From contig NW_027590302.1 in NCBI RefSeq assembly GCF_964213995.1, forward strand, positions 124,001-188,000: a stretch of 64,000 nucleotides of DNA, read 5' to 3'. The first letter of the stretch is position 1, and every line of letters starts with the position of its first letter. This DNA is from Mustelus asterias (lineage: Eukaryota). Below, piece after piece: positions 1-64,000 of the stretch. The notes beneath the pieces are model-generated. The model searched no databases. It was not told where the DNA came from and saw nothing but the letters and a program-made list of their open reading frames with translations. Position numbers and translations under genes: made by a program.

Positions 1-707
1 TATTCATCGCAAAAAACACCAAATTATATCACTGAGGGATTCAAACACGTTTCATTTAGAAGCAGTTCAATTCTACAATTGATTTCCAGCAAAATCAAAT
101 GCAACATTGCAAGGAAATCTCAATCTCGAATCTACCAAATCCATCTGCTACCAAGTGAATGGATAGTTTAGCAAAACATAAATATCAGCATTGTGGGTAA
201 GCGGGACAGGTACAGTAAATTAATATAGAAAACTCAGTATATTTTGTTAACATTGGGTAAGTTTACAAATACTTATACTGTTGATGATACAACCTGCAGC
301 CATCAGATGACACTAGATTAAACCTCGTAAAAACGCCAAACGGTTTACGATGCTTGGGGAACTGGTGACATAGTGGTACTTTCACTGGGCGAGTAATCTC
401 GAGACCCAGGGAAAGATCTGGAGCCCGAGATTTGAAACAAATGGAGGTAGAACAATAAAACAATAAAACTCTGGAATTATCCCACATCCCATCGGAGATT
501 ATTTTCTAAATAAGCGACACAGTATCCTCAGCAGATAAATACCAAATCACAAGAAAGGAATGAATTCCATAACCCCTTTTCAGCAGAATCACATTGCTAA
601 AATTTCTCAGTTCAGATTCCACAAAACCCACATTACAGGTAAAACAGATAAAAATATTGAACAAAAACATAAATGAAGCTGTTACCGAATAAATGCATGG
701 TTCTTAC

Positions 708-755
708 CTACAGTCACCACCACCATGGTCCCTTTTCCCCAGTCGCCGAATAAAT
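708..755 (-). CDS. IGHJ: Immunoglobulin heavy-chain J segment (LFGDWGKGTMVVVTV), unrearranged
   Basis: Minus strand ATTTATTCGGCGACTGGGGAAAAGGGACCATGGTGGTGGTGACTGTAG encodes the WGxGT motif; phase-1 donor GTAAG at 707-703; RSS directly 5'. Confidence 0.95.
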
Positions 756-794
756 CACAGTGTTACAATACCTGGGCTGGGTCATACAATAACC
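756..794 (-). promoter_or_regulatory. 23-spacer recombination signal sequence of JH
   Basis: Heptamer CACAGTG 756-762, 23-nt spacer 763-785, nonamer ACAATAACC 786-794 (plus-strand reading; 8/9 to consensus). Confidence 0.95.
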
Positions 795-1110
795 GTCCCT
801 GCTCAGAATAGACAGATATCGACAATTACTTTAAATATTCACAAAATCTACCAAAGTAAAGTCACCATGAATTTTCATATAATTGCAGCTTTTATATTAT
901 TTCTTCTTCATAATTGGCACAAATATTTTAGATTTCATAGAAGAACACGTGAGCATGTTATTGTAAACTGATAACTGAATTACTCTGACAGATCTCCCAT
1001 GTTAAAATGTGCTATTTGACGAGTGTTGGACATCAACAACCCTTCTCTGCAAATAGAGTTGGGTTGTAAAACTGAGCACCGACGCAATCTCAGTCGATTA
1101 CTGCTGAGGA

Positions 1111-1138
1111 GCTTTTTGTATTGAGAGAAATTGCTGTG
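1111..1138 (-). promoter_or_regulatory. 12-spacer RSS 3' of the pre-joined V-D
   Basis: Minus strand: CACAGCA (1138-1132) + ATTTCTCTCAAT (12 nt) + ACAAAAAGC (1119-1111). Confidence 0.88.
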
Positions 1139-1647
1139 ATACCCGGTAATCACTACCACTGCTGTGTCTTGCACAGTAATAGTTGGCGGTGTCTTCAATC
1201 TTCAGATTGTTCATTGTCAAAGCGAAAAAGTTGTTTGAAGTGTCTTTGGACGCAGTAAATCGGCTCTGAAGGATTGGGGAGTACCGTTTATCCGATGGAG
1301 AATAGTAGTGAACCAACCACTCCAGCCCCTGTCCGGGAACCTGTCGGATCCAGTGCATGACGTAACGATCAAGATCGAAGCCGCTGGTTTTACAAGTCAG
1401 TCTCAGGGAGCCACCGGGACGCCCGCTCTCTGCTTCTGGCTGAGTCAAGATAACCTCCGACTGGACACCTGTGTAAATATATATTTAAAAAAACACGAGA
1501 ATTAATCCTGGTGAAATGATTCCTGTTTCTGGAACATGCCAGAGATAGACTAACAATGAGACAGTAACAGTGAGAGACTTGGACAATAAAAAACTACTCA
1601 CCGGATAAGAAAGTCAGCAACAAACTGAGAGAAATCGCCGACCTCAT
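1139..1647 (-). CDS. IGHV: IgM-type VH gene: leader exon 1647-1602, V exon 1468-1167, fused in frame to D-like junction 1166-1139
   Basis: Leader [15 protein letters not shown](G), GTGAGT donor, 133-bp intron, ACACAG acceptor, then [76 protein letters not shown], typical of shark IgM VH frameworks; no stops; continues HSSGSDYRV up to a 12-RSS. Confidence 0.93.
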
Positions 1648-1738
1648 CTTTCTGGTCATTTTAGGGAAATGGTTGTGTCAGGAACTCAGTGAACAAACCA
1701 GCTCCCGGAGACTGTAGGATTCCGGTCCCGTGAGTGGC

Positions 1739-1815
1739 ATTTAAATACCCGGCAGAAGGGGGCGGCTTTCCAGGCGCCGCCTGTTGATTCCCTGCTGGAG
1801 GCGGCGACTGGATCC
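1739..1815 (-). promoter_or_regulatory. VH promoter: TATA-like box and GC-rich upstream block
   Basis: TATTTAAAT on minus strand at 1747-1739, ~90 nt upstream of the leader ATG, followed by a CpG/GC-rich stretch. Confidence 0.55.
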
Positions 1816-2959
1816 ACGTCCCACCTTCCACACCCCAACAGAATGGACTCCGAGATTTACAAGAGGTTAATATTAAAATGGACATTTTATCTGTATCGGG
1901 ATATTTGTTTGACTGAATGTAATGCGCCCATTATTTCTCATGGTATTATTGCAGTTCATCATCGCTTCATAAAAAAGCTAATTTCATTGTTAATATCGTC
2001 AATTTATGTGCACGCCCCTAACACGAAGACAAAACTAAAATTCATAAATTACATTTTCAGAGAATAAAGGGACCGTCAGTCTATTTTGCAACAATTCCGG
2101 GTCTCTGTCAAATTACAATAATAAAGCTTAATTGATCAGATGAATTATTATCGATTTCTGTAACTAAGTAACTAGATTTTTTTAAAAATCTATTTAGAGT
2201 GCAGATGGCTATCATTGTGCAATTTGGGCTTGTAGATAACAAGAATTTCCTGGTATTATTAAGTGTGTCCTGACATTTCTCAAAATGCCGCTGAACATAA
2301 GACACCCCTGCGGAAACTAGTGATATCAGGAAGCCGCCTGCCTGATAATCAGTGAGTTGACGGAGAAACATAAAATTGGCATCGACGGTTGGCAGTAAAG
2401 CTAATGAATCAGAGAGGACACGGTGATCAGTAAGCTTCTCCTTCAGCATCCAAATCATTGCAGCTCATTTTATTGGCACCGGCTGTCTAACATTCACTGG
2501 TACGGGGAACACAGGATATCAGGACTTTGCGGCATATCACACAATATCAAAAGAAAAATATTTCATCCTTCATTGAATCAGGATACAAACTGATAATTTC
2601 TCCATTCAATGGCAGCTATGAGAGGGACTGGTAAATAATAGAAATCAGATTTTACTGTACAACAGAACACGGTGCTAATCAGGTATCAGAGACGTTGCCG
2701 TTTAAATGAGGTGCGTTCAGAATATTCCAGGAATCCCCGATATCCAGGGCAGTTTTATGATTTTCTTTCAATTTTATTCATTTCAATTTTTTGCCATTTC
2801 ACTGATCTCATTGGGCTGGTGGATTGTGACCATCAACATCTCTCTCTCATATTTCATGAAGTTGTTCACAAACATGCTTTAATTATTGGAATGACATTTA
2901 ATTGAAAGTTATACAAATTAAATGCCATCCGGTCATCCTACTATTTTCTGAACTATTTA

Positions 2960-3200
2960 ATCGTGTTATGAATAACGCATTCATTGAAAATATGTGAAGG
3001 AATACTACTTAAAATGCTGTCTTTCTGTGATAATGAAACATTTATTGTTGAAATGGCCTTGTCCATTTTTTTTCCATTCACCTTCAAGCTAATCCGTCCC
3101 ACACAGTATTTGGCAGCAATCCAGGTTGCTGCCAAATGCCCAGAGTTACTTACAGGAAGCATCTGGAGGTACTGTTCAGTAAATCAATAATCTGTTTCCT
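2960..3200 (-). mobile_element. Possible highly decayed Gypsy-like gag/protease relic
   Basis: ORF fragment NSGHLAAT..ISLKVNGKKMDKAISTINVS loosely resembles a zinc-knuckle end plus aspartic protease start; catalytic DTG absent. Confidence 0.25.
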
Positions 3201-4829
3201 CAGGACTGAGCGCTTGGCTGCAGGCCATCTTCAAACTATCCACATTGTCAATGGGGCCTTTTTGTAAACAAATCCACCCAGCAACAATACTGGAGGCAAT
3301 TTACCTTTTCAAAGTTGTTAACCTATATGAATGTTCCCACTTCTCAGGAAAGGAAAGTTATTCCGCTTCTCTCGCATCCTATTAGCAACAATGATATTCT
3401 CTGCAACACATCAGGTCATTGTGATGCATGGATAGAAAGAAACACAGGCAGAGTGTGAGAGAGGGCTCAGAGAGAGGATACATGTTGTATTACATAAACA
3501 CGTATATTTGTGTTTTCTATCCCTTTAATGTTCCATGGGTCGTGGAACTCACCGTCGGCACCAACATCCGTTCCCTATGCCGAATTGATCTTGAACTGAA
3601 TAGTTTGCTAGGGCTTTTCAGAAGACGTTGAACAGTCAGCTATATTGCTGCCAATATGGAGCCACATTTTGGTGAGATCAGGTAGGGATGAAAGATTTCC
3701 TTCATTGGGAAATCAGAGAGTCTCCATGGTCGCAGTTAGTATGCATTCAATATTTATGAATTTAATTCAAATTCCACCAGCTGTCATGATCGGATATACA
3801 TCTGTGTCCTCACATCACTGGCTTGGGCCTCTGTATCACTGGTCCAATGACATTACTGTTAGGTCATGTCCCCAAAGCGTTGATGCAACAATGAATGATA
3901 GTTGGAAGCCTGAATATCTTGATTGAGGAATCAGTGAAAGGACTGATCGATGCCTCGTTAGATGGGCCTGAAAGATGCTGTTCGACATCCTCATACTCGT
4001 TTTAGCAACTTCATCAATTGAAACTGGTTCTTTTTTTCATTTGCGTCAGCCTATTTCTTTCAATCCTTCCAGATTTTCGAGGTGAAATTGAACCCTATGT
4101 TATCGGGAACTAAGAAGGTGAACCTCACGAACAAAAGGAGGGAACTGTCTTCTGGCACTGATTGTTCTTTTCTCTGCTGATGATAAATCTTCATATCCAA
4201 ATTAGAAAACGAGAACATGATTGGGTTGAGGAGGGAGTATTGTAGTATATGGAACATGACATCCTTTCATGTGCAACAAATCACTCAACAAATCCTCACT
4301 CGAATTAGTGAAGGTAACAGGGTAGAAAATGTAACAATGTGGCAACATAAAAAATGTGGCACTCACTAGACAGTTACAAGAGTTAAATTGCTGTCCAAAA
4401 TAGCGTAGTAATGATTCGGGATTTTATGATCAATCACTTCACATTATGTACAGGTAGTATCATTTACACCGTCACCTTTAAAATAATCATACATTCCAGT
4501 TATATACCAGGACTTTCTGTGGGATGATGAGGTGATTACTTGTCAATGAAGCGTAGAGGCTGCTGGGTAGCTGCTCCGTATCCTCGGGCTGATTTAATTC
4601 CATTTCCCACTGAATTCTGGGACAGATCTGATTCCTTGCTGACAGGAAGGTCAGTGTGACAGCAGTACAACATAATCGAAATAAATCATATTGAATAAGT
4701 TGCATTTACATTTTCTATCAAATAAAATGCTGAAAATAATTGGTGAAATAATGATTTTGCTTTGTGAATTGATGACAGGTAGTGCAAATGGTTTTTTGTC
4801 CTTAATGATTTATGATTATTGGTAATGTT

Positions 4830-5810
4830 CGAGCAACAGGATTGTCAGGCACTGACCATCACCAACAAAGAGGATCAAACCATCGTCCCTTGACATTCAA
4901 TGGCATTACAATCGCTGGATCCCCAACTATAAATATCTTGGGGGTTACCACTGACCAGCCACCGATGTGTATGGAATGCAATGGTTCAAGAAGAAGGCTC
5001 AGCACTGCATTCTCAAGGGAAATTAGGAACTGGCCACAAAACCTGAACTTCCCAGTGACGCCAGCTATAGAAATGCTCCGGGTATCGGGTCATATGCTAG
5101 GAATCGTGTGGTGAGTAACTCACTTCCTGTATCCTCCTCGAAACGTGTCCAACATCTACAAGGCACAAGTCAGAAGTGTCATGGGATTATCATCACTTTG
5201 CTAGATGAGTGCAGCTGAAATATCATTCAAGAAGATTACTACCATTTAGGGCAAGTCGACCTGCTTGATTGGTACAACAGTTGCTAGCATGCACTCCATC
5301 GACATTCACTCAACAGGAAAAAAATGGTGTATCTTCCATGTGATGCACTTTAGAAACTCACCAAGGACCCTTCGGCAGCGTATTCCATACGACTGACAGT
5401 TACCATTTAGAAGGACAACCGTAACATTTACCTAGGAACATCACCACCTCGAAATTCCCCACCAATTCACTAATAAACCTGACTTGGAAATATATCACCA
5501 TTTCTTAACTGTCGCTGGGAACACCCTCCCTAACAGCATTGTGGTTGTACCTACACCTCAGGGACTGCAGCGGTTCAAGAAGGCAACTAATGGGTACATG
5601 AATAGAGAGGGAATCGAGGGGTACTGTCGGAGTAAGGACAGAAGGTTCCTTTAGTTTAGTTAGGGTATCATGATCGGCACAGGCTTGCAGGGGCGAAGGG
5701 CCTGTTCCTGTGCTGTACTCTTAATTGTCCTTTGTTCTTATCAAGGGCAAGTAGCGATGAGTAATAAATTCTGGCCTGGCCATTGACGCCTGCAACCTGG
5801 AGATTAATGT
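4830..5810 (+). mobile_element. Old non-LTR retrotransposon 3' remnant (CR1/L2 group)
   Basis: HRPLTFNGITIAGSPTINILGVT peptide and 3' tail colinear with the paralogous copy at 6480-7570. Confidence 0.65.
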
Positions 5811-5960
5811 TGCAATATATTCATCTTCATGAACGGATGTTATTGGTGAATGAAATCATTTAACTTCGTGAAAGGCTGTTAAGTGGTGAAAACAATTGCT
5901 ATCTTTCTGAATATTTACGACCTTCTCCTTCTCTATTGGAAAATAGGATCAGTTCCACAG

Positions 5961-6040
5961 GAGGTGCATGATTCAAAAACATCACACTGTCTAAAAACAA
6001 GAGGTGCATGATTCAAAAACATCACACTGTCTAAAAACAA
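5961..6040 (+). repeat. Perfect 40-bp tandem duplication inside a probable RTE-like LINE relic
   Basis: GAGGTGCATGATTCAAAAACATCACACTGTCTAAAAACAA at 5961-6000 and 6001-6040. Confidence 0.95.
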
Positions 6041-6479
6041 AACCGACACTTTAAATTCTTCATCTGCTGGCAGACTGGGTTATCTGATGTGCAGTGCAAT
6101 GTTTGTGTTGGAATATTTGCTCTGGACAACATCTGCTTTGTACGTTCTTTACCCTATTTTTGTCAATCCAACAAAAACTTTCGACACCATCAGCAAAGCG
6201 GGGACTATAAGATTTTGGGAAAAATGTTCTCTCCACTAAATCTTCCCAGTCTTATTCGTAACACAGAAAACGACCATACACACGACTTTATGTGCAGCAC
6301 GTGTGACAGAAGTAAGCTCTCTAAAATTGGCCTCCTCAGTCATCAATAAAGGTAACGTATGAGAAAAAAACTAATCTCAAATGGATGTGCTTCCTGTATG
6401 CCCATCTTCTACTGCATATGGAAGGATGCCTGTGATTTCTGTTTTAAAGGGGTGAGATGAGAAAGCATGCCGTTGGCAT

Positions 6480-7570
6480 CAACACAGCACTTGACCGGTT
6501 GTGACATCAAGAATCTCGAGAAAAACCGCAGTCACTTGATCAAAAAGGGAAAACATTCCACCGTTTGGAGGCATATCTGGCACAAAGGAACATGGTTGTG
6601 GTTGTTGAAAGCCAATCATCTCAGTCACAGGGCATTGTTGAAGGAGTTCCTCGGGATAATATCTGAGCCCTCAGCTTATCGCTTTATCAAAAGGTCAGAA
6701 GTGGGATATTAGCTGATAACTGCACAGTGTTCAGCACCAGTTTTGACTCCTTAGATACTGAAACAGTCCGGGCGCGTATGCAGATAGACTTAGAATACAG
6801 CCATGGTTTTGCTGAGGAGTGGCAGGTTACATTCATGGCACAAAGGTAGCAGGCAATGACTTTCTCCAATAAGGGAGATTCCAACCATCTTCCTTTGACA
6901 TTAAATGAAATTACCATCGCTGAATCCCCCACTATCAACATCCTGGGGTTTATCCTTGATGGAAATCTGAACTGGGACATCTATTTAAATAATGTGGCTG
7001 CAGCAACAGGTCAGAGGCTGGGAGTTCTGCGGTGAATAACCCGATCTTCATTTTCGAAACCCTGTCCATCATCTATAAGGCAGAAATCAGGAATGCGATT
7101 GAATATTCTTCACTTGCCTGACGTGTGTCTCTCAAGCAACACCCGAGAAGTTCGACACCATCCAGGACAAAATAGCTATCCACCACCTTAAACATTCGCT
7201 CCCTGCATCATGGACGCACAACTCTAGCAGTGTGAACCATGTACCAGATATGCAGCAACAAGTTCAATAGGACACTCCAATGTATTAACTCTGATACTTC
7301 AAAGGATTGGGCAGTAGATGGGTGGGAATGCAACTACCTACAAGTTCCCCATCAAGCCACACACCATCTGGACGGGGAACTATACTGTTGTTCATTCACT
7401 GTCACTGGATCAAAATCTAGGAATTCCTTTGCTATTACCACTGTGGATGTACTTCCTCAGTATGGAATGCAATGGTTCAAGAAGAAGGCTCAGCACTGCA
7501 TTCTCAAGGGAAATTAGGAACGAGCCACAAAACCTGAACTTCCCAGTGACGCCAAATCCCATTAAATAAT
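6480..7570 (+). mobile_element. Old non-LTR retrotransposon remnant (CR1/L2 group), RT C-terminus and 3' tail
   Basis: Degenerate RT catalytic region (ADNCTVF) near 6710, ESPTINILG motif, colinear with 4830-5810. Confidence 0.7.
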
Positions 7571-8455
7571 TTTAAACAAATCAAATCTGTGCTTATATTC
7601 ACATAGTCCATACCCTATCCCCCTCTCTTTATGTTACACGAGGTGATGTCTCTGATCATATTACAGCAGGCACTTTCTACATTGTTTCTGCACTCGGCTC
7701 AATATCAGTTGTTCACATACAAGGCCAGGGCCCTGTTTATGTTACACCTTCTTCGTTGTGACTGCACTGAACTATGGCTAAATTAATCTGGCAAGAAGCT
7801 CTGTCTCAATTGTTATTGTCTTGGAACATTTATCTCTGCATAATAATTGGGAACAGCGCTATCTTTCTTGCATTAACCCACGGTTTGGTCAGAGTTATTG
7901 CGCTACTAATTAAGTAGTTTCTAATAAACTCGACCTTGTTTCAGTTGGTGCTGCAGCAGTCCATGTATTTGTATCCTTTGAACCATGTTCTCTCCGTTAT
8001 TTTATTATTGGCTACCCTTTTTGCTGCATTACATGTCTCAGTGTGCACCGGTCGACATCCCATATCAGAAATTCCTACTAATGTACGAGGGTGTGTCTCA
8101 ATTTATTTTAGTATAGGTCCTGTATTAATAATCATAGCTAATACACTAGTTTCTGCCTCAGTGAATATCGATCTGGCTTCTGCAATTGGAATTACAATAA
8201 TACATGAGATTCTGTCCCTGTTTGTATCGCACAAATTCCTGCATCCGTTAGAAATACACGAGGCATTGTCTCAGTTTTCCCTCACTGGACCATGTCATAC
8301 ATACGTTTTAATGTTTATTTCCTGGGATGCAGGCGTCATTGGAAATACCAGCATTTGACCTTTGACCATCCCCCATTGGCAGTCGGCACTACCTCATTAC
8401 TTGAATAAGGCCACTGCTTATAGTAAACTACAGGCTGTCCCTGTTATTACTCCAC

Positions 8456-8620
8456 TAGTCATGATGTGGAGATGCCGGCGTTGGACTGGGGTGAACACAG
8501 TAAGAAGTTTAACAACACCAGGTTAAAGTCCAACAGGTTTATTTGGCAGCAAAAGTGTGGCTTTTGCTACCAAATAAACCTGTTGGACTTTAACCTGGTG
8601 TTGTTAAACTTCTTACTGTG
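8456..8620. mobile_element. 165-bp hairpin insertion (MITE-like or Penelope inverted terminus) with 10-bp TSD
   Basis: 60-bp inverted arms 8496-8555 / 8561-8620 (1 mismatch, 5-nt loop); ATTACTCCAC duplicated at 8446-8455 and 8621-8630. Confidence 0.85.
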
Positions 8621-10180
8621 ATTACTCCACCAGGCCAGATCTTAATTTATGTTGCACGAGACCTAATCTCGGCTTACATGATAGCTTTTCCTTACTCTGT
8701 CTATATTTAACTCTGGGTCACTGTTACTAATGCTCTAGATTATGCCTCTGTTTGAATTATGGCTACATTACTGCAGTTTATTTGCGAAATGGAGAGAATA
8801 TAATAAATAAATATATTGGGTTAAAAATAGGTTCCCGGGAGTTTCCTGAAACGGACAGTATTAGATCAACTGCACATGTTATGCAGGGCTTAATGGCGAT
8901 TTTCATAGTAGTCAGCAGAATTAGATTTCAGATATTGTTGCTTGCCAGTGCAGAAGACAACATTCTACTCCATAGAGTTGTATGTGTCGGAGGATACAGA
9001 GAATTATGTTCCCCCAGCCAGTTTCCACATTACTACGAGCAGGCCGTGTCGAATGTAACATAAACATGAGCATATTAAAGTGCAGAACTGGGACTGAATC
9101 CAGTTAACTACAAGCAGAGACAGGTTGAAATTCATATAAACATCGTCAGGGCCTTATTTAATATAAGCAGAGACATGGTGACGTGTAATATAAAAATGAA
9201 AGGTGTCCAGCTTAGTATGAACAGTCAGCTTGTCTAGGTGTGTTAATGTGGACTAGGTGGAATGAAGGGCCTCTTTTGCGCTGTATGAATCGATGATTCT
9301 ATGATTCTATGACTCCATTAATATGAACAGAGACAGGGTATACTGCAATATGAAAAGAGGCAGGGCCAAGAGCAGGGAAAGCACTGGGTAGGTACAGAGA
9401 AAGATCCTTTGGTACTGCCACATCAAACCCCGCCACGAGGTACAGACCCGGTTGGATACATTGTTAAATTTCCCCTACAGTTCCCATTGAACACTCTGAG
9501 GTCATTGAATGCTCATGACACATGTTGGAGTAACGTTTCCTCTACGGATTCCAATTCATTGAATTAGATCCATTTAGTTAAAAGCCTGTGAATAGGGCTG
9601 CGGTGATATATTGGCTGGAAGTTGACTTCATGTTGTGGACCTATTATGGAGGGAAACGACACATAATTAGACAGGAAAAAGACGGACAGAGGAGACATGC
9701 AAACACAGGATGTCTCCACAAAAACATTGGCCGTGCCATTATATTTCGGGATTAGAATTAGTTTTTCCTAATTCTGAACATAAATTTCATCATCAATTGT
9801 TTATCATAAATAATTGATGAAGAAAAAAATTTCCAAAATAATATACAATCCCTATTAGAAGCCGTTGATTTATTTTCGTGTTTCTCTTTGTGTCTGTGCT
9901 GTGTTGGTGGGGAAATATTTGTTGTGTTTCTGTCAGTCAACAACGTAATCTGGGATTTCTATTTCTGTGTTTATTTCCATAAATACCTCATTGGTTTCAA
10001 TGAAGTGTTCATGGCAGAATAAACAGTCCTTGGACCAAAAGAATCCCGACAGCAACGGACCTTTGCATGGTCCGCCTCTCACCCGTTCCGATTCCCGTGC
10101 AGACGGGACAATAACTTTCCGGCCACGGTCTCAGTTTTTATTAATTCGGACTCTGCATCCGTTATCTCAGCGCAAAATGC

Positions 10181-10499
10181 TGTGGTTAGCTTCACAGCGC
10201 CAGGGATCTGGGTTCGATTCCCGGCTTGGGCCACTGTGTGTGTGGAGTTTGCACATTCTCCTCGTGTCTGCGTGGGTTTCCTCCGGGTGCTCCGGTTTCT
10301 TCCCACAGTCCAAAGATGCGCGGGTTCGGTTGATTGGCCATGCTAAAATTGCCCCTTATTGTCCTGAGATGCGTAGGTTAGAGGGATTAACGGATAAATA
10401 TGTCGGGATATGGGGGTAGGGTCTGGGTGGGATTGTGGTCGGTGCAGACTCGATGGGCCAAATGGTCTGTTTCTGCACTTTAGGGTTTCTATGATTCTA
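10181..10499 (+). mobile_element. tRNA-derived shark SINE (HE1/V-SINE-like)
   Basis: B-box GGTTCGATTCCC, core GGGTTTCCTCCGGGTGCTCCGGTTT, CR1-like CTATGATT tail; closely similar to 25386-25724. Confidence 0.9.
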
Positions 10500-10964
10500 A
10501 TGTTGTTAATCCACATGTTATAATTTATTTTATTCTTTAAAATAGAAATGGAGTTGAATGTAATACTGAGACCGGCACCAATCTGTGTTGTTGTTCTTGA
10601 TGCTGTCAGGGTGAGCTCACCCTCACAGGCAGGAAGGCTGTTCACGGCGATAACATCAAACTGACGCCGACTGTTTCATTCTCAGGTAACACATCTTCCT
10701 GTTTCTCTGCTACCGGTTCCAAACCGCACATCTCACTTCTGAGCAGAAAATAAATCCAAGGGACACAATCTGGTGAGGACATCTGTAAATGCGGCCTATA
10801 TCTGTCCAGAGAGTCAGGGCAGAGACACACAGATCAAATTGAGGTGACATTTACAAATGAGCCTGTGATCTGTTTTAAGTTTCCATTCCAGGTCATAACT
10901 GGACGGCCAATGGATCAGTCACTCAGCTCACTCGGGTTCCGTGAAGGCAGGAAATAATAGCTTC

Positions 10965-11570
10965 TTACATAAGAACATAAGATCATAAGAACGAGGAGCA
11001 GGAGAAGGCCATCTGGCCCCTCTAACCTGTTCCGCAGTTCAACATGAGCATGGCCGATCTCTTCGTGGACTCCGCCCGCACACCATAACTCTTAATTCCT
11101 TTACTACTCAGAAATGTATCTACCATTGCCTTAAAAACATCAATAAGTAGCATCAAGCAGGGAATTCCACAGATTCACAACCCGTTGGGTGAAGAAATAC
11201 CTCCTCAACTCAGTCCTAAATCTGCTCCCCTTTATTTTGAGGCCATGCCTCCTAGTTCCAGTTTCACCTGCCCTGTTTCTATCGTATCTATTCCCATCAT
11301 AATCTCATGTCTTTGTATAAGATCTTCGCTCATTCTTCTCAATTCCAATGATTACAGCCCCAGTCTACTCAGTCTCTCCTCAGAAGCCAAACTTCTCAAC
11401 TCCAGAATCTCCTCTGCACCTCCTCCAGTGCCAGTATATCCTTTCTCAAGTAGGGAGACCAAAACTGTACACAGTACTCTTGGTGTGGCCTCACCAGCCC
11501 TTTATACAGCTGCAAAATAACCTCGCTGTTTTTAAACTTCACCACTCTAGCAATGGAGGACAAAATTCTT
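10965..11570 (-). mobile_element. Degenerate CR1 LINE 3' fragment
   Basis: AAGAACAT tail repeats at the left end and decayed CR1 ORF2 C-terminal sequence. Confidence 0.65.
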
Positions 11571-14500
11571 CATACCTTTCATAATTTTATCATTTTCTCT
11601 GCCTTTCTGTCTTTTCTTTTTGTTTCTGAGCTTTTTATCTGTCAGCACCCTGTAGTTCTTTCTCGTTTCAATTTTCCTATCTCTCCCTGTATCTCAATCC
11701 ATCTTCTTGTGACTCTATTTCATAACTGCTGAAAATCATGAAGTTGGGGGAGGGGTAATTAAATTAATACTTCTTTTCAACTGGGAGGGCGGTCTGTCAT
11801 CAATCGGTTCAGATCTTTTTTTTGAACAGGAGGACAGAAGGATATTTATATACTTTTACACAGTGAGTGAACTGGAATGGACAGCCTGAAATGGTGATGG
11901 AATCAGATTTTACCGTGGCTTTGGAAAACAAATTAGGAAAATCCTTGATGGGGTTAAAATTTGAAGGATTATGACAATAGGGCCATTTGAACGGTCCATC
12001 CATATAATTGTGCCAGCATCCTTTCTGGATCTACCTCTGTCCTGAATTGAGACTGAATAAAATGCAATATTTATACAGCTGTCATCTTGTGCTGATTCTG
12101 TCTTTTGACAGAATCTGCGTGTCTGTACATGTCGGTAAATGCCAGGAAACATTCATACATTAATTACTATTCACAAACCATCACTTTGAACAGAATGACA
12201 CTGGATAGAACTTTTTTAGGAAAAGCACAATTACCCTTGACATATGTTGCACAGTTTTGTTTTCCGCTCTGATGACGTTTTGGTATTTAAACTTTTCAGT
12301 CATTATATGTCCTTAGCTGAAAATTTAAACCTTAGTTTCTGCAAGGACCTGACCCCAGTTTGTCTGTGTAAATAGCTGCTCAGAAAGGGAAAGAACAGAT
12401 TGTTTTCTGTTCCTCTGACAAATGCAGCATTGTCCCGCAGATTTCAGAAATCTGCCATGATTGTCTCCTTCAGAATATCAGCTCTTCGTCAGGTGGAGTC
12501 AGTCACTCGTTCCTCTGTAATGATGCTTCCACTCTGTGATTGCTACAGAGATCCCTGTGTCACTCACCATGACACAAAAACCTTGCACTAAGGCCCTAAA
12601 ATTCATTGTTTCCTTATATCAGACTCCAGTCTGACCCCGGGCCCAGCAGTCTCTGTTATTGATACACTGGAGCGGTCATTAAAATTCTAATGCTCTACTT
12701 CTCCATGATTATTTTTGGAAACCATTACCTGATCAATTCTGAATAAAAACCTGTACATCGTTTTGTTATATTTGACTCCCACTAGTTATTTTTCCACAAA
12801 GCACTTTTTCTACAAAGATCACACAAATAACTGTTTATTTTTATGTTATATCTGATCATGACTCTCTTATTCAATATAACCCACAAATTGGCTTATATTA
12901 CTCTAACGCACATTTCATGTTATCATTGCGCTGGTATATCTGTTTATATTCGACCAGATTTATTGTCTTGTATTGCTGCACTATTTCAAATCATTTATGC
13001 GGGCGTCACTGGCATCGGTTGCCCTTCCCTAATTGCCTTTTAGAAGGTGGAGATGAGCTGCCTTCCTGATCCGATGCAGTCCACGTTCACCAGCTCGGGT
13101 CGCTGTGAATATCACACAAGTCGTTATGATACAGGTGGCCCTGTCTTATATTCGATTACCTGGAGAATAATACCTACAGGAAGTTCAATCTACCAAAACG
13201 TTTCATTACCATGGAATTGGTGAATGCAACGGTTAAAAACAATAGAAACATAAATATTGAACCTTCTCTGGAGAGCAGCAAACGTTTCAGTCCTTTGCAT
13301 CAATAGCAATACGAAGTCTGAGAACTACAGGTGCATTTATCTCCTTTCAGGGAAAGGTCCAGGTTCATTTTTGGAATCATTTGCACAAGTCAGCAAACAT
13401 CAGAGGTTTATATCAGCAGCGTCTGTGACATGCTGAGATGGTGATTTTCCATTAATCTGCTCATCATTCGCGATGGATTTCAGTTCATTTTCCATCTGAT
13501 CTCGAAAGCGAGATAATCCGACACGTACACAAAAAGTTACTGTAGAAACAAGAGTATACAACAGAAAGCTAATCAATTAATTATTACAGTATTAAATAAT
13601 CTTCAATTAAAATACATGGACTGTTTGTGATTTTCATACATTCACGGAAGCTGGAGATGTATGAAACTGATGATTGAGACAATTAAAGGGAAATTGTAAA
13701 GAGAAAGTGAATTTTCTCCAAAGAGGGTTATTAGGAAATAGACTATTTGAAATAATAAGCACTCAAATACCAAAGAGAAGAGCCGATGTGATATTTCATC
13801 GACGTCGTCTATTTTAACATAAATAAGGACAGACTTTTGTGCAGTAATACAGAGGCAGGGCACAGTGCACTAATTATGGATACAGTATATGGATACAGGC
13901 GGATACTGGGTCCAGTTTAGTATTTATTGAAACAGGATCTAGTATATTAATAATCAGCGTGGTTTTCTGTAATACAAATAGAGTGGTGCAATTATGGAAA
14001 CGACCAGATCTATTCTAATATAAACAAGGACAAATTCTGCAATAATAAAATCTGAAAAAGGTTTTATTATAATGTAGGCTAAAATAGACACTACTGGAAT
14101 ATAAACAACGACATGATATAATGTGAAATGAATTGAGAGGTGGCTCAGTGGAAGAAAAAGTGGGGCAGTACTGAATAAAGTAAAATTGAGACTGTATCTT
14201 GCAGGAAATGAACAGGGGTTTGGTCTGGCGCATTAATAACAAAAGAGGATCGAACATAATTAGGCTGACCCAGGGCCTCGTGTAGTTTTATCTGATTCCT
14301 GACATTGGATAATAGAAACTGAGACAAAGCCTGGCACAGTAATTAATGGCAAAGACCTTCCATTAATATAAGCTTTGACAGGGACAAGTGCAGCAATAAA
14401 GAAACATGACATAACACAATACGAACAGTGACGGGATGTTGTTGGTTATAAACAGGAAGCTGGGCTGGTGCAGCAGTGACTGAGATGTCGTGTATACGTG

Positions 14501-14887
14501 GCAGGTTCCAGAGCCTTGCGAAATGCAAACAGTAACACCTTCTGGTACAGAATCAGGACAGACAGGTTCTCGTCAAGTAAAAATTCAGAAATGGAGTATT
14601 ATGACATTAGCCAAGATTTAATTCAATGCTGCTGTATATCAGTTAAATTCTGAATAACCATAATAACAATTGGGAATTTGCCGAGTACAGAAATAACTGA
14701 ATTATTGTCATACATTCAGAAATGTGATTTCGTGGCGTATAAACAGAGGCTGGGTGCATTTCAAGATGAGCAGAGACCGAGACCTTTGCAGTAATAATTG
14801 AGACAAACTCCGTTACCTGTAATGCCAAAAATCGAGGTTTCATAGCCATCTATTGGACACACTTTGCTATTGCAGATGTGGTGAAAA

Positions 14888-15170
14888 TCATAGAATCCCA
14901 TCGGATCCCGACAGTGCAGAAGGAGGCCATTCGGCCCATCGAATCTGCAACGACTACAATCCCACTCAGACCCCTGACACACGGGTCAACATTGCATGGT
15001 TAATCAACCCAACCAGCACATCTTTGGACTGTGGGAAGAAACCGGAGCACCAGGAGGAAACCCACGCAGACACGGGGAGAACGTGTAAACTCCACACAGA
15101 CAGTGATCCGAGGCCGGAATTGAACCCGGGGCCCTGGCGCTGTGAGGGCCCACCAGTGTACCACCATGGC
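14888..15170 (-). mobile_element. tRNA-derived shark SINE
   Basis: Reverse complement of the same SINE core (AACCGGAGCACCAGGAGGAAACCCACGCAGACACGGGGAGAAC). Confidence 0.85.
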
Positions 15171-15199
15171 AATTTTACTTGCCGTTTCTTTTATGATTT

Positions 15200-15897
15200 G
15201 ATCTGATTTATTATTGTTACCTGTATTAGTATACAGTGAAAAGTATTCTTTCGTGCGTGCTACACAGACAAAGCATACTGTTCATCTATGAAGTAGGGGA
15301 CAGAGTTCAGAATGTATGGTTACAGTCAAAGCGAGGTTGTGCAGAAACATCAACTTAATGCGAGGTAGGTCCATTCAAAGGTCTGATGGCACCAGGGAAG
15401 AAGCTTTTCTTGAGTCGGTTGGTACTTGTCCTCAGACTTTTGGATCATTTTCCCGACGGAAGAAGGTGGAAAAGATTATGTCCGGGGTGCGTGGGATCCT
15501 TAATTATGCTGGCTACTTTTCCAAGACAGCGGGAAGTGTACACAGTATCAATGGGTGGGAGACTGGTCTAAATGATGGACTGGGCTTCTTTCACGACGCC
15601 TTGTAGTTTTGTACGTTCTTGGCACAGAACAGGAGTCACACCAAGCTGTGATACAACCAGAAATAATGCTTTCTGTGGTGCATCTGTAAGCTTTGGTGAG
15701 ATTCGCAGCGGACACGTCAGATTTCCTTCGTCCCCTGAAAAAGTAGAGGCGTTGGTGAGCGTCGGCATGGAGGGACCCGGACAGTTTGCTGGTGATCGGG
15801 GCACCTAGGAATTTGAAGCCCTCGACCATTTCCACTTGTTCTTCCACTACACTTCCTGAAACTGATGACTATCTCCTTCGTTTTGTTGACATTGAGG
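15200..15897 (-). mobile_element. Rex1/Babar-like LINE 3' remnant
   Basis: HQRLYFFRGRRK..YRCTTESIISGCITAW peptide characteristic of the Rex1/Babar ORF C-terminus. Confidence 0.65.
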
Positions 15898-17730
15898 GAG
15901 AGAAAACGAGGGAGAATGTAAGTCCACTCAAGGATAAAGGAGGGAACATGATCTTGGAGGAAGAGTATTTGAGCGAGATCCTAAAGGAGTACTTTCCATC
16001 TGTGTTCACGAAGGAGAATGATATGCAGGATTTTTGGAGTAGCGTGGAGCATGCTAATGTGTTAGGGCTTTTCGAGATCCAGAAAGAAGTCGTGTTGGGT
16101 CGTTTGACGAGCACTAAGGTGTATACATCCCCAGGGCATGATGGGATCTACACCAACTTACTGTAAGAGGTAGGAAAGGAGATTGCTGGGGCCTTGACAA
16201 AGATCTTTGTACCACCACTACCACTGGAGAAGTCCCAGAGCGAGTAGTTAATGTTGTTCTTCTGTTCAAGAAAAAGAAATCCAGGAAATTGTAGACGGGT
16301 AATTCTCACATCGGTGTTTTGGAAGTCATTGGAGAGGATTCTTCGTGATAGGATATATGAACATTTGGAAAAGCATGGTCCAATGAGGGAAAGTCAGAGG
16401 GGCAGGTTAAGTTAACTAATTTGATTGATTTTTCCGAGGAGTTCACCAAGATGATCGATGAGAGTAGAGCAATGGCGTCATCAAAGTTCCAAACAACTCC
16501 ATCAGGACTTCCCTGCTTTTGTAATCTATGTCACGATTGATAAAGGCAAGTGTCTCATGTGCCTTTTTCACCATCTTACTAACATGCCCTTCCGCTTTCA
16601 GAGATCTGTAGACAAACATGCAAAGGACACTTTGTTCCACAGAACTTCTAACTGCCCTATCATTCATTGATTATTTTCTTGTCAAATTACTCCTTTCAAA
16701 GTGTATCAACTTACACTTTTCAGGGTTCTGTTCCATCTGCCACTTACTGCTCATTTGACCATTCATTCTCTTCTTGTAGCCCATGACACTCCCTTTCACT
16801 GTTAACCACCAGTCCAATCTTTGTGTCATCCGCAAGCTTACTAATCCTCGCGCCCAGATATTTATCAATTTCATTTATATCAATGACAAATAATAGGGGG
16901 CCCAACACATCCTGTGGTACAGCACTGGACACAGGCTTCAGTCACTAAAGCAGCCTTCTGTCATCACCCTCCGTCTCCTAAAACTCAGCCAATTCAATCC
17001 ACTTAATCAAATTATCCTATATCCCATGTGAATTTGCATTCTTTTCCAAGTCTCTCATGTGGGACTTGCCAAAAAGTTTGTGGAAATCCATATAAACTAC
17101 ATCGACTGTGCTATCCTCAACTACGCATCTGGCCACCTCCTCAAAAAAATCAATCTCATTTGTTAGGCATGACCTCCCTCTGACGAAGCCAAGCAGACTA
17201 TCCCTGATCAAGCTTTGTTTCTCCAACTGGAGAAAGGTGATCTAATTCAGACGTTTCTCTAATAGGCTCCCCACCACTGACGTGAGGTTCACTGGTCTGT
17301 AGTTCTCTCTACAACCCTTCTTAAATAATGGAATTATATTAACTGTTCTCCAAACGTCTGGCACCTCTCCCGTCGGCAGAGAAGAATTCAAAATTTGTGT
17401 CAGAGCCCCTGCAATCTCTCCCTTTGCCTCCCACAACAGCTGGACCTGGAGATTTATTTACTTCCAAGGCTGCCAACATCTCAAATAGTTTGTCCTTCCC
17501 GATGTCAATTTAGTCAAGAACCTCATAGTCCCTCACCCTGCATTCCACATCTTTGCCTTCATTCTCTTGGGTGAAGACTGATGCGAAGTATTCATTCAAC
17601 ACTCTACCAATATCCTCTGGCTTCACCCCTTCGCCCCTAGTGGGCCCTATTCTGTCCCTGGTTTTCCTCTTCCCATTGATATACTTATAGAATATCTTGG
17701 GATTTCCCCTACAGAGCTTGCTCATATCCC
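15898..17730. mobile_element. Two decayed CR1 LINE fragments in opposite orientation (15898-16480 +, 16490-17730 -)
   Basis: SPGHDGIY, GFVRGRSCLTN, VDVVYMDF, LGPLLFVIDIN, KLADDTKIG CR1 RT motifs with frameshifts. Confidence 0.85.
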
Positions 17731-18139
17731 CTCATTGCATTTGATCCATGTTGCTATAATTCAGCCTTTGATTTCCTTTTCATGCCTTCCCCTGTCTCCT
17801 TGTTCTTTATCAATCCCTGTCTCCACATGTCACCCAGAATGTCCGGCATTTACTTGCCCTGGTCTTTTGTTTAAACTTTTCACACTATTGATACTTCTTT
17901 GAACTATTCCATCCTCTCTGCCATAGATTATCCCCAATTTTCTCTGAGATTGGTAATGCAGATTTCGTTCGATACGGAATAATTCACGAAGCCTGAGCCG
18001 CCTGCTTTGACCTTGCTTCCCACCAGTATTAAATTAACGTGAAACGACGGCAGTTCCAAGAGAAAAGGAGAGTTATATAACGTTCGGTAGGAACATTGTT
18101 ATTGTTTTCAGTTCCTTATTCAGCGATTCCATGCGTGAG

Positions 18140-18892
18140 ATAAAAACGGAATATTCTGGAAAATCTCAGCAGGTATGACAGTATCTGTGGAGAGGGAATT
18201 GTGCCAACGTTTTGAGTCAGGATGATACTTCGTCAGAGTTGAAGAAATGGAAAATCAGACAATATCTCTACTGTGAAGGTGAGGGGTATGGGTGTGCGTT
18301 GGGCGGGGGCGGGGCGGGGGGTGGGTTGGGTCGGTGCTAAAATTGATAGGAATGGAATGATCAAAAAGAAAAATGGAATGTAAATGGTGATGATAAAGGC
18401 CGAGCATGGTGATAAAAGCGTCCATTAATCGGAATGTGCAAATGGCAGAACAAAGGTGCAGGGTGTAGGAATGCGGTAGCGTGCCCGAGCTGAGAAGGCA
18501 TCGGGGAGAGCGAAAAGGTGAGATTTTCGAAATGGAAAAATAGAAATAAGAATGCAAAATAATAAAAATGGATGAACACGAGGAAACGAAGTAATGAAGT
18601 AAAAGAAATAGAAATGGGGCGAAGGTGAAATAAAGAGTTCACGTTCTGAAATTTTTGAACTCACAGCTTAGTCCAGAAAGCTGTAAAGTCGGAAGATGAA
18701 TTGCTATTCCACCATTCTACGTTAAGGTTCACAGGAACATTGGAAAAGGCCCAGATCGGACATGCTGGCAGGACAACAGGGTGTTGTGTTCAAATGGTAG
18801 GCATCATGAAGCTCTGGGTCCTGATTGCAGAAGGACCGAAGGTGTTTCGCAAACTGGTAGCCCAGTTTCCATTTGGTCTCTCCGATGTATAT
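18140..18892 (-). mobile_element. Penelope-like element remnant (GIY-YIG endonuclease end)
   Basis: IYIGETKWKLGYQFAKHLRS..HLNTTPC peptide and the terminal sequence shared with 47640-47770. Confidence 0.7.
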
Positions 18893-19554
18893 TCTCCCCG
18901 TGTATGCCTGGGTTTCCTCCCGGTACTCTGGTTTCCTTCCACATTCCAAAGATGTGCAGGTTAGATTGATTTTCCATGGTAAATGTAGTGTTATGGGGAT
19001 AGGGTGGATGAACTGGCCTGGGTGAAATAATCTATCAGAGAATCGGTAGCATCCTTCTCAATTGTTGGACGCTATCATTCTAAATAAGTTGTTTAATTTA
19101 AGAAAATACAATTTCATTTCTACTAACTTAGAACTTGAACCCCAATTCATTTACCGTTTTCCACAAGACTGGTTCTCATCGACCCAGAATCATTTTGCGT
19201 TCACTTGTGCAGTATCCTGGGTATTGCAGTTGGTGCACTGCAGAGGGAGATTTAGTCTGTAGCTCTTCCCTGCTGCAAATGCCCTCGAATTATTTGCTTC
19301 CAAGGTGCTGATGGAACTTCATTTTGTGTAAACCCATCTGTGATTTTAACTTCTGAAAAAGAGTGCTTGAGCGGTATAAGGAAAGATTTATTTTGTATCA
19401 TACATATGCTCGGCCTATCCTGACATTGTTTAATTAAAAAAGGGGACAAGGAGAAATTATTGGTGACCAATGTTTCTTGTTAATTTTTTTGAATGGCGAC
19501 CAACAGGCACGCACAGACACACGCACACTCACACACACACGAATACGCACATAC

Positions 19555-20895
19555 AAAGAACAAACCAAGAACAAAGAACAGTACAGCAGAGGAAATAGGC
19601 CCTTCGGCCCTCCAAGCCTGTGCCTCTCCTTGGTCCAACAAGACCAATCGTTTGTATTCCTCCATTCCCAGGCTGCTCATGTGACTATCCAGGTAAGTCT
19701 TAAACGATGTCAGCGTGCCTGCCTCCACCACCCTACTTGGCAGCGCATTCCAGGCCCCCACCACCCTCTGTGTAAAAAACGTCCCTCTGATATCCGAGTT
19801 ATACTTCGCCCCTCTCACCTTGAGCCCGTGACCCCTCGTGAACGTCACTTCTGATCTGGGAAAAAGCTTCCCACCGTTCACCCTATCTATAACCTTCATA
19901 ATCTTGTACACCTCTATTAGATCTCCCCTCATTCTCCGTCTTTCCAGGGAGAACAACCCCAGTTTACCCAATCTCTCCTCATAGCTAAGACCCTCCATAC
20001 CAGGCAACATCCTGGTAAACCTTCTCTGCACTCTCTCTAACGCCTCCACGTCCTTCTGGTAGTGCAGCGACCAGAACTGGATGCAGTACGCCAAATGTGG
20101 CCTAACCAGCGTTCTATACAGCTGCATCATCAGACTCCAGCTTTTATACTCTACACCCCGTCCTATAAAGGCAAGCATACCATATGCCTTCTTCACCACC
20201 CTCTCCACCTGTGTTGCCACCTTCATGGATTTGTGGACTTGCACACCTAGGTCCCTCGGTGTTTCTATACTCCTGATGACTCTGCCATTTAATGTATAAC
20301 TCCTCCCTACATTATTTCTTCCAAAATGCATCACTTCGCATTTATCCGGATTAAACTCCATCTGCCACCTCTCCGCCCAATTTTCCAGCCTATCTATATC
20401 CTGTTGTATTGCCCGACAATGCTCTTTGCTATCCGCAAGTCCAGCCATCTTCGTGTCATCCGCAAACTTGCTGATTACATCAGTTACACCTTCTTCCAAA
20501 TCATTTATATATATCACAAACAGCAGAGGTCCCAGTACAGAACCCTGCGGAACACCACTGGTCACAGACCTCCAGCCGGAAAAAGACCCTTCGACCACTA
20601 CTCTCTGTCTCCTATGGCCAAGCCAGTTCTCCACTCATCTAGCCACTTCTCCTTGTATCCCATGAGCCTTAACCTTCTTAACCAACCTGCCATGAGGGAC
20701 TTTGTCAAATGCCTTACTGAAATCCATATAGACGACATCCACAGCCCTTCCTTCATCAACCGTTTTTGTCACTTCCGCAAAAAACTCCACCAAATTTGTG
20801 CCTAATCCGGCTATAGTTAGCCTTCCCCCAATTTAGCCCCCTGCCCGTAGGACAGCACTCATCCTTGTCCATTACTATCCTAAAGTTAACAGAGT
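19555..20895 (-). mobile_element. Young truncated CR1 LINE inserted into a CA-rich microsatellite
   Basis: Open RT ORF (VPQGSVLGPLLF, KFADDTK, RPHLAYC); internal deletion junction near 20800; CA-rich sequence on both flanks. Confidence 0.93.
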
Positions 20896-21745
20896 TACAT
20901 ACATACACACGCACACACACACACACAGACACACACACACAGAGTTACATACATACACAGGCAGACGCACATACGCTCACACACACACATGAATACGCAC
21001 ACATACACACACGCCCACACACAAACATACATGAACACACACACAACTGATTTAGAGTCATAGAGTCGCTACAATGCAGAAGGAGGCCATCAGCCCATCG
21101 AATTTGCACCGACGCGCTGACAGAGTTCGTTACCCAGGCAATTTCCCCCAGCTATCCCCGTAACACTGCATTCACCATGGTTAATTAACCTAACCTGCAC
21201 ATCTTTGGACTGTAGGAGAAAACCTTAGTACCTAGAGGAAACCCAAGCAGATACGGGGAGAACATACATTAAGGAGACCAAATGGAGACTGAGAGACCAG
21301 TTTGCACAACATGTTCAGTCCTTCGGCAATCAGGACTAAGAACTTTCTGTCACTTGCAGACACAGACACGAAAACCTACGCACGCGCACACACGCACACA
21401 CACACACACACGCACACACACACAAACAGCCACACACACACAAACACATATACATAGACACGCACCTACACAAACATACACACATATGCACACACAGACA
21501 CAGGCACACTCAGAGACAGAGGCAGACACACGCACACACACATAAACGCACACAGATGCAAACAGACAAAGCAAACACACTCAGAAAAAGACAGAACCAC
21601 TTGCACTCACACACACTGAGACTAACAGATGCATACATATACAGAGATGCGTACGCACACAGGCAAACAAAGATGCATACACACAGAGAGACACACACAC
21701 ACACGTGCACATAGACACACACGTACACACACACGTGTGCGCATA
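20896..21745. repeat. Imperfect (CA)n-rich microsatellite region interrupted by a decayed SINE (~21055-21265)
   Basis: Long CA/CACG/CAGA runs. Confidence 0.9.
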
Positions 21746-21819
21746 GACATTGCAAATTATTCACCAGCCTTCACTAACGAAAATACTCGATTTTGATTTG
21801 TGCCCATCCTTGATTATTA

Positions 21820-22070
21820 GGTGTGAGTTCAGAGACAGTGTGAGTCTATGCCCATGTGAAATATTGAATGTAGAGGGTGCGGGTGTGAGTCTAGAGACAG
21901 TATGAGTCGATGACGTAAGTATGAAATATTGAATGTGGTGCATGCGGTGCAAGCTCAGAGACAATATGACTCTATGGCCGTGTGAAATATGGAATGTGGG
22001 GTCCAGTGTGAGCTCAGAGACAATCTGACTATGTCAGTGTGAAATATTGAATGTGGAGAGTCCGTTGTGA
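21820..22070 (+). repeat. ~60-bp minisatellite, ~4 diverged copies
   Basis: Recurring GTGTGAG(C/T)TCAGAGACA..TGA..CTATG..TGTGAAATATTGAATGT units. Confidence 0.85.
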
Positions 22071-22534
22071 GCTTGGATGCCACGGATATTTACACCTCCC
22101 TTAGCTCCCCCCCCCCCCCAACCGCCCTGCCCACCCCCACTTCCTTAATTCGAATTCTGCGGGATTAAGTAGATGTCACACTTCTCTCACGGCATCTGAA
22201 TGGCCTCACATCCTCTACAGAAGCTCCAGCCCCTCCCCACTCTCCCTGTAATCCCAGTTCCTATAGGGTGAGTGGGTAAGGATTTCTATCCAATGAGCGT
22301 GCAATGGTGAATTCATGAATAGTTGCACCAGCAAGTTGTCGAGCGGAGCTTTCAGGGACTGTTTTCTTTTGAACTTGTGTGAAGGAGCAGGGTGTTGGAC
22401 AGTTGGATTGGCCAACGAGAGAGGAGGAATTGCAAGGGTTTCTGTTTTGAACTCATGTCAATGCCCCATACCAGTACCCCTGCATATTTTAAAAAATGGT
22501 ATACTTTTGAAAACTCTCAGTATTTCAGTTGGTC

Positions 22535-23436
22535 TCATTTTTGAATGAATTGGACAATTACAATGAAGGGGTTTTTCACCACATTCTTCAACTGCTCTCT
22601 GAACTTAGTTTGGGTGACGGCATAAATCCCAGTGTTTGTGCAGCAACTCAGGAGCTGCGTCATGAAGCTCAATTCCAGAACGTAAAAATCTAAGTGCATA
22701 GACGGAAATCCTAAACCATGCATCCGTCTCCATATGGAAAATATCATTAATGTTGACCATAAAAGAACGAAATTGACCGAAATAACCAACACTAAAATTA
22801 TGGATTTCCTTCGACTCTCCATCTCTGGATCTTTGTAATTTTCCTCACTTCTGTGAGACCGCAGTCTGCTGCGGGCCCTGCTCATCACCAAAATGTGTCT
22901 GATTGTGAAAACATTCAGGAGCAGAATTAGGACAAATGGAACACATGGCGTTAGAATGTTGTGCATGAATTCGATTGTTACCCCGAATGAAGAGAACAGA
23001 ATATCTCTTCTGTAAGCACAAAACCAGGGGTCGTTTAACAACGTATAACTACCTAATAACATGAAGCACCAGAAAATGTTCTTTAGACAGCTCAGAGCTG
23101 ACACTGTTCCCAGAACCACAGCCGCCGTTTTCTCGCTGCAATATTTACTTTTCAGCTTCTGGCAACAAATGGCCACAAATCGATCAACGGTGAAAGTGAC
23201 GGTGAACCAGACTGAACAGTCAGTAGCTGTATAAAGCAGAACAGCATGAAAATTGCACACGGGAATAGAATACAGGAAATAAAACGATTTCTCATAAACT
23301 ACTGGAATTTGTCTCAATATCAGGTCAAGGATAAGGACTAGTAGATCAGCCACTGACATCGCCACCAGATAACAAGCAACACATTTGGAGAGACCACATT
23401 TTTTGCACGTCAGAATGAAAATCGTGATTAAGTTCG
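22535..23436 (-). CDS. GPR139-like class A GPCR, main coding exon; first exon not found
   Basis: 902-nt open exon after CCTCCTTACAG acceptor; CGLSKC..YLVAM, TFTVDRFVAICCQKLK, DPEMESRRKSI, QLLSCCTNTGIYAVTQTKFREQLK motifs shared with the other two receptors. Confidence 0.85.
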
Positions 23437-24429
23437 CTGTAAGGAGGAACATAAACACTAAAATTATACATCAGGCCATTTGAGTAGAATAAATAATGAG
23501 ATGTGCTACTGCATCCTGTGATGTACTGAAATAAATAGACCAGAAAGGAGAAACAGGAAGGTCTGGGAGAAGCAGATGTGAAAAAAAAAACAAAATGTGA
23601 GAAGAGAGGGGAGGCAAGAATGATGTGGCATGCAAAGGTGGTGGAGAGAACCAGAAGTAAAGGATTAGCCAATGGGTAACTAGAGGAGCAAGAGGTGGCG
23701 TTCTGTTATGGGCAGAGGACAGATGTGCGATAATTCAATGGAGTTTGAAGCGAAGAGCATGGAAGACATTAATAACTAAAGAGGCAAATTTGAAATCAGG
23801 TGCAGGGACAGATAGGCAGATGATGCGCTGGCTTTGCGTATCAAACCCGTACAACACGAGTTGGATTAATTCTCCAGTTTTGAAACCTACAAGCTCATAC
23901 TCACATAAGTCCGACCATATGTTCATCTGGGAGAAACGGGGACGAGATAAGGGTGAATGTCCAACTCTGTGTTGGGTGTGGGCTCGAGTTCAAACTCTGA
24001 AGAGCTCGGGTATGATCTTACCTGCCCTCTGCACATTAGAACGGCATTCAAGGCGCTATTTTACATTGTTGAATACGACCCTAAGTAACCACTAGATGAG
24101 AATTCTGATCTATCAACTGTAAATGCTTACGGGCATGCTGCTGAGCGACAAAGAATTGATGTGCTGTGGGAGTTGGTTCATTAAGAACATTTCCCCTGCT
24201 TTGCACAGCAGCTATTATTCTGTCCACACTTCAGCTCCAATGCCACTCTAACATCTGTGCACCATGCTGCAACAATCATTAACTGTGCCCTGCTCAGATT
24301 CCAGTTCCTGTTTCATTTTTGACTTTAATCTTGATTTAAACTTATCTTTTCTCTCCCAAGTTCAAAAGCTAACTATTGTTCAGTTGTTCGGCTTGTTGTC
24401 CTGCCCATCACTCAGTTTTCCACTTCTTT

Positions 24430-24720
24430 GCTTCTGACAGAGCTGAGAGAATAATCTGTGAATGGGAATCGATATGTCATATGCACTGTTTGGAAAATTT
24501 CCACATCCAGAGAATTTGACGGAAACTGTGAACTTAGTTGCCATGGACAACACTGTTTTACGCTGACATAAGGCTCCACATCTTGTTCAAGGAGGCAGAA
24601 CAGATCAATGGCCATGGACTTGTTGAATCAGCAACGCTTGGTGTTCTGGTCCTTGGTAATGTGGAGATTGGTAAAAGCTGGGGTTGGTTTCCTCTCCATC
24701 TCCCGTTTTCCAGAGCTTCT
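24430..24720 (-). mobile_element. Decayed Harbinger/PIF transposase fragment
   Basis: Minus-strand peptides IDLFCLLEQDVEP and RKTVLSMATKFTVSVKFSGCGNFPNSAYDI resemble the HARBI1-type N-terminal region; stops and frameshifts. Confidence 0.45.
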
Positions 24721-25199
24721 CCTCTCCGTAGCGCTTGCTCCGTTTGTTGGTCATGTTGGATACTGAGATGCACTGAATCTGCATTTCTGATATGTTTCCG
24801 AGCACTGAGTCAAAATATCCTCTAACAGGAATGCATGTATGCAACAGCTCACAACGCAACCTCCAGAAACCCATCCACAGCAGCGTCATTAACTTTCTCG
24901 CAACATAACAGGATCCAGAAGCAAAAGGATAAGTAACCGTTTGCTGGAATATGGGAAATGGAAAGGGCAATCGGGATTATTTGCTGGGATGGAGCCATAG
25001 AAGAATTTAACTACAAGCTTGAAAATATTAAAAATGAATTTCTGCCGAATGGAAACCATTGTAGGAGAGCAGAGGAACAATGGTGAGCACAAATTGTGTG
25101 TTAAGATGCAGACAGTTTTTGTTGACCTGTCGTTCATGAATATGTGGAACTGGAGTAATATGGCTAGGATAACATTAAAATTGTGCAAAACAGGTTGAT

Positions 25200-26810
25200 C
25201 AAGGCAGCCTTGTGGAGGATTTCATAGAATGCATCCGCGATAGCTTGTTTCAACAGTATGTAATGGAACCTGCGAGGGAGCAAGCTATCCTAAATCTGGT
25301 CCTGTGCAATGAGGCAGGAATAATTAATGATCTTACAGTTAGGGTTCCCCTCGGAAGAAGTGATCACAGTATGGTTGAATTTAAAGGCGGCACGGTAGCA
25401 CAGTGGTTAGCCCTGCTGCTTCACAGCTCCAGGGACCTGGGTTCGATTCCCGGCTCGGGTCACTGTCTGTGTGGAGTTTGCACATTCTCCTCGTGTCTGC
25501 GTGGGTTTCCTCCGGGTGCTCCGGTTTCCTCCCACAGTCCAAAGATGTGCGGGTTAGGTTGATTGGCCAGGTTAAAAATTGCCCCTTAGAGTCCTGAGAT
25601 GCGTAGGTTAGAGGGATTAGCGGGTAAATATGTGGGGGTAGGGCCTGGGTGGGATTGTGGTCGGTGCAGACTCGATGGGCCGAATGGCCTCCTTCTGTAC
25701 TGTAGGGTTTCTATGATTTCTATGAAAGTACAGATGGAGCGTGACAAGGTAAAATCCAATACCAGTATCTTGTGTTTAAACAAATGAGTCTACATTGGGA
25801 TGAGGGAGGATTTGGCTCAGGAAGCCGAAGAACAAAAACTTTATTGTGGGACAATTGAGGAACAGTGGAGGATCTTCAAAGCGATTTTTCACAGTGCTGA
25901 GCAAACATTTATACTAGTGATAAGGAAGGACCATAGAAAAATAGATAATCAGCCATGGATATCTAAGGGAATAAAGTGGGTGTCAGATTGAAAGAAAATG
26001 CATACAAATTGGCAAACATTAGTGGGAAACGAGAGGATTGGGAAATCTTTAAAGGTCAACGGATAGTCACGAAAAAAGCTACAAAGCGAAGTAAGATGTA
26101 TTATGAGAGTAAACTAGCTCAGAATATCAAAAGAGATAGCAAACATTTCTGCAAATATCTAAAACGAAAAAAAGTGGCTAAAGTAAACATCAGTCCCTCA
26201 GAGGATGAGAAGGGAGATGTAATAACTGGCAATGAGGAAATGGCTGAGGCAATGAACATGTATTTTGTGTTCCCCGTCACAGTGAAAGACACAAATAACA
26301 TGACAATAATTGATGACAAGAAGGCTATCACAGTTTCTAGAAACTATCATTATCACTAAAGAGGTAGCGTTGGGCAAGCAAATGGGGCTACAAGTAGACA
26401 AGCCTCCTGGCCCTGATGGAATGTATCCCACGTACTAAAAGAGATGGCAGGGGAAATAACAAATGCGCTAGTGGTAATTTACCAAAATTCGCTGGACTCT
26501 GGGGTGGTTCCAGCAGAAAACAGCAAATGTGAGGCTACGGTTTAAGAAAGGAGGTAGACAAAAGGCGGGTAAGTATAGGCTGGTTAGCCTAACTTCGGCA
26601 GCATGGAAAAGTATTTAATCTATCATCAAGGAAGAAATAGCAAGACATCTGAATATCAATTGTCCTATTGGGAAGACACAGCATGAGTTCATGAAGGGCA
26701 GGTCATGCCTGACTAATTTGGTAGAATTTTTTGAGAACATTACGTGCGCAGTGGACAATGGGGAACCGATGGATGTGGTGTATGTGGATTTCTGGAAGGC
26801 ATTTGATAAT
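25200..26810 (+). mobile_element. Decayed CR1 LINE (endonuclease end to RT) with nested SINE
   Basis: EQAILNLVLCN..LGRSDHSMVEF, PGPDGMYP, GRSCLTNLVEFFE motifs. Confidence 0.88.
25386..25724 (+). mobile_element. Full-length tRNA-derived shark SINE (HE1/V-SINE-like) nested in CR1
   Basis: GGCGGCACGGTAGCACAGTGGTTAGC A-box start, B-box, core, CTATGATTT tail; splits the CR1 ORF. Confidence 0.93.
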
Positions 26811-27337
26811 GTCGTTTGATTAAGTCTCATTTAATGAAGTTGTTCAGAAGCTGCGCCACGTGTATTAAAGGGATAGCAACAGTGTGATTATTATATTGGA
26901 TAACAAACAGAAAGAAGTGAGAGGTCGTGAACGATGGTTATTCTGTCTGCAGTAGAATATACAATGATGTTAACTGGAGTCAATATTAGGACCACTACTC
27001 CTTATGGTGCAGAAAAATAACTCCAACTTCTAAAAAAGAAGTTCCACACTTTCAGATTTGGAATTCAGAGTGTGAAACACTGAGGAGGATAGTAGTAAGA
27101 TTCAGAAGGATATACACAGATTCTAGAAACATATAAAAATAGAAAATATGAGCAGGAGAGTCCATTCGGACCTGAGAGACTGCTGCGACATTCATTATGA
27201 TAAAGGTTGTTCGTGCAACTCAGTAGTCTGATCCTGTCTTCCCCATATCCTTTGGTTATGAAGAGACACGAAGCAAACGGAACCTAATGCAGCGATGTGT
27301 GAAAGACAAAGTTTTGAGAAGGAATTCATATTACATC

Positions 27338-28312
27338 CTTAATATTAATCATTTGGATGAGAATATAGGAGGCATGGTTAGTAAGTTTGCAGATGACGTC
27401 AAGATTGGTGGCATAGTGGACAGAGAAGAAAGTTATCTCCAATTGCAACGGGATCTTGATCAATTGGGCCAGTGGGCTGACGAATCGCAGATGGAGTTAA
27501 ATTTAGACACATGCAAGGTGATGCATTTTGTTAGATTGAACCAGGGTAGGACTTACTCAGTGAATGGTATGGCGTTGGGGAGAGTTACCGAACAAAGAGA
27601 TCTAGGGGTACATGTTCATAGCTGCTTGAAAGTGGAGTCACAGGTGGACAGAATGGCGAAGAAGGCATTCGGCATGTTTGGTTTCATCCGTCAGACATTG
27701 AATACAGGAGTTGGGACGTCTTGTGGAAGCTGTACAAGACATTGGTAAGGCCACACTTGGAATACTGTGTGCAATTCAGGTCACCCTATTATAGAAAGGA
27801 TATTATTAAACTAGAAAGAGTGCAGAAAAGATTTACTAGGATGCTATCGGATTTTGATGGATTGAGTTAGAAGGAGAGGCTGGATAGATAGGGACTTTTT
27901 TCTCTGGAGCGTAAGAGTTTGATGGGTGATCTTATAAAGGTCGATAAAATAATGAGGGGCACAGATCAGCAAGATAGTCAATATATTTTCCCAAAGGTAG
28001 GGGAGTCTAAAATTAGAGGGCATGGGTTTAAGGTGAGAGGGGAGCGATACAAAAGTGTCCAGAGGAGCAATGTTTTCACACAGAGAGTGGTGAATGTCTG
28101 GAACAAGCTGCCAGAGGTAGTAGTAGAGGTGAGTACAATTTTGTCTTTTAAAAAGCATTTAGATAGTTACATGGGTACGATGGGTATCGAGGGATATGGT
28201 CCAAATGCGGGCAATTGCGATTAGCTCAGGGGTTTAAAAAAAGGGCGGCATGGACAAGTTGAGCCGAAGGGCCTGTTTCCATGTTGTAAACCTCTATGAC
28301 TCTATCTATGAC
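27338..28312 (+). mobile_element. CR1 LINE 3' fragment
   Basis: KFADDVKIGG, QRDLGVHVH, FTQRVVNVWN; CTCTATGA tail. Confidence 0.9.
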
Positions 28313-29392
28313 GCTAATCAGGCGATGCAATGTAAACTAAACGCGACTATTTTAAACGTGTGCCGCAACAGAATGAATGCAGGCACGCATGGATATCACT
28401 GGGATGAGCAGATTATAAAATTGTTCATAATCCGCAGAGGATGTTTGTCTATAATTTGAGACATAGTACAAAAGTAAGGAAGCTATGTTAAAATTTTATA
28501 CGTCATTGAACTGAGGAATTGTGTCTCATTCTGGTCAGTAGGTAGAAGAAGGGATATGAGGGTCTTGGAGAGTTCAAAGAAGATGTTGACTGGAATGATG
28601 TCAGGAAATGACGGATTTCAGTTGCATAGAGAGATTAGAGAAACTGTAATTGTTCTCCTTTAATCCATGATGGTGAATGGGGAATCTAATTCAAATTAAC
28701 ATTGAACTTTGAGAGAGTAAGGCAAAACTGTTTCCAAAGAACAGTTCCAAGGTTTACAATAATTGTTAAAATATCCTGAAGGGAGATAAATAGAACATTG
28801 TTAAACTATACTACTTTAATATGGAATATGTCACTGAAGATTCACTGGAAATCTTCAAAAGGGAATTGCATAAACTGATGGGGTATGGGGGTGGGATCTT
28901 CAGAGCTGTCGACAAAAAGGAGGTATCAGGAACAAAATCCAATAGCTCTTTAAAAGACAGTTATGGCACGATGGAGGCTGCACAATTTTCCGATTCAGTG
29001 ATTATAGAATCCACTGAGTGCCTATCTCATATTGACATTCAGCAACTTTGTTTTTAAACCAGACATTAAGTACTATTTCTACATTTTTGTTCAGAAGATA
29101 TCTTTTTGCAATTGTAAACATCTTGGCAATCAGATTTTCTTGAAAATCCGAATACAATCACTCAGCCCGTTTCTGCAGCTGCCAGAGGGGGCAGATACGC
29201 TGCTCACACACTGAACTCTCATCACTTAGGTTATATTACAATCCAAAGATAGTTTCTGCACTGTCAATCTGTATAACTGTGAATATTCAGCACAATTTGA
29301 AACTTCCCACGTCTCCCAGATATACATCTTCAGCGTTAAACCGAAGAAGCAACCCGATACTTAGTGGGCTGAAGAAAATCAGCTGCCAATCG

Positions 29393-29729
29393 GGCGGCAC
29401 GGTAGCACAATGTTTAGCACTGCTGTGTCACAGCTCCAAGGACCTGGGTTCGATTCCCGGCTTGGGTCACTGGCTGTGTGGAGTTTGCACATTGTCTCCG
29501 TGTGTTTCCTCCGGGTGCTCCGGTTTTCTCCCACAGTCCAAAGATGTGCGGGCTAGATTGATTGGCTATGCTAAAATTGCCCCGAGTGTCCTGAGATGCG
29601 TTGGTTAGAGAGATTAGTCGGTAAATATGTAGGGATATGGGGGCAGGGACTGGGTGGGATTGTGGTCGGTGCAGACTCGATGGGACAAATGGCCTCTTTC
29701 TGCACTGGAGGGATTCTATGATTCTTTGA
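29393..29729 (+). mobile_element. tRNA-derived shark SINE
   Basis: Same family as 25386-25724. Confidence 0.9.
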
Positions 29730-31288
29730 CTCCTCCCACAAAACACGTCAGCGCCTCCTGTAGTGTTTTTATCGGTACCAGAGCACATGATACCTGTGGC
29801 TGTCTGTGCAGTGTGAATCGGGCAAAACCATAAATTCTTTCTGCAAAGAGGCTGCTGACGGCAAACTTTAATAATTTGCGTAAAAATAGCACGGACCTTC
29901 GAACAGTCAATGTTCAGCAAACTGAAATATTTTTAGATACTGGGAACATCTAGAACTTCCTTCATCATTCAATTATAGAATGATATCATTCAGCACATCG
30001 TGCCTCGGTGGCCACTTTTGCAGAGTTACCAATTTATTATCATTCCACTGTGCCTACACGACTGCCTTGCTAATGTTTCCATGGCTTTAGTTGTCCAATT
30101 CATTGTTGACATTTACTATTAACTCTTCTTCCACAAGTCTTTCAGAGTATATTCCATATGACAACAAATCACATTGTAAAGCAAATGCCTGCTCAAATTG
30201 CCGCTGGTTCTTTCTCAAATGCCATGCCTTTCAATGTCAGTCATCTGGTGACAAACCTTCTGCCATTAGGTGCCACGTTTCCTTATTTATTCAACTGGAA
30301 TAACTGTCAATATTAATCAAATATTATCTCAAACTTCCTTGTTCGACAGCGAAGAGTCCCACTTTCTCCAATATTTCAATATATATAGGCCCGCATCTTG
30401 CACAAGATCCTCAAATCATTAATCAAATATGGTGCACACAATAATCTAATTTAGACAATATCGATGGTGTAGGAATCGCTGGGTATGTGGTAAATTAATG
30501 CGTGGATGTTGTCAGTGGAAGGTGTGATATTGTAACCTGATCATCACTTTCTGGACTGAGGGAAGCTGCCTGTTCTGAGGCTCCGGCATTCTGCTCAAAC
30601 ATGTAACTGAGTTCCCGCAAACCCCCTCAGGGTGTTGCTAAAGGAAAGGGGCACTACAGAAATAAGAGCGGAAATAATACCATCCAATAAAATCACATTG
30701 ACCGATCTCCCAACTCACTACTGCGGGGAAAAGAGGGTGGGAGCTTCCACTGACAAAACAACGCCATCTCCTATCTCCTGTACAGCAGCCTAACGTGGGT
30801 GGGATTTTGAAACGCAGCTCACAGATCCAAGGAAACGATGAATGTCAGCTCACTCATTAAAACTGACCGTCATTCATACAATATAGCATAAGAAACTGCA
30901 GGTCCGTACGCTCCATCAAAGGTCTCGTGAGCACGGCCCTCTTCCACTCAACTACAGACCATAGAATATTCCAAAAATGCGGCTCGCAACAGCCAGGGAG
31001 GCGGTGGGGGGGGGGGGGGGGGGGGGGCGGGCGGTGCGGTGGCAAAATGATTTTGGAAGCTCCAAGGCAGAAATAGCGGTCGTGGATAATGGACTGAATA
31101 TTAACAGATGAGCGTCGCATTTGAATCCTCAAGTTTTTTTTCGTCGTGAACTTTGGCTTTGGCACAAGTTACCAGTGCTCGGGTTTGAAGTATTTCAGTG
31201 CAGCTCTGAAGTTCAGTCTCCCAGAGAAGCGCAGGTCTGCAGTCTCCAGCTCCCGGTCATCTGATCATTTGTTCCAGGCAGCAGAACG

Positions 31289-31316
31289 ATGGGAATCCTC
31301 TTTGTTTTCACCCTGA
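31289..31316 (+). other. Candidate signal-peptide mini-exon (MGILFVFTL) downstream of a CpG/G22 block
   Basis: ACGATGG start context, hydrophobic codons, consensus donor GTGAGT at 31317; no intact downstream coding exon identified. Confidence 0.35.
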
Positions 31317-32254
31317 GTGAGTACCGAGTTTTCAGATAACAGGATTGTCCAATGTGAATAAATTGAGTAGCCCGGGCCTTTAATCCTAGAATTGGGAGGA
31401 ATTAGAGGTACACTCATTGAAACACACAATATTATTAAGTTGTTGATAGAACAGATACGTGGCCGATATATCCAATCTGTGGAGTCTATAACTTGATGTC
31501 ACAGTTTCAGAATAAGGGTACAGACATTTGAACCCAGAAGAGAGGAATGTCTTCAATCAAACCACTGTTGTGAATCTGTAGACTCTATCCCACAGAGAGT
31601 TGTGGATTATCATTGCAGGGTGTATGCAAGGCTGTATTCGATTGATAGTTGGATATTAAAATAATCCAAGGATTTTGAGGACAATGTAGAAAGTTGTTGG
31701 TGAAGTAATAGATCATCCACGTCATTCCTGAATGGCAGAGCAGCTTCGTAAGTTGGTCGGACCGCTCCTACTTCTATCAGTTAGAATTTTCCGACTCTCG
31801 TTATGCACATATAAGTAAAGAAATCAGCAACATTCCACATCTCACTGAAAGGTGTAACGTGCTGAGTCTCTCTTCTCTGGAGAATGGAGAACCGGGAGGA
31901 GGATACGCAGACATGACTTAAATTATGGATGGGTTCAATGGAGTGATTGTGGAACTATTGTTTATTTGTGGGTAATCTCCAGAGCATTGGGCCATGAACA
32001 TGTTATCGTCACGAACAGAAACGTTATTAAAAGGTATTAAAATGAAGGAATTTAAACAAAGAGACGTCAGAATTTAGAACTTGTTGCCACCCCGCGTGTT
32101 TGGACCAGGGTGTACTGATACATTTATGGGTAAGTTTGAAACGATAGACCAATACAGGGTGTGTGAAATGGGCAATTAGATTACTGGTGGGGGCTGAATA
32201 GTATGGAGTCTACACGTACATGAATCTGTTGAACTGAATGAGCGATCCCTCTTC

Positions 32255-32600
32255 TGCAGCTTCAGTACAATGTACAACTTAGAGAATACTCTGCCCAGAG
32301 TTCTCGGGAGAGGATGATTTGATGGACAGAAATAATTGAAATTGCCAGAGAGCCGGAAGAGGCAGCACCCAGTGAGTAACAATAAAACCACTGCGGAAGC
32401 TGAACATTCTGATCCCAAACGACAACTGAGAGACTTTGGGACAAGTTCCCGCGATTGCAAGAACCCCAACCACCATAAAGTCAAACTAGGAATCAAAATA
32501 ATAAAAACTGTAGATATTTCAAATCCCAGAAGCAGGGAGAAAATTGAATTCACTCAACAAATAAACAAATAGAGAAAAAGGCTGATAGCAACTGCCTGAA
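32255..32600 (+). repeat. Exon-like segment, inverted paralog of 36950-37288
   Basis: Shares GAAATTGYCAGAGAGCCGGAAGAGGCAG..CCCAGTGAGTAACA.TAAAA.CACTGCG and weaker flanking similarity over ~340 bp. Confidence 0.8.
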
Positions 32601-33046
32601 AATATAACATCCTTCGTGGAATCATACAGCGCTGAAGGATGAAATACGGCCTTTGATTAGATACTGTCCTTTTAAAGGTCTAATCTAATTATTTCCGCTC
32701 TCCATGCATTGCTCTGGAGCGTTGACCCTATTGTCTTCCTTCCCCAGCACTGAGCAATTATCCGTTTGAACGTTACTGTTGACCATATTCACCCTTCATT
32801 CCAACAGTGCTTTCCAGATCGTTGTTTAAAATAGAGCATCACCTGATCCTTTACCGTGTTATATTTCATCAAAATTAAATACAGTTAGAAAAGGTTACAA
32901 ATCAATAGAACTGCCAGGAATGCCAAAACAAAAATAATCCAAATAACATGATTCCCCATGGAAACAATAACTAAACAAACAATAATATCCGATTTTTAAT
33001 CTCCAGTCAGATTACAGACGAGTGTCGGCAATCCTCATCATGTGCA

Positions 33047-33085
33047 GGTTTATGTGCAGCTCTCTCCGTGTTCTGCATCACTGTG
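33047..33085 (-). promoter_or_regulatory. Distal 23-RSS (tandem duplicate)
   Basis: Minus strand CACAGTG (33085-33079) + 23 nt + ACATAAACC (33055-33047). Confidence 0.85.
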
Positions 33086-33107
33086 TCTGTAATCCTCACT
33101 ATGTTCA

Positions 33108-33147
33108 GGTTTTTGCACAGATCTCTCCGTGTTACTGTGTCACTGTG
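33108..33147 (-). promoter_or_regulatory. Proximal 23-type RSS of the TCR-delta V
   Basis: Minus strand CACAGTG (33147-33141) + 24 nt + GCAAAAACC (33116-33108). Confidence 0.85.
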
Positions 33148-35442
33148 CTGTGTGCCGACTCAGTGCGCAGTAATAATTAGCAGAGTCGTTCAGTTGCAAT
33201 TTCGAGATTTCTAACCGGCTGATCTTCTCGGCAGAATCGATATAAATTCTAGGCTGACGAATGGGGTTTAACTGAGATAGATGCGATGCATTTCGGTAGA
33301 TTGAACCAGGGCAGGACTTACTCAGTTAATGGGGGGGCGTTGGGGACAGTTACAGAACAAAGAGATCTCGGGGTACATGTTCATAGCTCCTTGAAAGTGG
33401 AGTCACAGGTGGAGAGAGTGGTGAAGAAGTCATTCAGCATGTTGGTTTCATTGGTCAGAACATTGAATGCAGGAGTTGGGACGTCTTGTTGAAGTTCTGC
33501 AAGACATTGGTAAGGCCACACGTGGAATTCTGAGTACCGTTCTGGTCACCCTATTATAGAAAGAATATTATGAAACTAGAAAGAGTGCAGAAAAGATTTA
33601 TTAGCATGCGACTGTGACTTGATGGTTTGAGTTACAAGGAGAGGCTGGACAGACTGGAATTTCTTTCTCTGGAGCGTAGAAGGCTGAGGAGCGATCTTAT
33701 AGAGGTCTATAAAATAATAGAACATGGAACATAGAAAAGCTACAGCACAAACAGGCCCTTTGGCCCACGAGTTGCGCCGAACATGTCCCTACCTACTAGG
33801 CTTACCTATAACCCTCTATTTTACTAACTTCCATGAACTTATCCAAAAGTCTCTTAAAAGACCTTATCGAATCCGCCTCCACCACCGGCAGCCGATTCTA
33901 CGCACCCATCACCTTCTGAGTGAAAGACGTACCCCCCACATCTCCTCTGTACCTACTCCCCAGCACCCTAAACCTGTGACTTCTTGTGGCAACCATTTCA
34001 GCCCTGGGTAAAAGCCTCTGAGAATTCACTCTATCAATACCTCTCAACATCCTATACACCTCTATCAGGTCACCTTCGCCTCTCCACGGAGAAAAGACCC
34101 AGCTCTCTCAACCTATCCTCCTAAGGCATGCCACCTAATCCAGGCAACATCCTTGTAAATCTGCTCTGCACCCTTTCTATGGCTTCCACATCCTTTCTGC
34201 AATGAGGCGACCAGAACTGGGCACAGTACTCCAGGTGAGGTCTGACCAGGGCCCTATACAGCTGCAGCATTATCTCCATATTTCTGAACTCAATTCCTCT
34301 ATTGATGAAGGCCAGTATTCCATACGGCTTTTTAACCACAGCCTCTACCTGCGACGCTGCTTTGAGCGTCCTATGAACCCGGACCCCAAGATCCTTCTGA
34401 TCTTCCACACTGCCAACCGTCTTACCCTTAATGTTATATTCTTTCATCTGATTCGACCTAATGAGGGGCACAGATCAGCTAGATAGTCCATATATTTTCC
34501 CAAAGGTAGGAGAGTTTAAAACTAGAGGGCATAGGTTGAAGGTGAGAGGGGAGAGATGCAAACGTGTCCAGAGGGGCAATGTTTTCACACAGAGGTCTGG
34601 AACAAACTGCCAGAGGTAGTAGTATAGGCGGGTACAATTTTGTCTTTTAAAAGCATTTGGACAGTTACATAGGTAAGATGGGTATAGAGGGATATGGGCC
34701 AAACAGGGCAATTGTGATTAGCTTAGGGGTTTTAAAAAAAAGGGTGGCATGGACAAGTTGGGCATTCCCCACCCTCTGTGTGAAAAAATGCCCCTTTGGA
34801 CACTTTTGAATGTCTCCCCTCTCGCCTTAAACCTACGCCCTCTAGTTTTAGACTCCCCTCCCTTTGGGAAAATGTATTGATTATCTAGCTGATCTGTGTC
34901 GCTCATTATTTTATAGACCTCGATAAGATCACCCCTCAGCCTTCTATGCACCAGAGAAAAAAGTCCCAGTCTATCCATCCTCTCATTATAACTCAAACCA
35001 TCAAGTCCCGGTAGCATCTTAGTAAATCTTTTCTGCACTCTTTCTGGTTTAATAATATCCATTCTATAATAGGGTGACCAAAACTGAAAACAATATTCCA
35101 AGTGTGGCCTTACCCATGTCTTGTACAACTTCAACAAGATGTCCCAATCCTGCATTCAATGTTCTGACCAATGAAACCAAGCATGCTGAATGCCTGTTTC
35201 CATGCTGTAAACCTCTATGACTCGATGACTCTAAGCAGAAATGATCCCCCCGGCAGCATTTTCTTTACTTGCCGTTCCTGAAGTGTGTGTCTGAAGCAGG
35301 CATTTCGGAGTCTGTCCTGGGGACTGACTGTGCCAGTGTGTTATGTACTGACAAGTTCCTGAATATTCACATCGTAGAGCAACCGTGTCAACGGCAGCAG
35401 AGGTTTGAAGGGGCGGGTTCTTGGACACGAGGGAACTGGAAT
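33148..35442 (-). pseudogene. TRDV: TCR-delta V segment of the NAR-TCR supporting type, split by LINE insertion (5' part 35442-35234, 3' part 33244-33148)
   Basis: Joined halves read without stops: xSSSLVSKNPPLQTSAAVDTVALRCEYSGTCQYITHWHSQSPGQTPKCLLQTHTSGTASKENAAGGIISAYIDSAEKISRLEISKLQLNDSANYYCALSRHT; canonical C/W/YYC, extra CDR1 Cys, phase-1 acceptor TCCTCCAG, RSS at 3' end. Confidence 0.88.
33246..35231. mobile_element. Composite CR1 insertion: + fragment, nested - CR1 (~33719-34458), inverted piece (~34765-35193), + 3' tail
   Basis: CR1 RT C-terminal peptides on both strands; outer element resumes after the nested copy; TAA shared at both outer junctions. Confidence 0.88.
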
Positions 35443-35746
35443 CTGGAGGATTTTAAAAAATGGAGTGTTTATGCACTTTTCTACCCGTGCAATGTGGAAA
35501 GCACGGGAACAAATCTATTCTTTTGCGGTGTTGCTATTATATTAAATCTGATGGAACTATATTCACTGTTATTACAATACAAACCAGTGAGGACTGACGT
35601 GATATTTTATATTACACAGCAAGTATTTCTGATCTGGATTGCACGATTAGAATGAGTGGTGGGAGCAGATTCAACAGTGAATTATTAACTGGTTATGATT
35701 AAGTACTGGCACAGGAAAGGTAAACAGCGTTATGGGGAAAAATCAT

Positions 35747-36616
35747 AGAACATAGAACAGTACAGCACAGAACAGGCCCTTCGGCCCACGATGTTGTGCC
35801 GAGCTTTATCTGAAACCAAGATCAAGCTATCCCACTCCCTATCATCCTGGTGTGCTCCATGTGCCTATCCAATAACCGCTTAAATGTTCCTAAAGTGTCT
35901 GACTCCACTATCACTGCAGGCAGTCCATTCCACACCCCAACCACTCTCTGCGTAAAGAACCTACCTCTGATATCCTTCCTATATCTCCCACCATGAACCC
36001 TACAGTTATGCCCCCTTGTAATAGCTCCATCCACCCGAGGAAATAGTCTTTGAACGTTCACTCTATCTATCCCCTTCATCATTTTATAAACCTCTATTAA
36101 GTCTCCCCTCAGCCTCCTCCGCTCCAGAGAGAACAGCCCTAGCTCCCTCAACGTTTCCTCATAAGACCTACCCTCCAAACCAGGCAGCATCCTGGTAAAT
36201 CTCTCTGCACTCTTTCCAGCGCTTCCACATCCTTCTTATAGTGAGGTGACCAGAACTGCACACAATATTCCAAATGTGGTCTCACCAAGGTCCTGTACAG
36301 TTGCAGCATAACCCCACGGCTCTTAAACTCCAACCCCCTGTTAATAAAAGCTAACACACTATAGGCCTTCTTCACAGCTCTATCCACTTGAGTGGCAACA
36401 TTTAGAGATCTGTGGATATAGACCCCAAGATCTCTCTGTTCCTCCACAGTCTTCAGAACCCTACCTCTGACCCTGTAATCCACATTTAAATTAGTCCTAC
36501 CAAAATGAATCACCTCACATTTATCAGGGTTAAACTCCATTTGCCATTTTTCAGCCAAGCTTTGCATCCTATCTATGTCTCTTTGCAGCCTACGACAGCC
36601 CTCCACCTCATCCACT
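35747..36616 (-). mobile_element. Young 5'-truncated CR1 LINE with 6-bp TSD
   Basis: Near-intact ORF end (..HTRMIGSGIA), AGAACAT tail, AATCAT on both flanks; near-identical to 52045-52542. Confidence 0.93.
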
Positions 36617-36949
36617 AATCATGGGCATTAGGAAGTGTTGGAATTCATTTATAAAGGGGCAACATCTACCAGAAGGGCCGAATGTCATTCCACCGCGCTG
36701 TGTGATCCTATGATGTATTCGACATTTCAGTTTATATTTTCCTTACTGACAGACAAACACGAGGGAAAGTTGATTATCAGTGAGGCAATCTGTTTCCAGA
36801 AATGATTGTCCGAGGGTAGCCCAGCGGTGTTCCATCACTGAGCAGACCAAGATCCAACAGAGTATTAATGTGATTCATCAGCTCCAAAGGGGCCGAACGA
36901 TGCTGCACATCGATGTCAAATGTCATTTATTTATTTCGGTTTCATACTT

Positions 36950-37288
36950 CCTGGGAGTCTATGCTTCCCTTTTCATCTCCTTGTTTATCTTCTACTTACG
37001 CGAAATATTGTTTCTCGCTTTCGATTGCAATAGAAATATTTATAGTCAGTTTCATTTTATTTCTACATTCACTTTGTGTTGTTTGGGTGTCTTGTAATCA
37101 TGGGAACACATCTCTCTGTTGTCGGTTGAGTTCAGTCTGTTCATTTTTCGCAGTGATTTTACTGTTACTCACTGGGAACTGCCTCTTCCGGCTCTCTGAC
37201 AATTTCAAATCTTTCTGCACACTAACATTCTGTCCCTGATTCTCTGGGCAGAGTTTTTTCTGAGTTTTACATTCTGCAGAATCTGCCG
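36950..37288 (-). repeat. Exon-like segment, inverted paralog of 32255-32600
   Basis: Same core as above; donor GTGAGT at 37172-37167 faces the TCR-delta V exon. Confidence 0.8.
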
Positions 37289-38584
37289 AAATAGAATATA
37301 CCATTTGGCCTGTTCGCGGGAGAGACTCTCAAAGAAATCACTCAACGCTCATGGTTGGTCCTCGCATCAAACGATTTATTTTCGCCGGCGGGGAGATGGC
37401 TTCTGCTTAACCCAGTGCCTCTCTCCGACGAACAAGGGAAAAACATCCATTCTTATACATTTTTCAAACATCTCCACAGCCGATCACGGCTGTACCTCGT
37501 CCAATAACATTGATTGCAGATTACATACAGCAGTCACATATCCAATTAAAAAGGTGGTTTTGTGCATCATCAGTTCGACTAATGGACACGACTCATGGTA
37601 CCTCAGTCAATATTATCTTTCTTTCTCCCATCAGGAGTTCTTGAGTGTAAAATACTCCTTGTACAGTGCCATTTCACGAGACAGGGGCAACGGTGACAGA
37701 ATTAGCAATTGTTGCATTTACCTTGAACTTAGAGGATTGCTCGGCTATTTCAAAGGAGAGTTAAGAAGCAACCACTCGTGGAGTGGCATTTAGGACAGGG
37801 CAGGCAACGATGGTACATTTCCTTCCCGATATAATAGAGTTCGGCAGAGGCGTTTCCCAACAATCAATTATAGCTTCATGGCTTCATAGCTTATCATCTC
37901 CCATGACTGTTCTCCCTAATCCTCCGCGTCTGGTTTTCATCCGAGGCCTCAGATCATAGACTGGTACAAGTCAATAGTATGTGTGGTGTATTGTACACAA
38001 GTTTATGCTTGACCCAGCTAATGGTGTTCAGGAATGTGGGTAAAAGCTAGCATTCATCTTGTGTCGTATTACTATCCTGAGCTCCTGTTAACATGGTGGA
38101 GATTACATGCATGCCCTTTGTGATCATATAACAGGAAATACATACATATTTATTATATGTTATTTATTCCCACTAATATAAATTGCTATACAGGTACCTT
38201 TGAATATAAATTGTTATACAGGCACCTAAACCAAGGATATTGTTTCCCCTAAACCTGTTCTTCAAATCTCCCTGCAACAGGAACCCCAAGTTTAATATTA
38301 AAACTAGATATAAAACTAATGTTAAGAATATCGAATTATTCTCAGTAACGTCTGATAGGGTGTTGCATGTCTGCCTGTACGGTACATCTTCTATCCTTAG
38401 TACATTTGAGAACAAAAGCTGAATTCCGATAGGGAATGTTTGAACACAAATCAGATTTAATACACATAAAAATCGAAGTGAACAGTGATGGGAGAGGCTG
38501 AAGGCAAGCGTGATGAGAAGGAGATGCTGGTGCGGTGGTAATGTCACTAGACTGGCAGTTGAGATGCGCAAACTACACCTTGGA

Positions 38585-39300
38585 AGGAACAATACAAGAT
38601 GGTACTCAATTTATCACAGGGCACTAGGAATCTAAGACGAACAGAGGGTTCTACGAGTGTTCGTCCACAGATCCGTGAAAGCAGCAGGACAGCTTATGAG
38701 GATAGTTTAAAAGAGATACGGGAGTCCTGTCTTCAGCAGTCGTGTGATAAGTTATAAGAGCATAGAGGTTATTTTACAGCAGTGCAGAACTTCAGTTAGG
38801 CAACGAATGCAGTAACTTATGAAGTTCTGGTCATCTGAATATAGCAAGGATATGCTTGCACGGGAGAGGCTGCCAGGAGTTTCAACGGGATGGGCCAGGA
38901 ATTGAGTATCTGATAGGCTCGGGTTGTTCTCTTTAGGGCAGAGTAAGCTGATGAGAGATCAGATTAACGTCTAAAAGATTATGAGGAGAATGGACAGGGT
39001 CGATAGGAAACAACTTTTCCGCTTAGTTGAAGGGTCAAAAAGGAGAAGCAGATTTTTAAGGCGAGGGGTAGGAGGCTCAGATGTGTTTTAAGGAACAATA
39101 TTTCACCCAAACACTGCTGGGAGTCATTGCCTGAGAATGCCGTAGAAGCAAAAAACCTCCAAACCGTTAAAATGTATGTGGATGATCACATGGGATATCA
39201 TAACAATAGATGCGCTGGACCAAGTGCTCAAAAGTGAAGATATAGTCTACTTTGCTGTGCAGACCCAATGGGCCTAATGACCTCTTCTTCATTATATTAC
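38585..39300 (+). mobile_element. Heavily decayed CR1 3' fragment
   Basis: Residual EQRVLRVFVHRSVKAAG and GLFSL-type CR1 motifs. Confidence 0.6.
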
Positions 39301-39969
39301 TTACTGTACGATTACGATGTAGACCTGAGTTCAAAGCCCACACGCTAGTTAGTCCGGTTTAAATTGAATGAACAAAACCTAGAATAAAAGTTAGCCGTAC
39401 TAATATTGATCAGGCCGTTAATTGGCGTCAAGAAGACCTATCTGATGTATTTTTTCTTTGGAACAAGGAAATAAGGTTCAGCTAATAGGGACTTTTTTCC
39501 TGAGCTGGTACAAAATGTTCAGCTGCCAATAAATTGGGACATTTCGCTCTGATGGAACACAGTAAACAATCAGTGAATTAGACTAGTGGTCTCTATGCTC
39601 CAGGTAGATCACGTGTCAGTAAATTTAGATGTTCTTTGTCCCCAGTGCAAGGTAACCTCTTATTTCATTGGATTGCTGCTGTCACTGATTAAGGAAGGTC
39701 AACTGTAAATAACTCATGACATTTGAATGACTGGCCACAGAAATTCGCCAGATCAGTCTCACAGATATATGTGGCTCATTCTCGTATTGTGTGATCACCT
39801 TTACAATTATGTCCACAGCGGTTCTGTCTGTGCAGGACTCAAAGCAGAAAAATGGTTCCTGTTCACGTTAATCAATATGAAATCTTGTAAATTACATTGC
39901 TTGCTAAATGTAGAAGATAGCAATGACATTCATATAGGACAGAGTTACGTATTTAATTTATTCCTGTCA

Positions 39970-42900
39970 TCATTTAACCAGGTGGCATAGTACATTCAGG
40001 GAGTCTTGGAGCAAAACCTTTAACTGATCCCTGAATTTACTTTGAGTTACAGCATAAATAAATGTGTTTGTGCAGCAACTCAAAAGCTGGAGCATATTTG
40101 AAGACTCAATGAGGATAAATTTGGGGTCACTGAAGCCATTGACTTTATAATCATTCGTCAATCGCTCATACAAGAACTGTATAACATACGTCATCCAGAG
40201 GAGGATGAAACTACCAGAAATAGCGAACAGTAAGACAATGGACTTCCTGCGGCATTCCATTTCTGGGTCATTATGTTTCGCTCCATTGTTTTTGTCCCAG
40301 AGTCTCCTGCGTGCTTTATTAGCCACCAGAATGTTCCTCACAGTCAGTGCATTAAGCAAAACAATCAGAAGAAATGGGAGACATGGGGTTAAAAGATGAT
40401 CGAACCAATCAAATGCTGTCCAGGCAGGAGAAGTAAAACGGATATAATTAAGTCTGCAATACCAGGGTACATTGTCAACGATGTAGAAAGGTTTGTGTAT
40501 AAAGTACCAAGGAATATTGGTTAAACAACCCAGTGCACAGATCAATCCTATGACAATAGCTGCTGTTTTTTCGGTGCAATATTCTGTTTTCAGCTTCTGG
40601 CAACAAATGGCGACAAACCTATCAAACGTGAAAGCGACTGTTAACCAGACAGAGCAGACCCTGGCTGCATACGTCAGTGCAATATTGACACTACACACTG
40701 GAGTGATGGACAAAAAACTACCTGGAAAATAAATACCAGGAATTCGGTTTAATATTACAGCGGTAACAATGACCCAGAGATCTGTCACTGCCATAAATAC
40801 TAGGTACCGAGTAATGCATCTGGAGAGACCACATCTTCCGCTGGACAGGATCACAATCGTCACTATGTTCACTGTAGGGAAGACGGGGAGAAGATGATGA
40901 ATGGTTAAATAATACACACAAAAGAGCAGTAAACATATCGGTAAGAATTCCATAAATGTAATAGCTCCAGTACTTGAAGTGAGGAGAACTGTTACAACCA
41001 ACCAAGAAGAAGGTGAGGTGGGCACAGGCTCACATATAATCGACGCACAGTATTCAATCAAGGGGAAACAGAAAACAATTAATAATTGCTGGCGATTCCG
41101 TTTTTATATGTCGATTGTATAATGATGAATCAAGTAGATGAATGACAGGTGCATGAAATTATAACACAATTACAAGTAAGTACACGTAAAAGGCAAAGTA
41201 CCAGATGAAATAAACATTTCACCAATCAAAAGAAGATTATAAGACTTTATTTGGCTGCAACCAGCGCTCTCGTGACCTCCATCTCCAACCCCATCCTCGC
41301 CACAGAAATGTTTCTCAATAGGTTAGAACCGCTTTACTGTTAGAACCTCAACATCTCTTTGGCAGAGCCACGAACCACAATCAATACCGAATCAATTAAG
41401 CAATCCAAGTATCGTTGTAAACATGATATTGACCTGAGCTTCAGGCCTGCAAAGCCTTCTTCAATTCAGCGATTAATTTTTATTCCAATCATTAGATGGG
41501 AGCAAGTTATTTATTATCAAGTAAAGGTGAAGAGAGAAAACAATGAACAGTGGGCTGGTTAGTCTAATCCAGTGGTTCCCAAAGGGCGCGGTGCGCCACA
41601 CTGGTGCGGCGAAAGAGGATGGCAAGTGTGGCGGGAAGATTCAAGGACAATCAAAGAAACATTTAAACATGGATAGATATTTTTCCAAAGTGAGAGCAAA
41701 AGCATCATGTGATGCTGAGGACGATCCGACTCCACGTTGTGATCCAGAATCGCCGTTCGAACAGAGTGCTGAAGAAGAGTCGTTTAATTCTACACCAGTA
41801 GCAGGCCCAAGCAAACCTCTAAAAAAGAAAGTTTGTCGGCAATATATGGATAGCTATCTGAGTCTCGGTTTCACATGGACTGGAGATGAAAACGTACCTC
41901 GGCGTACGTGTTTGATCTGTGGTGAGAAGCTTTCCAATACCAACATGGTCCCAAGCAAGATGAAAAGACATCTGTTTGCAAAACATGGAAATCTGGCAAA
42001 CAAGGATGTTCAATATTTTGAAAAGCTTTTGGAACAGCAGAAATGCAAACGATCATATTTCGAAAAACGAATGACAATCTCAGATAAGATGCAGATTGTA
42101 TCTTACGAAGTGACTGAATTGATTGCTCAACAGGCAAAGCCACATAAAATAGCTGAAAAATTGATTCAGCCTGCCTGCAGCTTGATTGTGAAAACTTTGT
42201 TTGGTGATGATGCTGAGAGAGAAGTTACGGAAATTCCTTTGTCTGATAATACAATTCGCAGAGGAATAGTTGATATGTCAGCTAATATTGAGAAGCGTGT
42301 TTCCGAAAGTTTATGAAGACTTCTAAATTTGCCATTCAAGTTGATGAATCGACTGACATTAGTGGAAAAGCACAGTTGCTTGCCTATATCAGATTCATTC
42401 ACAATGACGAAATAATCACACAGTTTCAATTTTGCAAGGAACTTGAAAAACATACCAGAGGACAAGATATTTTCCAAACCTTGTCTGAGTATTTGGAAAA
42501 AGTTGAGATTTCATGGGATTCTTGTATTGGAATTCGTACGGATGGAGCGCCATGTATGATAGGGAATGTGAGAGGCTTGGCGGCACTCAGCAAACAGAAA
42601 AATCCAGATGTAATATCAACTCACTGTTTTTTACACAGAGAGGCATTAATCACCAAGACCCTTGTCGCTGATTTGAAGTTGGTTCTCGATCAGACTGTGC
42701 GCATTGTGAACTTCATCAAAGCAAAACAACTAAACGCGTGGTTATTTGCTCAACTCTGCAAAGACATGGAATCAAAACATCAGTGTCTAATTCTGCTCTC
42801 GGAGGGTCGCTGGATGTCCCGTGGAAAAGTTTTAAATCGGGTGTTGGAACTGAAGAACGAATTAAGAGAATTTTTGGAACAAGAAGGGAACCCATTGTAC

Positions 42901-45900
42901 CACCAACTGCATGACAATGACTGGTGTGCAAAGCTGGCATATTTGGCCGATATATTTTCCCGGTTGAATGTGCTCAATGTCAGTGTGCAAGGCCGCGATG
43001 ACAATATCCTCACAACTACAAACAAACTAACTGCATTCAAAAAAAAAGCTTCAGCTCTGGCTCGGAAGAGCAGTGCAACATAATCTCGAAATATTCCCAC
43101 TGGTCAAAAGTTTTAAAACGAGCAATGAATTGTACGGCTTCATGCAGGAACATCTTGCAACACTGGTAGAAAAGATTGATCATTACTTCCCATCGTTGTC
43201 TATAGAAAAATTCGACTGGGTTAGAGACCCCTTTGCGAATTCCAGCTGTTCAGGTCTGACATTGGATGATGAGGAGGAAATGGCCTGCATTTCAAGTGAT
43301 CGCATCTTGAAAATGAAACACGGGAGTATGCCACTGGACTCTTTTTTGGATATACAACCAGAAACAGTATCCACGCATCTCTTCAAGAGCATTAGCTATT
43401 CTTCTACAGTTCTCCACGACATATTGTTGTGAACAGGGATTTTCAGCTGTGACAAATATCAAAGACCAGAAAAGAGAAAGGCTTCTTTGTGTTGAGGAGG
43501 AGATGAGAGTTTGTTTGTCTCAAATTAGACCTAATATAAATGAGATTACCCGACAAAAACAATCTCACACCTCTCATTGAGTTTGTATACTTACTTAAGG
43601 TTACATATGTAAGACGCTCGTCTAGAAGTATATTTTGGGAATGAATCATGTTTTTATGCAGCTGCATTGTTTTATACATTCTGGGTGTCCCATGATCATA
43701 TTATAAAATAGTTGTGTTCTATGTTATGAATCAAGCACTGCTAGGAGTTGTTTTTTTTTGTTTTTGAATGTATTTCTTATCAAGAAAAAATTCGGTGTGG
43801 CGCGAGCAAATGTTTATTCCGAATGTGCGGCCCAGTGAATTAAATTTGGGAACCACTGGTCTAATCAATGAGCATAGTCGGTAAAATGCAGGTTATCGTT
43901 AGGATCTTGGTAATAGGGCACTTTACAATACACAAGCTGATTAAGCAGATTGAATACGAAAATGAAAAGAAACCAGTCCCAGTAATGCTGTTAAGAATTT
44001 TGAAAACATAACTCGTAAAATCGGTAAGACCGAACTAATTGACATGGTATATTTGACTTTATTTTTACTGCCACGGAATTAATGCACTAAAATTGCATTT
44101 ATTGTAATGTTTGTAATATATTAAGCTGAACTGAGAATTGACGAATGTGTAGAAAATGGAGAGTAGGCTGTAACGAATGATGCACCACAATAAACAGAAC
44201 AAAAGCCTAACTTATGTGGAATTCTTGTCAGTGAATTTAATAAGGCGCTTGAGTGCAATAACGGTAAGTTGGCTGACTATAAAATGTGAGACGGGAATGG
44301 GTACCCTGGAGCTGCAAAGAACAATAGTTTTGCAACAGTTCAGGAACATCGCATATCGAAGGCAAAGTTTGAAGTGCCAAGTTATTCACTTTGGTGGAGA
44401 GAAACAAAAGAAAATATTTGGGACTGGTGCGAGAATTGAAATTGTATACATTAAGGGGAAAATGATGTCCTTGTATACAAATTACAAAATTTCAATGCAC
44501 AGATACAGCAAGTAGTTAGGAAGGCTAATGTTGTCTTTGTCGACAAATGGATGAGACATAAAAGTAAATATTTATGACTACAATTATAGAAAGCATTCGT
44601 GAGATCATATTTCGAATATGGGCTGCCATTGTGTCCTCTTGATGGAATAAATGGTCGATCTTCCTTGGATTGCAGCCACGAAGTTCCTGCAGGCAGGTTC
44701 CGGGAGATGATTGTTTGAAAGACATAAAATCATTTACGTTCTTGCCAGGTTGTACGATGAGAAAATGTTTCTGTTCATTGAGCACGAGGTCAACTTCTCA
44801 CAATAAGTGTTGGTCGTTTTGGAAAGTGAAGCGGAAATATTTCCTTGAGCACAAGGGTGTGAATCTTTGGGACTCAGTACCCAGAGATCTGTGCCACATT
44901 CTCAGTCGTTGAGTAGGTTTAAGGTAAATGTCGGCATATCCCTGTGTTTGAAGGGAATTAAAGAATTAAGTGCGAGTTAAGGTTGAGGACGAGTTATGGA
45001 CTTATTGAATGGCACAGCGGGCTCAAAGGGCGAATAGACTACTCCAGTTCGCATCCCCATATACATTTATGTTGACTGGAACATTGATTTAACTGCTTAT
45101 TCGAAACAATCACATCTGCAATGCACTACTCCATATATCCTTTCTCGTCGTCATGGATATGATCCAAACTCTTGATGAAAGGCATACTATCATTATGGAA
45201 AAAATCTCAAGTCTCAAATAAATTGAGATCATTCAGCAACAAATGAAAATCCTGACTTAAGTAGAAAGTCGCGTCAAAAGGCATTCAGAATCAACAAAGA
45301 TCAGCCCCAATGGAGCCAGAATATAGATTGGAGTCAGTAAACTTCTGGATTTTGAGCGGATTTTCAAAACGGGTGATTGAGTAAATATGAGGGGATGGAT
45401 GTGGAATGACGGAACAATCTGGAATTTCAATGAATAGTGCATAGGATCGGTTGAATGTTTAAACCCGTGAACGAGACTTCAGGAAAGAATAAGTGCTGGA
45501 GACACCAAGGACAGACTCCTTAACCGGAAACTGAAAGGAAACGTGGGCTGGGAGATTGTTCTAGAGAGTCCAAGAGACCCTTGTCTGGGATGAGATGCGG
45601 GTGATCATCCAAATTAGTGGAAGCAAGAGTGATAGATCAAAGTGAACTCGTGAAATTTACTGCCTCTGAAAAATGCATCATTAATGAATTTGGTTGCTCA
45701 CTTCATTCTCAAAAATAAGCAATAACACATCAGGTTAATACTTGCCTTCAGAAAGTTCATTCCTTAAATCCAATCACAATCTCATTACATAAATTGGTCC
45801 AACAGTTTAATTTAAGAATTTAAGAATTATTTCGTCAAATTAGTTAGGCATTGAAATATTTGAGATATTCTGTCAGGAGCGGCATAATTTTGGAACTAAC

Positions 45901-46714
45901 GCAATTAGTTTGATTTAATATCGAGTTGGATATAAAATAAAGATAGCATGATACAAAAAGATCAATTATATCCAAGTAATGCAACCATACTTGTTAGCTG
46001 GTGACATTCGAATTCCTTTGCCATTGACAGAACAGTTAGCGAATTCTTAGACAGTAAGAAAAGCAGCAGCTTCGAGTCACATTTTCTGAGCCCTCTACAT
46101 TTTAGTCATATATAGATGGGCAAGATTTCTGCTTTAGTATTTCCGTGAATGGATTTTCAATATTTCGGTCACACGAGGATGGAATGATTAAGAACGGAGG
46201 GGGAGGGGTGATAGAGGTCTTGGAGGAGCGCAGACGAGTTCCAAATAATTTCTCCCTCTGTCTGAGGAAAAATATTCTGAAATCACAGCTGAACTGCGTC
46301 CTCTAAATTTCAGGCCTCACCTCTTTGTTCTGAACATGTACACCAGCGTGGATAAGGATACATCTGTTCCTCTACCACGACTTATTCAAACAACTTACAC
46401 ATCTCTCAATTTCCATGCCCAGGAACTAAAAAGGATGCAAAATTTTCTTCTTACTTAAACCTGGTAGATCCGGAACTGTCCAGTGAATCAATGCAGCTAA
46501 CACCGTCCTTCCAAGGTGAATGCATGCTCCCTGGGATTATAATGTCAGTACTGAAGACAATGCCATTGACTCCATCTAATCAGGACGTTAATTTTCAGAC
46601 CCCCTTCAGACAAAAAGGTGTTCAATTAAATAATGAATATGTTGCAGCGATACTATACCTGGGACAGCAATAGCTGCAAATGGCATAGATGAGACCTCTG
46701 GGTGGTGCATGCAT
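39970..46714 (-). CDS. GPR139-like class A GPCR, two exons (46714 or 46710 to 46659; 40871 to 39970); exon 1 has a 14-nt deletion relative to paralog
   Basis: Exon 2 is an open 902-nt exon (AFTFDRFVAICCQKLK, LLSCCTNTFIYAVTQSKFR) after CTTCCCTACAG; exon 1 aligns with 55506-55575 and ends GTCCCAG|GTATAG. Confidence 0.82.
41570..43858 (+). mobile_element. Full-length hAT transposon of the Buster/Charlie group (2289 bp)
   Basis: 14-bp TIRs CAGTGGTTCCCAAA (41570-41583) / TTTGGGAACCACTG (43845-43858); perfect 8-bp TSD GTCTAATC (41562-41569, 43859-43866). Confidence 0.96.
41669..43580 (+). pseudogene. Buster-type (ZBED5/ZBED8/SCAND3-like) transposase with about three frameshifts
   Basis: BED finger (CLICGEKL..PSKMKRHLFAKH), IPLSDNTI, FAIQVDESTDISG, TDGAPCM, HCFLHREAL, E.RWMSRG, WVRDPF and CEQGFS motifs spread over successive frames. 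Confidence 0.93.
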
Positions 46715-47639
46715 TTTCTGGGAAATGCAACTGTTTCCTGTTCGAAATCCAAATTTGCTCCGCCCAATACACAAACGAGCTTTTTATGACAGCTGAGAGA
46801 AACCTCAGAGACACAATTAGAAACATCATCGCTCACGTTAGTTACACTCATTGAACAGACAAGTCGTGCGACTCATTATTTTTATTACATGCAAACACTA
46901 AAAATTTAGGTTATCTTGCATCACCTTGAATGTTAATAACGGTCACTGAACAAACATAGAAACATAGAAACTTAGAAACATAGAAGATAAGAACAGGAGG
47001 AGGCCAAACAAGGCAGTTCAGTTGACTTCCTTTCACCCCGAATGCAGTAGGATGAATAAACATGGATATCAAAATGTTGTGAAGGGAAACGTTATGGTGT
47101 TTAGGGAAGGAAACCTTCCATCCTGCCCCGATATGGCATATATTTGATTCCAACCCCATATCAATGTATTCTCCCTAGGTACACTCTGAAGCCAGTAATT
47201 GCGAACGGTTAGAAATAAACATAGGAATAAAGCCTGAAAGCTACAATAGCATGAGACCTAGGCATAGAAAGCAGCGACTTCAATGCCACTGACAACCCAG
47301 ACCACTGCAAAAGCCCTCCACACGAACATGCAGGAATTGGCGTTACATTTGCGAAGACTGCTTCACCGGCTATTTCAACAACACTCATACGCCCAAAATT
47401 ATCCCTTTATTTTAAGGTGACCTGGCACAGTACCCGATCACCAATGATATAGGCTTAAGTGAAAAATTCCCATTTTTTGTTGAGATCAGTGGTCCTAGAA
47501 ACTTTAAACTTTGCTGGTTCACCGCATGACAGGCCAATGGGTTAATAATAAGGGGCAATTATTCATAATTCGTTGGTAGTTTAGTTTTGGGTTTATTCAG
47601 ATAATTGTAGTATATCAGCCCAATAATATTATATGAAAG

Positions 47640-47770
47640 CAACTTACTGCAGAACCTGGAATCTGGAACAAAAACAGAAACTGCTGGTAAATCTCAGCAT
47701 GTCGAACACCATTTCTGCAGAGAGAATAGAGCTAACGTTTCGAGTATGCATGACTCTTTGTCAGAGTTGA
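47640..47770. mobile_element. Short Penelope-like terminal fragment
   Basis: Similar to 18140-18240 (AAAACAGAAACTGCTGGTAAATCTCAGCA..GCTAACGTTTCGAGT). Confidence 0.55.
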
Positions 47771-48329
47771 TTTTATTTGCAATCCTCGGACACTAACTCA
47801 ATACGTGACCTCGTCATTATTGCAGCACACCTACACTTGCCAAAGTTTAATGAATATCGAGCCCTGATGCCAGTGATGCCAGATATCGAAGTTGAACATT
47901 TAGAGGTGTGAGACCATCCCCAACAATTATAATCGATCAGCTGTGTTCCCTGAAATCAAAAAACGTTGCACAAAGAAAACCAATGTTATAACATTCAGCA
48001 TTGAATCAGTGCAGTTTAACTTGTGCTGTGAAATCCTTTGATTCTTTCAGTATACAATCGAGATCCGTAATTAGCTTCTAGAAATGTATTGGTCTTTACA
48101 TTATCTACACTGAGGAATATGTAATATTTGAATGTGTCATATTGTATTTCACACACAAATCATATCCATGCACTGATTTTATCGGCATTTTCCCTAGATT
48201 TTATGCAACTTTGTAAAGATTTGTTGAATTTTTAATTAAGTTATGCCAAGCACTTGTAAATATATCAAACACATCTCATGGCAAGACCGTTCTCCCAACA
48301 AAAGGTAATTGATAATTACACTTTAAATT

Positions 48330-51300
48330 AAGTACGGCAGGTAGCTTAACGTTCCAGGATACAGATGTTTCAGGCGGGATAGAGGGGGATGTAAATGGGG
48401 TAGGGGTGTTGCACTACTGGTTAAGGAGGTATAGCAGCTGTACTGTTGGAGGACACCTCTGTCTGCTCATACAGCGAGGAAATATGGGTACGAGTTCAGG
48501 AATAGGAAGGCTGTAGTCACAATGTTGGAGGTTTCCCAAACAGCCAGTGGGAGATAGAGGGAGAGCTGCGTCGGCAGATTTTGGGAAAGGTGTACAAGTA
48601 ACAGAATTGTTGTGTGTGTGATTTTAACTTCACCTATATTGACTGGTACTCAGTGCTTGGGGCGTGTATGGGGCAGAGCTAGTAAGGACCATCCAGGAGG
48701 GCTTCTTGAATCAGTGTGTAGACAGTCCAACGAGGGGAGGGGCCGTACTGGACCTGGTATTCAGTACGGCAGAAATTCTGGAAATGACCACAATTCAGTA
48801 AGTATTAAGGTACTGATGGGAGAAGTTAAGTGTAGTCTTCAGGTGGAGGTGCTAATTTGGGGCAAGGCTAATTACAATAATATTAGGCAGGAACTGAACA
48901 ATGTAGATTGGTGGCAGATGCTTGAGGGCAAATGAACGTCTGGCATGTGGGAGGCTTTCATCTGTAAGTTGATAGGAATTCAGGACCGGCACGTTCCTGT
49001 AAAGATGAAGAACGTGTAGGCATGTTTCGGGAACCTTGAATAATGGGAGATATTAGGAGTCGACTCAAAAGGGAAAAAAAAGAAGCATTGTGTCAAGGCT
49101 AGAAGGCTGGCAACAAATAAAACAGTATGGAATACGAGGAGAGTAGAAATAAACTTAAACAAGGATTCAGGAGGGCAAAAATAGGTCATGAACAGTCATT
49201 GGTCGGCAGGATTCAGGAAAATTCGAAGGCGTTTTATAAATATATAAGGAGCAAGAACATGGCCATGGAGAGTGTTCGTCCACTCAAGCACAGGGGAGAG
49301 AAACTATGCGTGTCGCCAGAGGAAATGGGTGAGTTAATAAGTGAGTATTTTACATCTATATTCACTGAAGAGAAGGATTGGTGGATGATGAGTCTGGGAA
49401 AGCGTGTGTCGATAGTTTGGGTCATGTTGAGATCAAAAAGGAGGAGGTATTGGGGGTCTGGGAAAACATTAATGTAGGAAAGTCTCCAGGGCCTGATGGG
49501 ATATACCCCAGGATACTGAGAGAGGCAAGAGAGGAAATTGTTGGGGCCTGGAGAGATATATTTGCATCCTCACTGGCTGCAGGGAAGGTCCCAGAGGATT
49601 GGAGCATAGCAACTGTTGTTCACTTGTTTAAGAAGGCAAGGATAATCAAGGTAATTGCAGGCCGGTGAGTCTTACGACAGTGCAAACGAAACTATTCGAG
49701 AGGTTTCTTCGAGACAGGATTTCCTCCCACTTGCCAATACATGGACACATTCGCGAGAGGCAACAAAGTTGTGTGAATGGAAGATCGTATCTCACGAACT
49801 TGATCTAGTTTTTCGAGGAAGTGACGAAGATGATTGACGAGGGCAGGACAGTGGATGTTGTCTACATAGACTTTAGCAAGGCCTTTGACAATGGCCCTCA
49901 TGGCAGACTGGTACAGAAGGTGAAGTCGCACGGGATCAGAGGTGAGCTGGCAAGATGGATAGAGTACTGGTTCGGTCAAAGATGACAGAGGATAGTAGTG
50001 CAACGGTGCGTTTCTGAATGGAGAGTTGTCACGATTGACATTCCTCAAGGATCAATGCTGGGAGTTGCTGTTTGTAATATATTTATGTAAATTATTTGGA
50101 GGAAAATGTAACTGGTTTGATTAGTAAGTTTGTGGACAACATGAAGTTTGGTGGAATTGTGGATAGCGATGAGGAACGTAAAAGGATACAACAGGATATA
50201 GATCATAGAGTCATAGAGTCATAAAGGTTTGCAGCATGGAAACAGGCCCTTCGGACCAACTCGTCCATGCCGCCTTTTTTTTAAACCCCTAAGCTAATCC
50301 CAATTGCCCACATTTGGCCCATACCCTCTATACCCATCGTACCCATGTAACTATCTAAATGCTTTTTAACGGACATAATTGTATCCGCCTCTACTACTAC
50401 CTCTGGCAGCTTGTTCCAGACACTCACGGCCTACTGTGTGAAGAAATTGCCCCTCTAGACTCTTTTGTATCTCTCCCCTCTCACCTTAAATCTATGCCCT
50501 CTAGTTTTAGACTCCCCCATCCCTATCAGTTGGAGACTTGGGCGGGGAGATGGCAGCTGGAGTCTAATCCTGACAATTGTGAGGTAATGCATTTTGGAAG
50601 CTTTAATACAGATGGGAAATATACAGAAAATGGCTCTTCCCTTAAGAGTACTGATAGGCAGACGGATCTGGGTGCACAGATCGCTGGAAGTGGCAACGCA
50701 GTTGGAGAAGGCAATTGAGGTTTGTTTGCCTTCATCGGCACATTAAGCCTATGCCCCCTTATAATTGATTCTTCCACCCTGTGACAAAGCTTCTGACTAT
50801 CCATTCTATCAGGTCGTCCCTCAATCTCCATCTTTCCAGTGAGAACAAACCAAGTTTCTCAAAACTCTTCTCATCACTAATGCGCTCCATACCAGGCACC
50901 ATCCTGGTGAACCTTTTCTGCATCCTCTCCAAAGCCTCTACATCCTTCTGGTAGTGTGGACACCAGAATAGAACACTATATTCCAAGAGCGGCCGAACCA
51001 AACTTCTCTGAAGCAGCAACATGGCTTGCCAATTTTTAAACTCAATGCCCCGGCCGATGAAGGCAAACAAACCTCAATTACCTTCTCCACCTGCGTTGCC
51101 ACTTCCAGTGATCTGTGCACCTGTGAGATGAACGAGGCATGTCTTTTGCACTGCGGATGGTTGGTGCCTGGAACTCGCTGCTGGGTGAGGTAGTGGAAGC
51201 AGATATGATTGTAACGTTTAAGTGTCTTTTTGAAAAATACATGAGTAGGTTGGGAATAGAGGAAGGGTGGATTTTTTTTTAGTTCAGACAGGTCGCACGG

Positions 51301-51365
51301 TCGGTGAAGGCTTAGGGGAACGAAGGTTCTTTTCTTGTGCTGTAAGTTTCTTTGTTCTTTGTTTG
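48330..51365 (+). mobile_element. Long decayed CR1 LINE with a nested minus-strand CR1 tail (~50205-50520) and an inverted internal block (~50740-51120)
   Basis: WGKANY, KSPGPDGIYPRILRE, VDVVYIDFSKAFD motifs on +; MFAFIGRGIEFK..VRPLLEYSV on -. Confidence 0.88.
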
Positions 51366-52044
51366 TTTGAAATACTTTCACATATCCATCGTTTAGACAT
51401 CGGGACAGATTAATCCATGCTCTCAAACATCACATGCTGGCTTAACTAAAAAGAATTAGACATTTCACCCATTTGAAATAGATTATAAATTATAAAAATG
51501 GCTACGCATCTGTCTTCTCTGCATACTCTTCAGAACTACTACTCATTTGTCATCATCTTCATTAGTTTTAAGGTTAATAACAACCTTACGACGTTATCCT
51601 TTGTTCCAAAAGTAAAATAGCTCGCTCCAATTAACAACATGGAGGAAAACAGCACACAGCAAATGCCTGTATAAAACAGTCAATAATAGGGGTATCATTT
51701 AATACGGATCAAGAAAAGTGAGATGAAGAGCTCAAGTAAATAATCATGAGGGCCTGAAAGTATATTTCCCCTAAGAAAAAGACATGGACAACGAATATAT
51801 TATAAAACATTATTTTATCGTCGAAAGAAAAAAGTAAAGTAATAGAAACAAGCGTTCTTGAGAAGGATAGCCATATGGTAATTGATGCTTTAGAAGAGGA
51901 GTCAGGGTTAAAGGGAACTAGCATCAGTAAATGAGCATTCGCCTGGAGAAATATATCACTGATTGATCACTCACACCCGAGGTCAACCAGGAATGAACCT
52001 CGCCTCATTAACTTCAAGGAGAAGGCAATAACATCATTGATTTA

Positions 52045-52542
52045 AGGATGTGGAAGCGCTGGAAAGAGTGCAGAGGAGATTAACCAGGATGCTGCCTGGT
52101 TTGGAGGGTAGCTCTTATGAGGAAAGGTTGAGGGAGCTAGGGCTGTTTTCTCTGGAGCGGAGGAGGCTGAGGGGAGACTTAATACAGGTTTATGAAATGA
52201 TGAAGGGGATAGATAGAGTGAACGTTCAAAGACTATTTCCTCAGGTGGATGGAGCTATTACAAGGGGGCATAACTATAGGGTTCATGGTGGGAGATATAG
52301 GAAGGATATCCGAGGTAGGTTCTTTACGCAGAGAGTGGTTGGGGTGTGGAATGGACTGCCTGCAGTAATAGTGGAGTTAGACACTTTAGGAACATTTAAG
52401 CGGTTATTGGATAGGCACATGGAGCACACCAGGATGATAGGGAGTGGGATAGCTTGATCTTGGTTTCAGATAAAGCTCGGCACAACATCGTGGGCCGAAG
52501 GGCCTGTTCTGTGCTGTACTGTTCTATGTTCTATGTTCTATG
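52045..52542 (+). mobile_element. Young 5'-truncated CR1 LINE
   Basis: Open 135-aa ORF end and (GTTCTAT)n tail. Confidence 0.93.
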
Positions 52543-54914
52543 ATTACTCTGTGGTTTGTGGCTGGGGGTAAAAAGCTGCAGCTTTTCGTGACCAGGGTTT
52601 GGAACAAGTTTGAAAATGTACTTTGCGAAGCCTCCTGACGACAGGGAAGCCGACGTAACGGGGAGTAAACAGAGACCGAGTGCTAAACTGCACCCAATGC
52701 TGAACCAGAAAGTTAAAATAACTGTACACTCCTAAAGGACTGCTTGGTTTTGATAAGTAGTAACTTATTCGTAATTAAAATTTCCCGGGTTACTTCACCA
52801 AGCTGTCTTCTGCTTTTTTTCTAATCGAAACGCCAATTCAAAATTAAATCCAATCATTGCCCCGCCACCACCCATGGCGGACAAGCAAGGTCCAAGCTCA
52901 CAAGACAAATCAGTGCATCCCATCTTGGGTTCAATCAATCAAAATCCATGCTGACACGATGCATCTGCCTCCCGGGCTTGAGCTATCGCTTCATCTGAGC
53001 CAAACGGCCGAAATGGCTTTTAAAAATTGCATCCGGTAAAGCATAGGATGAAACGTATTGGCTTCCCTGGTTCTTAATCCTTGCTTAGGCAAACCACGAT
53101 CGCAGACGTCAGCATACCTCAAGTGCTACGGGCTAGCCTCATCTACTGCCTGATTATGGTTTCACCCTTATGGTTCATTTCTCAAAAGAACACAATTAGA
53201 TTTTAAGTTCAAATGGTACCTAGGGTTTACAGTATTAGTCACCTTAATTAAGGGAAGGTGTCAATGCATTAATCACAGTTCAGAAAAAAATCTTTAGTCG
53301 ACAACTCCAAAGAATGTGCTGCATTTGAGGAAGGGCCGGATATGTTATCTTTGTATCCATTAGTGTTCAGGAGAAAGAGGCAACTTTATTGAAACCTCTG
53401 GCATCCTGAGATTCACTGACAACTTTAATGTGGAGAGGGTGTCTCCTCTTGTCAGAGAATCGAGAACTTGCGGTCACTGATTTAAATGAAGTGGCCACAA
53501 ATTTAAGGCAGATATGAAAAGATTTGTTGTTTCCTCTGAGAGGGTCGTGAGTTTCCGAATTATTTTCCTCAGGGGTGCAGATACTTTGTATATTTTCAAG
53601 GCAGAGCTAGGTAGGTTGGTGATTACCAAATTGTAGGTAGGTTACCGGGGTAGGCAAAAGTGTGTTGTTGATGTTACAATTTGATTCACCAGGCATTGAA
53701 TTGGGCAGCAGTCTCAAGGGGACGAGTGGCCTACTCCTGTTCCCAATTCGTATCTTTGCCTGTGTGTTCTATGTATGCATGATGAAATAGTTTGATTTGA
53801 TAGAAAGAGCGAAATTGGTTCATAGAGTTTGAGGAAAATATAACACTGACCTCAGAGCTGGGCCAAGCCAGTGTCATATTGCAAATGATTCTCCGGGCAA
53901 AATGTTGTCTAATGGCAACTATTTCACACGCAAAATGAGATCACTCAATTAACTAAACGTTTGAAATAATAGATTACCACATGCTCGCAAAGCAAGATTA
54001 AGAATGCATTTGGGAACGCTTGAGTTAAAATAGAGCTAAAACATAGTGCAGCTGAGTAACTGAAGGTTAGAAGTGGAGGGATTCGAGTAACATGGATGAC
54101 AAGGGAAATTGTAAGGTTTGTTAACAGGAAAAAAAAGAAGCATACGGTAGATCTCGGCATTTAAAAACTGATCTTGAGGAATGTAGTGAAAATAGAAAGG
54201 AACTTAAACGTGGAATCAGGAGGGCTAACAGGGGCCATGAAATGTATTTAGCAAATAGGAACAAGAGGAATCCCAAGGTTTTTATGCACGTAAGACGAGC
54301 AAAAGGGTAGCAAGAACAGAGTAGTTTCACGGGGAGGCAACAATAGCTGGTGGTATTATTGCTCGACTATCAATCCAGAAACTCAGCCAATGTACTGGGG
54401 ACACATAGCGGAATTTGAATTCATAAACAAAAAATATGGAATTAAGAAATTTACTGATGACCATGAAAACATTGTCGGGAAAATCCGACTTGACCACGAA
54501 TATCCTTTAGGGATGGAAGTCTGCCTTCTTTACCTGGTCTTGCCTGCATGCGACTCAGGAACCATGGCAATGTGATTGACACTCAATTGCCCTCTGTCAA
54601 GGGCCATTAGGGATAGGCAACAAATTCTGGACAGCCAGCGACGCCCATGTCCCATGAACTAAATGAAAAATATCATGAACAGTGATGGGAAGTAATGTGT
54701 GTAGCCACATGAATTCGGTGAGATCTTTCATAAGTACTTTGTGTCTGTATTCAACACTGAGAAGGCCATGATAGATGTTGAGGTCAGGGAGAGATATGTG
54801 AACACTCTCGAGAATGTCAATATATCGAAGGAGGAAATGTTGAGAATCCTAAACTGCATTATGTTAGACAAATCTGCTGGGCCGGATGGAATTTATCGCG
54901 GTTTAAAGTAAAGT

Positions 54915-55135
54915 TTGAAGTTCATTTATTATTCACAAGTCGGCTTGCATGAGCAATGGAGTTTCTCTGAAAATCCCTTAGTCACCACACTCAGGCGCCT
55001 GCTTGGGTACATTGATGAAGAATTTCGCATGACCAGTGCACCTAACCAGCACGTCGTTCGGACTATGAGAGGAAACCGGAGCACCCAGAGGAAACCCCCA
55101 CAGATGTGGGGAGAACGTGCAAACTCCACACATGG
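54915..55135 (-). mobile_element. Partial SINE nested in decayed CR1 sequence
   Basis: AACCGGAGCACCCAGAGGAAACC..GAACGTGCAAACTCCACAC core. Confidence 0.65.
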
Positions 55136-55505
55136 CATACAACTTTGCCATAACGTTGAGAAAACCATATTTTATTCATTCCATTGGACGGACAATAAAA
55201 CGAGAAAATAATGGCAATAATTATTGAAATTGATTATTTTATTGCCTTTGGATCGAGCTCAATGTCTTCATAAATGTAATTAATATTGATGATGATGTAA
55301 TCATATCAATTTGTTTAATGACTGTAACTATCAAAAGTGGTGATGTAACCGAATGAAATTGTTCAATTAGTGCAGTTAACATCAACGATGAGATAATCTA
55401 AGTGAGTCTCTGGGGGATTGGCAACACATATGAAAATGGGTGCTTTGAATTTTGCACAGAACGCTTTCAGAATTCTCAAACGGACGTCTCGACTGCTCAC
55501 ATAAA

Positions 55506-58372
55506 ATGCATACCCCACCAAGAGCTCCTGTATATGCTGTTTTCTACACTGCACTTGCAGTCATCGCTGTTCCAGGTAAAGTGTTGACAATGTTTTTTGT
55601 TATCTCACTGAAAACTAAGCAATATGCAGAGGAATCATTTATTGTAGAAGGATTGAACTTCTACTATCGTCTGAGAAACAGTGGTTGAAGCCGTCTGGGA
55701 AGCTATACTAAGATCTGAGCATTCATCCTCAGAAGCATATCTATTGCTGGAAGATGTGAATTGCATAGAAGCCAGTGGATACCAGAGCTTAAATGATGAA
55801 ATTCTGATGAATGCTTTCTTTAAACTGTTTTAAACTGTTGAAGATAACAACCTATATAGTCATCAAGTTCGCTGCTGCGAAATTATTCAAGGGATTAGTT
55901 CTGGTAGAGAGGGGCTGGCTATCAGAACACTGAGGATATAAGCAAGGTTAAAACAAAAACGCTCTGGAATTTTGACAGAATGAATAACTATTCCCAGGAA
56001 TTGTCATCGATTTATGTGAATTAAAAATATCAACTTGAATCCAGGTTGATTTTGCGAGATGACATTCAAATGTACATAGTAATGAGGTTTCGATTGACGC
56101 ACTGGGAATAATAGTTATCAGAGAAGCGAATAAACAGCTTTCATTGGTTCAAGGTAATCGGCAGACTTTAGCGTGCGTGTGGTGGAGAAACATTTTATTT
56201 CGATTCTGACTGCAGGATTTGATAACATCCGAGCTGATCGGCAGTGGATCCTGAAAAGTCGGTTGCATTTAAAATAAGATGCGTGTATGCCGTTGAATGG
56301 TTATAAAGTACAAAGCACTCAGACAATTACTCAGTTTGTCTTCTTCCCTCCTCACCTCAATTCATTTCGGGCTCTATACAATGCTCAAATTTTCTTCCGT
56401 TACCTCCCTTACCATTTTCAATTCCTTGGGCAGGAGTCTTTAGCCGGTTCGACTGATATTTTCACGTGCCGTCATTTTTTCACCCACAACTTGCGACCCA
56501 CATTCTGGCCTCCTACCTACTGTTCATCCTTTCATTGAAAACTGTCAGTACGGCACTGGCCGGCTCAATTTTTCTGTCCCCTTCACCCACACTAAAATGT
56601 CTCCTTCTGGACTTCCTGCACTCGTCCTCTTCGATTCAAATTTGGCCTTGGGTCACAACTGCTGACAAGGGTGGCGGCGTTGTCCTCTTGTCTTCTGGCC
56701 TTTAACTGTTTTCGGCTGAGCACCTACGATCCAGTGAAGCCCAGTGCAAACTGGAGGAACAGCACCTCATCTTCCCTTTCGGCCTGTCACAGATATTCCC
56801 TTTACCCCTCTCTGAATTCCAAAGGATGGCTACCTCCGTAACACCTTAATCCAGTTCTCCATGATGCCTAACTCCCGGAAGCTTTCCCACGCAACTTAAT
56901 TTGCAAGGCATTTTGTCTCACTAGCTTGTTCTCATGCTCACATGCCCTGCCTGGGCCTGCTGCCATGATCTAGTGAAGCCGAGTGCAAGCTGGAAGAACA
57001 GCACCGCATCATCCATTTACGCTTATTACATGCCTGAGGACTCGACATTGACTTTAACAAATTTAAACTGTCACTTTTCTCCTCCATCTTAAACCTCTCT
57101 TTTTGTTCAATGTCCCATTCTTTCATTGTCTCAGTACAAAAACCCTTAATTTCCCCATCCCTCTGCCACAGGCTATCTGTCTTTTGTTTTCAATGTTCCG
57201 AAAATGTGTTGCAATTTCTCCCATCTACAGTTTAATATCCAGCTCATTCGCCCTCTCTTTCATTCTGAGGAAAAGTCAAATGTACTGGAAATATTAAATC
57301 AATTTTCTAGTCCTTCAGAGGCTGTCGGACCTATTGAGCTTTTCCAGAATTCTCTGCACTGTTTCAGATTCCCGCATCCGCATTTTATGTTTATTTCATT
57401 TTAATCGTCGTTATCCAGTGACACCTTCGAATGTCTCTCCATAATATATGGTTACTAACTGTTTCTATGGAATGACGTTTTTCTCTCTTTCTTACAGTTA
57501 ATTTGGTGGCGATTGTGGTCATCTCACGAGGAGAGTGTGGTCTCTCCAGATGTATCTCACGATACCTAGTCTTCATGGCAGTGACAGATCTCCTGGTCAT
57601 CATCACTGCTGTGATAATGAACCGTATTCCTGCAATTTATTTCCCAGGCAGTTTATTGTCTATTACTCCTGTCTGCAGTCTCAGCATTGCTCTAATATAT
57701 TCAGCAAGGGACAGTTCTATATGGTTAACAGTCGCTTTCACTTTTGATCGATTTGTAGCAATATGTTGCCAGAAACTTAAAACGAGGTATTGCACCCAGA
57801 AAACAGCAGCGGTGGTTATTGGATCAGTTTGCGCGTTGGGTGTTTTAATCAACATCCCCTGGTACTTTATGCATGAACCTATTTACGTAATTGGCAATAT
57901 CCCCTGGTATTGCAAACAGAAGGGTATTCGTTATACTTCACAGTTATGGACAGCATTTGATTGGTTTGACCGCATTATAACTCCATGTCTCCCATTCTTT
58001 CTGATTCTTCTGTTCAATTTCCTCACTGTCAGACACATTCTAGCTGCAAGCAGATCACGGAAAAGACTCCATACCCAAGGCAGTGGAGAAAATAGGAATG
58101 ACAAGGAGATGGAGAGCAGGAGAAAATCCATCATTTTACTATTTGCTATCTCGGGTAGTTTCATCCTATTGTGGATGACGTATGTTGTGGAGTTCTTTTG
58201 TCACCGATTTATGAAGACTTATAAAATAAATGGATTTAGTGACCCTAAGTTTATTTTTAAAGAAAGTGGAAACATGCTTCAGATGTTGAGCTGCTGCACA
58301 AACACGTTTATTTATGCAATAACGCAGAGCAAATTTAGAGAGCAGTTGAAAAGTATGCTGACAATTCGCTGA
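55506..58372 (+). CDS. GPR139-like class A GPCR, two exons (55506-55575; 57498-58372), 314 aa
   Basis: Exon 1 MHTPPRAPVYAVFYTALAVIAVP with phase-1 donor CAG|GTAAAG splices in frame to CTTTCTTACAG|TT AAT TTG (VNLVAIVVISRGECGLSRC..FDRFVAICC..SCCTNTFIY). Confidence 0.9.
56300..57370 (+). mobile_element. Penelope-like relic in GPCR intron
   Basis: TADKGGGVVL and twice-repeated EA(Q/E)CKLEEQH peptides. Confidence 0.6.
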
Positions 58373-59294
58373 GTTATGATCGGGAATTTGTTTTAATAAT
58401 GAAAACAATATATACTAAATCATTTCTGCATTATATATACAACGCTGAGTTGCTTTATTATTGGGGAATAAAGATTGTTTGCACAATGTCTGGTTTTTTT
58501 AATGTGCTTTGTGGCAAGTTTATACCTTCCTGTACCAGAGACACAAATACACATTCTTAAACCAAAGTCACAAACATCCCAATTTATTGACAGATAATCC
58601 TACACTGGTAGAGAGAGACACATCACAATTTGTTGACACGTAATCCTATCGGTGTCAGGGATCCAAAAATCCCACCTTAATGACGAATGATATTCCTGCA
58701 CCAGAATGACTACTGGACCAATTTCATAGCGTTTGGAATTCCTACGTCACTGAGAAATATATCACAACCTACTGACAGTTGTTCATCCTGTACCTGAGGA
58801 AACAAGCGTTCTAATGTATTCCCAGTCGCCTTGCTGGACCAGAAAGAAAACCATTTAAATTTACTAACAGCTGAGCCTCTTGCCCAGGTGAACAGCCATT
58901 CCAATGTGCAGACAGGTAATCTCCTTGTGCCAGTCACCTAAATCTTCCAAGTTACTGTCAAACAAACTCACTGTGCCAATGAAGCAAACAAGTGACAGCT
59001 CCACTTGCTCTGCCAAGGACGACCACAACCATATTTTAATGGTAATCGCCTGTGGCAATCACAGAAACATGCAAATTTAATCAACAGATCAGCATCATAA
59101 TCTCTGCAGTCATGTCCCATTCAATTATAAATGGCCGTGGAAATTAAAGAAAGACTAATCGGCAGCATAGTCTCAAAAACAGTTCCCGCTTCTCAATGAT
59201 GGGTGAACCCAGCGCAACAGCGTAAATTTGTAGCTCTGAAGAATTTGACGCCATTTTAAGCCATTCGTGCTAAGATAATGGTCCAACTCTGCAT

Positions 59295-61320
59295 TAGAAC
59301 ATAGAACACAGAACAGTACAGCACAGAACACGCCTTTGGGCCCACTATGTTGTGCCGAGCTTTGTCTGAAACCCAGATCAAGCTATTTCCTCCCTATCAT
59401 CCCGAAGTACACCATGTGCCTATCCAATAGCTTGTTAAATGTTCCTAAAGTTTCTGACTCCACTATCCCTGCAGGCAGTCCATTCCACACCCCAACCACT
59501 CTCTGCGTAAAGAACCTATCTCGGACATCCTTCCTATATCTCCCACCATGAACCCTATAGTTATGCCCCCTAGTTACCGCTCCATTCACCCGAGGAAATA
59601 GTCTTTGAACGTTCACTCTATCTATCCCCCTCATCATCTTATAAAGTTCTATCAAGTCTCCTCTCAACTTCCTCCGCTCCAAAGAGAAAAGCCCAAGTTC
59701 CCTCAACCTTTCCTCATAAGACCTACCCTCCAAACCAGGCAGCATCCTGGTAAATCTCCCTTGCACTCTTTCCAGTGTCTCCACATCTTTCTTGTAGTGA
59801 GGTGAACAGAACTGCACACAATATTCCAAATGTGGTCTCACCAAGGTCCTGTACAGTTGCAGCATAAGCCTACGGCTCTTAAACTCAATCCCCCTGTTAA
59901 TGAACGCTAACACACTATAGGCCTTCTTCACGGCTCTATCCACTTGAGTGGCAACCTTCAGAGATCTATGGATATGAACCCCAAGATCTCTCTGTTCCTC
60001 CACATTCTACAGAACCCTACCTTTGACCCTGTAATCCACATTTAAATTTGTCCTACCAAAATGAATCACCTCGCATTTGTCAGGGTTAAACTCCACTTGC
60101 CATTTTTCACCCCAGCTCTGCATCCTATCAATATCTCTTTGCAGCCTACAACAGCCCTCCACCTCATCCACTACTCCACCAATCTGGGTGTTATCAGCAA
60201 ATTTACTGATCCACCCTTCAGCCCCCTCCTCCAAGTCATTTATAAAAAGTACAAATAGCAGAGGACCAAGCACTGATCCCTGTGGCACTCCACTGGTAAC
60301 TGGTTTCCAGTCCGAAAATTTTCCATCCACCACCACCCTCTGTCTTCTGTTAGATAGCCAGTTACCTATCCAATCGGCCAAACTTCCCTCTATCCCACAC
60401 ATCCTTACTTTCTTCATAAGCCGACCGTGGGGGACTTTATCAAACGCCTTACTAAAATCCATGTATATGACATCAACTGCACTACCTTCATCTACATACT
60501 TAGTTACCTCCTCAAAAAATTCTATCAAATTTGTGAGGCAAGACTTGCCCTTCACAAATCCGTGCTGACTATCCCGGATTAAGCTGCACCTTTCTAAATG
60601 GTCGTAAATCCTATCCCTATGGACCTTGTCCATCAACTTAACGACCACCGAAGTAAGACTAACTGGCCTATAATTACCAGGGTCATTTCTATTCCCTTTC
60701 TTAAACAGAGGAACCACATTCGCCACTCTCCAGTCCTCTGGCACCACCCCTGTGGACAGTGAGGACGCAAAGATCAATGCCAAACGCTCTGCTATCTCAT
60801 CCCTTGCCTCCCAAAGAATCCTAGGATATATTTCATCAGGCCCAGGGGACTTATCAACTTTCAGTTTATTCAAAATTGCTAGTACATCTTCCCTCCGAAC
60901 ATCTACTTCCTCCAGCCTATCAGCCTGTGACACCTTCTCTTCCTCAAAAACATGGTCCCTCTCCTTGGTGAACACCGAAGAAAAGTATTCATTCATCACC
61001 TCTCCTATCTCTTCTGACTCCATGCACAAATTCCCACTGCCGTCCCTGATCGGCCCCAGCCTCACCCTGGTCATTCTTTTATTCCTCACATAAGAGTAAA
61101 ATGCCTTGGGGTTTTCCTTGATCCGACCCGCCAAGGACTTCTCATGCCCCCTCCTAGCTCTCCTAAGCCCCTTTTTCAGCTCATTTCTTGCTAACTTGTC
61201 ACCCTCCATCGAGCCAACTGAACCTTATTTTCTCAACCTAACATACACTTCCTTCTTCCTCTTGACAAGACCTTCCACCTCTTTTGTGAACCATGGTTCC
61301 CTCACTCGGCCATTTCCTCC
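59295..61320 (-). mobile_element. Young 5'-truncated CR1 LINE, ~2 kb
   Basis: ORFs of 400 and 206 aa in one frame separated by a single TAG (60009-60007); full RT motif set with FADN in place of FADD; AGAACAT tail. Confidence 0.95.
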
Positions 61321-64000
61321 TATTATATTGAACATTGGCTGAAAGTCTTTGGCACAAATAATCAGCTCAATGCACAATGTCGTTCAAGTCTTTTGTATAT
61401 GGACAAGGATTGTTTCAGTATCTGAGTATACATTCCAAGCAAACTAGCTATATCTCTACCTTGAACGTTCTAAAACCAATTCACTATTTTGCACCCACCC
61501 AATTGCAGCCCTCTTTAAAGAGACAGTAATAGGATTTCCATTGTTATGAATGCACACACAACTTCTGAAGTATTGTATGATTTCAATGTAAGCGTTTATG
61601 ATATTTGCAAAATAAATCAATGAATGTTTGACAAGGTCCAGTTAATTGTGTAATTTCATGCATTATTGATTAACTTTATTTTCCTTAAAAGGTATTCATA
61701 CGGCCTTTATTTTTATATATTGACATGTGTTTTCCTCATTGCTGGAAATACGTGAACTTGAAGGCTTAGCCCCACGTTTTGCTGAATGAAATAATAGATG
61801 ATGCAGTGAGATAAGTCGTGAAATGTACTAAAATACGTGCCGAGATAACCAACCATGCTTATTGATAATAACGAATATAATCCAGTAAATTATGACAAGA
61901 GAAGGGAATGCCACTATACATATATGGTGGTTTCAACTAATAAATAAATTATTCGTCTAAGTATGAAAACCTGATCCAGTGAAGCCATGAGAATTGTTGC
62001 GAGACAAGGTGCAATTGCACATAATGCATATTTTCATTTCATATTCTGACAAAGTGGGAACAGTTATAAACTTAAGATCTGGAACTGAGATTCCAGCGAG
62101 TTTCAGTCGAAAGTTTTCATTGCGTTACCAACATCATGTTTGTGAAATGATTGTACAAATCCAATTGAATCAATCCTTGGGCCAGATATAATCCAAGGAT
62201 CTTCTTGGAAACACGCTGGGTCTCTTTCATAAATCTATGAGAAACAATATATTCTGCAGAGGCTCCAGACAGGTAGGAAAATTAAAATGTGTTTATTGAT
62301 TCTTTTTCTTGAAGTATCTTTCAAAAGTATGTCAGGAAACTACAGTCTGCGAGTCACTGTAGAGTTCAGGGTATCGTTGTGGAAAGACATCGTGGTGGAA
62401 AAATTATAGAGCATCTGGACAGAAAGAGATCTATAAATGTTAACCAAAATATGTCGGTGGAGCCAAGGTCTTTCTTACTTCATTCACTAATCACTTTTGA
62501 GCATGAGACAAAAGAAATCCATGGGAGCAAGACGTGATAGAGTTCGATTCAGAGAAGAGAATTTCCTTGGTAGGAGAATCAAGAACCAGGGGACAGGCTC
62601 AGAAAAGTGTCCACGTTATTTAGGATTGAAATAAGGAAACATTTCTTACTAAAGGTAGCTAACGTGTGGAAATTGCGGTCAAAGAGGCTGTGGAGGTCAA
62701 GTTGCTGAGTTAAGTCAAGAAATACGTAAACAATGCCTTAGATTTTAATGGCATCAATGGTATGGTGAGAAAGAAGGAACATGGCATTGAGATAGATAAT
62801 CATCTGCAATGATATTGAATGGCAGAATAGGATCAGTGTGACAAATGGCTTTCTGGTACTGCTAGTTTATTTGGTTCTATTAATGTGAATTCAATGGACT
62901 CACCCTCTCATCATAAGACAGCACCCTCATCCCATGGATCGAATGATCATTCACTCTGCTGCAAATATATTATTTCCTAAATCTGGAGATCCAAACTGCA
63001 CACTGTATACCAGCTGCAGTCTTACGGAAACCCAGCACAATCACAGAAAGACTTATTTATTCCTTTAATGAGTTCAATCCAATCATTTTGCTATAAGGAT
63101 AAACATGCTGTTTGCTTTCCTAATTGCTTGCTGTATCTGCGAACTTGTAGATTTCTTTGGAAAGGATAAAAATGCCTCTGGTTGTCATTTTCTTTTCCAA
63201 ACTTAACGCTATTTAAAATATTCTGTTTTTCATTTATTCTAACAAAATTTAGTTTTGTATTTTTTTCCATTTCGGAGACCATTCTTACAATGGAATTTAA
63301 AGAGATTTGTTGATGAAGAATACATAGTTGTTGCACTATTTGAGAATAATTCGAGATAATATGTGGTAAGTATACTATTGCTTGATAATTCCTATACCGC
63401 TGCACTGCTGGATGTTTCTAGTTTCTTGACTGGGTCTGCTGCAGACTGCTTTAAAGCGATTCATTTCTGCAATTAGTGAATAAAAGTAATTATTGTGTTA
63501 TTGTGTTATTGAACTGCAAGTGTGGTAGAAAGCGAACGAGATTCGAGTTAAGATTAAAGATTGAAGATTACTGCATTCAGTTGAAAATGTTTTTTCCCAG
63601 ATTTTGGATATTTGTGTGTAATGTCTACATCCATTTAAAAAGGATGGACATTTTTGCCATAATAACTTTCGTTTGGTAACCAAGGCGGTGCAATGCTACT
63701 TCGCAACATAAAACATTAGACGGTGAACTCCAAGCTATTTTGTGCTTTTAGTTACCTCCAGCAATTCTATTTCTCCAATATTCTTGACTCAGGCATAGGA
63801 CTGAGGGACGTTGTTTGTAGATTGCAGTTAGACAGATAGTTCTCAACATTGCAAGCAGAATACTGAATTCCATTGTTCAATGGTAAACATGTGACATCCA
63901 GTAACAGAACACCGTTCAGATGCTCCAACTCCTCCATTGATGTGGGCCCTTGGGGCTTACAGGAATACACCAGGATTGCGCTCGCGCAGGCAAAGCACTC

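Follow-up and report, generated by a model that had tools for sequence, protein, structure and literature searches.

A germline-joined VDD-J IgM minicluster in Mustelus asterias and a sister copy in which the D2-J join is probably also inherited

Within a 64,000-nt stretch of Mustelus asterias DNA (the window) we find an IgM minicluster whose V, D1 and D2 segments appear to have been fused in the germ line of an ancestor, such that one D2-J join remains to be made; as a whole explanation we give this a probability of about 0.68. The layout itself is ordinary for sharks, as the VDD-J class is common in this genome and has been described in print. The point of interest is a sister pair of copies with one and the same VDD junction, which likely places two germ-line RAG events at a single cassette in order.

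The whole gene lies on the minus strand, and features below are given in window positions on that strand unless stated otherwise. A VH promoter block (1690..1860) aligns near-identically with the same block of the unjoined clusters L011 and L028 and holds a motif, TATTTAAA at 1747-1740, which we take to be TATA-like. The leader exon (1602..1647; 15 codons plus 1 nt) ends at a GT donor at 1601, and a further in-frame ATG lies four codons 5' of the leader (1659-1657), missing in three aligned paralogs. The VH exon (1164..1468, AG acceptor 1470-1469) is open, has both Cys and the Trp, matches the Pfam V-set domain (E 9.6e-17) and retains an untrimmed coding end. After YYCAR (Cys codon 1175-1173) come a 28-nt insert reading HSSGSDYRV plus one base (1166-1139), the 3' 12-RSS of D2 (1111..1138; heptamer CACAGCA, nonamer ACAAAAAGC), a D-free D2-J spacer of 316 nt (795..1110), the JH 23-RSS (756..794, read on the plus strand as CACAGTG, 23 nt and ACAATAACC) and an unrearranged JH with a WGKG motif (708..755, GT donor at 707). 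CH1-CH4, the secretory tail and the membrane exon follow outside the window, at ~116.5, 116.0, 115.3, 112.2 and 108.5 kb of its contig in the animal's own assembly (G000:C270).

This arrangement bears out most of the initial annotation. Direct reading and an RSS scan of the locus allowing up to three mismatches found no 23-RSS at the V end and no RSS between 1111 and 794, in agreement with the claims that the V 23-RSS and V-D spacer are absent, that 28 nt run into a 12-RSS, and that an unrearranged JH with a 23-RSS follows after ~316 bp with no D in between. The JH 23-RSS has the heptamer and nonamer of most paralogs. The 12-RSS heptamer has the form found in 33 of the 45 open clusters, and its nonamer is one base from the form of 34 of them, its own variant not occurring in any of the 45. 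Identity between the D2-J spacer and 64 spacers of paralogs ranges from 66 to 72%. A 12/23-compatible pair thus remains between D2 and J, the one RAG step that the annotation had foreseen. Without that step the V frame reads through the 12-RSS to a stop 25 codons past the Cys, so no chain is possible before the last join.

The assignment to IgM was also upheld. A V-set type VH, a split leader and a JH with WGxG, as in elasmobranch IgM miniclusters, are accompanied on the same contig by constant exons that all four match C1-set over the Pfam cutoff, and then by the tail and membrane exon. CH1 was at first not seen and was taken to be missing, an idea dropped once a wider motif located it. Full-length CH4 plus tail has mainly Ig mu chains among its top PDB matches; the highest-scoring one is an IgG hybrid, matched in two stretches. 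No stop or frameshift occurs in the leader, V, J, CH1-4, secretory tail or membrane exon, and the splice sites and promoter are kept.

We then turn to what the 28 nt are. The initial annotation called the gene V-D fused, and the fusion stands; a single V-D join does not. The first three nt correspond to the normal coding end of V in several paralogs and lie outside the junction proper, the V end being identical to that of L008, L015 and L027-L029. Alignment to the D1 and D2 of unjoined paralogs, which the annotation had pointed to, gave a match to both. Ten contiguous nt (1156..1165, the first two overlapping the V end as a 2-nt microhomology) match D1, a run reached by 3 of 20,000 shuffles, and the last 12 nt (1139..1150), anchored at the heptamer, match D2 at 8 of 12 positions (117 of 20,000 shuffles) and lead into a D2-type 12-RSS and a D2-J spacer homologous to those of paralogs. 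Judged from these alignments, the insert is the V end, a D1 core, about 5 nt and a full-length, diverged D2. Because it resolves into V end, D1 and D2, two joins have been made; the V, D1 and D2 coding ends are fused and the internal RSS are gone, as in a germline-joined VDD-J gene. The ~5 nt (1151..1155), whose sequence was read directly, may have arisen by N addition or through a short tandem duplication at a later time, and such a stretch sets this junction apart from published germline joins, which are N-poor.

The same layout might also arise if an ordinary non-RAG deletion had taken the V spacer and D region and spared the V heptamer, and the first 7 nt of the insert (CACAGCA) do look like an RSS heptamer located roughly where one would be expected. 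However, paralog V segments have the same CAC directly before their heptamer, and the 8 nt after it extend the D1 match, not the V spacer. We therefore rejected a leftover V heptamer; on the sequence, the heptamer-like start is a coincidence of V end and D1. Such a deletion would also have to account for a microhomology V-D1 join identical in kind that recurs in L104 and L114, and for the clean removal of all four internal RSS, and we consider it very improbable.

Inheritance of the VDD junction is almost certain. The junction pattern occurs exactly three times in the animal's own genome, on contigs C270 (the window copy), C128 and C71, with 31, 56 and 64 private SNPs, respectively, over 20.5 kb; because each has SNPs of its own, the junction predates their split. 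Among 40 scored V matches of 175 candidates in an own-genome DNA search, no junction-free V exceeded 84% identity. One unbranched short-read contig covers V FR3 together with the junction at depths of 42.7 and 52.3 in two runs, against 41.7/46.6 for V 5' and 39.7/47.1 for the J flank, where contig depth is a rough measure and not a copy number, and both runs come from one sample, possibly the source of the assembly, with run kind and tissue not on record. The J-flank contig starts at 288, beside a C270-private SNP at 287, which suggests that this SNP is real. Runs X13 and X15, from a second sample and another study, cover 9 of 30 and 4 of 30 bins, the junction lying outside their coverage. The germline origin proposed in the initial annotation is thus supported by three SNP-distinct assembly copies and by junction depth equal to flank depth, and its alternative, a junction confined to a minority of reads, is refuted in the two runs of this sample.

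A somatic origin does deserve consideration, given that a VDD-J intermediate of thymocyte type could be caught in an assembly. VDD-J (2R) intermediates are common in nurse shark thymocytes and also occur in B cells (PMC2435157), and unique joins of a TCR D suggest that this assembly holds somatic molecules. The somatic VDD-J form of the nurse shark has the identical layout but is unique to each cell, whereas the present junction is common to three diverged copies at full depth. An identical junction on three SNP-distinct backgrounds, the absence of any branch toward an unjoined form in contigs where junction and flank depth agree, and a D2 part that has diverged as the rest of its lineage has all argue against somatic capture, which we regard as extremely unlikely.

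As to the TCR D itself, a D-delta-type segment has six copies in the assembly, three unjoined and three joined (L009/L144 at G000:C138, ~217.7 kb; L146 on C401; L147 on C850), each with a different junction. One is joined to IgM D1 behind an intact IgM V and two to TCR V segments. These three are probably somatic T-cell joins that were assembled into contigs.

The sister copy C71 has the same VDD junction, joined to JH by a 390-nt deletion (748-1137) that removes the spacer and both RSS. The D2 end is intact or one base short, J is trimmed by 6-7 nt, and no bases are added. With 44 nt from Cys to Trp the join is out of frame and a stop follows 23 codons after the Cys; the leader also has a Leu-to-Pro change. 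By comparison with germline joins as described in PMC2193156, the join appears RAG-like, with its borders at the RSS and with trimming. Read depth in the two runs was 19.1/25.2 for the joined arm and 22.6/22.5 for the unjoined arm, summing to 44.3 and 45.1, which together equal the shared flanks (87-95). As the join of a single lymphocyte would not reach such depth, the D2-J join of C71 is probably inherited. It also demonstrates that cutting at the remaining 12/23 pair is possible, and because the VDD junction is common to both copies, VDD joining came first, then copying, then D2-J joining in one copy. This suggests that one cassette went through two successive germ-line RAG events.

Around the IgM gene C270 and C71 are 98.7-99.7% identical across ~43 kb, and beyond that tract they are 90-97% identical in most blocks, with one short block at 98.4%. 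The tract extends from -23500 to 19500 (window, relative to C71) and is centred on the IgM cluster. C270 and C128, in comparison, are 99.2-99.8% identical across the window. Far-flank probes at the expected offset gave a collinear match in 0 of 8 pairs, and in two genome searches the far parts of C270 matched other places in the genome best. From these comparisons the ~43-kb tract looks like a gene conversion or a recombinant duplicate, and the balance leans to C71 as a paralog rather than an allele. The simplest reading would be two loci in a duplicated region, C270 and C128 being alleles and C71 the other locus, with a homogenised tract. It is worth recording that 13 of 75 JH matches and 1 of 6 TCR D matches lie on the 20-Mb contig C71 and the others on small contigs, so the antigen-receptor region is present in the assembly in several versions.

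Our proposed history is that RAG in germ cells made the V-D1 join, by microhomology as in L104 and L114, and the D1-D2 join; that duplication or homogenisation of the cassette over ~43 kb followed; and that a second germ-line cut in one copy, C71, left it dead out of frame. The window copy would still recombine in B cells, where its 12-RSS and 23-RSS would pair for a one-step D2-J join that gives a largely fixed CDR3, about a third of joins being productive. Joined bluntly, D2 and J keep the frame (37 + 14 nt), and simulation gave a productive outcome for 32% of joins. The initial annotation had half of CDR3 inherited; the fixed part stands, and its share is rather over half, at 9 of ~14 residues after CAR, all on the V side. 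Perhaps such a gene has an advantage in early life, by analogy with other pre-joined genes, for which an early-life expression advantage is reported (PMC4279169).

Whether the window copy still contributes is a separate matter, and from its sequence we think it likely that it is used for antibody. The constant exons have a dN/dS of 0.31 against each of two open clusters, compared with 0.28 between those two (pairwise over 400 aligned codon columns, values that average both lineages; the C128 rows are incomplete because its CH2 entered this calculation in truncated form, and that CH2 was covered by a separate comparison). Compared with its 12 nearest paralogs, V shows 81-84% identity and a dN/dS of 0.46-0.77. 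In a tree of 52 distinct V sequences, reduced from 72 stop-free V exons, its branch is 0.35 against a median of 0.013, a length that makes its placement unreliable. On sequence divergence the lineage of this VDD-J gene is old. The best database matches of V are shark VH at 70-76%, and this junction is absent from those matches. In annotated proteins P0002 and P0003 of other sharks, V reads on, by eye, into an apparent 12-RSS, and for this reason VDD-J genes appear to be present in other public assemblies.

The V dN/dS, the change in D2 and the nonamer variant also fit relaxed selection, and one might thus suppose that an inherited VDD-J gene makes no antibody contribution now and is a cluster that is silent or in slow decay, serving at best as a donor of sequence. 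The long V branch, the V dN/dS of that range, a D2 that differs at 4 of 12 positions beside a nonamer seen in no open cluster, a dead sister with its altered leader, and two private replacements of C128, in CH2 and CH3, all speak for decay. Against this, every exon is still open after a dS of ~0.25 from the nearest clusters, the constant exons remain constrained at 0.31, promoter and splice sites are kept, and the RSS pair has been cut in the sister copy. We consider present-day silence unlikely, and continued use of the window copy remains our preferred reading. More tentatively, the data could be combined into an old V-D1-D2 join kept under selection and a recent, possibly polymorphic D2-J join that killed one copy; in that joint and rather doubtful two-event reading the D2-J join of C71 would be younger than ~0.3% sequence divergence.

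To place the gene among its relatives, a JH pattern search of the own genome gave 75 places; 79 non-redundant loci were considered, 11 repeats of counted places being left out, and the 74 with a V motif were classified. The open V-D1-D2-J layout is kept by 45 of the 74, so the pre-joined layout is not universal among paralogs, a point on which the initial annotation had staked its reading. VDD-J accounts for 12 clusters with 7 distinct junctions and VD-D-J for 8 with 6; the remainder are 3 V-D-DJ, 2 V-DDJ, 1 V-DD-J, 2 VDDJ and one cluster in which IgM D1 is fused with a TCR-type D. We dropped a supposed preference of old VDD-J genes for lengths that put a blunt join in frame, as 2 of the 6 other distinct junctions fit, no more than chance gives. 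Several VDD-J clusters have a V exon that matches, exactly or closely, the V exon of an open cluster (L007 and L014 vs L081; L114 vs L105; L092 and L094 vs L093). Joins in these five are candidates for being very recent, and better ones for a joined/unjoined polymorphism, or they are somatic. L016 (G000:C166, ~443 kb) is an in-frame, fully joined VDDJ IgM gene with one occurrence.

The neighbourhood of the IgM cluster also contains other genes. A TCR V-like relic at 33325-33047, of which only the 3' half is present with a weak V-set match, is followed by two tandem RSS with 23/24 spacers, 62 nt apart. Between it and the IgM cluster lies a 311-codon ORF (23470-22538) with a rhodopsin-family 7tm_1 match (E 1.2e-17). 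TCR alpha/delta-like V exons are found beyond the IgM membrane exon, 3-13 kb further downstream, at ~105.4, 103.2 and 101.1 kb (minus strand) and 95.6 kb (plus strand) of G000:C270. TCR V exons between IgH clusters, with IgM-to-TCR-delta trans-rearrangement, are described in PMC12227049, and the layout given there matches the TCR V segments beside this cluster.

Partly or fully joined IgH clusters (VDD-J, V D1-D2J, VDJ) have been described in horn shark and little skate (Kokubu et al. 1988, as cited in PMC2193153, PMC5192425 and PMC4279169). As described in those papers, they resemble the present gene in having V-D1-D2 fused, the D2 12-RSS and J 23-RSS kept and a Cmu of their own, and in being mixed with open clusters in one genome; they differ in that here a sister copy with an identical VDD junction has the D2-J join completed too. 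A VDD-J/VDDJ sister pair of this kind was not reported in the literature searched, which was largely open-access and did not extend to the original horn shark publication. The germline-joined NS4 (kappa) VJ genes of the nurse shark, for which PMC2193156 gives a germ-cell RAG origin with trimming and little N addition, likewise show clean removal of RSS, trimming, and dead and live members side by side. They are however light-chain genes, joined fully and in one step. Nurse shark IgM1gj is fully VDJ-joined and without CH2 (PMC5192425, PMC4279169). It shares with our gene the IgM class and an inherited CDR3 sequence, whereas the window copy has four CH exons including an open CH2 and is unjoined between D2 and J, and C71 is joined but out of frame.

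Long-read shark assemblies may mix inherited and probably somatic joins, and since they can, single-contig calls of germline-joined genes need support from depth or multiple copies. With a VDD-J and a VDDJ copy sharing one junction, it can be seen that the 12/23 pair left over in a pre-joined gene is a working substrate. Recent germ-line RAG activity has been an open question since 2000, with nurse shark searches negative and no joined/unjoined polymorphism found among the animals sampled (PMC2193156, PMC2193153). If the second join is inherited and also variable between animals, one PCR assay would be enough to score recent RAG activity in the germ line, and the sister pair would, if the reading is true, serve as a marker by which recent germ-line V(D)J recombination could be genotyped.

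What the first reader, a model, noticed from the sequence alone, without database searches (positions are those of the whole stretch)
33148..35442. Hidden NAR-TCR supporting V-delta split by a LINE
Seen: removing 33245-35233 restores an uninterrupted V domain (..GGIISA|YIDSAEKISRLEISKLQLNDSANYYCALS) with a splice acceptor, no nearby leader exon, a CDR1 Cys (GTCQY) and a second extra Cys (PKCLL). Known: a leaderless V with a CDR1 cysteine defines the V that supports the NAR domain in NAR-TCR. Inference: inactivated by the insertion with the frame otherwise intact, and orphaned from its NAR V-D-J partner.
Basis: partly seen in the sequence, partly recalled or inferred. Interest (0 to 1): 0.8.

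Follow-up and report, generated by a model that had tools for sequence, protein, structure and literature searches.

The report
Dead shark T-cell receptor gene segment
A shark T-cell receptor gene segment of the kind that normally props up a second, antibody-like domain is split by jumping DNA, lacks its partner gene and is most likely a dead duplicate; that is ordinary, but its intact relatives sit in several separate receptor clusters, a layout I did not find described for sharks.

Summary
Observation confirmed. On the minus strand a V exon (35442-33148) is split by 1,989 bp of LINE fragments; without them the frame matches 18 intact paralogs. It groups with the leaderless, CDR1-cysteine 'supporting' V-delta of NAR-TCR: 57 of 68 family hits in this genome have a NAR V upstream. 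This copy has none. Corrections: the second cysteine is decay (Tyr in 18 of 18 intact peptides); five otherwise invariant residues are changed; the same insertion sits in four places in the assembly, so it is old, not a fresh knockout; and whether the LINE or the loss of the NAR partner killed the gene cannot be ordered. It is half of a decayed facing pair of cassettes beside an IgM cluster, much like entries listed for the great white shark. Verdict: ordinary pseudogene of a known family. More interesting, outside the window: 19 TCR-delta-like constant exons, three on one contig, several with their own NAR cassette, D and J, some with supporting V pre-joined to D, resembling marsupial TCR-mu clusters.

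The parts
35234..35442 (-). 5' half of the supporting V-delta exon, with splice acceptor, first canonical Cys, CDR1 Cys, conserved Trp and the derived second Cys
33148..33244 (-). 3' half of the V exon, to the coding end
   Evidence: weak V-set match E 0.014, below the curated cut-off
33108..33147 (-). First RSS: perfect heptamer, 24-nt spacer (23 in intact paralogs), one nonamer mismatch
33047..33085 (-). Second, stacked 23-RSS; a third decayed unit follows to about 33022
33245..33250 (-). Six bases matching the target site; possible remnant of a target-site duplication
   Evidence: family copies diverge from the insert here; target comparison
33251..33718 (+). First LINE, 5'-truncated ORF2 end, antisense to the V
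33719..34458 (-). Nested LINE of another subfamily, absent from the copy at C71:7.28 Mb
34459..34765 (+). First LINE, continued
34766..35192 (-). Inverted internal fragment of the same LINE family, 87% identical to the first arm
35193..35233 (+). 3' end and short repeat tail of the first LINE; puts an in-frame TAG directly after the 5' half of the V
35443..37311 (-). Remnant of the intron that joins NAR J to the supporting V in intact cassettes (about 73-76% identical); interrupted by a younger LINE at about 35747-36620; homology ends about 300 bp short of where J would lie
31093..31322 (+). Promoter and shortened leader exon (ATG 31289, donor 31317) of the NAR V of a second, facing cassette whose V, D and J are gone
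   Evidence: score 176 against a shuffled maximum of 33
32248..32605 (+). Intron remnant of the second, facing cassette; its supporting V is missing

Best explanation
This is a LINE-split V exon of the NAR-TCR supporting V-delta family with no NAR partner upstream, and it is most likely a long-dead pseudogene copied by segmental duplication. In intact cassettes of this genome a leader-bearing NAR V rearranges to its own D and J (layout shown; rearrangement inferred), the J splices to this leaderless V, and the V joins D-delta and J-delta through its 23-RSS to give a two-V delta chain. Here the NAR leader-V-D-J is absent, so there is no promoter, start or leader; the LINE puts a stop right after the 5' half; and the facing cassette lost everything but promoter, leader and a piece of intron. 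Inferred order: (1) loss of the partner and first LINE insertion, in unknown order; (2) duplication of a block of more than 50 kb into at least three paralogous copies; (3) further LINE insertions and drift in separate copies.
For: Family: top hits are NAR V-J plus this V in 4 of 5 models; the tree unites the split copies with 20 intact supporting Vs at 94/97, apart from NAR V, IgH-like V and other V-alpha/delta; 57 of 68 family hits have a same-strand NAR V within 20 kb upstream, and 0 of the 4 split copies do. Orphan: no NAR V by tblastn in 144 kb around the gene; local alignments of promoter, V, D and J upstream score at shuffle level; no NAR V and no delta constant hit on this contig. Dead: in-frame TAG at the junction; changes at positions invariant in 18 of 18 intact peptides (T32, Y36, Y46, S87, V91, numbered on the 97 aligned columns); V divergence between two copies (19 of 300) is close to that of the insert (93 of 1229); a sister copy carries a second LINE and a stop. 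Old: same insertion site at C270, C128, C71:4.61 Mb and C71:7.28 Mb. LINE: insert peptide 53% identical to the C-terminus of a 925-aa endonuclease/RT frame; read depth four to five orders above the flanks.
Against: Synonymous changes are somewhat more common than neutral drift predicts: 9 of 19 between two copies (P 0.039 by simulation), 8 of 13 on the window's own branch and 6 of 17 on the shared stem, against 27% expected and 43% (38 of 89) in intact paralogs. Both canonical Cys, the Trp and the CDR1 Cys survive. The tree's family branch (94/97) just misses the starred threshold. The genome searches score only the best 150 candidates. The founding paper was not available, so nurse shark sequences were not compared directly.
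Confidence: 0.88

Rival explanations
1. The gene worked until the first LINE landed in it, and the NAR partner was deleted afterwards. This is a sub-case of the best explanation that fixes the order.
For: The shared stem has 6 synonymous of 17 private changes, between neutral (27%) and intact (43%) values, as expected if part of the stem was still functional.
Against: All four copies share both lesions; the facing cassette lost its NAR V-D-J with no such insertion, so partner loss happens by itself here.
Confidence: 0.45
2. The split exon is still conserved for a purpose, for example as a donor for gene conversion into intact supporting Vs, or as an RSS substrate.
For: Mild synonymous excess; no stop or indel in the coding part of three of four copies; the second 23-RSS is near consensus.
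Against: Non-conservative changes at invariant framework sites; a stop-free outcome after 19 random changes is common (42% in simulation); the first RSS has decayed in two copies and one copy has a second insertion and a stop; the tests are post hoc on few changes.
Confidence: 0.06
3. It is a conventional leader-bearing V-alpha/delta whose leader was lost.
For: Conventional V-alpha/delta segments lie 19-24 kb beyond the window's left end.
Against: None of 26 intact family loci has a leader candidate in 1.5 kb upstream; the upstream DNA is homologous to the NAR J-to-V intron; the tree separates it from those Vs.
Confidence: 0.02
4. The split or its copies are assembly artefacts.
For: C270 and C128 are 99.9% identical over 30 kb and may be two haplotypes.
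Against: Two more copies on contig C71 differ by 5-9% in the insert and in their nested insertions; short-read contigs from public runs overlap both junctions, though by only 20-30 bases on the element side.
Confidence: 0.03

Closest known systems
NAR-TCR supporting TCR-delta V of cartilaginous fish (Criscitiello 2006, not held; features read in passages of PMC1845163 and PMC5931798)
   Same: Leaderless V with a CDR1 Cys and a 23-RSS; intact paralogs here follow a NAR V with an A-B loop Cys, a D and a J.
   Different: This copy is split, has no NAR V-D-J, has changed invariant residues and cannot encode the chain.
NARTCR and V entries, some marked pseudo, among IgM clusters of the great white shark (PMC12227049, section 6 and table S1)
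   Same: NAR-TCR-type V segments lying between IgM clusters in the antigen receptor complex.
   Different: The table gives no lesions or mechanism; each of its four species shows at most one entry that looks like a delta constant gene, against 19 exon hits here.
Marsupial and monotreme TCR-mu clusters (passages of PMC7615758, PMC3457774)
   Same: Two-V chain; repeated clusters each with a constant gene; partial clusters that lost the first V and D; supporting V pre-joined in the germline (marsupials).
   Different: TCR-mu uses VH-like Vs and is described as convergent; here the supporting V is delta-type, the pre-joined state is V-D only, and units also hold IgH-like Vs.
V pseudogenes broken by retroelements in antigen-receptor loci (general class, recalled)
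   Same: Birth and death of V segments with insertion, duplication and drift.
   Different: Nothing of kind; only the V family is unusual.

Membership tests
NAR-TCR supporting V-delta (gene family, by descent) | V-set exon with a 3' 23-RSS | tested here: met
   the first RSS has a 24 spacer, the second 23
NAR-TCR supporting V-delta (gene family, by descent) | No leader exon; begins at a splice acceptor (PMC1845163) | tested here: met
   none in 2.5 kb; 1 distant candidate in 30 family loci; 6 of 8 controls positive
NAR-TCR supporting V-delta (gene family, by descent) | Conserved Cys in CDR1 (PMC1845163) | tested here: met
   present here and in all 26 intact loci translated
NAR-TCR supporting V-delta (gene family, by descent) | Groups with V segments that follow a NAR V-D-J | tested here: met
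   only this genome's segments were compared, none from nurse shark
Working NAR-TCR cassette | NAR leader-V-D-J upstream in cis | tested here: not met
   only the intron remnant is left, so it is not filed as a working cassette
Working NAR-TCR cassette | Uninterrupted V exon | tested here: not met
   1,989-bp insert with an in-frame TAG
Working NAR-TCR cassette | Expressed as a two-V delta chain | not testable with these tools
   no RNA holder listed
Working NAR-TCR cassette | Disulfide between the CDR1 Cys and the NAR V Cys (putative in PMC1845163) | not tested
   no partner exists for this copy; no structure was predicted
LINE (non-LTR retrotransposon) | Derived from an endonuclease plus reverse transcriptase frame; 5'-truncated; short repeat tail; high copy | tested here: met
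LINE (non-LTR retrotransposon) | Target-site duplication | tested here: inconclusive
   6-9 target-like bases at the truncated end; a longer duplication would need a later 6-bp deletion
CR1 clade of LINEs | Placement by RT phylogeny or a repeat library | not tested
   the label CR1 is recalled from the tail and ORF2 end and comes from no call

The most novel reading that the evidence does not exclude
The orphan is debris of a larger change: in this shark lineage TCR-delta has multiplied into many self-contained clusters (NAR V-D-J, supporting V, IgH-like V, D, several J, own constant gene), with at least two old constant-gene classes and some supporting Vs already joined to D in the germline. 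Shark NAR-TCR would then have converged on marsupial TCR-mu in gene layout as well as protein shape, including partial clusters that lost the first V, and a T cell would have to choose among many delta loci, as shark B cells do among Ig clusters.
Probability: 0.5. Interest if true: 0.62.

Novelty: new member of a known kind. Interest (0 to 1): 0.3.

Why it matters
The split V itself matters little: it is one dead lineage among dozens of relatives and serves as a marker of the order of duplications. The setting matters more. If several delta constant genes each carry their own NAR cassette, the picture of one translocon TCR-alpha/delta locus in sharks does not hold for this lineage, exclusion among delta loci becomes a testable question, and cluster-specific constant-region differences give ready primers for it. 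[quoted passage not shown]

Tried and rejected
Second Cys as functional: rejected. Splicing out of the insert: the nearest GT lies after an in-frame TAG in the window copy; not tested on RNA. Inversion having moved the partner to the plus-strand remnant at 31.1 kb: rejected, each side has its own intron remnant and facing pairs are a recurrent intact unit. Genotyping: no RNA holder listed. No joint skipping the whole insert was among the 15 joints shown, 195 more were hidden, and junction overlaps were under the 31-base rule, so one search gives no verdict on empty alleles; organism B covered upstream intron and repeat, not the V halves. Pfam barely sees the halves (E 0.11 and 0.014) and not the insert peptide. 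PDB gave only generic antibody V domains (best E 5.6e-08). dN/dS does not separate neutral from constrained evolution; the pooled intact comparison was void through a length mismatch and was redone. The C71:4.61 Mb copy was left out of the tree and of full-length counts because its 3' half is split again. The paper search for 'TAILV' returned noise. Criscitiello 2006 (PMC1458790) and 2010 (PMC3222143) are not held. The constant-domain protein search returned only models of one species, so it says nothing on copy number in other sharks. No absolute date was attempted.

Full report
Observation. The feature is on the minus strand. A CAG acceptor precedes an exon that starts at 35442 and runs open to 35234, where a TAG follows in frame; the frame resumes at 33244 and ends in YYC, with heptamers at 33147 (24-nt spacer) and 33085 (23-nt spacer). 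Joined by coordinates in a script, the halves give a V with no stop or indel, colinear with 18 distinct intact peptides from 26 loci.

Family. The 5' half finds 68 places in the window's own genome (150 of 444 candidates scored). A protein search returned 5 hits at 75-79% identity, all gene models labelled Mustelus asterias; in 4 of the 5 a leader and NAR-type V and J are followed directly by this V family, and 4 of the 5 end in a constant domain. Two intact paralogs read in full have a NAR V with an A-B loop Cys, a D and a J 3-6 kb upstream. Matching coordinates, 57 of 68 family hits have a same-strand NAR V within 20 kb upstream; the 11 without are the 4 LINE-split copies, 3 hits with an internal stop, 2 partial hits, 1 at a contig end and 1 rearranged by inversion. 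A tree of 35 V peptides places the three full-length split copies as one clade (100/99) inside the supporting-V group (94/97), away from NAR V, IgH-like V and other V-alpha/delta segments. PMC1845163 (passages and figure legend read) gives the two defining marks, no leader and a CDR1 Cys. A leader scan found none within 2.5 kb of the window's V, one distant candidate in 30 family loci, and leaders at 102-148 nt in 6 of 8 control genes. The CDR1 Cys is in every intact copy. The family call stands.

The insert. It is a composite. A 5'-truncated LINE end lies on the plus strand (33251-33718, 34459-34765, tail to 35233); a 427-bp inverted fragment of the same family, 87% identical to the first arm, interrupts it near the tail; and a LINE of another subfamily (33719-34458) is nested in it. 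Public contigs of the family skip both additions. The inverted fragment's peptide is 53% identical to the end of a 925-aa frame with endonuclease and reverse transcriptase domains, and read depth over the insert is four to five orders above the flanks. Six to nine bases at the truncated end match the target rather than the family, a possible decayed duplication. The label CR1 is recalled, not tested.

Age and decay. The same insertion site occurs at C270 (the window), C128 (99.9% identical, perhaps the other haplotype), C71:4.61 Mb and C71:7.28 Mb, within blocks colinear over most of the window. The C71:7.28 Mb copy lacks the nested LINE; the C71:4.61 Mb copy has a further LINE and a stop in the 3' half. 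So the first insertion predates the duplications. Five positions invariant in 18 of 18 intact peptides are changed (T32, Y36, Y46, S87, V91), and R65 is kept in 17 of 18. The 'second extra Cys' is Y46C, shared by the split copies only. The Tyr after the junction is also derived: the sister copies keep Ser. V and insert diverged at similar rates between two copies (19 of 300; 93 of 1229). Against a plain neutral reading, 9 of those 19 changes are synonymous (P 0.039), 8 of 13 on the window's branch, and 6 of 17 on the stem, against 27% expected and 43% in intact paralogs. These counts are small and post hoc; I give the 'still conserved' reading 6%.

The missing partner. Homology to the intact J-to-V intron runs upstream to 37311 and stops about 300 bp short of the J. 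No NAR V was found in C270:84001-228000, and alignments of promoter, V, D and J to 35443-64000 score at shuffle level. A rhodopsin-family receptor frame lies at 39973-41100. On the other side, 31093-31322 is a NAR promoter and shortened leader on the plus strand, and 32248-32605 a second intron remnant. Facing pairs of cassettes are a recurrent unit elsewhere (C71:16.07-16.08 Mb, C786, C119, C108). The window therefore holds a decayed pair: one side kept only promoter, leader and intron, the other only intron and supporting V. No delta constant exon was found on C270 or C128. Since the partner supplies promoter, start and leader, its loss alone would silence the V, and all four copies share both lesions; 'inactivated by the insertion' cannot be shown.

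What is known. NAR-TCR is a delta chain with a NAR V on a supporting V-delta, each made by its own rearrangement (PMC5931798, passages). PMC12227049 (abstract, sections 6 and 15, table S1 read; its PDF supplement not read) reports TCR-type V exons between IgH clusters and lists NARTCR entries, one marked 'pseudo??', among IgM clusters of the great white shark. The window matches that: an IgM-type V-J and constant exons lie 32 kb or more downstream. Criscitiello 2006 and 2010 were not held. The finding is a new pseudogene of a known family in a known setting.

Beyond the window. A delta-type constant domain finds 19 exons, all open (33 of 33 candidates scored). Three lie on contig C71 at 7.14, 11.04 and 12.27 Mb, 96.9-98.6% identical, in blocks 93-98% alike with different upstream contents; the C119/C96 type is 89-90% identical to them. 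Units at C71:7.08-7.14 Mb and 12.22-12.27 Mb read NAR V-D-J, supporting V, IgH-like V, D (12/23), several J, constant. C119 and C436 read NAR V-D-J, supporting V already joined to D, J, constant; the same junction is in C119, C96 and C436 although their Vs differ. Two constant classes also appear as separate contigs in run X1 (6 and 23 differences) and in organism B (6 and 16), while X3 and X4 show one class. 'Delta' is inferred from the 12/23 D segments. Many of the 19 may be haplotypes or recent copies; the safe minimum is four to five genes. The layout resembles TCR-mu clusters, where partial clusters lacking the first V and D also occur (PMC7615758, PMC3457774, passages). Eight paper searches and one search of earlier findings showed no description of multiple delta constant genes in a shark, but the library lacks key papers, and expression of the units was not tested.

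Earlier findings. One search listed notes from other pieces of this genome on stacked RSSs, facing cassettes and pre-joined segments. I had seen these features before that look-up; the notes agree and did not change the reading. Nothing was noted near this place.

Verdict. Observation confirmed; interpretation partly supported; new member of a known kind; interest 0.3, most of it for the cluster layout that the follow-up exposed.

Noticed in passing
G000 genome-wide; C71:7138102, 11043420, 12270565; C119:572692 (L069, L091, L095, L101): 19 TCR-delta-like constant exons in at least two classes; several units have their own NAR cassette, IgH-like V, D and J.
   Followed up: partly
L010, L011, L014 (C119:553681, C96, C436:213728); also L016 and C71:11023780: Supporting V joined to D-delta in the assembly, with one junction shared by three contigs; L016 has another junction, and C71:11.02 Mb has a joined V of another family.
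   Followed up: partly
L018 and L090 (C122:392461-393463): Inversion that joins the supporting V to the NAR D through its 12-RSS; the matching unit at C71:12.22 Mb is unrearranged. Germline or lymphocyte origin unknown.
   Followed up: partly
window 700-1660 (-); C71:7317073-7317190: IgM-type cluster with V and D already joined and J separate; the near-identical copy on C71 has the same V-D junction and D joined to J as well.
   Followed up: partly
window 33022-33147; L005-L030: Supporting Vs carry 2-5 head-to-tail 23-RSSs at a 61-bp period wherever the V end is unrearranged.
   Followed up: partly
L106 (C110:85017-85071); L076, L078, L081, L089: NAR V joined to D in C110 while the identical cassettes on C71 and C115 are not; another NAR V subfamily carries a 12-RSS directly after the V.
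   Followed up: no
window 39973-41100 (-): Open frame of 376 codons matching the rhodopsin receptor family (7tm_1, E 1e-20); relatives lie beside other NAR cassettes.
   Followed up: partly
window 34766-35192: Inverted internal LINE fragment replacing a few bases of the element's 3' end, with short matching ends; looks like a template switch, present in all four copies.
   Followed up: partly
L061:5103-7880 (-): 925-codon open endonuclease/RT frame of a LINE whose 3' part closely matches window 35744-36617, so that family is young.
   Followed up: no
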